NCBI RefSeq assembly: GCF_004010195.1
Contig: NC_057752.1
Span: 15,769,348 to 15,833,347, forward strand
Direction of reading: 5' to 3'
Source: Chiloscyllium plagiosum
Lineage: Eukaryota
DNA: 64,000 nt
Shown here: piece by piece, positions 1-64,000 of the stretch
Numbering within the stretch: the stretch's first letter is position 1
Layout: every line of letters starts with the position of its first letter
Program-made: the position numbers and the translations under genes
The notes under the pieces: model-generated
Seen by the model: only the letters and a program-made list of their open reading frames with translations
The model's database searches: none
What the model was told of the DNA's origin: nothing

Positions 1-107
1 CGAAACGCCGAATCTCCTGCTCCTTGGATGCTGCCTGATCTGCTGCGCTTTTCCAGCAACACATTTTCAGCTTTGATCTCCAGCATCTGCAGTCCTCACT
101 TTCTCCT
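1..107 (+). mobile_element. Penelope-derived short element fragment (3' part of a hammerhead-bearing family-1 terminal repeat)
   Basis: Starts cgaaacg then ...ggatgctgcctga...ctccagcatctgcagtcctcactttctcc, the same family as 5159-5350 and 58144-58277. Confidence 0.7.
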
Positions 108-2496
108 AAAGGATTGGTTCACTAAAGAATAATGAAGGAAGGTAGTGTGTCAAACCTGAGAGAATGGGTGAGATTCTGAATGATTACTTTGCATCAGTGT
201 TCACTGAGGAGAGAGACATGATGAATGTTGAGATTAGAGACAGAAGTTTGATAATTCTGGATCATGTTGACATAAGTAGGGAAGATGTGTTGGGTAGGCT
301 AAAGGATATTAAGGTGGACAAGTCCCCAGGACCGAATGGGATCTATCCCAGGTTGCTGAGGGAAGCGAGAGAGGAAATAGCTGGGCCCCTGATGCATATC
401 TTTGTGGCTTCCTTAAACATAGATGAGGTGCCAGAGGACTGGAGAGTTACTCATGTTGTCCCCCTGTACGAGAAGGGTAGTAGGGATATTCCAGTTAACT
501 ATAGACCAATGAGCCTGACGACAGTGGTGGGAGACTTGCTGGAGAAGGTACTGAGGGATAGGATCTATTTATATTTAGAAAAGAATAGGTTTATCAGTAA
601 TAGGCAACATGGTTTTGTGTGGGGAAGATCGTGCCATACCAACTTAATAGAGTTCTTTGAGGAAGTGACCAAGTTGATCAATGAAGGAAGAACTGTAGAT
701 GTCATATACATGGATTTTAATAAGGCATTTGATAAGATTCCCCATGGTAAATTAATAGAGAAAGTGAAGTCCACATTGTGCAGGGTTTTACTAGCTAGGT
801 GGATAAAGAACTGGTTGAGCAATGTTAAAAATTACACAACACCAGGTTATAGTCCAACAGGTTTAATTGGAAGCACACTAGCTTTCGGGCGCTGCTCCTT
901 CATTAGGTGGTTGTGGAGGACACAATTGTAAGGCACAGAATTTATAGCCAAAGTTTACAGTGTGATGTAACTGAAATTATACATTGAAAAATACCTTGAT
1001 TGTTTGTTGAGTCTTTTGTCTGTTCGAGTACCATGGCAGTTTCACTTCTTTCATATGTAAATCACAAAACTTTTTAAAAGTTACATTCTCAGGTTAACTG
1101 TAACAATTGATGTTAGCCAGATAATATGTTGAAGGTGTTTGCCCCCTGTGTTCCCTGTCTGTGCCATAATGTTTAGACTGATTCTAATCTAAAAAGTGAG
1201 TTAACAGAGTCTTACATGAATTCATGCAGTTTTTGAGCAAAGTACAATGTAACTCTGCAAGTACAAATTCACCCACAAACATATATGTATACGTGCGCAT
1301 GTGGGTTTTTGTGTGTGTATATGTGTGTGTTTAAAATAGTAACAAAAGCTCCATGACTCTTCAAGGGACCAACTATAATAAAAATTACATGGAGTCACTG
1401 AGGAGGAGATTGGTAAAAGAGAAAGGTTTTAACTAAAAAGAGTTAAAAATCACATAACAACAGGTTATAGTCCAACAGGTTTAATTGGAAGCACCTGCTG
1501 ATGAAGGAGCATCGCTCCGAAAGCTAGTGCTTCCAATTAAACCTGTTGGACTATAACCTGGTGTTGTGTGATTTTTAACTTTGTACAGCTCAGTCCAACA
1601 CTGGCATCTCCAAATCATGGTTAAGCAATAGGAGACAGAGAGTCGTGGCTGAAGGAGTTTCTTGAATTGGAGAAAGGGGACCAGTGGATTCCACAGGGAT
1701 CAATGCTGGGGCCATTGTTGTTTGTGTTATGCATAAATGATCTGGAAGAGGGCACTGTTGGTATGATCAACTAGCTTGCAGATGACACAAGGACTGGTGA
1801 AGTTCAGGTCCATTGTACCCCTGAAGGTTGCTGTACAGGTGGGTAGAGTGGTCAAGAAGGCATTTGGTAGGCTTGCCTTCATCGGACGGGGCATTGAGTA
1901 TAAGAGGTGGCAGGTCATGCTAAAATTGTACATGACGTTGGTTCGGCCGCATTTAGAATACTGTGTACAGTTCTGGTCGCCACATTACCAAAAGGATGTG
2001 GACACTTTGGAGAGGGTGCAGTGAAGGTTTATGAGGATGTTGCCTGGTATGCAAGGTGCCAGCTATGAACAGAGGTTGAGTAGATTAGGTTTGTTTTCAT
2101 TAGAAAAAAAGGAGATTCGGGGGGACCTGATTGAGGTTTACAAAATCATAAAAGGTATAGGCAGGGTAGATAGAGTTAAGTTTTTTCCTAGGGTGAGGGA
2201 TTCAATAACGAGAGGTCACGCTTTCAAGGTGAGAGTTGAAAAGTTTAAGGGGGATACATGTGGCAAGTACTATACACAGAGGGTGGTAGGTATCTGGAAT
2301 GCTTTACCAGCAGAGGTAGTAAAGGTCGGCACATAGATTCATTTAAGATGCACCTGGACAGTTGCATGAGTAGGTGGGGAGCAGAAGGACATAGAATTGA
2401 CTGACAGATTTAGACAGTAGATTTGGATTGGCTCAGGCTTGGAGGGCTGAAGGGCCTGTTCTTGAGCTGTAAATTTTCTTTGATCTTTGTTCTATG
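108..2496 (+). mobile_element. CR1 LINE, 5'-truncated and decayed (RT and 3' end), interrupted at 824-1617
   Basis: ORF fragments KSPGPNG, NYRPMSLT, QHGF, YMDFNKAFD, LVRPHLEYCVQFWSP; tail ending ttctatg. Confidence 0.92.
824..1617. mobile_element. Penelope-derived insertion (family 2) with inverted repeat segments and a minimal hammerhead motif
   Basis: Flanked by 12-bp TSD tggttg/aagcaat (812-823, 1618-1629); CTGATGAaggagc..gctccGAAAgcta at ~1498-1530; fold-back at 1441-1580. Confidence 0.75.
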
Positions 2497-2669
2497 TCAC
2501 CATCTATTTCCTGACATTCTTTATCTTCCACGTCCTTTTCCACAGTAAATATGCAAAATTTAGTATCTCTCTCATCTCCTGCAGCTCCACACAAAGGCCG
2601 CCTTGTTGATCTTTGAGAGGCCCTATTCTGTCCCTAGTTACTCTTTTGTCTCCATCTCAAGGGAAGGTA

Positions 2670-3125
2670 TACATGCCATAGAGGGTTTGCAATGCAGGTT
2701 CACCAGGAATAAGGGCAGACTTAGGTATCCAAGTCTGTATTTTTGAGAGTTTCAAAGAATGAGAGGTGATATAACTGCAACTTATTCTCACTGGGTTTGA
2801 CAAGATGTATGTAGATAGGAAGTTTCCTCTGGCTATTGAACCCATAATTGCGTCCATCATGTCAGAATAGAGGTCAGATCAATCAAGACTGAGCTGAGAA
2901 GAATTTCTTCACTCAGAATGTTTTGAACTCTCTACCCCAGAGAACTTTGGAACTCAATCATTAATCAGGTTCAAGACAAAATCAACAGATCTCTGAAGAT
3001 TAATGACATCAAGGGATTTGGTGATAGTACGAGAAAATGGCATTAAGGTAGATGAACAGACATGATCTACTTAAACTGAAGAGCAGGTTCAATGGGCTGA
3101 ACGGCCTACTCTTTCCTATGTTCCT
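2670..3125 (+). mobile_element. Old CR1/L2-type LINE 3' fragment
   Basis: Degenerate match to the RFTR..PG region, ttcttcactcag, and an aatgg...cctact tail. Confidence 0.6.
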
Positions 3126-3202
3126 AATTCCAATGAATACAAGTGAGTATATCCAACTTTTTCTTATAAACTAACCACACACCCCCCTCCCCAACATTAG
3201 GT

Positions 3203-3406
3203 TAAAGTGAGAACTGCGGATGCTGGAGATTAGAGTCGAGAATGCGGTGCTGGAAAAGCACAACAGATCAAGCAGCATCCGATGAGCAGGAGAATTGAAA
3301 TTTCAGGCAAGAGCCCTTCATCATTCCTGATGAAGACCTTTTGCCCAAAACATTGATTTTCCTGCTTTTTGGATGCTTCCTGACCTGCTGTGCTTTTCCA
3401 GCACCA
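3203..3406. mobile_element. Penelope-derived fold-back mini-element (family 1)
   Basis: gtgctggaaaagcac...ttcatcattcctgatgaag...gtgcttttccagcac inverted arms with a degenerate hammerhead core. Confidence 0.72.
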
Positions 3407-5009
3407 CCCCCTCCCACACTCCCCATCCAAGGTATAAATCTACTGAACCTTCTCAACCCTTCTCAAATGAGCAATAGCATGCTGTCCAATCCTTCCCTGG
3501 ATTAAGTCCTCATACCCTGAACAAGTGCTTGTTCTCTGTTCTTATCACACTCCCACAAATCTCCATAGCTGCTACTCTTCCTAATCCCTACACAGACTGA
3601 GGAAGTTGTGCCATCACATATAGTGGAACACAGCATGTTGAAGATGACAGCTATTACTTGAAAGGACAATTCCTGAAACATCAGAATTAGTAGCTGAATG
3701 AAAAGACTGTCCCACCTACTGTCCACATCTCCCCATTTGAACCTAAACCTCCCTCTGGCTGAGCAGAAATCAGCATGTGCCCACCTTCTTGAATTCCTCA
3801 CCTTCAGATTGGTGTCATAGACATCCCATTGTCACCATTCAGTGACAAGCCCATCAGTGCATTGCTGGAAATCTGAAACAGGGACCACAACAAATGAGGG
3901 AAAAGCACTGCAGGTCAGTCAATTTCTGTGGAGAGAATCAGAATTCACATTTCATGTCAATGATTTTTCATGCTGGTTCTGATTTCCAATATTTCCTGTT
4001 TTGATTTCAAATCTCTAACACTTGCAGTGTTTACATTTGCTTTCCGGAGTATGCATCAGCTAATGAGGTGAATTGGTCAGATTGAGAGCACATATTGGAG
4101 TAACAGTCACCAAATCTCATGTGCATATTTCTTCTACATACTCTCCATCCCTACTCTGTCCTAACAGAAATCCTTGGTGAGCTCACAAGTGGTAGATGGG
4201 GTTGTTTAATTTAACAGCAGGCAAAGCCTTCTAGACAGCCAGTTGAAGTTGTGCAGTGAGGTTCCTAGATCCCTTCATAAGGGTTGGCTTTCATTTCCCA
4301 CACTTAGGAGTATTGTATTCATTTGGTATTTGTTCGCATTTTAAGATAGACATCTCTTTCTAAACCAGAGAAAGAATACAGACATGACTTGGATGATGAA
4401 CTGAAGGTCTCTCCACACATCCAGGAAAAACTAACTTTTCCACTGGACCTGGCTCTCTGTGAAACCAATGCCCAAACTCTGGGGAAACCATATGTTGACA
4501 TTCAACAGTCACAGGCTAAGACAAAACTTAGGCAGACTTCTTGGCCCTTTGCTCAAGTCTCTCCATTGCTAGACATTCTCCAAATAGCATCTCTATCAAT
4601 TCATTTATGGCTGAGTGCAGAGACTCATAATCTGGTTTCCAGCAGCTCTCTGAGCACTGCAGATATTGGCCATATCTTCCTCCTTAGGCCATGGGCCTGT
4701 CTCACAAGATTGTGACCTTGAGCCAACTCTAGACCCTTCACTTGCAGAGGTGAATATATCTGCGCTGGTGAACAGTGGGGTACAATGGCCTTGTTGGTAC
4801 ATCCACTGAAACCTACAGCTGTTCCTCCTTAGATAGAGGCTCAAATGGCTGGGGTTGGGGGAGTGAATGACCCCCTACTCCAAGGTTTGATTAAGAACTT
4901 GCTTGGCATGAAGCAGGGTCTAGCAGATTGGGAGCATTCTCATTCACAAATTCCCCGACTCTCCTGCCAGCTCAGCAGCCTGCTCCTCAAAGAGGGTCAG
5001 AAATCTGAG

Positions 5010-5790
5010 TTGGAGTACAAGAGTAGGAAGTCTTACCGCAAATGTCCAAGGTGCTGGTGAGACTACATTTGGAACACTGAGAACAGTTTTGGCTTCCTTA
5101 TTTAAGGAAAGATATCATTTCATTGGAGGCAGTTCAGAGAAGGTTCCCCAGGATAAGAGTTGAAACTTTATTGCTGGAACAGCACAGCAGGTCAGGCAGC
5201 ATCCAGGGAACAGGAAATTCGACGTTTCGGGCACAGGCCCTTCTTCAGGAATGAGTTTTCCTGTTCCCTGGATGCTGCCTGACCTGCTGTGCTGTTCCAG
5301 CAATAAAGTTTCAACTTTGATCTCCAGCATCTGCAGACCTCACTTTCTCCTTCCCCAGGATAAGACCCAGTATGGAAGGATTGTTTTATGAGCAAAGGTT
5401 AAACAGATTGGGACTCATTGGAGTTTAGAAGGATGAGAGGGGTTATTATTGAAACATAAAGGGGCTTGGCAGGATCAATGTTGAGAGGACGTTTCCCTTC
5501 AAGGGAGAGTCTAGGACCAGAGGGCATTGTCTCAGAATAAAGGGGTTAGTTTAAACTGCAATGGGGAGGTATTTCTTCTGTCAGTTGATTGAGAGTCTTT
5601 GGAACTCCTTGCGACAGAGAGCCATGGGGCCAGAGTCCTTGGACCTTTTTAGGGATTTTGATTCTTGACCAATCGTGGAATGAAGGGTTATGGGAAAAAT
5701 GCAAGAAAATGGACAAGAGGAATGTCGAATCAGCCATGGTCCTATTGAATGGCTAGAAGGGCCAAATGGCCAATTCCTGCTCCAATTTCT
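5010..5790 (+). mobile_element. CR1-type LINE 3' fragment interrupted by a Penelope mini-element
   Basis: LVR.HLE-like DNA, cagagaaggttc, and a 3' tail with aaatggccaattcctgctcc. Confidence 0.75.
5159..5350. mobile_element. Penelope-derived fold-back mini-element (family 1) with hammerhead on the - strand
   Basis: Perfect 15-bp TSD ttccccaggataaga (5144-5158, 5351-5365); the - strand reads CTGAAGAagggcctgtgcccGAAACGTC. Confidence 0.82.
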
Positions 5791-6054
5791 TATGGACTTA
5801 TGTCCTCTCCTGCTCCCTAAACCATCTTTCCACTAGAAAGGCTTTTCTAAAATATCAGCTATTTTCTGTTGAGTCTCTGTCACCTTGGGGGGAGGGATAG
5901 TAAGTGAGGGTGATAAGCAGAGGTTGAGTGGTACTCCCAGGTTAGAGAAAGCGAAGTGCTAAATGAGTGCAGATGACACCAAAATTGGAGGTGTAGCAAA
6001 CAGTGAAGAATGTTACCTCAGTGCACAACGGGATCTTGATCAGATGGAAGAGTA

Positions 6055-8125
6055 CTAAACTGGGCCAAGGCCAATTATATCACAATTCGGCAGGAGCTGG
6101 AAAACATGGATTGGAGGCAGCTATTTGAAGGGAAATCCACATTTGATATGTGGGAGGCCTACAAAGATAGGTTCAAGTAGTGCAGGATAGGCATCTCCCT
6201 TTGAAAGCAGGGAGAGGAAAGGCAAGAGTCGTGAACCATGGATGACAGGAGAAATTGTGCGACTAGCCAAGAGGAAAAGGAAAGCATACATAAAATTCAG
6301 GCAGCTAACAACAGAACCGGTTTTGGAGGAATATCGGGAGGGTAGGACCAATCTTAAATGAGGAATCAAGTGGGCTAAAAGGGGTCATGAAATAACTTTA
6401 GTGAGCAGAATTAAGGAAAACCCCAAGGCCTTTTATTCATATATAAGAAGCAAGAGAGTAACTAGAGAAAGGGTTGGTCCACTAAAGGATAAGGAAGGAA
6501 CGTTGTGTGTGAAACCTGAGAAAATGGGTGAGATTCTGAATGATTACTTTGCATCAGTGTTCACTGAGAGAAGGACTTGATGAATACTGAGATCAAAGAA
6601 GTTTGTTTACTCTAGATTACGTTGACATAAGGAGGGAGGATGTGTTGGGTAGGCTAAAGGATATTAAGGTGGACAAATCCCCAGGACCGGATGGGATCTG
6701 ACCCAGATTGCTGAGGGAGGTGAGAGAAGAAATAGCTGGGCCCCTGACAGATATCTTTGTGGCATTCTTAAATACAGGTGAGGAGCCGAAGGACTGGAGA
6801 GTCGTGAATGTGGTCCCCCTGTTCAAGAAGCGTGGTAGGGATATTCCAGATAACTACAGACCAGTGAGCATGATGTCAGTGGTGGGAAAGTTGCTGGAGA
6901 AGTTACTGAGTGATAGGATCTATTTATATTTAGAAGAGAGGGCTTATCAGTGATAGGCAGCATGGTTTTGTGTGGGGGAGATCGTGCCTTACCAACTAAT
7001 AGAATTCTTTGAGGAAGTCACCAAGTTGATGGATGAAGCAAGGGCTGTAGATGTCATATACATGGACTTCCGTAAGGCATTTGATAAGGTTTCCCATGGT
7101 AAACTAATAGAGAAAGTGAAGTCACATGGTGTGCAGGGTGTTCTAGCTAGGTGGATGAAGAACTGTTTGAGCAACAGGAGACAGAGAGTAGTAGTGGAAG
7201 GGAGGTTCTCGAAATGGAGAAAGATGACCAGTGGTGTTCCACAGGGATCACTGTTGTTTGTGATATACATAAGTGATCTGGAAGAGGGCATTGGTAGTCT
7301 GATCAATAAGTTTGCAGATGAAGATTGGTGAAGTAGCAGAAAGTATAGGGGACTGACAAAGAATACATGAGAATATAGATAGACTGGAGAGTTGGGCGGA
7401 GAAGTGGCAGATGGAGTTCAATCCGGCAAATATGAAGTGATGCATTTTGGAAGGTTTGATATTATAGCGAACTGTACTGTAAATGGAAGAGCCTTGGGAA
7501 AAGTTGATGGGCAGAGGAATCTGGGAATTCAGATCCATTGTACCCTGAAGGCAGCTGCACAGGTGGACAGAGTGGTCAAGAAGGCATATGGTATGCTTGC
7601 CTTCATCGGACGATGTATTGAGTATAAGAGCTGGTAGATCATTTTAAAATTGTACAAGATTTTGCTTTGGCCGCATTTAGAATACTATGTACAGTTCTGG
7701 TCACCACATTACCAGAAAGATATGGATGCTTTGAGGAGGGTGCAGAGAAAGTTTACAAGAATGTTGCCTGGTATGGAAGGTGCTGGCTATGAAGAGAGGT
7801 TGAGTGGGTTAGGATTGTTTTAATTCAAAAAAAGGAGATTGAGGGGGGACCTGATTGAGGTTTACAAAATCATGAAGAGTATAGACAAGCAGGGTGGATA
7901 GAGACAAGCTTTTCCCAGGGTGAGGGATTCAGTAATGAGAGGTCACGCTTTCAAGGTGAGAGGAGAAAGTTTAAGGGGGAATACACGGGGAAAGTACTTT
8001 ACACAAAGGGTGGTTGTTGCCTGGAACGCATTGCCAGCAGAGGTAGTAGAGGTAGATTCATTTAAGGTCTGCCTGGACAGATGCATGAATAGGTGGGGAG
8101 CAGAGGGATATAGATTCTTAGGAAT
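6055..8125 (+). mobile_element. CR1 LINE, decayed ORF2 (tether and RT)
   Basis: ORF fragments NYRPVSM, YMDFRKAFDKV, SGVPQGS, KFADE; same subfamily as 108-2496. Confidence 0.92.
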
Positions 8126-8126
8126 T

Positions 8127-9232
8127 GGACTTCTTTGTGTTTCAAGACACCCAGCACTTCCTCCTCTGTAATATGGATATTTTTCAAGATGTCACCATCT
8201 ACTCCCCTACATTCTATATCTTCCATGTCCTTTTCGAGCAAAATGCTCGTTTAGTATCTGCCCCATATCCTGCAGCTCCACACAAAGGCCGCTTTGCTGA
8301 TCTTTGAGGGGCTCTATTCTCTCCCTAGTTACCCTTTTGTCATTAATGTATTTGTAAAAACCCTTTGGATTCTCCTTAACTCTATTTGCCAAAGTTATCT
8401 CATGTCCTCTTTTTGTCCTCCTGATTTCTCTCTTAAGTATACTCCTACTGCCTTTGTACTCTTTTTAAGGATTCACTCAATCTATCCTGCCTATACCTGA
8501 CATATGCTTCCCTCTTTTTCTTAACCAAACCCTCAATTTCTTTAGTCATCCAGCATTCCCTATACCTACCAGCCTTCCCTTTCACCCTGACAGGAATATA
8601 CTTTCTCTGGATTCTTGTTATCTCATTTCTGAAGGCTTCCCATTTTTCAGCTGCCCCTTTACCTGCGAACATCTGCCTCCAATCAGCTTTTGAAAGTTCC
8701 TGCCTAATACCGTCAAAATTGGCCTTTCTCCAAGTTAGAACTTCAACTTTTAGAACCGGTCTATCCTTTTCCATCACTATTTTAAAACTAATAGAATTAT
8801 CGTTGCTGGCCCCAAAGTGCTCCCCCACCGACACCTCAGTCACCTGCCCTGTCTTATTTCTCAAGGCTAGGTCAAGTTTTGCACCTTCTCTAGTAGGTAC
8901 ATCCACATACTGAATCAGAAAATTTTCTTGCACACACCTCACAAATTCCTCTCCATCTAAATACTTAACACTATGGCAGTCCCAGTCTATGTTTGGAAAG
9001 TTAAAATCTCCTACCATAACCACCCTATTATTCTTACAGAAAACTGAGATGTCCTTACAAATTTGTTTCTCAATTTCCCTCTGACTATTAGGGGGTCTAT
9101 AATACAATCCCAATAAGGCGATCATCCTTTACTTATTTCTCAGTTCCACTCAAATAACCTCCCTGGATGTATTTCCAGGAATATCGTCCCTTAGTACAGC
9201 TGTAATTCTGTCCCTTATCAAAAACGCCACTT
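8127..9232 (-). mobile_element. CR1 LINE endonuclease region; continues at 17903-17962 on the far side of the L1 insertion
   Basis: ORF 8445-9125: YYRPPN, VMVGDFNFPNIDW, LDL, SNDN (APE endonuclease motifs). Confidence 0.9.
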
Positions 9233-11488
9233 GACTCAGCAAGATGGTGGCGATTCTGTAGAACTGCTGTGGACAACTCTGCCTAACAGCCAAGGCATAC
9301 TGGTGTTTTTTGCCATCCCTGGCCAATTTATGTGGTGGAATTATTAGTTTAAAACCTTACAGAACACATATTTGTTAATATGTGGGAGTGGAAACGATGC
9401 CAAAGGGAAAAGGAGCGAGATTACAGCAACAGGGAGGACACTCCCCTGCAGCACCAGGCATACCAGAGACTGCAACAGCAGCAGCCTCTCCTGAACCCCC
9501 CAGGGACTTGACTGACTCACAGGAATTGGCTGCGGCGATGGAGAGACTTACTTTGAAAGTTGCGACTGCGATTGAGGAAATCCATGGGGAGACTCGTGCC
9601 CAGGTCCAACCTATTGCATCCATGCTGCAGAAGCATGAGCAGGGGATTCAGGGCCTCAGGGAGTGGCTGGAGGAGGTGGGGGGTTGAACTAAGGCTTCGG
9701 AAGCTGTGATGGAGTCCTCATCCAGTCGGATCCAGGTGCTGGAGTGAGAGGTGTGAGCCTTGCGAGACCATATTAACAACCTTGAAAATCGAGGTGGGAG
9801 GATAAATCTCCGAACTGTCAGGTTCCCTGAAGGTGAGGAAGGTGAGCAGCCAGTCAGCTTCTTTGAAAGCTGGCTGCCGAAGTTTTTGGGCCTTCACATC
9901 GAGTCCAGCAGGTTGCAGATTGAAAGGGCGTATCGGGTTACAGTGCACAGGTCAGGGCCGGTGCAGCATCCCCGCTCGGTCCTAGCGCACTTTCACTCAT
10001 ATAAGGACAAGCAAAAAGTGATGAAGCTTCTTGATTACTGGGAAAAGATCCGCAGGCACTGCTGTACATGGAGTCAAAAATCATGTTTTTCCAGGATTTC
10101 TCGGCAGCTTTAATTCAAAAGAGGAAGTCCTTCGATGAAGTTAAAAAGAGGCTGAGGAACCTGGGCATCCAGTACTCCATGAGGTTCCCCTCAGTGCTCC
10201 GTTTCAGCCATGAGGACTCCGTTTATACATTTGACTCAGTGGATTAAGGGAAAAACTTTGTAGACACTTTAAAATAGACGGACTGGCCTGAAGAATACGG
10301 TTAATGTTCGTTCTCTTTTTCTTCTTTCAACATGTTTTCCCTTCCTTTTTTATTCCTTTCTTTCTCCCTAATAATTTCTTTTTTGGAAAGGGGGATTAAA
10401 CTGGATTTTCTGATGGGAAATTTTGCGGATATTCTTTGTTGTCTCCCTTTTTTTTGTTTGTTCTGTTTCTCTTTTAGTCACAAGTAGGAGTGACATGAAG
10501 CCAGGGATGGGTGGAGTGCTCATCCTGACTTTGTCTTTTTTCTGTTGATTTTAGGATCATCTTCTTGGTTTTTTTTCCGGCCTAAAGCTGGGGCACAGAC
10601 CAGGTTTGAAGGAGGGGGTGGGTAGGGTGAGTGCCTCCTATGGGCAGGTGGAAGAGTCTTCCATTCAAGGTTTTATAGTTTTATAGTTGGTTTTCGTTGT
10701 AATTTTTTGATAGCAATACGTGTTTGTAGTTAAGATAGAGTAGTTTTTGTATACATAATTCTTCGACTCTATGAGTCTTTATTTACTTGTGCTCGGCACT
10801 TTGTAAGCAAGGATCCCCTCCCAGGGGTTCAAGGGTCTCTGAAAAGGGCTATGGCTAAGTGTCTTATTAAATGGTGCATCTGGAATATCAAGGGAAATCA
10901 TTTGCCTGTTAGAAGGAAAAAAGTGTTTTCTAGCCTTAAGAGGGAAAGGGTTGATATCACTCTGTTGCAGAAAACCCATCTTGATGATGGGGAACATCTG
11001 AAGTTACAACAGGGGGGTTATGACTGAGTATTCTTTTCATCCTTTATTACTAAAAGTAGGGGAGTGGTGGTACTTATCCAGAAAAATCTTCTGTTCACAT
11101 TATTAGAGCAGGTGAAAGATGAGCAGGGACGGTTTGTGATACTTAAAGCCCTCATAGATGGGGAGAATATGGCATTTTAAATGTCTACTGTCCTCTGGCG
11201 CATCCCCTCAAATTTTTGATTAGCGCTTTCTCTAAGCTGAGTGCTTTTGGAACATGGCACATTATTATAGGGGGGGGGGATTTTCATTGGCTCTTGGATC
11301 CGACAGTGGACAGGATGCCTAGTGGGCCCCCAACTATTTCTTCACAGGCCAAGCAGGTGGCTGGCCTATGCAAGGAGTTGGGGCTGGTGGATATTTAGAA
11401 ATGGCAGGGACTTTTTTCCAAACCCACATAAATGCCACACGAGGATTGATCTCTTTCTGGCTCCCTCAGCCCTTCTAGATTTGATCTG

Positions 11489-11789
11489 CGGTACGGTGGC
11501 ACAGTGGTTAGCACTGCTGCCTCACAGCGCCAGAGACCCGGGTTCAATTCTGTGTGGAGTTTGCACATTCTCCCCGTGTCTGCGTGGGTTTCCTCCGGGT
11601 GCTCTAGTTTCCTCCAACAGTCCAAAAATGTGCAGGTTAGGTGAATTGGCCATGCTAAATTGCCTGTAGTGTTAGGTGAAGGGGTAAATGTAGGGGAATG
11701 GGTCTGGGTGGGTTGCGCTTCGGTGGGCCGATGTGGACTTGTTGGGCCGAAGAGCCTGTTTCCACACTGTAAGTAATCTAATCTAATCT
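11489..11789 (+). mobile_element. HE1-type tRNA-derived V-SINE inserted in L1 ORF2
   Basis: A box tggcacagtgg, B box ggttcaattc, V-domain gtgtggagtttgcacattctccccgtg, (taatc)n tail. Confidence 0.88.
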
Positions 11790-12709
11790 TGATTATGGAT
11801 TGTAAAATTGGGAATATATAGCTATCTCTGACCATGCGGTGGTATATTTGGAAGCTAAGGCCAAGAGTGAGGGGTTAGGTTTGCGGACTGGCGTTTGGAC
11901 CCTTTCCTCCTTAAGGATTCCAAATTTGTGGAATATGTTTTGAACGTGTTTCAGGAATTCTTGACTATCAACTCAGGCATAACTAGTAGTCCGTCCATGC
12001 TATGGGAGACTGCTAAGGCCTTTGCTAGGGGATTAGCTATTTCCTGTTCGGCTAGCCGGAAATAACAGAAGGAGGAATAGCAGCATCTACATGAGACGTG
12101 GTTGAAAGCCGCCGAGGCAGCACATTTTGCACGGCCTTTGATGATTAAGCTACAGTGGATCGTGGCCCTTCAGGCTGCTTTGAATTCAATACTGAAACAA
12201 AAAGCAAAGAAAGAACTTGCTTTTGCTAGACAAAGGCTGTTTGAGCATGGGGATAGGCCAGGGAAGTATTTAGCGTACCTGACGAGGAAAAAGCGTGCTC
12301 CCCAATCCATTACTGCAATCAGAGGCAGCACCGGGGTCCTTACATATGATGCTAAAAAGATTAATGAGGCTTTTTGGAGTTTTTACTCTGAATTGTATCA
12401 GACTGACGGTTGTGAGGACAGGGAGGGCTAAAATGGTGGCCTCTTTTAAGAACCTGCACCTCCCAGAGGTGACCTTGGAACAGGCCTCCCTCCTTAATGC
12501 CCCCTTGACAGCTCAGGAAATACAGGAGGCAGCTGGGCAACTTCAGAGTGGGAAAGTGTCTGGCCCTGATGGTCTTCCGGGTGAGTTTTATAAGGAGTTT
12601 ATAGGGATTCTGTCAGGGCCAATGTTGGAGATGTACAATCACTCCTATATGCATGAATGTCTACCACCATCTTTGAGAGAAGCTAATATTTCCTTAATTC
12701 TTAAGAAGG

Positions 12710-14712
12710 GAGGAAGATATAGAATGCGTGAGCCGTGGTTTACTAAGGAAGTGGAATCCCTGGTCAAGAAGAAGAAGGCTTATGTTAGGACAAAATGTGA
12801 AAACTCAGGGCGCTTGAGGGTTACAAGGAAGTCAGGAAAGACCTAAAAAGAGAGCTCAGAAGAGCCAGGAGGAGACATGAGAAGTTGTTGGCGGATAGGA
12901 TCAAGGTTAACCCTAAGGCTTTCCATAGGTATGTCAGGACTAAAAGAATGACGAGAGTTAAATCAGGGCCAATCAAGGATAACAGTGGGAAGTTGTGTGT
13001 GGAGTTAGAGGAGATAGAAGAAGCACTAAATAAATATTTTTCGACAGTGTTCACTATAGAAAATGAAAATGTTGGCGAGGAAGATACAGAGATACTTGCA
13101 TCTAGACTAGAAGAGATTGAGGTTCACAAGGAAGAGGTATTAGAAATACTGCAGAGTGTGAAAATAGACAAGTCCCCTGGACCAGATGGGATTTATCCTA
13201 GGATCCTCTGGGAAGCAAGGGAAGAGATTGCCGAGCCTTTGGCATTGATCTTCAAATCATCATTGTCTACAGGAATAGTGCCTGAGGACTGGAGGATAGC
13301 AAATGTGGTTCCCTTGTTCAAAAAGGGTAGTAGAGACAACCCTGGTAATTACAGACCAGTGAGTCTCACCTTCAGTTGTTGGTAAAGTGTTGAAAAAGGT
13401 TATAAGAGATAGAATTTATAACCATCTAGAAAAGAATAATCTGATCAAGGACAGTCAGCATGGTTTTGTGAAGGGTAGGTCATGCCTAACGAATCTTATT
13501 GAGGTTTTTGACAAAGTGCCCAACAGGTAGATGAGAGTAAACCGGTTGATGTGGTGTATATGGATTTCAGCAAGGCGTTCGATAAGGTACCCCACAGTAG
13601 GCTATTATACAAAATGCGGAGGAATGGGATTGTGGGAGACATAGCAGTTTGGATCAGTAATTGGCTTGCTGAAAGAAAACAGAGGGTTGTAGTTGATGGA
13701 ACATGTTCATCTTGGTGTCCAGTTACTAGCGGCGTACCTCAAGGGTCGGTATTGTGTCCACTGCTGTTCGTCATTTTTATAAATGACTTGGATGAGGGCT
13801 TAGAAGGGTGGGTTAGTAAATTTGCGGACGACACTAAGGTTGGTGGAGTTGTGGATAGTGACAAACGATGTAGTAGGTTGCAGAGAGACATAGATAGGAT
13901 GCAGAGCTGGGCTGAGAGGTGGCAAATGGAGTTTAATGTGGACAAATGTGAGGTGATACACTTTGGACGGAGTAATCGGAATGCAAAGTACTGGGCTAAT
14001 GGTAAGATTCTTGGGAGTGCAGATGAGTAGAGAGATCTCGGTGTCCATGTACACAGATCCCTGAAAGTTGCCACCCAGATTGACAGGGTTGTTAATAAGG
14101 CATACAGTGTTTTGGCCTTTATTAATCGAGGGATTGAGTTCTGGAACCAGGAGGTTATGCTGTAACTGTACAAAGCTCTGGTACGGCCACACTTGGAGTA
14201 TTGTGTACAGTTCTGGTCACCGCATTATAAGGAGTGGAAGCTTTGAAAAGGGTGCAGAGGAGATTTACTAGGATGTTGCCTGGTATGGAAGGAATGTCTT
14301 ATGAGGAAAGGCTGAGGGCCTTGAGGCTGTTCTCATTAGAGAGAAGGTTGAGAGGTGACTTAATAGAAACATACAAGATAATCAGAGGGTTAGATAGGGT
14401 GTACAGGGAGAGCCATTTTCCAAGTATGGCGACGGCAAACACGAGGGGACACAACTTTAAAGTGAGGGGAGGTAGGTATAAGACAGATCACAGAAATAGT
14501 TTCTTTACTCAGAGAGTAGTAAGGGTATGGAATGTTTTGCCTGCTACGGTAGTAGATTCGCCAAGTTTAAGTGATTTAAGTTGTCATTGGACAGGCATAT
14601 GGATGAACATGGAATAGTGTAGGTGGGATGGGTTTCAGATTAATATGACAGGGCGGTGCAACATCGAGGGCCGAAGAGCCTGTACTGCGCTGTAATGTTC
14701 TATGTTCTATGT
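12710..14712 (+). mobile_element. CR1 LINE (5'-truncated) inserted into the L1 RT
   Basis: Splits L1 ILKKG|PEDCASYRP; own motifs KSPGPDG, YMDFSKAFD, GVPQGSVL, KFADD; (tgttcta)n tail. Confidence 0.92.
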
Positions 14713-17221
14713 TCCTGAGGATTGTGCCTCATACAGGCCCATCTCTCTATTAAATTCAGATTTCAAGATTCTGTCTAAGATCATGGTGCTGAGACTGGAA
14801 AAGGTCTTGCCCCATATTGTTAAAGAGGGCCAGATAGGCTTTATTAGGGGCCGTAAATACTCTAATAACATTAGAAGGTTGCTGAATGTGGTCCAAGTTT
14901 GTCAACAACGATCAATTCAAGGGTTGGTGATTTCCTTAGATGCAGAGAAAGCATTTGACCGAGTGGAATGGCCATATCTTTTTTATGTCTTAGAATGGTT
15001 TGGAGTCTTTGCTAGGTGGGTGGAGGTTTTATATCACCATCCTCGAGCCGCGGCCATCGCCAATGGGGTGAAGTCTGGGAATTTTAGGATTGGTAGGGGT
15101 AGTCGGCAAGGCTGCCCTCTCTCACCATTGTTGTTTACGTTGGTGATAGAGCCGCTGGCAGAGGCCATTCGTCAGAACGTCCACATAACTGCTCCGGAAG
15201 TGGGATCGAGGGCACACAAGATTACACTGTATGTGGATGATGTCCTTCTGTTTTTATTGAACCCAATGACCTCCATACTCCATTTGATACAATGTATCAA
15301 TTCTTTTGGGGCTATTTCAGGAAATAAAATTAACTTTGCAAAATCGGAGGCTATGCTTTTGGGGAACATCAAAGATGTGCCAATAGTTGAAGGCGGCCCT
15401 AAGTTCCCTTTTAAGTGGTCACGGGCAGGGTTCCAACACCTAGGCATTTTTATTACCCCCAAGTTAGATCTGTTATTTCGGGCTAACTTTGCTCACTTGC
15501 TCGACAATATTAAGCGAGATCTCCAGAGATGGGAGACTCTTCCAATTTCATGGCTGGGCCGAATATCTCTCATTAAGATGGATGTTCTTCCTCATTTGCT
15601 TTATCCTATGCGTATGCTCCCTATAATATTTCCCAGGTCAACGCTGCGGAAGCTTATGGGATGGTTTGGTTCCTTTGTCTGGCATCGTGGGCGGCCCCTC
15701 ATCAAACTTATTAAATTGCAGTTGCCTCAAGGAGGGGGAAGAGTTGACTTTCCAGACATCAGGAGGTATCAATTGAGTTCCCTGTTGTCTTTTGTCTGCG
15801 ATTGGGTAGGTAACACTCCAAACTCAATATGGCTGGATATCGAGGCCTGCCAGGCAAAGTGCCCTCTTATTAACCTGTTGTTCATGGATAAGATGAGGAC
15901 GGTTATGGACCACTGCCGGAACCCCATTGTCATTAGTACAGTCAAGGCGATGCGTCAGAGTTAGGGTTGCTTATCCAAGACTTCGCCACTTACACTTATA
16001 GTTAGCATGCCAGGGTTCCAATCAGGGATGATGGACTCAGGGTTCCAGCTATGGGCAGCGAGAGGAATTTCTAGCTTGGGAGACTTGTTTGAGGGGGAGG
16101 TTATGATGTCTTTTGAGCAACTGAGCCGCAAATACGGGTTGCCCAGAAGAGACCTTTTCCGTTTTTTCAGTTTAGGAATTTCATCCAGAAGAAGATTACG
16201 CTTTTCACTAAGCCCTATAAGCCCGATACAGAGGGGTTGTTGCTACATTCCACAAGCACCCTTTCGGTTAGTGCCCGCTATCACCTGCTGGGTGGCAGGG
16301 CCTGGCAGGGTATTAACCGATTATGGAGCAAGATCTAGGAGTGGAGGTCTCTACTGAAACATGGGAGAACATATGGGAGAATGCTCGAAAGAATTCAATC
16401 TGTATTGGACATGCGCTATGTAGTTAAAAGTTCTGCACAGGGTTCATCTGGCACCGGACCGTCTGGTGAAGTTTAAAAAAGGGGCATCTTCAATGTGCGC
16501 CAAATGTATAATAAATGTAGGTACTCTTACCCATTGCTTCTGGACATGCCATAGGCTCCATGTTTATTGGAGCGCTGTGGCGGGAGAGATAGGGAGGGTG
16601 TTGTGGACTGAAGTCAAAGTAGACCCGATATCTCTCTTCTTAGGTCTACCAAATTTACCATCTATAGACGGGCATGGGAAGAAACTATTTAATATACTTG
16701 CATACTGTGCATGGAACAATATTCTNNNNNNNNNNNNNNNNNNNNNNNNNNNNNNNNNNNNNNNNNNNNNNNNNNNNNNNNNNNNNNNNNNNNNNNNNNN
16801 NNNNNNNNNNNNNNNNNNNNNNNNNNNNNNNNNNNNNNNNNNNNNNNNNNNNNNNNNNNNNNNNNNNNNNNNNNNNNNNNNNNNNNNNNNNNNNNNNNNN
16901 NNNNNNNNNNNNNNNNNNNNNNNNNNNNNNNNNNNNNNNNNNNNNNNNNNNNNNNNNNNNNNNNNNNNNNNNNNNNNNNNNNNNNNNNNNNNNNNNNNNN
17001 NNNNNNNNNNNNNNNNNNNNNNNNNNNNNNNNNNNNNNNNNNNNNNNNNNNNNNNNNNNNNNNNNNNNNNNNNNNNNNNNNNNNNNNNNNNNNNNNNNNN
17101 NNNNNNNNNNNNNNNNNNNNNNNNNNNNNNNNNNNNNNNNNNNNNNNNNNNNNNNNNNNNNNNNNNNNNNNNNNNNNNNNNNNNNNNNNNNNNNNNNNNN
17201 NNNNNNNNNNNNNNNNNNNNN

Positions 17222-17387
17222 CTCACCTTGACCTCCTTCCACCTATCGCATTTCCAACGCCCCTCCCCCAAGTCCCTCCTCCCAATCTTTTATCTTAGCC
17301 TGCTGAACACACTTTCCTCATTCCTGAAGAAGGGCTCATGCCCGAAACGTCGATTCTCCTGCTCCTTGGATGCTGCCTGACCTGCTA
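17222..17387 (+). mobile_element. Penelope family-1 terminal-repeat fragment inside the L1, next to an assembly gap
   Basis: Intact minimal hammerhead ttcCTGAAGAagggctcatgcccGAAACGTCga at ~17321-17353. Confidence 0.75.
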
Positions 17388-17962
17388 TCTGAGAACCCGC
17401 CAGGCTTGCTGGGATGGCAGAAATTAGTTATGGAGCACATTCCCTTGTACCTTTTTACAAACATAGTGTACTACACAACAGACTATTTTTATAAGACATG
17501 GCAGCCCTACTTGAGTTATTAAGATATTAACTAGGGCGTTTGTTTAACCAGGATGGTTAGGTTTGTCGAGCTCTGGGCCCTGGAGGGGGTCTCCTAAGTT
17601 AATACAGGTATATATACAATGCTCCTGTTCCTTTGCTTGGGAGCTTTGCGCCGAGCATAGCTATTCTGTATTCTGTGTTTGTTTTTTGATCTATTAGTTA
17701 TTTACTTATTTATTTGTGTTGCTTGCACTGTTTTAGGGTTTGTTTTGTATTATAGGGTAAATTGGTAGTTAGTAGACAGTAGTTGTATTGTAATTTGTGC
17801 TTTTTTCTTTTTATTATACTGGTATTTGTTATTCATTGCATTTTTCAATAATCTTATGTTTGTAAAGTTAAATCAATTTACTAATAAATATATTCATAAA
17901 ACAAAACGCCACTTCCCATCTCTCTTGCTTCCCTTTATGTCCTTCCTGTAACATTTGTATCC

Positions 17963-18945
17963 TGGTGACTTGGTCATGTGGATTCAGAATTGGCTTGCCC
18001 AAAGAAGGCAGAGGGGAATGGTGGAAGGGTGTTTTACAGGCTGCAGGTCCATGATTAGTGGAGTTACACAGGGACTTAGACTGGGACCTCTGCTGTTTGT
18101 GATATGTATGAATGACTTAGATGAAAGTGTAGAGGGGTGGGTTAGTAAGCTTGCAGATTATAAAATCAGTGGAGGTGTGGCTAGTATAAAAGCTTGTCAA
18201 AGCATACAATAGGATATCGATCAGTTGCAGATATGGGTGGAAAAATGACACATGGAGTTTAATCCAGGTAAGAATGTGGTGTGCATTGGGAGATCAACAA
18301 AAAGCACTTGCCATGCTTGCCTTTATTGGTCAGGGAATTGAGTACAAGAGTGAGGATGTCATGCTGCAGATTTATAAGACTTTGGTTCAGCCACACTTAG
18401 AGTATTGCATTCAATCTGGTTGCCACGCTACAGGAAGGATGTGGAGGCTTTGGAGAGAGTGCAGAAGAGGTCTATCAAGATGATACCCAGATTAGAGGTA
18501 TGAGCTCTAAGGAGAAGCTAGAGAAAACTCAAGTTGTTTTCTCTGGAGTGGCAGAGGCTGAGGGGAGATTTGATAGAAGTCTATAAAATTATGAGATACA
18601 TTGATAGGGTTAACAGTCAGTATCTTTGTCCCAGCACTGAAATGTCACATACGAGGGGGCATGCATTTAAGGTTAGAGGGGGAAAGTTCAAAGGAGACAT
18701 GAGAGACTAGTTTTTACACAGAGAGTGGTAGGAGTCTGGAACACACTGCCAGGGGTGGTGGGGAGGCAGATTCAATTGGAGTATTTAAGGGACTTTTAGA
18801 TAAGCACATGAATATCAACAAAATGGATGAATATGGACCAATGGCAGGAAGAAAGGATTATTTCATTTGGTGTCATGTTTGGCAAAATATTGTGGGCTGA
18901 AGGACCTGCTCCTTTGCTGTACTATTCTGTGTTCTATGTTCTATA
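17963..18945 (+). mobile_element. CR1 LINE RT and 3' end
   Basis: WIQNWL, GPLLFVI..NDLD, LVQPHLEYC; ttctatgttcta tail. Confidence 0.88.
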
Positions 18946-19539
18946 CTCAACCCTCATACATCTAAGACGAACATACCATTAGCCTTCCTAACTGCTTGCT
19001 GCATTTGCTTTGCTTGCTTTCAATGACTGGTGAACGAGGTCTCTTTGTTTGTCAACATTTCCCAATCTTTCACCACTTAAATAGTACTCTGCCATTCTGT
19101 TTATCGTACCAGATAATTCATTTACCCATGCTAGAGTGTATTTGCCATGTATTTGCCCACTCACTCAACTCGTTTAAATCACCTGAAGACTCTTTTATAT
19201 TGTCGTCACCATTCAGGCTTTCACCTGGTTTGTTATGATAAAAACCTTTATAAATATTACTTTTGATTCCCTCATCGCAATGATTAATGTATGTTGTGGA
19301 CAGCTGGGGTCCAAACATTCATCCCTGCAGCATCCCACTGGTCAGCACCTCCCACTCCAAAAATGACCCATTTGTTTTTACTCTCTGTTTTCTGTCAGCC
19401 AAGCCTTAATCCAAGCCAGAACATTTTCACCAACCATGTGTGCTTTCATTTTTCTAACCAATCTCCTATGTTTCTGACGAAGGATCACTGGAGTTAAAAT
19501 GCTAACTCTGTTTCTGTCGACAGTTGCTGCAGAATCTGC

Positions 19540-20720
19540 TGTGTTTTCCAGGCGTGTTTGCGCCTATGAGGGACTTCATCAAAACTCTTCTGAAACCCAA
19601 GTTTGCTCTGTCAATCTAGTCCTCATTAATTTGGTTAGTAATATCGTCAAACAATCTTCATGCATTCGTCAAACACTATTTTCCCCTCACAATCGAACAG
19701 TGACGACGTCATGCCAGAAGGCTGTTAAGACACAAAAACAAACAGAAATTGCTGGAGAAACTCAGCAAGTCTGGCAGGATCTGTCGAGAGAAAGCAGAGT
19801 CAGCGTTTTGGGTCCAGTGACCCTCTCTTCATGATTGTTAACGGTTACGTTGGGTGAAACATATTTTCTCATTGGCCTCTGTGGGTCTGGGATGTTGCCC
19901 TTTTAAATGACGCTGAAACAGATATCGGGTTCCCATAGACCAAAGCAGCTAATTAAAGATCTTGTGATTACTCCCAGCCAAGAAAGTTCAACGGCAGTGC
20001 CAAAGGTGTTGATATGGTTTCAACCTCCTTTCCTGTTCAGAATCAAAGTTAATAATTTACAAGATCGACAGCAGATGCCGGTAGAGAGGGGAGATCGAGC
20101 TTCAGTGTTTTAATGTTAAGGACTGGTGAAAATATCGGTCTCACCACCCCAACTCCCTCGTCTTCTGCCTGGTCCAGGGAGATTTGGCAGAGTTCCAGAG
20201 GACAACTGTCGCAGGTAAGATTGGGGGAAATCTTTCTCCCTTTTACTCAGGGTCGGGGACCCTATATGATTTGAGATTTTAAAACTCAAAATGTGATATC
20301 ATTAACCCTTACTCCTTCATTAGTCTGTGGGTTTTTGCAATCTCATAAAAGACTCTGCTCAGCCTCCCTCCGCAGCTCATTCACAATTTACCTACGTTTT
20401 TGAAAATAAATATTAAAGTCGTCAGCTATGGGCGTGACCTCTCCGTACAGTGTGTACACTCATAGCTGCACACTATCCACTGACCTTTGTCAATTACTGA
20501 CGAAACTAAAGACCATTTCAGCCGGAGTAAACTTTGCTGACTGAGAGACCTGGTTAATAGGACCAGGCATTTCAAAGAACTCAATTTGGGGGGGATTAAA
20601 AGGCAATACCCGCCTAGATTTCCCAGGTGAGTCTGGGTCTTGACAGCATATTGAACTCCGCATATTAACCGAAATACACACTGGAGGGGCGGAGAAACGC
20701 CACCAACAGACAAAACTTTC
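19540..20720 (+). promoter_or_regulatory. Locally CpG-enriched region, probable promoter and first exon of the espin-WH2 gene, with a splice donor at 20215
   Basis: More CpG than the flanks, gacgtca half-CRE near 19706, GC boxes near 20430 and 20686, strong donor cgcag|GTAAGA. Confidence 0.45.
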
Positions 20721-21625
20721 TTCATTTAGAATTAAATAGAGTTCTGGTCACTGGCCCGTGCTGTTAATATCCTGGAGACTTTGATCAGATTACCCCCTGA
20801 CATTCTAAACTCCAGAGGAAACATCTGATTTGTATAATCTCTCCCGTAATTTAATCCCTGGAGTCCAGATATCGTTCTTGTAAACCTACGTTGTACTCCC
20901 TCTAAGGCCTTTATATTTTTCCTATGGTGTGGTGCCCAGATCTGCTCACAGTACTCCACGTAAGGTCTAGCTAAGGTTTTGTATAACAGCAGCATAACTT
21001 CTGCATCCTTGTATTCCAGTTCTCTAGATACAGGAGCTGCCTTTCTTCACTAATTTATGCGCCTGTTTGTGACATTTAAAAATCTGCGCAGTTGAACCCA
21101 CAAGCCTCTTATTTAACTTCATACCATTTAGAAAATATCCTGATTTATTCCTTTTTGGTCCAAAATGCAAAGCTCAAACCCATCAGGCTGAAGCAAGTTG
21201 TTTCATTACGGTCCTTTCCATCAACGTTTACAAGATATACTGCAACAACTCACCACTGTTTCTTTAACAGTATCTCCCAGCCCTATCATCAAGAAGCTGA
21301 AAAGGCAGCAGGCACACCCAACCTGATTTAGAAATAGACAATCCTGGAGCCCCTGACCTAATAGCTTAACTATATGGAGTGCAAAGGTTCAACAAGGCAG
21401 CTTGCTGTCACAATCCAAAGGCCAATAAATGCTGGCCAGACCAACAATGCTCATCTCCCATAATGGACTTTTTAAAAATGTGTGCTAGTAACCAGTAAAA
21501 GGGACCATAAGGTATTTTTCTGTTTTGGTCTAGGCAGTATTTTGATGACTGTGTGTTAGTTACTGTCATTCAATCTCTCTTTCTCTAAAATCAAACTTTG
21601 GAGCAGAGTCTCACTTCAGTTTTTA

Positions 21626-21940
21626 ATTAGATTAGATTCCCTACAGTGTGCAAACAGGTCCTTCGGCCAACGAGTCCACACCAATCCTCTGAAGAGTAAC
21701 CCACCCAGACCCATTTCTCTTTGATGAATGCACCTAACACTATGGGCAATTTAAGTATGGCCAATTCACCTGACCTGCACATCTTTGGAGTGTGGGAGGA
21801 AACCGAAGCATCTGGAGAAAACCCACGCAGACACAGGCAGAATGTGTAAACTCCACACAGATAGTCGCCCAAGGCAGGAATTGAACCAGAGTCCCTGGTG
21901 CTGTGAGGCGGCAGTGCTAACCACTGAGTCACCGTGTCAC
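21626..21940 (-). mobile_element. HE1-type V-SINE
   Basis: Reverse complement of the 11489-11789 family. Confidence 0.88.
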
Positions 21941-22574
21941 CCAATTGTTAGACATCTTCAAGGGGAGATTTTGTTTTGTATTCCTTTTTAAACACGCTTT
22001 TTATTTCTAGTTTTTTCTCTTTCTCTGCTTTGTTTGACATCGAATTCATGCATACATATATATGTTATTTTTCATTTATGTGCTGTTTATTTCAGTTATT
22101 CAATCTGATTAATTAGGGAGATATGATGTTAACTTCCTTGTTAACTTGGGTCCTAGCTGTTTGTTTCCTTTGGTTCAATTAATGGCTTCCAGAGAAATTA
22201 TGAACCTAAATATGCAAGTTCAAATTTAATTTGTGTGTAAAGCGTTGCACGTTTTACGAAAGTGTTCTTCATACACCAGATAAATACAATCCAACTTATT
22301 CTGACAACTGAAGCCAAGCTGCATTTTAGAATATTGTTGAAGAAATGAATGTCATTGACACCTTCTAATTAGACAGTGTCCTGGAGCCTGTTGCAGTTTT
22401 CTACAGGAGCACTTCAGGCTACTGCTGGGTGCATCATCCATTAGATATGCATTTGTTATATAATGTTCCTTTGTATAACTACTGACAAGCTGAGTTGGAT
22501 TTTAACATTTCTGCAATGATCAGACATGGTGTAACAGTGACTAAATCTCTGTGGTGACCCATTGCTTAATCTGG

Positions 22575-22880
22575 GAGAAAGTGAGGACTGCAGATGCTGG
22601 AGATCAGAGCCAAGAATGGGGTGCTGGAAAAGCACAGCAAGTCAGGCAGCCTCTGAGGAGCAAGAGAATTCCCCATCATACTTGGGCATAAGTCCTTCAT
22701 CAAGAATTAGGCTTGTGGGCCGAGGGGGGTGAGAGATAAACAGGAGGGGGTGTGCAAGTTGGCTGGGAATGTGATGAAGGTGAGGGCAAAAGTGATAGGT
22801 CAGAGAGGAGGGTGGAGCAGATAGGTGGGAAGGAAGATGGACAGGTAGGACTGTTCAAGAGGGTGGTGCTGAGTTGGGAG
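22575..22880 (-). mobile_element. Penelope family-1 terminal-repeat fragment
   Basis: gaaagtgaggactgcagatgctggagatcagag... as in the other family-1 copies. Confidence 0.7.
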
Positions 22881-23668
22881 GGATATGTTACACTTTTGCT
22901 TTCATTAGTGAGTATTCATATGGAATTTACTATCAGAAAATGTCATTATAATGCTCATTTACAATTATCTTTTCAGAGCATCTTTTTCCAGTCTTTGTGA
23001 TGTGACAATATTGTTGAAATAGAGCTGCTCCACAATCTCAATTTTCCACTGTTATGGCACGATAACCAAATTTTATTGTCAAACTTTAACTTCAGACCCC
23101 AGTAGTGTGCTAATTGCATTTTGTGTTCCAAAAATTGCATGTTTCTCAATTTCTGGATTATTGATTGCACATTCATTATTATTTAATATATTTTTATATA
23201 ACACTGTTAGTGGTAGACAGTAAGACTGGAGCAGCAGTTGCCTGAATCAGTTTCTGGTGAGAAGTGATAAGAACCACATGCATTACTAAAGGATCTTAAT
23301 TTGGTGGGTTAAAGTCAATGATGAGACTCTATATTGTTGGATGAAAGATATGAACCAAGTCGGACGAGTCCATGATAGAGTACACATGGGTTGGAGTTTA
23401 GATGCAGCCTTGATGCCTTTTTTTATCACTTCTTACTTGGTGCTTTTGCTTGTATTTACTTTAGATATGTGACTGAGCACATGAAATATTCCTTGAATAT
23501 CTGTTGCAAACACATTGTGTGTTCTGATATCTTGTTTCAGAGGAAGCTACAGTTTCCTGCTTTTTAGAACAGTTGTATCTATACTGGAGAATTGATCACT
23601 GTCCGGAAAAGTTTGGAATAATTGCTACACTACCCTCAGTGCATGAGACATTTCCCACAAACAGAAAC

Positions 23669-23683
23669 ATGGATAAAGAAATG
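23669..23683 (+). CDS. Espin-related WH2 protein, first coding segment (MDKEM) within exon 23541-23683
   Basis: Acceptor tgtttcag| at 23540, aacATGG Kozak-like start, donor |GTAAGA at 23684, phase 0 compatible with the next exon. The whole exon is also open in this frame, so the true start may lie upstream. Confidence 0.55.
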
Positions 23684-24164
23684 GTAAGATTGTTTTAAAA
23701 CTAGCTACTGATGTCAATAAATGTTGCTGTTAGTCTGTTATTGAATACCCAGCTGCTTTGCTATTGATGATTGTGGTGGCTGGAGGAGTCTGCTGTCGTT
23801 ACTCAGATGGGTATGATATAACTGCAATGCTGTGAAAATGTGGTTTACTCTTAATGTCACTGTTCAAAGGGAATTGTATAAACCATATCTTCTGCACCAG
23901 TTTAAGGTGATGACCCACCAACACCTGCTAAAGGGGTGCAAGAAATAATGATCCTTGAATTCCAGTGGTAGGAATAAGGTACCCTTCAGATCTGCCACCT
24001 AATCACAGACTGTCCAACGAGCTGCCAAAGGATCATGGCCTTGTGGTATTAGCTTAGACTGTTCCTACCTTAGGCCCAGGTGTTGTGTTGGAGGCCCAGA
24101 TTTGAACCTCCTGACCGATTGTGCAATATGAAGTTAGTAAAACGATGACCATAAAACTTTTTGT

Positions 24165-24960
24165 TTTTGTTCGTTCGTGGGATGTTCATTGCTGGCTGGC
24201 TAGCATTTTTGTTGCCTGACCTGGTTGCCCTGAGAAGGTGATGGTGAGCTGTTTCTTGAACCATTGCAGTCCACATGCTGTGGTTTGACCTACAATGCCA
24301 TTAGGGAGGGAATTCTAGGATTTTGACCCAGTGACAGTGAAGGAATAGAGATCTATTTCCAAGTCATAATAGTGAGTGGCTTAGAGAAGCTGCAGGTGGT
24401 GGTGTTCCTTGTTTTTACTGCCTTTGTCTTTCTAGAGGGAAGTGGACAAGAGTTTGGAAGTTGGTGTCTAAGAATCTTTGGTGAATTTCTGCAGTGTGTC
24501 TTGTAGATAGTACATACTGCTGCTACTGAGTGTCAGTGATGGAAAGAGTTGGATGTTGGTGGAAGTGGTGCCAATCAAGTGGATTGCTTTGTTCTGGATG
24601 GAGTCGAGCTTCTTGAAAGTTGTTAAAGCTGCCCCCATCCAGGGCAAGTGGAGAGTATTCCATCACACTTCTGACTTGTGCTTTGGGGATTCAGGAGATT
24701 TTACTCGCTGCATTATTCCTAGCCTTTGACCTGTTCTTGTAGCTGCTGCATTTATGTGGTGAGTCCAGTGAGTTTCTAATCAATGGTAATCCCAAGTATG
24801 TTGATAGTCAGAGATTCAGAAATAGTATCACTTTTGAATGTCAATGTTAAATTCTTTCTTGTTGATGATGGAGATTGCTTGCATTTGTGGTGCAAATTTT
24901 ACTTGCCACTTGTCAACTGGATATTGTGTAGATCTTGTTTCATTTGAACATAGACGCATT
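24165..24960 (-). mobile_element. 3' fragment of the same LINE family as 27950-32780
   Basis: Reverse complement matches 31981-32780 (ttgacaccatccag, gttcaagaa, cagcatttattgcc-like tail). Confidence 0.8.
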
Positions 24961-25465
24961 TCAATCAATGGGGAGCCATGACCAATGCTGATCCAGCAGA
25001 ACCAACATCTATTGTCTTTATTTGCTCTGGCCTACATGCGGATCCAGATCAGAGTAACGTGGGTGACTTTTGGTGGCAGTTGCCCTCCGGACCATAAACG
25101 ATGGCTTTGCCTACATTGCACACAACTCATGAATGAATTTTCAAAAAAATTACGCCTGCACAAAGATATGAGACCATAGTAAGTTTAACCCTTCAAATGA
25201 CTTCTCACTGGCACCTGGACTTCAGATGCACATTAGTGGATCAGTCTTTTGTCTGAACAGCAAAAAGAGGTATTTGTGTGAACGCTGACATGTTTTACCT
25301 ACTTTTTTGCAATGTTGGACTGCTCTATCGTTAGAATGAAATAACTTGATGTAGTTTAACTGGAAGGTCACCATACCTCAGGTGAGGAGATAAGTTGAGA
25401 AAGAGAATCCTTAATAATAACTTCAGTTTGTGCAGAAATTGAACCCACACTGTTGGCATCAGTCT

Positions 25466-26236
25466 TGCTGCAACACGGGTGAAGCCCTCTGTTAATTAAA
25501 CCAAACACCCAGAAGAATCCCCCTCTCCTTGGAATCAGTTAAAATGGGAGTGATTGAGAACTCTCAAATTGTACTATTTAAAGAAAATAACTTCAATTTA
25601 TTTTTTAACTGAGTGAACATTAAACAACAATTCTCAATTCTAAGCCCCCTTTCTCTTAACTGTTTATTATCTGCCTCCAGCTCTAACAATATGCTGTTCC
25701 AATAAGACACTTATTAAAATTACATCAACTTAATTTCAAAACCACACAGCTATTCTCATCTTCTGTGATGCCACTCTTCCGAATGCTGACTATCCTGGGT
25801 CGTCATCTTTCTTTTTACTTTGAGAATGTTTCATATGAAAAAGTACCTTTTTGACAGAGAGTGTTTCCTAATGTCTCAGAGAGCAAGATGTTAGCTCTCC
25901 ATGTGTTTCTGTCTCGATGGTGGTTGCTCTCTGACCAATTTTCAAAAGGCCTGCATTTTATGCCTCCCTAACATTGGATCATTTCATTGTTGGCAAAATA
26001 ATAAATTCAAACTTGATTGGATTTTAGTATTCTGGGGAATAACTTGAACTGGTTAAATTCAAATTCTCAAAACAGCAACCAAAAACTCTGGTATCCCTTT
26101 CACAGATAAATGTTACATGTTATCAATTTTTCAGGACTCGCTGGGACTGCCAACTAGTCATATCACTTGTAATCTCTCCATTCAGAGCAGCATTTCTTCT
26201 CCTAAATGTACAGTACACACTTTCAACCTCATAACA
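25466..26236 (-). mobile_element. Solo LTR inserted in an older tRNA-derived SINE
   Basis: TG...TAACA termini, imperfect 4-bp TSD (gtct/ctct), colinear with 31268-31976. Confidence 0.75.
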
Positions 26237-26591
26237 CTCTGCATTGTAAATCAGCTGTCCAGTAAACTCAGCTAACTGATTCCCCCCCCCCCCCCCCCAT
26301 GTTTTCACTTTTAATGAATACATTATCAGGACATTCGGGGTAATGCTGTTCAGCATTTCTATACACCGCTCATGTGGGTGTGTTTTGAAAATCAGAGAAA
26401 GTGTTTGTGTTAAATCCAATTTAAAGTGATCCCAATGTCCTGTGACGTGGAGAATTTGAGTTGAAGTGACTTTTCTCTAATTGGCCCAACATTTCAGTTG
26501 AAATGTTATAGAGGTCTTGAATTGAATATTTGGTCATATGCTGTCTTCAATTGACTTTGCTATTAATGACTTTTTTTTTTAAACATTTCAG

Positions 26592-26712
26592 GACTCTCCA
26601 TCATCTTACAGCCACAGCATAGTGCCAACATCCCTTCCACAACCCAACTATCCAATGTCTCCTCCACCAGCATGTAATGGGACAACATCTCCCATTCGGT
26701 TTCCAAGTGAAG
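26592..26712 (+). CDS. Espin-related WH2 protein, proline-rich exon (DSPSSYSHSIVPTSLPQPNYPMSPPPACNGTTSPIRFPSE-G)
   Basis: Poly-T tract plus tttcag| acceptor, donor gaag|GTCAGT, open in phase 0 to 1, splices in frame to the WH2 exon. Confidence 0.7.
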
Positions 26713-27504
26713 GTCAGTTCAGTGGTGGAATTTTCTTTTTGAAAGTGGACACGAGAGTATGTCCTGATCTGATGTATGTTTCAGATACAAAACATTAAAA
26801 TCCAACCTCACCTATTTGGTATTTTGTACCCAGGCTGCTGTGTGGAATGAATTTAGACTATCTCAACTCTGCAAATTCTGACCAATTTCTACAATACATA
26901 TCTATCCATTCTTCACTATTAAATAATAACCTCCGTCATGATGACAGCAGAATACTTGGAGTAGCAAAATTTTAAATTTCAGATCATACTTTGTATCAAT
27001 TGAAACTTTTATTCCAAAACTGTTTCTTTTATCATCTTTATCTTAACAATTTCTGGATTACGGAGTAGGCTATTGTGTGTAGAAGGCTATGCAATTGGCT
27101 GAAATGAATTGAGGTATGTGGGCATTTGTATGAAACAACACCAGCATTAGACCTATTGGACTAAATTACATGAAATTCTTATGTACCAACCAAAGAAGAA
27201 ATATAACTTTTACACCTCCACTCGACAGACTAAGGTTGTTAGTGTTTTATGGATGGTAATTAGCCTTTTTCTCTACTGACAGTAAATGCTCAAATCAGGT
27301 TGAGGAGACACTAATTTTAGTCATCTTCTGCTGTGCAGTCCATATTTACATATTTAGCACAGGTTTATTGTTGTTGTCCATTGTCTGATGGACATTCACC
27401 AGACAAATGTATCCTTGGTTAGCATATACGTGACTGTATTGTACAATCTCTGGTTAGCATATACTGTATCTGGCTGTAACAAAAATTACTTACTCACTTT
27501 GCAG

Positions 27505-27641
27505 GGCAAATGTATTTTAACATGACCTCCCCTTCTTCAAGCAACGAAGAGCTGTTGTGCGAGCTGAAGGCTGGAAAAGTCCTGAGGCCGATACAACAGT
27601 CTAAAGGCCTAACAACAATATTTTCTGGCAGTGGAAGCAAT
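27505..27641 (+). CDS. Espin-related WH2 exon ([45 protein letters not shown])
   Basis: tttgcag| acceptor and |GTAAGT donor; strongly resembles the espin segment [39 protein letters not shown] (recalled). Confidence 0.88.
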
Positions 27642-28222
27642 GTAAGTGGGGAAGAACAACAAACATATGTTTTATCGATAGTGACTTTATCAGTTAATTG
27701 CTCTGCTTTGTAAAGTTTGACATGCCAAATATAAAAACAACTTTGCATAATTTTTGACAACCAAAGGATATTCTATTCTAATTGTAAAACATAATGAAAC
27801 ATTAAGTGATTCAAAAGAACATTGAAAATAAAATATATTAGGAAAAGGTGTTCAAAAGCATGGTTGGAAAATAGATTTTAAGAAATATTTTTGAAGGAGG
27901 AGAAAGGTATAGGAAGGGAATTTTAGAGTGTAGGACCCAAGTAGGTGTCAGACAGCTGATAATATTCAGGGGACCTGGCTTCGAATCCCACCATGACAGA
28001 GTGGAATTTGAATTCAATTTTTAAAAAAATGGTCTAAAATTAAGAATCTATTGATTTCCGTGAAATCATTGTCGATTGTTGGAGAAAAACCCATCTGGTT
28101 CACTAAAGAAGCTGGGAAGAAAATCTGCCATCTTTACCTGGTCTGGTCCACATGTGACTCCAGATCCACAGCAATGTGGTTGACTCACAATTGCCTTCTG
28201 AAATGGCCTAACAAGCCATTCA

Positions 28223-28925
28223 ATATAGAACATTACAGCGCAGTACAGGCCCTTTGGTTCCACAGGTCTGCACAACATCGAGGGCCAATCTGAAGCCTAT
28301 CTATCCTACATTATTCCATTTTGCTCCATATGTTTATCCAATGACCGTTAAAATGTTCTTAAAGTTGGCGAGTCTACTACAGTTGCAGGCAGCCCTTACT
28401 ACTGAGTAAAAAAAATGACCTCCTTACTTCTGTTCTGTATCTATCACTCATCAGTTTAAAACTAGTCTCCTCATGCTAGCCATCACTATCTGAGGAAAAA
28501 GGCTCACTCTCCACCTTATCTAACCCTCTGATTATCTTAGTGAGACATATAAGTCACCTCTCAATCTTCTTCTCTCTAACGAAAACAGCATCAAGTCCTT
28601 CAGCCTTTCTTCATAAGACCTTCCCTCCATACCAGGCAACATCCTAGTAAATCTCCTTTGAACCCTTTCCAAAGCTTCCACGTCCTTCCTATAATGCAGT
28701 GACCAGAACTGAACGCAGTACTCCAAGTGTTGCCGCACCAGAGTTTTGTACAGCTGCAGCATGACCTCATAGCTCCAAAACTCAATCCCTCGACCAATAA
28801 AAGCTAAGGCACTGTATGCTAATTTAACAACCCTATCGACCTGTGTGGCAACTTTCAGGAATCTATGTACCTGGACACCGAGATCTCTCTGCTCATCTAC
28901 ACTACCAAGATTCTTACCATTAGCT
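28223..28925 (-). mobile_element. CR1 LINE 3' fragment
   Basis: LVRQHLEYCVQFWS and RRFTRMLPG on the - strand; short cattca duplication at both ends. Confidence 0.9.
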
Positions 28926-28981
28926 CATTCAGTTGTACCAATCGCTAAAAAGTCTCAAAAAATGAAACAGGATAGATCACT

Positions 28982-29260
28982 GGCGGTATAGTGGCACAGT
29001 GGTTAGCGCTGCTGCCTCAGCGCCAGAGACCTGGGTTCAATTCCCGCCTCAGGCAACTCTGTGTGGAGTTTGCACATTCTCCCCGTGTCTGCATGGGTTT
29101 CCTCCGGGTGCTCCGGTTCCCTCCCACAATCCAAAAAAAATGTGCAAGTTAGGTGAATTAGCCATGCTAAATTGCCGGTAGCGTCTGGGTGGGTTGCACT
29201 TCGGAGGGTCGGTGTGGACTTGTTGGGCCGAAGAGCCTGTTACCACACTAAGTAATCTAA
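28982..29260 (+). mobile_element. HE1-type V-SINE
   Basis: A and B boxes, V-domain, taatctaatc tail, atcac duplicated at the flanks. Confidence 0.88.
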
Positions 29261-31267
29261 TCACCTGGCATCGACCTAGGCACTGGAAAAATCAATGGCA
29301 GATCAGCCCTGTTGACCCTGCAAAGTCCTCCTTACTAACATCTGGGGGCTAGTGCCAACATTGGGGGAGCTGTCTCTCAGACTAGTCAAGCAAAAATCTG
29401 ACATTGTCTGTAAGGTATGATTGTCCCAGACACCACCATCACCATCCCCATCCCTGGGTATGTCCTGCCCCACAGGCAGGACAAACCCAGCAGAGGTGGT
29501 GGTACAGTGAGATACAGTAGGGAGGGAGTTGCTGTGGGAGTCCTCAACATTTGACTCTAGACCCCGTGACATCTCATGGCTTCAGGTCACACGAAGTCAA
29601 GGAAGTCTCCTGATTACCACATACCGTCCTCCCTCAGTTGATGAATTAGTACTCCTCCAGGTTGAACAACACTTGGAAGAAGCACTGAGGATGGCAAGGA
29701 TACACATTGTACTCTGGATGGGGGATTTTAATGTCCCACTACCAAGAGCAGCACTACTGATTGAACTGATCGGGTGCTAAAGGACATAGCTGCTAGACTG
29801 GGTCTGTGGTAGGTGGTGAGGGAAAAAACATACTTGTCCTCATCCTCACCAATCTGCTGGCTGCAGATACATCTGTCCATGACAGTATTGGTAAGATGAC
29901 CACTGTGCAGTCCTTGTGGAGACAAAGTCCCGCCTTCACATTGAGAATACCCATAATGTGTGGCGCTATCATTGTTAAATGGAACAGACTTCGGTCAGAT
30001 CTAGCAACTCTGGTCTGGGCATCCATGAGGTGCTGTGGGCCATCAAAAGCAGCAGAATTGTACTCCAACACAATCTGTAACCTCATGGCCCAGCATAACC
30101 CCCACTCAAGCACTACCGTCAAGCCAGGGATCAATGGAGAGTGTGGGAGGGCATGCTAGGAGCAGCACCAGGCATACCTGAAGATGAGGTGTCAACCTGG
30201 TGAAGCTACCAAACAGGACTACTTTCATGCCAAATGGTAGAAGTAGCAAGTGATAGACAGAACTAAGCGATTCCACAACCAACAGATCAGTTCAAAGCTC
30301 TGCAGTCTTTTCACATCCAGTTGTGAATGGTGGTGGAGAATTAAACAATGTACTGAAGGAGGAGGCTCCATAAATATCCCCATCCTCAATGATGGAGGAG
30401 CCCAGCATATCAGGGCAAAAGACAAGGCTGAAACGTTTGAAGCAATCTTCATCCGGATGTGTGGAGTGGACAATCCATCTCACCTCTTCCAGTGGTCCCC
30501 AGCATCACAGATACCAGTTTTCAGCAAATTCTGTTCATTCCACATGATATTACTAAACAGTTGGAGACATTGGATACTGCAAAGGCTATAGATCCTGACA
30601 ATATTCCAGCAATAGTACTGAAGACTTGTGCCAAGCTGATCCAGTACAGCTACAACATTGGCATCTACCCAACAATGTGGAAAGTTGCCCCGTACATAAA
30701 AAGCAAGGAAAAACTAACCTGGCCAATTACCGCTCCATCACCAGTAAACTGATGGAAGGGGTCATCAACAATGCTATCAAGCAGCACCTGCTCAGCAATA
30801 ACCTGCTCACTGATGCCCAGTTTCGGTTTTGCCAGAGTCACTCAGCTCCTGACCTCATATAGCCTTTGTTCAAACATGGACAAAAGAGCTGAATTCCAGA
30901 GGAGAGGTGAGAGTGGCAGCCCTTGACATCAAGGCTTCATTTGACTGAGTGTGACATCAAGGAGCCCTAGTAAAACTGGAATCAATGAGTATCGGGGGCA
31001 AACTCTCCACTGATTGGAGTCATACCTGATGCAGAGGAAGATGAGTTGTGGTTGTTGGAAGTCAGTCATCTCAGCTCCAGGACATCTCTGCAGGAGTCTC
31101 TCTGGGTAGTGTTCTAGGCCCAACCATCTTCAGCTGCTTCATCAATGACCTTCCCTCTGTCATAAGGTCAAAAGTGAGGATGCTCACTGTGCAATCATCA
31201 AGGTCTAGCACCATTTGCCACTTGTCAGATTATGAAGCAGTCCGTGTTTAAATGCAACAAGATCTGG

Positions 31268-31976
31268 TGTTACAACATGGTGGAGAACCCTTCTGCTAAT
31301 TAAACCAAACTCGCAGAAAAGCTCACCTCGCCCATCATCTGTCAAACCAAGTGTTGGAGAATTCCCAAATTCCACTATTTAAAGAAAATAATATAAATTT
31401 ACTCTTTAACTCTAAAAGTAAACATTTAAACAATAATTATTTACAAGTTTAAGCCTCCTTTCTCAAATGTTTTTCATCTGTATCTAACTCGATAACAATA
31501 TACTGTTCCAATCAAAACCCATATTAAAATTACATCAACTTGATTTCAAAACCGCACAGTGGCTGTCATCTCCTTTTGGCTGAAGATTTCCCTGGGTCAT
31601 CTTCTGGCTTTTACTGCAAAGATGTTTCCTATGCAAAAGGTACCTTTTGATAGAGAGAGAGTGTTTTGAATGGCAGTTACACCCTGTCTAACATTCAAAC
31701 TGTTTGCTTCTTTATACCCCGAACATTGGATCTTCTCATTGGTTCAAGGTTGGCAAAAATCAATTATCCTGGGGCATAATATAAAATGATTGGCTAGATT
31801 CAAATTGTTGTCAATACAACTCAGGTATCTAGTTCACAGCCAAATGTTACATAATTTCAATTTTCCTGTGCACTCTGAGACTGCTAGCTAGTCATATGGC
31901 AGGTGTTTGCAAGCTCTGTGCAAAGCAACATTAACTCTCTCTTAAAGGTGCAGTACACACCTTCAACTTCATAACA
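31268..31976 (-). mobile_element. Solo LTR (Gypsy/ERV-like)
   Basis: TGTTA...TAACA termini and perfect 4-bp TSD ctgg; removing it restores host LINE gatctggacaacatcc; TATA-like ggggtataa on the - strand near 31715. Confidence 0.85.
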
Positions 31977-33139
31977 CTGGACAACATCCAGGTTTGGGCT
32001 GACAAATGGCAAGTAACATTCACGCCATACAAATGCTATGGCATGACCATCACAAATAAGAGGCAACCTAACCATTTCCCTTTGGCATTCAATGGTATTA
32101 CTATCAGTCTGGTCCCCCACTATCAACATTCTGGGGGTTATCATTGACCAGAAACTCAGCTGGACTCACCACATAAATACAATGGCCACACAAGAGTAGG
32201 TCAGAAACTGAGAATACTGTGGCGTGTAACTCACCTCCTGATATCCATATTCTGCCCACCATCCACAAGGCACAGAATACTTCCCACTTGCCTGGATGGG
32301 GACAGTTCCAACAACACTCAAGAAGCTTGACACCATCCAGGTAAAGCAGCCTACTTGATTGGCACCACATCCACAAGCATCCCCTCCCTCCATCACCAAT
32401 GCTCAGTAGCAGCATTGTACCAGTTACAAGATGCACTGCAGAAATTCACCAAAGATCCTCATACAGCACCTTCTAAGCCCATGACCATTTCCGTCTAGAA
32501 GGACAAGGGCAGCAGGTACATGGAAACATCACCACCTTCAACTTCCCCCTACAAGTCACTCACCACCCTGACTTGGAAATATATCTCTGTTCCTTCACTG
32601 TCACTGGATCAAAATCCTGGCATTCCCTCTCTAATGGGATTATGAGTCAACCCACAGTAGGTGGACCGCAACAGTTCAAGAAGGCAGCTCACCCCCACCT
32701 TCTCAAGGGGGGGCTAGGGACCGGTAATAAGTGCTGGCCCAGCTAGTGATGTCCACGCCCAAAAAAGGAATGAAAAAAGTATCAAAACACAAGAAGCCAT
32801 AATAGGGAGGTGCAGAGATCTTGAATGTTGCAGAGTGTAGGAGGTTAGGGATGAGGTGAAGCAAGACCATAGAAGGATTTGAAAACTTGAGGTGTTGCCA
32901 AATTAATGATTAGTGTAAGTTAGCAAGCACAGGAGTGATGATGGAACAGGACTTGGTGGGGCTTTAAGGATCCAAACAAGTAAGATTTGGATGACCTGAC
33001 TTTTCTGTAGTGTTGAAGATGGGAGGGAGCAAAGGTGCATTTGATAGACAACTCCAGAACTAACACAATGAAGATTTCAGTAGAGAATGGGCTGTGGCGA
33101 TGACAGAAAAGGCTGATTTATTCTGGAAAAGAAAGTTAA

Positions 33140-33345
33140 AGGGTAAAGTCACCACAGTCCCAGAAGACCATAGGCCTATTATTTCATAAGAGAGACAGAT
33201 AACTGGTGGTATGTTTAACCTGAGTGTAACCACACCTCAGGCAAAGTTGAGAAGGTGCGATCTTCATGGTAACCTCGCCAATGTGGGAATTGAAACTGTG
33301 TTGTTGGTGTCACTTTGCATCACAAACCCGCTGTCCAGTCAATTA
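33140..33345 (-). mobile_element. Old tRNA-derived SINE (same family as the host of the 25466 LTR)
   Basis: Similar to 25345-25465 plus 26237-26280; B-box-like ttcaattcc on the - strand. Confidence 0.55.
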
Positions 33346-34139
33346 AGAAATTAGCTGCTTGGTGGTGGAGAAGATATTGGGTTACAAACTTGTTTTTGGG
33401 GTCTCCAAGGTTTGCAACATTGCAACAGTTTGTTTGATCACAGTTGCCTTGAAGAGATTGCTCTTCAAGTTGAGGTTAAACAAATTCTGGTGGAGATTTC
33501 AGACAATGGCTTTGGTCTTTGCAATTATCCTTGAAGATTTCGAACTCTTTCTGTCTGATGAGCAACATAGTAAATCACTGTGGAGGAATCAAGAGGTGCT
33601 GCTGGTTAAGTGGAAATGAATTTTGAATGTATATGTGGAATTGTACAGTCTTGTGCACTATAGTAGAGTCTCTACCACTTGGACAGAAGGATTAGGTCAG
33701 ATCCTACATCATAACATGTCAAAACAGGTTGATTAAAGATGTATCTGTGCAGTTTGCTGTTGTGGTTTTGATAACATTGCCATGAGGCAGCTTATGTGTT
33801 CAAAATGAGAATGCTGAGAAATTATATTTGGGAAGATACAGAACATTGCTGTGGGAATGAGAAGAGAGACCATTAAAGTTGATTCCTTGACTATGACTGG
33901 ACGGAACCAGGCAAAAACAGTCCTATCCATTGGACAACAGAGAAATTTTCAGAAGACTAGTGTGGTCATAATTTCAAAAGTGCAGCAGAAGGTTAGCTTA
34001 CTAGTATTACTGTATTAAAAGTGGGATAGTGGACTTGTATGATGGGCAATGTTTTTATGAGAATATAGAAGGTCACAACAGAGATGCAGATAAATGTTAT
34101 TATTTTGACTGATACTTGAACAACTGCAATTGTTTTCAG

Positions 34140-34274
34140 AACCAATGGTTAAATACGGGACGTGGAAAAGTGCCACTACGTGGTCGAGTGCAATCGTTGC
34201 ATGGGAAGACTTCGAACCCAACAGCAGCTGGTGTCCATGGCAGATCAAGCTCTGATCGCAAATCTTCAATATAA
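34140..34274 (+). CDS. Espin-related WH2 protein, putative terminal exon (NQWLNTGRGKVPLRGRVQSLHGKTSNPTAAGVHGRSSSDRKSSI*)
   Basis: tgttttcag| acceptor, open in the phase 0 required by the WH2 exon, CpG-retaining segment in AT-rich DNA, ATTAAA at 34335. Confidence 0.6.
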   Translation, partial: NQWLNTGRGKVPLRGRVQSLHGKTSNPTAAGVHGRSSSDRKSSI

Positions 34275-35364
34275 ACAAAACAAAATGGGGAATAGGGCAG
34301 TTAAAGTGAGCTAATAGTAGAGATTTCATTTCTTATTAAATTCATTTTAAATTATATTGCTTAATTGTCAAGTTTTTCACTTTCCTATGATTTCAGATTT
34401 TTGTCCTGGTTGCATTTGCTGAAATTGACTGGGATTCTCCTAGAATAGATGAACATTATCATCACAATATGTGACTGTTATCCTTGGTTGTAGTACCATC
34501 TATTGAGATAGTTCGTTTCTCAGCATCAGTGGTTCAGTTTCAAATTTATTGAGACAGATGATACTCATGCTATTTGCAAGTTTCAATTCTACTCCATTGT
34601 TACTGAGCAGAATGGGTTAGATTGTTCTTGATTAATGTCAAACTTTCAGTCTGCAGAGAAATAACAAGTACATTGGACAGTGATATTTTTTAACCAAATG
34701 GATGAACTTATAGCTTAAATTGAAACAAATGTGCACCAATAGCATTACATATAGAAATGATTACCAGAGCCAAGACACTTCCAAGGAGATTTGGAAGGAC
34801 AAGAAGAAAGCAAAAGAAGATGGATAGTTTTGTTGGTCAATGATGAAATCTATACACCAATCAATAATTCTTGGTTTGAAGTATCAAAATCAGAATCAGT
34901 TTGAGTTGAGATAAAATCATACGAGGTTCAGCAAAAATGGGGAAGGAAGTGAAAGGGGGATCTGAGTGGACAGTATTGATTTAAGGAGAACATTGAAATG
35001 TTAGAGAAAAAGGACTAAAAAAGATGAAGTTTTTCACCTAGGACTGCATACATTTTGCTGTGTATTGGGTGCGTGGAATTCTATCTGGATTCTGTCCGTT
35101 TGAATACATAATTTGTCTTTTGCCATTATTTAAACAAGACCATTATCCAGTTTCATTAATAGAGTTTTACTAGAGTGAATAGCAAATGAGTGACAGAGCC
35201 CAGCAATGATTTTGTTCTCCATTGCTTGGGTTTTTCACTGATTTGAGCAGAAGCTCCCCAGTAGAAATTTTGTAAACAGCCAGATGGTGGGAAATTCTCT
35301 GATATAACTTTGTGGATGTCCCAGGTTTTATAACAATGGTTTTGGTGTGGCTGGTTAGGTTACT

Positions 35365-35578
35365 GCCCAGATGGCAGTTAAAGATCACTCCTAGGTAGGA
35401 CAGCAGATGTCCTTCCCTCAAGGGCATTGGAGAACCAGATGAGTTTTTACAATAACCCTTGGGCTGAATTTAAATATTACCAGCCACAGTGGTGGGATTT
35501 GAACCCGTCTCTCCAAGGCATTGGCTTGGGGTCTCTAGAATACTAGTCCAGAAACATTACTACTACACTGCCACCCCA
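35365..35578 (-). mobile_element. Deu-domain tRNA-derived SINE fragment
   Basis: The - strand has an A box-like tggcagtgtagtag, B box ggttcaaatccc, and catctggttc...gggaaggacatctgc core. Confidence 0.7.
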
Positions 35579-36117
35579 CCACTAGGTGAATTAAATTATT
35601 GCATCTTTACATCTGCAGAACCATCAGAAGGAAAATTTCAGCCGGGGCTGTCAAGCAGCTGCCTATGATCAGGAAAGTCAAAACTCTAATAAAAACAGTG
35701 GTGTAAAAATTCTGCAGGTCTGGCACCCTCTGGAGGGAGAAATGGAATTGCAGTTCCTGTCGAATGTAACCCTACCGAATGCGTGTCATTTCAGATTTCC
35801 AGCATTGCAGGATTTTGTAATACCATATCTATCTTCAAAAGAGTTTTCCATGTGCCAGTATTATGTTACAGCATGTTAATGCTACAGGCAGACATTCCCC
35901 TGTTAAAATTCTAGTGTGTTCAGTTCATGATTGCTGGAAGGAAAATGGGACTTTGGAATCTCTTTATTTGCAGTGATAGACAAAACACTGATTAAACATT
36001 TCACAAGAGGGAACAAAGGCTTCACTTTGAAAGTCGTCAGTAGAAGGAGCAGTGAGAAGATGGAACATGGTCTGACAGTGGTTAAAGTCTGCAAACCTGA
36101 TTAAAAATCTCCCCAAA

Positions 36118-36220
36118 ATGAATAAGGAGGGAATGAGGTGCAGCAAAGGAAAGATCCTCCGGTTTCTGCCACTTGTAGTAGTCCTTCTCTTGCTTATCTA
36201 CCTAACAAGCTTTAACCTTC
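36118..36220 (+). CDS. GLTPD2: Glycolipid transfer protein domain-containing 2, exon 1 (N-terminal hydrophobic signal/anchor)
   Basis: MNKEGMRCSKGKILRFLPLVVVLLLLIYLTSFNL, donor c|GTAAGT in phase 1. Confidence 0.75.
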
Positions 36221-37569
36221 GTAAGTATAAAGGGTTATCCACGTATGCATTGGGGATTGTACGTATATGTCACTTGCTCATTGTTTTATGTTCCCACTTT
36301 CCATGGAAGTCTGTGTTTTTGAGGATCATAGATACGGACAGGAAAATGTTGGTTCAGTTTGTTAATGAACTGCCTGGAGAAATTAGTTGGAAAGTTCAGA
36401 TGGCTGGGTTATCTTGCCAAACAGTGCTCTTCAGAGTAATTAGGAGTTGAACTAGGTTGTCATAAGAGCCATCGCAGCTAAGGAAATGTGCAGGATACTG
36501 ATCTATCCCTTCCTTTTTAGGTAGCCCCTCAGGATCGAGGATGACTTTTTTCTAGTTGGTGGTGTGGGTCCTAAGATATCGGTTAATCTAATCTGAATTC
36601 ACCAGGCCCTGACATAGAAGGGATAGGTGGTGTTCACTGATATGGGTGGGGAGGATGCTTTGGTTATATTCAATTGCTCCATCAAGCATGTGAATGATTC
36701 TTTGTTGGTTGAAGTGTTCTACCTTCAATATTATCCACATCATAATAAGGAGTAGCATGAGAGAACAGTACTGCTTCCAATGGGAAAGCCTCTCAGTGCC
36801 CAGCTCCTGGACTCTTGCACAATATCATGCAGTTTTCATGACAGCAATCATTCCTTAACCTTGCAATTTGTTTATCACTATCACCAGGAGCATTGAAGTA
36901 GCTAACTATTCTTCAAATTCAATTTATTTGTCCTATGCCTCATGTATGCAAGAGTCACTATAAGGTTTCTGAGGCTGCTGCCTACAGCACTGACCAATCA
37001 GACATTTTTGACAGGGTGTTCAGACATTCTGCATACTTACAATGGTGTACATGAAATGGACATGTTAAAGCAGCACTTCAAATATCCAGTGATGAAGTAT
37101 ACCACCCAAGTCTCCCAGAACTTTGGTTGCACAACTTAACCATTCTTCAAGACGTATAAAAGAGGAAGAAATCAAGTGGCTTGAAAATCTGTTTTATTAA
37201 CAGCTACCGATTCTGGGTATTCTAATTTTTACTGAGTCATTTATGACATCAGTATGATCCTGATTCTATCTCAACTCACTTGGGAATGGGTCATAGGATG
37301 TACATACAAGCAATAGTGGTATGTTGCTGATTTGTCTGCGATTCTCTTGGGAATTGAAATATTCACCATTGTTTCATTGAACAGAATGTCCCTGTGATAC
37401 ACAGCCATTTTAGTTTTGAAGAAAATGTCAAATGCAAAGGATGTGAATTGACATAGGAACAATGGAGCAAATGAGTGTTCTACTCAGCATTTAGTTTTGC
37501 TTGCCTGGAAAAACAAAGTTCAGTAATGCCAGACCACAAGGGGTTAATGAGATGTTCCTTTTGCTTGCC

Positions 37570-38045
37570 AAGACCTTACAGAGTCAGACACAGAGTCTAC
37601 AGTACAGAAATGGCCTTTCTGCCTATTGAGTGTTCACTGTTAACAAAAAAGATATCCAACCATTCTAATCCCAATTTCCAGCATTTGGCTGATAGCTTTA
37701 TATATCTTGGCATTACAAGTGTATATCTATATATTGTGAGGGTTTTTGCTTTTACCACCCTTACAGGCAGTGAGTTCAAGGTTGAAAGGTTTTTTCTCAC
37801 ATCCCTCTAAACCTTCTGTTACTTACCTTAAACATATGCTCACTGGTCATTGATCTCTTCACTAAAGAGAAAAGTTTCTTCCTGTCTACTCTGCCTATGC
37901 CTCCTCGCCATAATTTTGTACGTCTCAATCACATCTCCCCTCCATGTCCTTTGCTCCAAGGAAGATAACTGCAGTCTATCCAATCTCACTTCAAAAGTAA
38001 AACTCACCCATCCAAGTAACATGCTAGTAAATCTTCTTCAATCCC
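37570..38045 (-). mobile_element. Old CR1 3' fragment
   Basis: LSSLEQR..RGDVIETYKIM on the - strand. Confidence 0.75.
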
Positions 38046-38161
38046 CTTGCTTCAGGTTTTTTTTCTCACTTCTTCACAGGAGCCATTATTTTCAAAATTA
38101 ATCTTGGTTACTTCTTAAAGCCAACAGAATCAACAGACCAAGTTTGAGGGGCTGAATTGTC

Positions 38162-41100
38162 TAGAACATAAATAGAACATAGAAAAGTACAGCACAGAAC
38201 AGACCCTTCGGCCCATGCTATTGTGCCGAAGATTAATCCTAATGTAAAATAAAATAACCTAGCGTACACACCCCTCAATTCACTGCTGTCCATGTGTATG
38301 TCCAGCAGTCGCTTAAATGTCCCTAATGACTCTGCTTCCACTATCACATAAGGCAATGCATTCCATGCATTCACAACTCTCTGCGTAAAGAACCTACCTC
38401 TGATGTCTCCTCTATACCTTTCTCCTAATATCTTAAAACTATGACCCCTCGTACCAGTCAATCTTGCCTGGAGGAAAGTCTCTGGCTATTGACTCTATCC
38501 ATGCCTCTCATTATCTTGTATACCTCGATCAGGTCACCTCTCATCCTCATTCCCTCCAGAAAGAAAAGTCCGAGCTTAGTCAACCTCTCTTCATAAGACA
38601 AGCCCTCCAGTCCAGGCAGCATCCTGGTAAACCTTCTTTGCGCCCTCTTCAAAGCCTCTGTATCTTTCCTATAATAGGGCGACAAGAACTGGACAAAATA
38701 TTCCAAGTGTGGTCTCACCAGTGACTTGTAGAGCTGTAGCAAAACCTCGCAGCTCTTAAACCCGATCCTCCTGTTAATGAAAGCCAAAACACCATATGCT
38801 TTCTTAATAACCTTATCCGCTTAAGTGGCAACTTTGAGGGATCTATGCACTTGAACACCAAGATCCCCCTGTTCCTCCACACTGCCAAGAAACTTGTCTT
38901 TAATCCTATATTCAGTATTCAAGGTCGACCTTCCAAAATGCATCACTTCACATTTATCCAGGTTGAACTCCATCTGCCATTTCTCAGCCAAACTCTGCAT
39001 CCTGTCTATGTCACGCTGTAACCTGCAATAACCCTCTATACTATCAACAGCACCTCCAACCTTTGTGTCATCTGCAAATTTACTAACCTACTCCTCAATC
39101 TCCTCATCCAAGTCATTTATAAAAACTGCAAAGAGCAGAGATCCGAGAACAGAACCCTGCAGGACACCACTCAACACTGACCTCCAGACAGAATACTTCC
39201 CATCTACAACCATTCTCTGCCTTCTGTCAGCCAATCAATTCTGAATCCAGACAGCCAAATCTCCCTGTATCCCATATGTCCTGACTTTATGAATGAGCCT
39301 ACCATGGGGAACCTTATCAAATGCCTTGCTGAAGTCCACGTACACCACATCCACTGCTCAACCTTTGTCAACCTGTCTTGTCACCTCCTCGAAGAACTCA
39401 ATTAGAATAGTTAGGCATGATCTGCCCCTCACAAAGCCATGCTGACTGTCTTTAATCGCACTATGCTTTTCCAAATAGTCATAAATCCTATCCCTCAGAA
39501 TACTTTCCAAAACCTTACTGACCACAGACGTAAGACTGACTGGTCTGTAATTGCCAGGGATTTCCCTATTATCTTTCTTGAAAAGAGGAACAACATTTAC
39601 CTCCCTCCAATCCTCTGGTATGACTCCTGTGGAGAGTGAGGAAGCAAAGATCTTTGCCAGCGGCTTAGCAATCTCCTTTCTCACTTCCTGGAGAAATCTA
39701 GGATAAATCTGGTCTGGCCCTTGGGACTTATCAATCTTAATGTTTGCTAAAATTTCCAGCACATCAACTTCATCAATCTTGATCTGTTCAAGCCTGTTTC
39801 CCAGCTCCTCAAAGTTCTTATTCACAACAAGGTCCCTTTCCTTAGTAAAAACCGAAGCATAAAACTCAATTAGGGCTTCCCATATCTGCTCAGACTCTAC
39901 GCACAAGTTCCCTATGCTATTCCTGACTGGTCCTATCTTCTCCTTGATCATTCTCTTATTCCCCACATATGAGTAAAATGCCTTTGGGTTCTCCTTAATC
40001 CTTCCTACCAAGCCTTCGTTGTGCCCCTTCTGGATCTCCTCAGTCCATTTCTGAGCTCCTTTCTAGCAAGCCTGTAATTTTCTAAAGCTGTGCTAGATCC
40101 TTGTTTCCTCCACCTTTATGTAAGCTGCCTTCTTCCTTTTGACGAGAAACTCCTCTGTTCCCATCATCCAAGGCTCCTTAATCTTAGCCCTTCTTACCTG
40201 TCTCAGAGGAACAAATTTGTGCATCACTCGCAACAACTGCTCCTTAAACAGTCTCCACATGTCTGCTGTGCCCTTCCTGTGGAACAATTGCTCCCAGTCT
40301 GGACTTCCCAACTCCTGTCTGATAGTGTCATAGTTTCCTTTTCCCCAATTAAATATCATCTTTTGGTAACTGCTCCTTTCCCTCTCCAAGGCTATGGTAA
40401 ATATGAAGCAGTTGTGGTCACTGTCATCAAAGTGTTCTCCCACTGCGAGATCTGACACCTGTCCTGGCTTGTTGCCAAGCACCAAATCCAAAATAATCTC
40501 TCCTCTCATTGCCGTGTCTACATACTGAGTAAGTAAACCCTCCAGAACACATCTGACAAAAATGGCTCCATCCAAACCATCTGCACTAAGGAAGTTCCAG
40601 TCGATATTGGGAAAGTTGAAGTCACCCATAACAACAACCCTGCTACACCTGCATTTTTCCAAACTCTGTCAGCCTATCAGTTCTTCAATCTCCCTACTGC
40701 TATTAAGTGGTCTGTAGAAAACCCCCAGTGAGGTGGCTGCTCCCTTGCTGTTCCTAACTTCCACCCATACTGACTCAGTAGACAAACCTTCCTCAACAAA
40801 CTTAACTTCTGCAGCTGCGATGCACTCTCTGATTAGCAATGCTCACTCCCTCCTCTTTTTCCACCCTCGCTGTTCTTTTTAAACTTTCTAAACCCTGGAA
40901 CATTTAGCAACCATTCCTGCCCTTGTGAAACCCACGTCTCCGTTATGGCCACAACATCATAGCCCCAAGTACTGATCCATGCTCTAAGTTCATCACTCTT
41001 ATTTCTGACACTCCTTGCGTTAAAGCAGACACACTCTAACCGATTCCTTTGTTTCATCACGTGAGAAAACTTCCCGGTAGATTCACTACATCCTGTCACT

Positions 41101-41490
41101 GCCCCATCTACAACTACCCCTCCTCTCAGATATGTAGCTCTGATTCCCACCCCCCTGCCAAACTAGTTTAAACCCTCCCAAACCACATGAGCAAATCTCC
41201 CACCCAGGACATTTGTACCCATTCAGTTCAGGTGCAACCTATCCTTCATGTACAGGTCCCAACTTCCCCAGAAGGTATCCCAATGGTCTGCAAATCTGAA
41301 GCCCTCCCTCCTGCACTAGCTGCACAGCCACATGTTAAGCTGCACTCGCTGCCTGTTCCTCACCTCACAATCTTGTGCCACCGGTAGCAAACCTGAGATC
41401 ACTACTGTACTCGTCCTGCTCTTCAGCTTCCAACCTAGCTCTCTGTAGATACTTTTCAGATTCTCAATCCCTTTCCTGGCTATATCGTTG
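38162..41490 (-). mobile_element. CR1 LINE with near-complete ORF2 and the 3' end of ORF1, decayed
   Basis: CFNARSVRNK, VAITETW, MGDFNFP, SDHN, NYRPVSLTS, QHGF, LVRPHLEY; (agaacat)n tail at the left end. Confidence 0.93.
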
Positions 41491-42801
41491 GTTTAGTCAT
41501 GCTCCTAGTTCTTATGTTCATGAGTTCTTATGTTTCAGGCTTCAGGTACTTTTACTGCAGAGAAATAGAAACACCGCAGTGTAGAAACTTCTCCTACTCT
41601 ATTGTAAAGTGCCAAGCTATTCCCTTGCCCAGGAGCCAATCAGAGAGCTGTTGTCAAGCTGATGACATTTGACAGGTGAAAGTGAGGATTGCAGATGCTG
41701 GAGATCAGAGTCAAGATTAGAGTGACACTGATGATGTTTAACACCCAAACACAAACCAATGAGTTACCTATTGCTGGCTGAATCTCACTTTGTGTGCACA
41801 GTGTGACGCCATGTCATTTTAATCATACCTACCCCCATTACTTCCAAAGCAACAGTGTAAACACAACACATAATGCGTTCCAGTAACTTGTTTTTAAAAG
41901 TGCAGTAATTCTCTCCTTTTGTCCTTGGTTTTAAAAAGCAACCCTTTTCCCATTTTAGCTCACAATAAAAAATTAAGAAAATGAAAAGCTGTGGTTTCTA
42001 CAGTGGTGTGTGACTTACAACAGGGCTGGCAGGAAGTGGAGACCTCATTTATCTGTTGTTTCTGCTCTTTTAGATGGTAGACGTTGTATATTTGTAAGGG
42101 AAGCTTGATTGCCAAGATGTCATTACTTTGAAATATCTGTTCCAGATTCCTGCAGCCATTAATGAAAATGCTGTTTCCTTTCAAGGAGATCTTCAGAATG
42201 CTTTTGATCTGTTTTCTTTGTCCTCCTGGAACACTGGCCTTTTGAGAGTTGAGAACTGGAGCTGGTGGGGGGCAGCTGAGTATTGTGTAGAATTCATGGT
42301 GATTGATGTTGCAGCAATTTTTCCTGTATGCTTGTGGAGCTGGCTTTAAGAAGGACGTAATGTTTGTGTGATGTTCCCTATTCTCACTGAAGAATGTTCT
42401 GGAAATTTTATGATTTTTCTAGTATTCTAATATGTCACTGACACACAGTGCAAGTCTCACTGCAGGACAGGAATGCAGTGAGGACAACTACTCCACATAT
42501 CAGGGCTGATATTAACTTGTTAAGGTGCTTGATATCAAACACTCGCTGCTGCAGTTGTAGAAGGCAGATGTGACTCAGCAGTTCCCTTGTCAACTGGTGG
42601 CCTTTTGAGAGACTGGTTGCCTATGGATGAAAAGTGCATGATTGATTCCAGACTCTTCACCTCAACATATAGGAGGTTGACCAGATATGCATTGCTATAT
42701 TACCGTGTGAAACTGTGTGTACTTGACACCAGTTCTATCCAGATTGCTTTAAACACCAATATCCAACAACTGTATTTTTAGTATTTTGTTGTTTCCTGCA
42801 G

Positions 42802-42872
42802 CCCAATCTCATCAGGTAAATGCTCAGAAATCAGAGACGGAAATCCAGGAAAATGAGTATCATAAAAACAAG
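42802..42872 (+). CDS. GLTPD2: GLTPD2 exon 2 (P-QSHQVNAQKSETEIQENEYHKNK)
   Basis: tttcctgcag| acceptor, aag|GTAAGA donor, open in phase 1 to 0 as required. Confidence 0.65.
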
Positions 42873-43079
42873 GTAAGATTGACAGTGAACCCCATCCCCC
42901 AATAATATCATACCTTTATCCCCAATGTCAGTATATGTCTGTATGTTGTTGATGATGTTCTGCATCTGTTGAAGAGGGTGTTTTACTCAGAATGGGGACT
43001 CTCACATGCTAACAGGGAACTGTGGAATTATGCTCAAGAATAATTTAAATCTAAAATAAATTCATACCTTAACTAGATT

Positions 43080-43352
43080 GTCTGTATGGAGTTTGCACAT
43101 TCTCCCCGTGTCTGCATGGGTTTCCCCCGGGTGCTCCGGTTTGCTCCCACATTCCAAGATGTTTAGGTTAGGGTGAATTGGCCATGCTAAATTGTCCATA
43201 GTGTTCAGGGATGTGTAGGTGAGGTGCATTAGTCAGGGTAAATGTAGAGTAATAGGGTAGGAGAATAGGCCCGACTGGGATACTCTTCACAGGGTCGGTG
43301 TGGACTTGTTGGGCCAAATGGCCTGTTTCCACACTGTAGGATTCTATGATTC
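43080..43352 (+). mobile_element. HE1-type V-SINE, head missing
   Basis: V-domain and ggattctatgattcta tail. Confidence 0.82.
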
Positions 43353-44044
43353 TAGGCTATAAAAATGCAAAGTGCTGAAATTCATTCTTAATGGAAAAGA
43401 AATGGAAATGCTGAAATATTGTGTTAAACTTGAATAGAACCTTGGTTAGTTGACACTGAGGAGTACTGTGCACTGTTCTAATCTCCTCATTATGGAGAAG
43501 GTATAGATATATGGACATAAAATACAAAGCTGATTTACGAGATGAGGAAAGATTTCACTGGTTGCATTGTTTTCCATAAAGCTCATGGCAGTCTTTAAAA
43601 TAAGATGGTAACAAAGAACAGAAGAATATAGTCATAGAGTGGAAATAGGTTGAAGCTGTCTGTAGCATAAACTGTGACGGAATAACTTGAATCTGAGCTT
43701 TTAAATTCTGTAATATTTTGCACCAATCAGCTAAATGAAGGCAAATCTATACTTGAGCTCTATATAAACCCGTCCTAGTGCCAGCTCAGTTTGACCCATT
43801 CTTCTTCTTAACATCACTCAACACAAATCAAACTATCTCTGGGAAGTTCCAATTGACCACTAGTCTTCAAGGGAGAGAATTTCCAATGTCCACTATTTTC
43901 TGTGAGAAGAAATCGCCGCTGCTTTCACTCCAGAGTCGACAGTCTGTAATTTTAATATTTCTGAACCCTTGATCTCTCCAATCAGATGAAATAATTTGTC
44001 TGTACGTATCATATTAAATTACATTGTCATTTTAACCTTTTGAT

Positions 44045-45662
44045 TAACAAGGAAAAGATAAACACATAACCTCAACACCAAGGAGAGGGAAGCCCTAAAA
44101 TCACTAAGAAACGATAAGAACATAATCATACTACCAGCAGACAAAGGCAGAATGACGGTCATCCTGGACAAAGCAGAGTACATCCAAAAAGCACAACAAC
44201 TACTTGCAGATACCAACACCTACCAAAAGAGGGAGTTTGACCCCACCCCACAGCTCACCAATAGGATAAACAACACACTGAGGAACCTACAAAAAAAACG
44301 GACAGATAACCAGGTNNNNNNNNNNNNNNNNNNNNNNNNNNNNNNNNNNNNNNNNNNNNNNNNNNNNNNNNNNNNNNNNNNNNNNNNNNNNNNNNNNNNN
44401 NNNNNNNNNNNNNNNNNNNNNNNNNNNNNNNNNNNNNNNNNNNNNNNNNNNNNNNNNNNNNNNNNNNNNNNNNNNNNNNNNNNNNNNNNNNNNNNNNNNN
44501 NNNNNNNNNNNNNNNNNNNNNNNNNNNNNNNNNNNNNNNNNNNNNNNNNNNNNNNNNNNNNNNNNNNNNNNNNNNNNNNNNNNNNNNNNNNNNNNNNNNN
44601 NNNNNNNNNNNNNNNNNNNNNNNNNNNNNNNNNNNNNNNNNNNNNNNNNNNNNNNNNNNNNNNNNNNNNNNNNNNNNNNNNNNNNNNNNNNNNNNNNNNN
44701 NNNNNNNNNNNNNNNNNNNNNNNNNNNNNNNNNNNNNNNNNNNNNNNNNNNNNNNNNNNNNNNNNNNNNNNNNNNNNNNNNNNNNNNNNNNNNNNNNNNN
44801 NNNNNNNNNNNNNNNNNNNNNNNNNNNNNNNNNNNNNNNNNNNNNNNNNNNNNNNNNNNNNNNNNNNNNNNNNNNNNNNNNNNNNNNNNNNNNNNNNNNN
44901 NNNNNNNNNNNNNNNNNNNNNNNNNNNNNNNNNNNNNNNNNNNNNNNNNNNNNNNNNNNNNNNNNNNNNNNNNNNNNNNNNNNNNNNNNNNNNNNNNNNN
45001 NNNNNNNNNNNNNNNNNNNNNNNNNNNNNNNNNNNNNNNNNNNNNNNNNNNNNNNNNNNNNNNNNNNNNNNNCCTTTGGGTTGTGGCATGTCCTCGTTCC
45101 GTTGTCTTTCCCTTAGGTATCTGTTGATGAAATTGCGAGGATATCCGTTTTTGGTGAATACCTTGTATAGGTGTTCCTCTTCCTCTTTTTGCAGTTCTGG
45201 TGTATATAGGACAAACAGGAAGACAGCTAACGATCCGCATCCATGAACATCAACTAGCCATGAAACGACACGACCAGCTATCCCTAGTAGCCACACACGC
45301 AGACGACAAGCAACATGAATTTGACTGGGACAACACTACCATTATAGGGCAAGCCAAACAAAGAACAGCCAGGGAATTCCTAGAAGCATGGCACTCATCC
45401 ACAAACTCCATCAACAAACACATCAACCTAGACCCAATATAATTGCCGCTAAAGCGGACAGCTGAAACTGACAACCGGAAGCGGCAGGGACAGGCCACTA
45501 TAAATGCCGGAGGAAACACCTCAGAAGCGCTTCACAGGAGGCTCCCAAGCACTGAGGATGTCACCTAGACAGGGGACGAAACGTTTGCAACAAAAACTTC
45601 CAGCTCGGCGAACAGAACCACAGCAACGAGCACCCGAGCTACAAACCTTCTCACAAACTTTG
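44045..45662 (+). mobile_element. Penelope-like retroelement (RT N-terminus, assembly gap, inverted piece, GIY-YIG endonuclease, terminal repeat with hammerhead)
   Basis: IIILPADKGRMTVILDK; YIGQTGR.L..RIHEH...REFLEAWH...SIN; 11-bp TSD aaccttttgat (44034-44044, 45663-45673). Confidence 0.9.
45549..45588 (+). ncRNA. Minimal type I hammerhead ribozyme in the Penelope terminal repeat
   Basis: gca-CTGAGGA-t-gtcacct/agac/aggggac-GAAAC-GTT-tgc: conserved core, stem II, palindromic ACGT stem III, stem I gca/tgc. Confidence 0.72.
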
Positions 45663-45789
45663 AACCTTTTGATCAGTTTTCCTCTCAATTTTATAAACTC
45701 ACAATTTAATTTTCTTAATCCCTGGATCATTCTGGTGTAACTGTGCCATACCTCTTCAGTGGCCAATATGTTCTACCTGAGGTCAATAA

Positions 45790-47110
45790 AGTCACAGAAT
45801 CCTAGAACACAGAGGCAGGCCCTTTGGCCCAAAATGGTCCATGCCAACCAAAATGTCTGTCCATGTCAACCTCACTTTCCCTGCATTTGGCCCATATCCT
45901 TCTAATCCTTCCTTATCCATGTATTTGTCCAAATGCTTTTTAAATGTTGTTAATGTACCCACTTCAACCACTTCTGCGGCAGCTCATTCCGTATATGTAT
46001 CACCCTCTGTGTAAAAAAAGTTGCCCCTCAGGTTCTCTTTTATTCCTTCCCCTCTAACTTTAAACTGATGCCCTCTAGTCTGTAATTCCCCAACCCTGAG
46101 AAAAAGAAAAGTGTATTCACTCAATCCATGCTCTCATGACATTATACACCTCTATAAGGAACCCCTTAGTCTCCTAGCCTCTAAAGAAAAAAGTCGTAGT
46201 TTGTCCAACCTTTCCCTATAACTCAGACCATTGAGTCCTGGCAACATCCTTGTAAATTTCTTCTGCACTCTTTCCAGTTTAATAACATCCTTCTTATAAC
46301 AAGGTGACGAAAACTGTACACAATATCCAAATGTGACTTCACCAATGTTCTGTACAACTGCCACATAACTTCCCATTCTATACTAAATGCCCTGACTGAT
46401 GAAGGCCAGAGTGCCAAAAGACTTCTTCACTGCCCTATCTACCTGTGACTCCACTTTCAGAGAAACGTGCACTTGAACCTCAGGGTCCTGCTGTTCCACT
46501 ACACACCTTAAGGCCCTACTATTCACCATGAAACTCCTATGTTGATTTGACTTTCCAAAATGCAAAATCTCACACCTAACTACGTTAAACTCCATTTGCC
46601 ATTTCATAGCCCACTTCCCCAGCTGATCAATGTCCTGCTGCAACTTCTGATAACTTTCCTCACTGTCCATGATACCCCTGTTTTTAGTGTCATCAGCAAA
46701 CTTACTAATCATGCCTTGTACATTTTCATCCAAATCATTGATATAGATAACAAGCAGTAATGGGCCCAGCAGTGACTGCTGAGGCACTCCACTCATCACA
46801 GGCCTCCAATCCGACAAGAATCCTTCCATTATTGCCTTCTGCTTCCTACTATCAAGCCAATTGTATATCCAATTTGCCAGTTCACCCTGGATTCCATGCA
46901 ATCTAACCTTCCAAAGCAGCCTACTATGTGGAAGGCCTTACTTAAATCCATATAGACTACATATACTGCTCTGCCATTGTCAACCTTCCTGGTCACTTCA
47001 TCAAAGAATGCTAACAAATTTGTGAGGCATGATCTCCCACTCACAAAGCCATGCTGCCTATTCCTAATCAAACCCCTGTCACGTATTATATATCTTATCT
47101 CAGAATCTTC
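45790..47110 (-). mobile_element. CR1 LINE RT and 3' end
   Basis: QHGF, YMDLSKAF, SGVPQ, KFADD on the - strand. Confidence 0.9.
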
Positions 47111-47869
47111 TCAACTAACTTATCGACCACAAATGTTAAGAAGTAAACACTGTACCTAAATATGGGAGGTATTTAGGTATGTACCTAGGTATGGATCAGT
47201 GTAGTTTATGTAACTAGCACAACTTCCAACATCTTTAATTGGCTGCCCCTAACCCTACTCCTATAAGTACAATTCTTAGAGTCTTTAGCAATTTGGGAAA
47301 TCTTATTCCTGAAGAAACTGTTGACATACCCTGCCTATACTTTTAATGAGACATTAAACCAAATTTTTCTGCCCTCTCAAGTTGACATGCAAAATCCCAG
47401 GGAACTTTCCAAAAGGCAGTATCCTGGCACATTCGCATTTCAATCAACATAATTAAATTCAGTGATTGATCTTGCTCCCATTTAAACAGAAGTTGCTGCG
47501 CCATAGTCCCCACATTGCAAACTTGAAAAATGTCCTTGTAAAGTGAAAGGAGCTATTATTTAAAATTTGTATTTGATTTTTCATTCAGGTTATAAAATGC
47601 AGAATTAAGTAACCTGGGCATGAAGTGCATTGTGAGCCTTGCCAGTGTGACTGTATCTGTAATACTGAGATGCAGCAAGCCGATGTTCTGCAATTCCTAC
47701 GCCAAAGAGCTACAGGGAAAGGCAGCATTAAGAGACATAACAGACAAAGAGAAGCGAAGAAAGGAACAGTCTATAATAGATAATACAGTTGTTAAGTTTA
47801 TAAGTATTAAGTTTAATTAACTAATTTAATAGCCTGTTCTTGTTCTTGCATAACTTTGAATGGGGTCAG

Positions 47870-48039
47870 CACATGGATGCTTCAAAGTTAATGAATTCCG
47901 TGGATAAAAATCACAGAGAGAAGTGTGACAACAGCAATTTCCAAATCAATCGGGTCCAAGCTGCATTCCAAGCTTCTTTGATGAAGAATGAAGATATTTT
48001 ACTTAAAAGCTATCTTGAAGGATGGACAGAACTCCAAAA
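47870..48039 (+). CDS. GLTPD2: GLTPD2 exon 3 (HMDASK...FQASLMKNEDILLKSYLEGWTELQ-K)
   Basis: GLTP-fold helix motif ILL..YL.GW.EL; donor aa|GTAAGC in phase 2; 5' boundary (gtcag|cac) is less certain. Confidence 0.8.
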
Positions 48040-48759
48040 GTAAGCAAACAAAATATTAATCAAATCATCTTAATTTGACAGCACAGGTGAAGTTGGCAAA
48101 ACAAAGGTAAGTATTGAGAGAAATATATGTAAATGCATGGAATACGTTGCTAGCGGTGGTGGTGGAAGCAGAGTCATTAGGGACATTTAAGCGACTGCTG
48201 GACATGCACATGGACAGCAGTGAATTCATGGGTGAGTAGGTTAGGTTATTTTATTTTACATTAGGATTAATCCTCTGCACAACACCGTGGGCCAAAGGGC
48301 CTGATCTGTGCTGTACTTTTTTATGTTCTATAAAGAAGAGTAGGTTTATGTCTGTGTAGATAGATCACAGGACAAATACCTGGATGTTGAGACCAGAATA
48401 TCTGTGAGATGTAAGTGAAGAAAAATGACTGAAGGATGCTGGACAACAAAAAAAATGTGTTCTGGAGTTTGGATACAGGGAATTGGGGAACTATTGGAGC
48501 TTGGAGGGAACTAGGTGAAGGGAATATGAAAGGGTCATGAGACCTTGTGTATGATAGGTCCTGACCTACTGTGTTTTTGATGAACTGAAGCTCATAAAAG
48601 GCTGAGGCATCCAAACAATCTAGGAGATTTTAAAAAAACTTAAATTGTGAATGATGAGGTATGAACAAGGATGTCAACAGTGAAGCAGGACAGATATTGC
48701 AATGCAGTTGGTATTATGGTGAAAGGTAAGGAAACAATCTTTACTACTCTTAATTATGG

Positions 48760-49830
48760 GAGTGATATGGTAGCATGAGTTAACGATTGGTTAACATACA
48801 GGGAACAAGACAGTTGGGGTTAATGGGTCTTTCTAGAGTTTGGAAAGACATAACTCATGGAGTTCCACAAGGTTCAATCTCAGGAGCCCAATTATTTACT
48901 ATTTATATTAATGATTTGGAGGAGAGGGCAGAGTGTAATGCATCCAACTTTGTTGACAAAAATAGATGGGAGGGCATGTTGTAATAGGACATAAAGAATC
49001 TGCAAGGATATATGGAAATGTTGAGTAAATGGGCAAAAACTTGACAGTTGAAATTTAATGTAGGAAATTATAAGGTTAGGCACTTTGGGAGGAAGAATTA
49101 AAAGGCAGATTATTATTTAAACAGAGATAGACTCCAGGAAATTGGAACACAAATAGATCTGGGTAGTCCTTTGCATGGAATACAAAAAGTTGCCAGGTGT
49201 AGCAAGTAATTAAGAAAGCAAATGGAATTTTGGCCCCCACTGCTGGGAATTAGAGTTTAAAAGTAGGCAAGACTTGTTTCAAATGTGCAGGATATTGGTG
49301 AGAGCACATCTGGAGTATTGCATTGTTTTAGCCTCTGTATTTAAGAAAGGATACACTGGCACTGGAGGCAATTAAAAAAATGATTCACTGGCCTGGTTCC
49401 TAGGATGAAGGAGTTGGATTTATTAATAATGGCTAAACACATTAGGCCTTTGTTTATTAGAGTTCAGAAGAATGAGGAGGGTGATCTCATTGAAATGTTA
49501 AATATTCTGAGGTGTCTGAACAGGTTAGATTTTGAGAAGATATTTCCACTAATGAGTGAATCTAAAACTAGGAAACATAGCAATAAGTGACTTACCTAAA
49601 ATTGAGATGCAAAAGAATTTGTCCTCCCAGAGTTTTGTCTGGAATTGTCTGCCCCAGAGAAGTGTGGAGGTTAAATCATGGAAGTAGGTAGATACTTGAA
49701 ATCTCAAGGAGGTAAGAACTATAAGAAGCTGAATGGAAAGAGGAATTGAATCCTGGGAGAGATCAGCCATAATCTTACAGAATGGCAGAGCAGGCATGAA
49801 AGCCTTTTCCTATTTCCTGTGTTCTGTGAA
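48760..49830 (+). mobile_element. Old CR1-type LINE RT and 3' fragment
   Basis: GVPQGSISGAQLFTIYINDL, GDLIE. Confidence 0.82.
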
Positions 49831-51240
49831 ATATAAGGGTACATGAACGTTGAATCAAGTAGTAACATTTTAATAATCACAAACCATGTCATGTAGAAAA
49901 ATGTCCAAGAGACACTTTACTGGGGTGTGATTTGCCAAAAAGATGACACTGAGCCATAGAACAGGACAAGAAACGAAAGGGTTGCTCAAAGTGAAGATTT
50001 GAAAGGATTTCTTAAAAAACAAGGGTAAGGTTATCGAGAGAATTCTCGAGTTTGGAGCTTAAACAATTGATGGTGTAGCTAATAATCATGAGGTAAGAGA
50101 AATGAGGATTTAAGCCTCTTAAGGCTAAAGTTGGAGAAATATATAGTTCTCAGAAGTTTATAGGGCAGAAAGAGCTTACAAAGACATGGAGAAGTAAAGC
50201 ATGGTGATTTTTGAGCCTAAGGATGAATTGTAGCTTTGCCAACCTCGTACTATAGTCATTTGTGGGTCAAGGAGTGATACCTCAATGAGGGCTGGTACAA
50301 GATAGCATTATTTTGTATCTAACCTTGTGCTGTATCTGTCCTGACAGCGCATGATATGGATAGTATAGAGGGAGCTGTTCTTTCAGTTTAACAGAGTAGA
50401 GGAAGCTTAACCCCATACCATACTTGCTTTGGGAATATTTGATGGGATATATGGCCTGCAGAGTTTTGGATTAACTAAGGGAGGCATATCTGGAAACATT
50501 GGAATAGTCAAATCTTGAGGTAATAAATGTAAATGAAAGAGATCAGGTTTGGAGACAGGATTTATTACAGAATGACAGTGTGTGATCTTGGTGATGGATT
50601 GAACCCTCCGCTCAGGGTCAAATATTGATCTAAAAGGTTGTTAGCAATCTAGCTGAGATAGGACAAAGAATTAAATAGGAATTTTTGACAGAGACTAAAG
50701 AAAATGACTGCTTTTTCCTAAATGGATACTTAACATCTTTCAGGACATGTTCCATTTTTTGGACCTTTTTAAAGGGAAATTTCTTACTTTTGGGAGTATT
50801 TAAACCCTCAGTTTGACTGGTTATGAAAATCAATTGAGTCCTTTGCTGACACAGACAAATTATTGTTGAAACCATAGACACCCAGAAAAGCTAAGCTATT
50901 GCAGTACAAAAACAGGCTACTGGTCCAGTACAGTCAGCTCCTGTATGTCAAATGTCAAATCTAAACCACTCACTTAGTTTGTTGACTTCAATCTTTTGTA
51001 ATCCAGTCCACCCATTTTTGCCTAAATTTTGTTAAAGATGACAGAGGGGAGGGTGGTGGATAATAACGGCTATTAATGTTTCACTGTCTGTGATGATTAC
51101 ACATACGATAGTGTTAAAGCCGTTTTAGCTCATGGAATAACTTTTCATTAATCTAAATGTTTGTGAAGACTATCCAAAAGAACCAACTTATTCTTTAGAT
51201 AACACCAAATAAAGGTAAATATTCATGTATGATGTGAAAT

Positions 51241-51549
51241 TAGATTAGATTCCCTACAATGTGGAAACAGGCCCTTTGGCCCAACAAGTCCACATCGACC
51301 CTCCGAAGAGCAACCCTCCCAGACTCATTCCCCTACATTTACCCCTGACTAATGCACCAAACACTGCGGGCAATTTAGCATGGCCAATTCACCTAGCCTG
51401 CACATCTTTGGACTGTGAGAGGAAACTGGAGGAAACGCATGCAGACATGGGGAGAATGTGGAAACTCCACACAGATAGTTGCCCAAGGTGGGAATTGAAC
51501 CCGGGTCCCTGGCGTTGTGAGGCAGCAGTGCTAACCACTGTGCCGCCCT
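51241..51549 (-). mobile_element. HE1-type V-SINE
   Basis: Reverse complement of the 11489-11789 family. Confidence 0.88.
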
Positions 51550-51699
51550 CTACATAATACATGAATATAAATACATAAAAAGAATTACTGAAGGGCAGAT
51601 CCACATTTAAAACACCCAAGTTTGCATAAACTGGCATGATTAATACTTCATAGCTTGATCCAGAGAATGTTGTACAGGCGTGCAGAAGCATCTAACTCC

Positions 51700-52270
51700 C
51701 GTGATGTACCTGTCTTGCACATGTTTGTGGAGAAAAGGGTAGAGGGAGTTTTACTGTCATTTAAAAATTATAGGGAGCGAGTGACAGTGCTGAGGGAGCC
51801 TCACTTCCAATTTAAAAGAATAGAGGCAACTTTACTTCGATTCTAACCTGTGTTGTACCTGTCCAGTGGGAGTGTTTAATGGGAACAGTGTTGAGGACAG
51901 TTTACTTGCAATTTAGAAGAGTGATTAGAGCTTTACTTTGTAGCGGACATCGTGCTGTCTCTCTCCCTGGGAGTGTTTGATAGGGGGACAGTGTAGAGGG
52001 AGCTTTACTCTGTATCTAACCCCGTGCTGTCCCTGTCCCTGGGAATGTTTGATGGGGGGGACAGTGTAGAGGGAGCTTTACTCTGTATCTAACCCTGTGC
52101 TGTCCCTGTCCTGGGAGTGTTTGATGGGGACAGTGTAGAGTGATCTTTACTTTTAAAAGAGTAGAAGTTGCTTGCTCTGTTTCCAACTCTGTGCTATATC
52201 TGTTGTAGTTCTGTTCGTGGAGCTGGGGATTTGTGTTGCTATGTCTGTTCTGGGAGTGTTTGATGGGAAT
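51700..52270. repeat. ~70-bp minisatellite (gggacagtgtagagggagctttactctgtatctaaccccgtgctgtccctgtccctgggagtgtttgatg)
   Basis: About 3 good units at 51945-52150 with degenerate flanking units; related unit near 50315-50450. Confidence 0.85.
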
Positions 52271-52484
52271 CACTAGATAAAACAAGGAAGGATTAATTAT
52301 GCAGTAATTGATTGTTGAGTAAGAGATGTGATTGTGGCACGTTATTAGCAAGGAGTTTTCGTTATCTGTTCTCATTTTCCAGCACTAGGCATTGGCAATG
52401 GTCTAATCGTTCTCACATGACTTGGCTCCTGAGCGAATATGATGAAGCCTATTGTTCCTGAAACACAATCTGGTTTGTTTTCAG

Positions 52485-53010
52485 ATTTATCAACGCACTT
52501 GGCACCATATTTGGATTTATATCGGAAGAAGTTACCAGCAAAATAAGAATACTCATTGAGCATCAGCAGGGAGTGCATGGAAAGGAATACATCTCCATGA
52601 GGTCCATGATAAATTATGAATTAACGAATAATGTGGTTAACTTGCATGAACTTCCCAGAGACCGTCTGCAATCCGGCTGCCGCACTTTACTCCGTCTCCA
52701 TCGAGCACTGCGGTGGCTGCAGCTCTTCCTTGATAACATCAGGACCAGCTCTGAGAATGACTCGATGTCCATCGGTTGCGCTGAAGCCTATGAACAGTCC
52801 CTTGCTAAATATCACAGCTGGCTTGTACGAAAAGCTGCTGGGATTGCATTCCTTGCCCTTCCAGCACGGACAGAGTTCCTTCAGATACTGTGTCTGGAAG
52901 GCAGCAAGGAGACCAAAGACAAACTTTGGAGTGCTGTGAATTTGATTGAGAGAGTTTATAATGTTACACAAGGAATGTATGCACAGTATAATATGCTTGA
53001 ATTACCTTAG
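52485..53010 (+). CDS. GLTPD2: GLTPD2 exon 4 (main GLTP/CPTP fold, to the stop codon)
   Basis: ttttcag| acceptor; FINALGTIFGFISEEVTSKI, SGCRTLLRLHRALRWL, YHSWLVRKAA, MLELP*; four exons total 870 nt = 289 aa; adjacent to PSMB6. Confidence 0.93.
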
Positions 53011-53087
53011 AGTAAAAAAAACTTTGCCAATCAACAAGGAGATTAGTTTCCATCAATAGAATTCCTCTAGATTGCCTTCAAGGGGGC

Positions 53088-53093
53088 AATAAA
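53088..53093 (+). terminator. Polyadenylation signal of GLTPD2
   Basis: AATAAA 78 nt after the stop, followed by GT/T-rich sequence. Confidence 0.55.
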
Positions 53094-53189
53094 ATTGTTG
53101 CATTTCAAAAGAAAGGTTGTGTTTTATATAATGAACCTTTTATTAAAAATATTCAAGAATTTTAACTCTAATGCGCAGATTAAGATAAT

Positions 53190-53680
53190 GAGCGCTGAAA
53201 GCTGAATGCTGGAGAAGGAGTGAGAAGTGGAATTGAAATGGTCACTGCCGATTTTAATTCCCCTTCCCACTCCCTCGATATGTCTATCCTCTGCCTCCTC
53301 TATTGCCACAGCGAATCAGACCGCAAATTGGAGGAATAACACCTCGTCTTCCACATAACTTCAAATAACCCTCCCAGCTGTCTCCTACTCCCTTCCCAGC
53401 CCCACCTCTGACCTTCACTTCCAGCTACCGACCAGATTCATTCCTCCCATCGACCAACCAGGTTGTACCCACCACCTGTGTTTACCTATCACTACCTTAC
53501 CATTCTGACCGTCTCCCCACTCAAAACCTTCCCCTCTATCTGCAGCTCCCCTTATCCTCACCTCTATTCTCGAAGAGTTATACCTGAAACGTTGACTTCT
53601 CCACCTCCTGATGCTTGCTGTGTTGTTCAAGCCTCCAGCTTGTTTACTTTGGATTCCCAGCATCTGAGGTTTTCTTTGTC
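53190..53680. mobile_element. Decayed Penelope-derived fragment
   Basis: cgcaaattggaggaataacacctc (GIY-YIG C-terminus-like), C-rich tract, degenerate ..gaagag...GAAACGTT motif near 53570-53595. Confidence 0.6.
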
Positions 53681-56600
53681 TCTGAGAGAGTTACTTAGGA
53701 CTGAGTGAATCTATTATGGATAGTACAGTTATGAAGGATGAACCTGATTGGTTTCAGTGAATCTTGTAAAACAAAATCAATGATAGAACATTACAGAGCA
53801 GTACAGTCCCTTCGCTCTCGATGTTGTGCTGACCTGTGAAAACAACCTGAAGCCCTTCTAACCTTCACTATTCCATTATCATCCATATGTTTATCTAATG
53901 CCTATTTAAATGCTCTTAAAGTTGGCGAGTCTACTACTGTTTCAGGCAGGGCGTTCCATGTCCATACTACTCTGAGTAAAGAAACTACCTATGACATCTG
54001 TCCTAGATTGATCAATTTAAAGCTATGTCCTCTTGTGCTAGCCTTCACCATCTGAGGAAAAAGGCTCTCCCTGTCCACCCTATCTAACACACTGATTATC
54101 TTGTAAGTCTAAATTAAGTCTCCTCTCAACCTTTTCTCTCACTAAAACAACCTGAAGTCCCTCAGCCTTTCCTCATAAGAACTTCCCTCCATACAGGCAA
54201 CATCCTGATAAATTTCCTCTGCATACTTTCCAATGCTTCCACATATAATGCGGTGACCAGAATTGTACGCAATACTCCAAATGTGGCCGCATCAGAATTT
54301 TGTACAGCTGCAGAATGACTTCATAGCTCTGAAATTCAATCCCTCTTCCAATAAAAGCTAACACACCATATGCCACGTTAACAACCCTATCAACCTGGGT
54401 GGCAACTTTCAGGGATCTATGTACATGGAAATCGAGATCTCTCTACTCATCCACATACCAAGAATCTTACCATTAGCCCAGTACTCTGATTTCTGTTGCT
54501 CCTTCCAAAGTGAATCACCTCTCACTTTTCCACATTAAACTCCATTTGCCACCTCTTAGCCCAGCTCTGCAGCTTATCAATGTCCCTCTGTAACGTGCAA
54601 TATCCTTCAGCACTATCCACAACTCTACTGACTTTATTGTCATCCGCAAATTTACTAACCCAAACTTCTACGCCCTCATCCAGGTCATTTATAAAAATGG
54701 ACACAGCAGTGGCCCCAAAACAGTTCCTTGTGGTACACCACTAGTAAATAAACTCCAGGATGAACACTTCCCATCAGCCACCACTCTGTCTTCTTTCAGC
54801 TAGTCAATTTCTGATCCAAACAGCTAAGTTGCCCTCAATCCTATGCCTCCATATTTTTTGGAATAGCCTGTAGTGGGGAACCTTATCAAACGCCTTACTG
54901 AAATCCATATACACCACATCAACTGCTTTACCCTCATCCAACTGTTTCATCACCTTCTCAAAGAGGGCAGTAAGGTTTGTAAGTCATGACCTACCCTTAG
55001 CGAACTACCATGTTGACTATCCCCAATCAAATTATTCCTTTCTAGATGATTATAAATCCTATGTCTTATAATCCTTTACAAAACTTTAACCACAACAGAG
55101 GTAAGGCTCACTAGTCTATAATTACCAGGATTGTCTCTACCCCCCCTTCTTGAACAAGGGAATAACATTTGCTATCCTCCAATCTTCTGGCACTATTCCT
55201 GTATACAATGATGACATAAAGATCAAATCCAAAGGCTCTGCAATCTCTTCCATAGTTTCTCAGAGAATCTTGGGATAAATCCCATCTGGCCCAGGAAACT
55301 TCTCAATTTTCACTCTTTCCAGAATTGCTAACAACGTCCCCTTGTGAACCTCAATCCCACCTAGTCTAATTGCCTGTATCTCAGTATTCTCCTTGACAAC
55401 ATTATCTTTTTCTTGTGTGAATACTGACAAAAAATATTCATTTAGCATCTTTCCTATCTCTTCAAACTCCACACACAACTTCCCATTGCTATCCTTGATT
55501 GGCACTAATCTTACTCTAGTCATTCTTTTATTTCTGACATACCTACAGAAAGCTTGAGAGTTTTCCTTGATCCTATCTGCCAAAGACTTCTCATGTTTCC
55601 TCCTGGCTCTTTTTAACTCTCTCTTTAAGTCTTTCCTGGCTAACTTATATCTCACAAGTGCCCTAGCCAAGCCTTCACTCCTCCTCTTTACACAAGCCTC
55701 CTTCTTCCTCTTGACAAGAGAGTCAACTTCTTTTGTAAATCACGGCTCCCTCACTCAACCATTTCCTCCCTGCCTGACAGGTACACACTTATGAAGGACA
55801 TGCAGTAGCTGTTCCTTGAAAAAGCTCCACATTTCAATTGTGCCCATCCCATGCAGTTTCCTTTCCCAACCTATGCATCCTAAATCTTGTCTAATCGCAT
55901 CATAATTGTTTTACCCCCAGCTATAACTCTTGCCCTGCAGTATATACCTATCCCTTTCCATTGATAAAGTAAACGTAACCGAATTGTGGTCAATATCACC
56001 AAAGTTCTCACCTACCTCCAAGTCTAACATCTGGCCAGGTTCATAACCCAGTACCAATTCCAATGTGGCCTTGCCCCTTGTTGGCCTGCCTACATACAGG
56101 AAACCATCCAGCACACATTGAACAAAACCTGACCCATCTGAAGTACTTGAACTATAATATTCCCAGTCAATATTTGGAAAATTAAAGTCCCCCATTACAA
56201 CTACCCTATTATTCTTGCTCCTGTCCAGAATCATCTTTGTAATTCTATCCTCTACATCTCTAGAACTTTTTGGAGGCCTATAGAAAACTCCCAACAGGGT
56301 GACCTCTCCTTTCCTGTTTCTAACATCAGCTCATATTACCTTTGTAGACAAGTCCTTATCAAACATCCTTTCTGCCACTGTAATACTGTCCTTGACTAAC
56401 AATGTCAAACCTCCCCCTCTTTTATCCTTTTCTCTGTTCTTACTGAAACATCTAAATTCCAGAACCTGCAACAATCATTCCTGTCCATGTCTCCGAAATG
56501 GCCACAACATCGAAGTCCCAGATACTAACCCATGCTGCAAGTTTACCCTCCATATTCTGGATGCTCCTGGCGTTGAAGTAGACACACTTCAAACCACCTT

Positions 56601-56831
56601 CCTGCCTACTGGTGAACTCTTGTGACCATGAATCCTCACTACTCTCGACCTCCTGGACACTGGAACTACAATTTAGGTTCCCTACCCTCTGCTGAATTAG
56701 TTTAAACTCTCCCGAAGAGCATTAGCAAATTTCCACCCCCCCAGGATATTGGTATCTCTTTGGTTCAGGTGTAGACCATCCTGTTTGTAGAGGCCCCACC
56801 TACCCCAGAATGAGCCCCAATTATCCAGGTA

Positions 56832-58045
56832 TAGAACATAGAACATAGAACAGTACAGCACAGAACAGGCCCTTCAGCCCACGATGTTGTGCCGACCATT
56901 GATCCTCATGTAAGGTAAACCTAATGTACGAGCCCTCAAATTCCTGTGACCAAATGCATGTCCAGCAGTCTCTTAAATATCCCCAATGACCTCGCTTCCA
57001 CAACTGCTGCTGCAACGCATTCCATGCTCTCTCAACTCTCTGCATAAAGAACCTGCCTCTGACATCCCCTCTATAATTTCCGCCAAACAGCTTAAAACTA
57101 TGACCCCTAGTGTTAACAATTTCTGCCCTGGGAAAAAGTCTCTGGCTATCAACTCTATCTATGCCTCTCATTATCTTGTACACCTCAATTAGGTCCCCTC
57201 TCTGCCTTCTTTTTTCCAATGAAAAAAGTCCGAGCTCAGTCAATCTCTCTTCGTAAGATAAGCCCTCCATTCCAGGCAGCATCCTGGTAAACCTCCTCTG
57301 CATCCTCTCCAAAGCATCCACATCTTTCCTATAATAGGGCAACCAGAACTGGACACAGTATTTCAAGTGCGGTCTAACCAAAGTTTAACAAGATCTCACG
57401 GCTCTTAAACTTAATCCCCCTGTTAATGAAAGCCAAAACACCATATGCTTTCTTAACAGCCCTGTCCACTTGGGTGGCAATTTTAAGGGATCTATGTACC
57501 TGCACACCAAGATCCCGCTGTTCCTCCACACTGTCAAGAATCCTGTCTTTAATCCTGTACTCAACTTTCAAGTTTGACCTTTCAAAATGCATCACTTCGC
57601 ATTTATCCAGGTTGAACTCAATCTGCCACCTCTCAGCCCATCTCTGCATCCTGTCAATGAACCACTGCAGCCTACAACAGTCCTCTGTACTGTCAACGAC
57701 ACCTCCAACCTCTGTGTCGTCTGCAAACTTGCTAACCCATCCTTCAATCTCTTCATCCAAGTCATTAATAAAAATTACAAACAGTAGAGGCCCAAGAACA
57801 GAGCTCTGTGGAACACCACTCACCACTGACTTCCAGGCAGAATACTTTTCTTCCACTACCACTCGCTGTCTTCTATCGACCAGCCAATTCTGTATCCAGA
57901 CAGCTACATTTCCCTGTATCCCATTCCTCCTGACCTTCTGAACGAGCCCACCATGGGGAACTTTATCAAATGCCTTGCTGAAGTCCATATACACCACATC
58001 CACCGCTCGGCCCTCATCAACTTGTCTAGTAACATCCTCAAAAAC
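56832..58045 (-). mobile_element. CR1 LINE RT and 3' end nested in the larger CR1
   Basis: ORF 57374-58003 YMDFSKAFDKV..GVPQ..KFADD; (agaacat)n tail near 56832. Confidence 0.92.
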
Positions 58046-58143
58046 CCTCCCTCCTGCACCATCCCTGTAGTCATGTATTCAACTCCTCTCTCTCCCTATT
58101 CCTCACCTACTAGCACATGGCATAGGCAACAAACCACAGATAA

Positions 58144-58277
58144 GTCCTGATGAAGGGCTTTTGCCCGAAACATCGATTTTCCTGGTCCCTGGATGCTGCC
58201 TGACCGACTGTGCTTTTCCAGCACCACCACTCCAATGTAGACTCTGATTTCCAGTATCTGCAGTCTGCACTTTTGCC
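58144..58277 (+). mobile_element. Penelope family-1 mini-element
   Basis: Perfect 17-bp TSD caacaaaccacagataa (58127-58143, 58278-58294); begins gtcCTGATGAagggcttttgcccGAAAC. Confidence 0.82.
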
Positions 58278-59493
58278 CAACAAACCACAGATAACAATTC
58301 TATTTGTTCTAGCTCTCAGCTTCCACCCTAGTTCCCAGAATTTCTGCCTTAAGTCCCCATTCCTTTTCCTACCTATGTCGTTAGTGCCTGTGTGGACTAC
58401 GGCTTGGGGCTGCATTTCCTCCCCCTTAAGGATCCCAAAAACACAACCTGAGACATCATGAATCCTGGTACCTGGGTTATCTGTGGTTTGTTGGTGAGGG
58501 TCGAGCGGTCTCTCTCCCATTCCCACAGAACCTATCTGTTCCCCGTAACTATGGAGTCCCCAATAACTAATGCTCTGCTCTTCCCCTTTTTCTTCTGAGC
58601 AACAGGGACAGAGCCTGTGCCAGAGATCTGCACCCCATGGCTTACCCCTGGTAAGATTCCACCACCACCCCACCCCAACCCCCCCCCCCCTCCCGCCCCC
58701 AGCAGCAGTATCCAAAATGGTATACTCACTATTGAGGGGAATGGCCACAGGGGATCCCTTTCCGTCCCTGATGGTAACCCATCTGCCTTTTCTTGTATCT
58801 GAGGTATGACTACCTCCCTTTAACTCCTCTCAATAGCCCCCTCAGCCTCCTGAATGATCTGAACTTCATCCAGCTCCAGTTCCCTAATGCTGTTTCCGAG
58901 GAGATGGAGTTGGGTACACTTCCTGGTGATGAAGTCCGTGGAGACCCTAGTGGTGACTCTTACCTCCCACATTCTGCAGGAGGAGTATTCAACTGCCCTG
59001 ACCTCCAATCCCACTGTTCTGAATCGCCAAAGAGACTGTTGAAAAAATCTAGTGACCTTACCAATCTGGCGCACAGAACCCTTTTTTTGGTTAGGGGAGG
59101 AGGATGGGTGGGAGACACTACCTCAATAGTGTTTTGGGTAAAGCAGCTGCCCAAATATATTACCTCACTTACTCAGTAGTCCCATGTCTGTTCCTGCTCA
59201 GTGAGTGCTCTGCCTATACATGAGGTCAGTTTTTAAAGGATTAATTTACCTTCTCAGCACCCCCCTGGTCCTCGTTCTCAATGCATCTGCTGCAGCTGCA
59301 TAAATAGAGGCCGCTGAACTCATAAGGTAAGTTTTTAAAAGATTAATCTATCTTTCTGGCAGCCCCCGGTCCTCACTCTTACTTGTTTGCTATACATATA
59401 AATGCATCATTGTTGGATCTGATTGTTGCATCAAATCACTATTTTTATTCTATCATAACATTTAAATGAATTGATTAGTGCTATAAAGTGGTA

Positions 59494-59753
59494 CAAAGTT
59501 AAAAATCACAACACCAAGTTATAATCCAACAGATTTATTTGGAAGCACTAGTTTCAGAGCACTGCTCTTTCATCAGGTAGTTGTGAAGCAGGAACTTATG
59601 CAGGACCTTAACAGGACCTTAGCAGCACAACTACCTGAAGAAGGAGGAGTGCTCCGAAAGCTAGCGCTTCCAAATAAACCTGTTGGACTATAACCTGGCG
59701 GTGTGTGATTTTTAACTTTATCCAACCCAGTCCAACACTGGTTCCTCCACATC
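59494..59753. mobile_element. Penelope family-2 fold-back mini-element
   Basis: 11-bp TSD ataaagtggta; inverted arms each with a CTGA.GA...GAAAgcta-type motif. Confidence 0.8.
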
Positions 59754-60114
59754 ATAAAGTGGTATTGCTTTGCAGTAATGTGCTCCCTGATGTAGTTCGA
59801 ATTCTGATAAGATGTGTCTCCAGATCTAATTTCAACACCAGTTTCAAATGGATGAAAGCCAACAACTCACAAGGTGAGGTGAGTAGGATTGCCCAGATGT
59901 AAACACAGCATTCGATCTGATTGTAACATCCAGGAATCCTGCAAAAATTATAGTCAATGACAATTGAGAAATTCTATTGGTTAGATTTTGTCTCACTTGT
60001 CAAAAAAATGTTGGCTGTGCTTATTGGAGGTCAGTCATTTCAACTCCAAGGTAGTTTTGTAGGAGTTCCTCAGGATAGTGTCCATGGCCCAGCCATCTGC
60101 ATCTGCTCCATCAA

Positions 60115-60362
60115 TCATAGAATCATAGAATCTCTACAGTATCGAAACAGGCCTTTTGGCCCAACAAGTCCAAACTGAACCCCTGAAGAGAATCCCACCC
60201 AGACCCATTCTGCAATTGGTCTATATTTCCCTTGACTAATGCACTTGGCCTACACATCCCTGAACACTATGGGCAATTTAGCACAGTCAATTCACCTAAC
60301 CTGCACATCCCTGGACTGTGGAAGGAAACCTGAGCACCCGGAGGAAATCAACGCAGACATGG
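60115..60362 (-). mobile_element. HE1-type V-SINE fragment
   Basis: (atagaatc)n tail and V-domain on the - strand. Confidence 0.8.
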
Positions 60363-60659
60363 AAAGTGGGGACGCACAATAGTTAGCCCCAACTGCAACT
60401 CCTCAGACACTGAAACAATCCATATTTAAATGCAGCTTACACATCCTATGTCAAATACAGATTACAATTTCCTTATTCAAACAGAAGAAGTCGAGTAGAT
60501 TGAGACCTGGTATGAACAGGTTGCCTTACAATATAATGTTGAAACAGACTGGGTTTATTTCCACTGGAGTTCAGAAGAGTGAGCATCTTGACACAGTTGA
60601 TGTGGAAAGGATGTTTCCTCTTATGGATGAAACAAGGTTATTTGTTTAAAAGTTGGTAT

Positions 60660-61730
60660 TCAAATGAGGAGGTTTTCCAGAGTAAGCACGCAGGTGCATC
60701 CGGTGGTAAAGAAAGCAAATGGTATGTTGGCTTTCATTGTGATATAGAAGTCATGATTTGGAGATGCTGGTGTTGGACTGGGGTGTACAAAGTTAAAAAT
60801 CACACAACACCAGGTTATAGTCCAACAGGTATAATTGGAAGCACTAGCTTTCGGAGCACTGCTCCTTCATCAGGTGGTTGTGGAGGGCTCAATCGTAACA
60901 CAGAATTTATAGCAAAAATTTGCAGTGTGATGTAACTGAAATTAATTTTTCAATGTATAATTTCAGTTACATCACACTGCAAATTTTTGCTATAAATTCT
61001 GTGTTACGATCGAGCCCTCCACAATCACCTGATGAAGGAGCTTTGCTCCGAAAGCTAGTGTGCTTCCAATTAAACCTGTTGGACTGTAACCTGGTGTTGT
61101 GTGATTTTTAACTTCATTGTGAAAGGTTTTGAGTACAGGAGCAGGGATATGTTGTTACAGTTATACAAAGATTTGGTGAGGCCACACCTAGAGTATTGTG
61201 TGCAGTTTCAGTCTCCTTTTCTGAGGAAGGATGCTCTTGCTCTCGACTGAGTGCAGCGAAGGTTTACCAGGCTGATTCTAGGGATGGTGGGACGGACGAA
61301 TGAGGAGAGATTGACTAGGTTAGGATTGTTTCTGCTGGAGTTCAGACGAGTGAGAGGGGATTTCATAAAAACTTATAAAGTTCTAACAGGATTAGATAGG
61401 ATAGATGCTGGGAGGATGTTCCTGATGGTGGGTGTGTCCAGAACCAGGCATCACAGTCTAAGGATTCGGGGTGGACCATTTAGGACAGAGATGAGGAGGC
61501 ATTTCTTCACCCAAAGAGTGGTGAACCTATGGAATTCATTACCGCAGGGAGTAGTGAATGCCAAAACGTTGAATGCATTCAAGGGGCAGTTAGATGTAAC
61601 TTGAGGCGAATAGGATCAAAGGTTATAGGGAGAAAGCAGAATTAGACTGTTGAGTTGGATGATCAGCCATGAACGTGAAGAATGGTGAAGCTGGCTTGAA
61701 GGGCTGAATGGCCCTATCTTCTATGTTTAG
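60660..61730 (+). mobile_element. CR1 LINE 3' fragment interrupted by a fold-back element
   Basis: LVRPHLEYCVQF, QRRFTRLI, FFTQRVVNLWNSLP. Confidence 0.88.
60743..61112. mobile_element. Penelope family-2 fold-back mini-element with ~155-bp arms and two opposed hammerheads
   Basis: 10-bp TSD ttcattgtga (60733-60742, 61113-61122); arms ~60790-60944 and ~60958-61114; hammerheads 60842-60876 (-) and 61026-61060 (+). Confidence 0.85.
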
Positions 61731-62077
61731 AGTCTTCTCTGACGAAATAGAAACATAGATCAACCATGCTCTGATTGAAAAGCAGAGCAGACTTGAGAGG
61801 CTGAATGGGTTTGTCGACCCTCTGGCAGTGTATTGCAGATCCTAACCATTTGCCGTGTGACAATGCTCCTCCTCATGCCCTCTGCCCCTCCATCCTTCCA
61901 TTAACGGGGACAGTTTCTCCATCCTCTGTATTTAATTGGATTACACCCTCTGGCAATTATCTCCCTCAATGTCAAATTGTTCTTTCGATAATCATCCCGG
62001 GAAACACTTTGGGAACACTTTACTGTTAAGTGCACATTCTGGTCAGGGAGTTCTTGTGATTAAAATATTCATCAAAT

Positions 62078-62338
62078 ATGATGTGGAGATGCTGGTGTTG
62101 GGCTAGAGGTGGGCAAGGTCAAAACTCATACAACTCCGAATTATAGTCCAACAGGTATATTTGGAGCGCTGCCCCTTCAACAGGCGCCAGTGAGCGACCC
62201 TTTGACTTTTTCCTTATAAATTCCGTGACTAAGGTCTTCCTTTCTCACTAGCACCTGATGAAGGGGCAATACTCCAAACGCTAATATTTTCAAATAAACC
62301 AGTTGGACTATAACCTGGTATCGTGTGATTTTTGATCT
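62078..62338. mobile_element. Older Penelope family-2 fold-back mini-element immediately upstream of the PSMB6 promoter
   Basis: ttatagtccaac...gttggactataa arms, degenerate CTGATGA core, imperfect TSD tattca(t/g)caa. Confidence 0.7.
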
Positions 62339-62352
62339 TATTCAGCAATTAA

Positions 62353-62543
62353 ACTACATTTCCCGGCAAGCCGCACGGCGCTTGGCCCTCCGCGTTCCCG
62401 GCAAGCCGCACGGCGCTTGGCCCTCCGCATTCCCGGCAAGCCGTATGGTGCTTGGTCCTCCGCGTTCCCGGCAAGCCGCACGGCGCTTGGCCCTCCGCAT
62501 TCCCGGCAAGCCGTACGGTGCTTGGTCCTCCGCGTTCCCGGCA
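62353..62543 (+). repeat. 35-bp GC-rich tandem repeat (~5.2 units) in the PSMB6 promoter/5'UTR, each unit with a ZNF143(Staf)-like site
   Basis: Units tcccggcaagccgcacggcgcttggccctccgc(g/a)t start at 62361, 62396, 62431, 62466, 62501 and 62536 (partial); the first is preceded by ACTACAtt. Confidence 0.85.
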
Positions 62544-62563
62544 TCCTGTTTGTGTCCATGCAG

Positions 62564-62680
62564 ATGGCGACCTTGTTTGAGACCGTGGCGCCGGGTATGA
62601 GCCGTCACTTCGTCCCCGATCCAGCTCCGTGTGGGTCCAGTCTCTACCCTGAATGGATGAGCCCGGAAGTCAGCACGGGA
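62564..62680 (+). CDS. PSMB6: Proteasome subunit beta type-6 (beta1), exon 1 encoding the propeptide
   Basis: MATLFETVAPG...YPEWMSPEVSTG then |GTGAGT phase 0 donor; matches the PSMB6 propeptide end P.W...EVSTG before the catalytic Thr; CpG-rich; directly downstream of GLTPD2 as in mammals. Confidence 0.85.
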
Positions 62681-62889
62681 GTGAGTATGAGAGCGGGGTT
62701 CCAGGGCGGGAGGTTGCAGTTTGTGGGTTCCCCCCCCCCCCCCCCGATGATGCAGCAGTTTTTTTGGGAACATGGTGAGAGCTGCAGCCAGAGAGGGATG
62801 GGGTTGGCGGGGATGGTGAGGGGCTGGCGAGTGGGGCAGGTTGGGGAGAGTATGGTCAGGACAGAGGTTGGGTGGTTGTTGATGAGGAT

Positions 62890-63570
62890 TCCACAGGGAT
62901 CGGTTCTGGGTTCTCTTTTGTTTGTCGCTTATATAAATGATTTGAATGAATATAGAAGGTATGGTTAGTAAGTTTGCGGATAACACCAAAATTGGTGGCA
63001 TAGTAGACAGTGAAGAAGTTTTTTTAAGAGTACAAAGGACATTGGTGAGGTCACTTCTGAAATACTCTGCAATTCTAGTCATCCAGTTATAGGAAAGTTA
63101 TTATCAAGCTGGAGCGGGTTCAGAAGAGATTTAGCATGATGTTGTAGGGCATGGAAGGTCTGAGTTATGAAGAAAGGTGAGATAGCTTGGGACTTTTCTC
63201 ACTGGAGAGTAGGAGGCTAAGAGGTGACCTTATAGAAGTTTATAGATAGAATTATTGGTGGTTCTCTTTTCCCTGGCATTGGAGATTTCAAGACTGGGCA
63301 CATTTTTAAGGTGAGAGGAGAAAGATTTTAAAAAAGACATGAGGCAAATTTTTCACACAGGGTGGTTTGCATGTGGAATGAACTTTCTGAGAAAGTGGTG
63401 GATATGGATGCAATTACAATGTTTAAAAGACATTTGGATAGATACATGAATAGGAACCGTTTGGAGGGATATGGGCCAGGAGCGGGCAGATGGGACTAGT
63501 TTGGGATTATGTTTGGCATGGATTGGTTGGATTGAAGGGTTTGTTTCCATGCAGTAAGTCTCTATGACTA
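62890..63570 (+). mobile_element. CR1 LINE RT and 3' fragment with internal deletion, in PSMB6 intron 1
   Basis: [18 protein letters not shown], agtttgcggataac, tail tctatgacta. Confidence 0.85.
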
Positions 63571-63699
63571 TCTAATAATACAAAAGATAAGACAGAAACG
63601 TTCACAGCAATCATCAGCCAGAATGAATGTGTCTCCCTCCAGTGTTCCTCAGCATCAGAAATGCCAGTGCTCAGCAAATTTGATTCGCTTCACGTGAGT

Positions 63700-64000
63700 T
63701 TTTAAAAATTCATTCACAGGATGAGGGCAGCGCTGGCTTGGTCAGCATTTATTGCCCATCTCTAATTACCAAGAGGGCAGATAAGAGTCAACCACATTGC
63801 TGAGGGTCTGGAGTCACGTGTAGGCCAGACCGGGTAAGGATGGCAGTTTCCTTCCCTAAAGGACATTAGTGAACCAGATGGGTTTTTCCAACAATCGACA
63901 ATAGTTTCATGGTCATCATTAGACTCTTAATTTCAAATTTTACTGAGTTCAGATTACATCATCTGCCGTTGTAGGATTCAAACCCGGATCCCCAGAACAT
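63700..64000 (-). mobile_element. Deu-domain tRNA-derived SINE (SacSINE1-like), running off the window end
   Basis: The - strand has B box gggtttgaatcc, aaaaacccatctggttcactaatgtcc...gcaatgtggttgactctt, and tail gggcaataaatgctg...gaatgaat. Confidence 0.8.

What the first reader, a model, noticed from the sequence alone, without database searches (positions are those of the whole stretch)
23541..34340. Apparently stand-alone espin-derived WH2 micro-gene lacking both the ankyrin repeats and the actin-bundling module
Seen: four exons with canonical splice sites (23669-23683, 26592-26712, 27505-27641, 34140-34274) join in compatible phases (0, 1, 0). They give an intact 135-aa ORF of a Pro-rich segment, [38 protein letters not shown], and a basic 44-aa tail. 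Known: the middle block matches the WH2 exon of espin (ESPN), and the described espin isoforms end in a C-terminal actin-bundling module (IPEWKRQVMVRK...). I find no such exon before GLTPD2 starts about 1.8 kb after the stop. Inference: this is an extra espin paralog reduced to a G-actin/profilin-binding protein that could modulate or compete with bundling espins, e.g. in hair cells or electroreceptors. ESPN and CPTP both lie on human 1p36 while GLTPD2 is on 17p13, so it may be a whole-genome-duplication copy retained in sharks.
Basis: partly seen in the sequence, partly recalled or inferred. Interest (0 to 1): 0.85.

Follow-up and report, generated by a model that had tools for sequence, protein, structure and literature searches.

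The report
Third espin gene, WH2 motif only
Sharks, rays, coelacanth, lungfish, salamanders and several ray-finned fishes carry an extra, spliced copy of the hair-cell gene espin that has lost its actin-bundling and ankyrin parts and kept the WH2 motif, so it likely binds single actin molecules instead of bundling filaments.

Summary
The four-exon, 135-aa model is correct and is identical to an automatic RefSeq model named 'espin-like'. Spliced contigs in three runs join a new 5' exon to exons 1-3; the exon 3-4 join was not seen directly. Full ESPN and ESPNL lie on other chromosomes, and no ankyrin or bundling-module sequence was found in 304 kb around the gene. The gene is not shark-specific: short proteins without a bundling module and with the same WH2 variant occur in 26 species, from elasmobranchs to lungfish, salamanders, gar and eels. 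They split from ESPN at 100/100, and a shark-only duplication is rejected (p=0.002). Both loci sit head to head with a HES gene, which fits genome duplication. The WH2 leucines are kept; the polyproline tracts are gone, so profilin binding is unsupported. Best reading: a disordered G-actin-binding monomer buffer (0.6, untested; tissue unknown).

The parts
19961..20214 (+).
   Evidence: Spliced to 23541 in contigs of 3 of 3 contig runs laid; donor CAG|GTAAG and upstream ATGs
23541..23683 (+). Exon with 128 nt of 5' UTR and the start codon at 23669 (A at -3, G at +4), coding MDKEM, phase 0; one out-of-frame upstream ATG overlaps the start
   Evidence: start Met aligned in 11 of 12 rows of alignment A3
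26592..26712 (+). Ser/Pro-rich exon, phases 0 and 1, at the position of espin's PR2 exon but without polyproline tracts; holds the family's short hydrophobic motif (HSIVP here, E[VI]LIIP in several bony vertebrates)
   Evidence: motif in 13 of 23 proteins and no profile match to ESPN's PR2 exon start in 23 of 23
27505..27641 (+). Espin WH2 exon, phases 1 and 0; WH2 core at 27543-27593 (residues 59-75), followed by the conserved GLTT[IV]FSG block
   Evidence: single predicted helix at residues 60-67
34140..34340 (+). Last exon: 44 codons, stop ending at 34274, ATTAAA at 34335-34340; likely the remnant of espin's linker/bundling-module exon ending before the module
   Evidence: tail 35/44 identical to Heterodontus; join to exon 3 rests on the RefSeq models and on 180/183 unlaid bases at the contig ends, not on a directly seen joint
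31560..31583 (+). Candidate alternative last exon (AG, then WLSSPFG-stop) inside a repeated element; would give an even shorter protein
   Evidence: Matches the tail of Hemiscyllium isoform X2, P0010; repeat interval; splicing not tested here
52462..53010 (+). Neighbour, not part of the gene: GLTP-domain exon (GLTPD2-like), used as a synteny marker
   Evidence: PF08718 E 2e-35; 44% paralog on C34

Best explanation
This is a transcribed third espin-family gene, older than the shark/bony-fish split and likely a genome-duplication copy, that has lost the ankyrin repeats, polyproline tracts and bundling module and is predicted to act as a small disordered protein whose single WH2 motif would bind one actin monomer and buffer the monomer pool. 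Shown: exon structure, splicing of the 5' exon and exons 1-3, absence of the other espin modules, separate ESPN and ESPNL loci, family range, conserved WH2 residues. Inferred: helix 60-67 would sit in the cleft between actin subdomains 1 and 3, and LR-x-[TVI] with the GLTTVFSG block would run along the monomer; with no filament-binding site and no profilin site in the shark form, it would neither bundle nor localise to microvilli and would slow spontaneous polymerisation in the cytosol. The gene looks like an espin-3-type transcription unit (short Met exon, PR2-position exon, WH2 exon, linker exon; phases 0, 1, 0) cut off before the module.
For: Model and phases match the own ESPN exons; mouse espin 3A starts at the equivalent short Met segment. 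11 of 17 residues equal the espin WH2 consensus printed in PMC2173610 (counted by eye). Its three leucines are L62 (23/23), L63 (L, I or V in 23/23) and L72 (23/23); E65, T82, F85 and G87 are also invariant in 23. Mutating the three WH2 core leucines removes WH2 function in espin (PMC9796729 passages; that these are the same three is my inference). The isolated rat espin WH2 peptide blocked pyrene-actin polymerisation and did not pellet with F-actin (PMC3953818 passages). Espin lacking the module was diffuse and did not lengthen microvilli. Among elasmobranchs the WH2 exon is as conserved as ESPN's (40/45 vs 41/45 to Heterodontus; 32/45 vs 30/45 to Rhinoraja). The model has one helix in an otherwise unstructured chain (pLDDT 56.7). 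Origin.
Against: No binding was measured for this protein. 0 of 12 family members match Pfam WH2 at E<=1 (shark ESPN itself reaches only E 0.002, below the cut-off). The family has fixed changes against ESPN (I to L at 66, K to R at 73) and varies at the PT position (P/H/R and T/V/I), which could change affinity. The motif diverges faster than ESPN's in bony vertebrates (23/40 vs 34/45 to bichir). The most conserved stretch extends beyond the known WH2 consensus, which a pure buffer does not need. Salamander and teleost members carry extra repeats that suggest more than buffering. No tissue or protein-level data. PER and CAMTA searches found no copy on C43, so the paralogon rests on HES and GLTP genes.
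Confidence: 0.6

Rival explanations
1. It is a targeted barbed-end regulator: the WH2 binds actin, but a second motif (the hydrophobic IIP-type motif, the basic shark tail, the salamander SIKQLQSLF repeats or the second partial WH2 of teleosts) docks it on filaments or a partner, so that it delivers monomers or opposes capping protein.
For: Espin's anti-capping effect needs the WH2 plus one F-actin site, not the bundling module itself (PMC9796729 passages). The IIP-type motif occurs in 13 of 23 proteins; [ST][IM]KQLQxxF repeats occur in 3 of 3 salamanders and resemble the short filament-binding motif of PMC13364712 (passages; mapping is my inference). Four teleost forms show a second LSS-x-[QE]LL segment upstream.
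Against: No second motif is shared by all members; sturgeon and paddlefish forms end 7 residues after the WH2 exon; the tail is basic (+5 to +7) only in 7 sharks and -1 to +3 in the other 16; no xAB-exon match in the region.
Confidence: 0.22
2. The conserved exon is kept for a non-actin partner of espin (binding FNMxSP or GLTTVFSG), and the protein is a decoy or adaptor that titrates that partner.
For: G80-G89 is as conserved as the WH2 helix in both ESPN (182 rows) and the short family (23 rows) and lies outside the published WH2 consensus. Pfam WH2 is not matched.
Against: The hydrophobic WH2 positions are invariant; FNM is lost in ray-finned fishes and salamanders; no such partner appeared in the passages read.
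Confidence: 0.12
3. It is a transcribed relic or a non-coding locus, and the ORF is not under selection.
For: Four upstream ATGs in the 382-nt leader, one overlapping the start; exons 2 and 4 diverge quickly outside sharks; no peptide evidence; dN/dS could not be computed (no ortholog DNA available).
Against: Open frames with the same motif in 26 species across jawed vertebrates; length changes among sharks keep the frame, start and stop; strong start context.
Confidence: 0.04
4. The model is a fragment: a misassembled piece of ESPN, or a longer gene whose ankyrin or bundling exons lie in gaps or further away.
For: The exon 3-4 join was not directly seen (one search covered only up to intron 3); some upstream stretches read N; the genome search with full ESPN used a stricter first look.
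Against: Complete ESPN on C34 and ESPNL on C13; only 2 bundling-module exons in the genome at E<1; exon 3 is only 73/137 identical in DNA to ESPN's; contigs are 685-855 nt; none of the 39 short-type protein records has the module motif.
Confidence: 0.02

Closest known systems
Espin (ESPN), especially the espin 3 isoforms
   Same: WH2 exon of the same length and phases; 11/17 of the published WH2 consensus; exon phase series 0, 1, 0 from a short Met segment; head-to-head HES neighbour.
   Different: A separate gene. No actin-bundling module, which all described espin isoforms share (PMC2173610, PMC3953818, PMC6493769 passages); no ankyrin repeats, xAB or polyproline tracts.
Espin-like (ESPNL)
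   Same: Espin paralog; the shark ESPNL locus keeps an exon in the WH2 position with the same 5' phase.
   Different: The opposite loss pattern: ESPNL keeps ankyrin repeats and the start of the bundling module and its WH2-position exon is degenerate; this gene keeps only the WH2 exon. The database name 'espin-like' for the short proteins does not mean ESPNL.
Engineered espin delta-C117 and jerker espin
   Same: WH2 present, bundling module absent or broken; delta-C117 is diffuse and does not lengthen microvilli.
   Different: Those are mutants that keep the proline-rich domains and xAB; jerker's nuclear bundles need the xAB, which this gene lacks. This is a natural gene kept by selection.
Beta-thymosins and other stand-alone WH2 monomer binders (recalled; search listing only)
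   Same: Small, disordered, one WH2-type motif, likely 1:1 G-actin binding.
   Different: No sequence match to any Pfam thymosin or WH2 model or to solved WH2 chains; derived from espin; carries 35-380 extra disordered residues. It may work like them and is not a member.

Membership tests
Espin family (descent) | Espin WH2 exon: sequence, length and intron phases | tested here: met
   60% identity, E 8e-9; 137 nt, phases 1 and 0 in both
Espin (ESPN) as a bundling protein | C-terminal actin-bundling module | tested here: not met
   Profile at most 0.5 bits in 304 kb against 95.7 and 74.4 for the controls; genome search finds only C34 and C13
Espin 1 / ESPNL | N-terminal ankyrin repeats | tested here: not met
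   No hit at E<1 from 10 full espins in window plus flanks; none in 150 of 456 upstream non-repeat ORFs scanned with Pfam; some stretches read N
Espin 1-3 | Polyproline (profilin-binding) tracts | tested here: not met
   Longest run 3 or less in 23/23 short proteins, 6-11 in 16/16 ESPNs; espin's profilin binding needs these peptides
Espin 1-2 | xAB extra F-actin site | tested here: not met
   The ESPN exon covering residues 493-548 hits C34 and weakly C13 but not the window or flanks
WH2 motif | Match to Pfam PF02205 | tested here: not met
   0 of 12 members at E<=1; weak test, shark ESPN scores 18.1 against a cut-off of 23.1
WH2 motif | Amphipathic helix with core leucines followed by an L-[KR]-x-[TVI] segment at espin spacing | tested here: met
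   L62, L72, R73 in 23/23; L/I/V at 63; helix 60-67 in a low-confidence model
WH2 motif | Binds monomeric actin | not testable with these tools
Whole-genome-duplication ohnolog of ESPN | Duplication older than the jawed-vertebrate crown | tested here: met
   19 short vs 16 ESPN rows split 100/100; chondrichthyan-only duplication rejected, p-AU 0.002 (45 columns, unrooted; 66/85 when cyclostome and ESPNL rows are added)
Whole-genome-duplication ohnolog of ESPN | Paralogous neighbours on both chromosomes | tested here: inconclusive
   HES gene head to head about 50 kb upstream at both loci and GLTP paralogs on C43 and C34; PER and CAMTA not found on C43; an old segmental duplication is not excluded
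One orthologous short-espin family | Same locus (HES - gene - GLTPD2 - proteasome subunit) in bony vertebrates | not testable with these tools
   Only protein records were available for other species; orthology rests on the tree and shared residues

The most novel reading that the evidence does not exclude
Jawed vertebrates began with three espin genes that divided the work: ESPN bundles, ESPNL is myosin-III cargo, and this third gene supplies or withholds actin monomers in the microvillar sensory cells of aquatic vertebrates (lateral line, electroreceptors). It was lost in amniotes and probably in the usual model fishes and frogs, which is why it was never described.
Probability: 0.2. Interest if true: 0.75.

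Novelty: new variant of a known kind. Interest (0 to 1): 0.55.

Why it matters
The papers read treat the bundling module as common to all espins and name ESPNL as the paralog. A gene kept since before the shark/bony-fish split with the WH2 exon alone shows that this exon has a selected function independent of bundling, which engineered deletions left open ('presumably required in other contexts', PMC2173610). It offers a natural minimal construct, 26 species of substitutions for mapping the motif, and a knock-out target in axolotl, newt, bichir, sturgeon or catshark. The limits: gene models already exist in databases under misleading automatic names, function and tissue are untested, and no member was found in mammals.

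Tried and rejected
Pfam, PDB sequence and Atlas searches gave nothing usable for the short proteins. Complex prediction with actin was not available, so there is no verdict. No run was on record as an RNA holder; the three contig runs are RNA by guess and count as transcripts because their contigs skip introns. The single-cell run (about 2% read) gave only a few reads on exon 3 and is not used. PER (PF12114) and CAMTA (PF03859) searches gave no C43 copy; no HES motif in 60 kb upstream of ESPNL. Homology of exon 2 to ESPN's PR2 exon: 0 of 23 above shuffles; of the tail to ESPN's linker: 8 of 21 with at most 5 of 100 shuffles as high, but not the own protein (41 of 100): suggestive only. Retrocopy rejected (introns in ESPN positions). 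Shark-specific duplication rejected. 5' extensions in P0001, P0008 and P0011 are not shared and are closed by an in-frame stop here. Expression: the catshark atlas supplement could not be read and may hold the tissue answer; the paddlefish supplement had no espin entry in its one readable file; a sturgeon table lists two ESPN-named and one ESPNL-named transcripts common to ampullary organs and neuromasts but they cannot be assigned without sequences. Loomis 2006 is not held. Earlier scan notes: nothing by sequence, four unrelated by words.
Full report
Observation. The protein is identical to P0009, an automatic RefSeq model named 'espin-like'. Exon 3 finds one other locus in the 3.6-Gb own genome at E<1, on contig C34 (60% identity, E 8e-9). 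There the same exon is followed after a short intron by the exon that starts the bundling module.

Transcription. Three contig runs (organisms A, B, C; RNA by the tool's guess) each hold one contig of 685, 855 or 825 nt that joins about 19961-20214 to 23541-23683, 26592-26712 and 27505-27641 (in the third run the exon 2 piece appears in the difference and joint tables, not in the piece list). The contigs continue for 30, 180 and 183 bases that lay outside the stretch examined. If co-linear from 34140, 180-183 bases end just before the ATTAAA at 34335; this fits but is not a seen joint. The leader is 382 nt with four upstream ATGs; the main ATG has the strongest context and an in-frame stop lies upstream.

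Not a fragment. A search with the bundling-module exon finds two loci at E<1: C34 and C13. A search with full shark ESPN lays out a whole ESPN on C34 (32.12-32.31 Mb) and an ankyrin-plus-module gene on C13, read as ESPNL; the only C43 match among 60 is exon 3 (run with a stricter first look). I fetched 160 kb upstream and 80 kb downstream of the window. Ten full espins hit only exon 3 at E<1 in these 304 kb. A module profile from 107 sequences scores the two controls 95.7 and 74.4 bits and nothing above 0.5 here. Some stretches read N.

Family range. Word-based and profile searches with naming gave short proteins of 106-499 aa without ankyrin or module motifs in 26 species: 11 elasmobranchs, coelacanth, lungfish, 3 salamanders, 2 bichirs, paddlefish, sturgeon, gar and 5 teleosts (two Anguilla, Conger, Aldrovandia, Arapaima). 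Database names range from 'espin-like' to 'uncharacterized', 'PERK2' and 'GPI-anchored protein 58'. Of 281 stored proteins, 43 carry the EL[KR] variant: 39 short-type records, 2 ESPN-type records with the module, and 2 cyclostome proteins. No frog, caecilian, amniote, chimaera or zebrafish-group member was listed. Absence is not shown: one search listed 120 of 418 hits, and the teleost members scored 59-63 bits, at the cut.

Age and origin. On the 45 WH2-exon columns, 19 short and 16 ESPN rows split at 100/100, and a tree that joins all 16 chondrichthyan rows is rejected (p-AU 0.002). That run left out four near-duplicate short rows, three cyclostome rows and ESPNL; with them support was 66/85 and 67% of bootstraps. 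The tested group was named after I had seen the first tree, and the tree is unrooted. Exon 3 has ESPN's length and phases, and the neighbouring ESPN introns are also phase 0, 1, 0, so this is a DNA-level duplicate. A HES gene (HLH domain, ending WRPWP) lies about 49 kb upstream of the 5' exon on the opposite strand. A HES gene lies in the same head-to-head position about 50 kb upstream of ESPN on C34. The GLTP-domain neighbour has a 44% paralog on C34, and proteasome-subunit exons follow it. That HES7, GLTPD2 and PSMB6 mark human 17p13 and HES2, ESPN and CPTP mark 1p36 is recalled, as are those gene names. PER and CAMTA searches added no C43 copy. I put whole-genome duplication at about 0.75 against an equally old segmental copy.

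What is conserved. In 23 short proteins L62, E65, L66, L72, R73, T82, F85 and G87 are invariant and position 63 is L, I or V. Residues 59-75 match 11 of 17 of the espin WH2 consensus printed in PMC2173610. Among elasmobranchs this exon is as conserved as ESPN's; against bony vertebrates it is less so. Outside it the family shares only a short hydrophobic motif in exon 2 (13 of 23) and an NG motif in the tail (9 of 23, against 131 of 138 ESPN linkers). Proline runs are 3 or shorter in 23 of 23, against 6-11 in 16 of 16 ESPNs. The tail is basic only in sharks. The structure model is low-confidence throughout (pLDDT 56.7, pTM 0.14) with one helix at 60-67. Pfam WH2 is matched by 0 of 12 members; shark ESPN is itself under the cut-off.

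Mechanism. From papers: the isolated rat espin WH2 peptide blocks actin polymerisation and does not bind filaments (PMC3953818, passages). Espin binds G-actin through the WH2 and profilin through its proline-rich peptides, and espin without the module is diffuse and does not lengthen microvilli (PMC2173610, passages and section 8). Anti-capping needs the WH2 plus one F-actin site (PMC9796729, passages). A protein with the WH2 alone is therefore predicted to bind one monomer and buffer the pool without bundling, profilin recruitment or microvillar targeting (0.6). Rivals: a docked barbed-end regulator (0.22), a decoy for a non-actin partner (0.12), a relic (0.04), a fragment (0.02).

Tissue. 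Unknown. All 26 species are aquatic anamniotes, but gar and the teleosts listed lack ampullary electroreceptors (recalled), so the gene is not tied to that organ. The catshark paper PMC11979771 has no 'espin' or 'espn' in its main text and its supplement could not be read. PMC5429088 had no entry in its one readable supplement. PMC7720607's table lists two ESPN-named transcripts and one ESPNL-named transcript as common to both lateral-line organs, without sequences to assign them.

Novelty. Eight full-text searches listed no paper on a short espin paralog; I saw only the top 10-20 rows of each, and subscription papers are mostly not held. Passages read name ESPNL as the paralog (PMC3953818, PMC4773517) and a single espin in zebrafish with the module in all described isoforms (PMC6493769). 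The scan's own notes had nothing on it. Verdict: a real, ancient, apparently undescribed espin subfamily with a new architecture made of a known motif; new variant of a known kind; interest 0.55.

Noticed in passing
window 31560-31583 (+): AG-preceded WLSSPFG-stop matching the tail of Hemiscyllium isoform X2; a likely alternative last exon recruited from a repeat.
   Followed up: partly
L022:1-1320 and L023:9539-10000 (-), C43 about 15.74 Mb: HES-family gene with an HLH exon and a WRPWP end, head to head with the short espin gene; HES7 by recall.
   Followed up: partly
L016:1500-1630 (-), C13: Shark ESPNL keeps a degenerate exon in the WH2 position (ELKSGKTLKST core) with the same 5' phase.
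   Followed up: partly
P0185 (Myxine, 274 aa) and P0169 (Lampetra, 747 aa): Cyclostome espin-like proteins share the ELK variant and lack ankyrin motifs; P0185 ends within the first part of the bundling module (34.8 bits) and P0169 has at most a trace (0.7 bits). They could be intermediate stages of the loss, but their place in the tree is unresolved.
   Followed up: partly
P0189, P0195, P0198 (salamanders): Expanded N-termini with repeated [ST][IM]KQLQxxF segments that resemble the short filament-binding motif of PMC13364712.
   Followed up: no
P0201, P0203, P0206, P0267 (teleosts): A second, partial copy of the WH2 helix upstream of the main one.
   Followed up: no
G000:C4:2.11-2.24 Mb (L038-L043): Cluster of at least four conventional actin genes whose coding sequence appears to lie in two exons (residues 1-41 and 42-375).
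   Followed up: no
L049:292-630 (-), about 50 kb past the window: Divergent homeodomain ORF (PF00046, E 7e-10) downstream of the proteasome-subunit gene.
   Followed up: no
window, about half of all bases: Decayed LINE-type reverse-transcriptase and endonuclease fragments and short repeats fill the introns and the upstream 19 kb; tandem arrays at 51928-52151 and 62360-62543.
   Followed up: no
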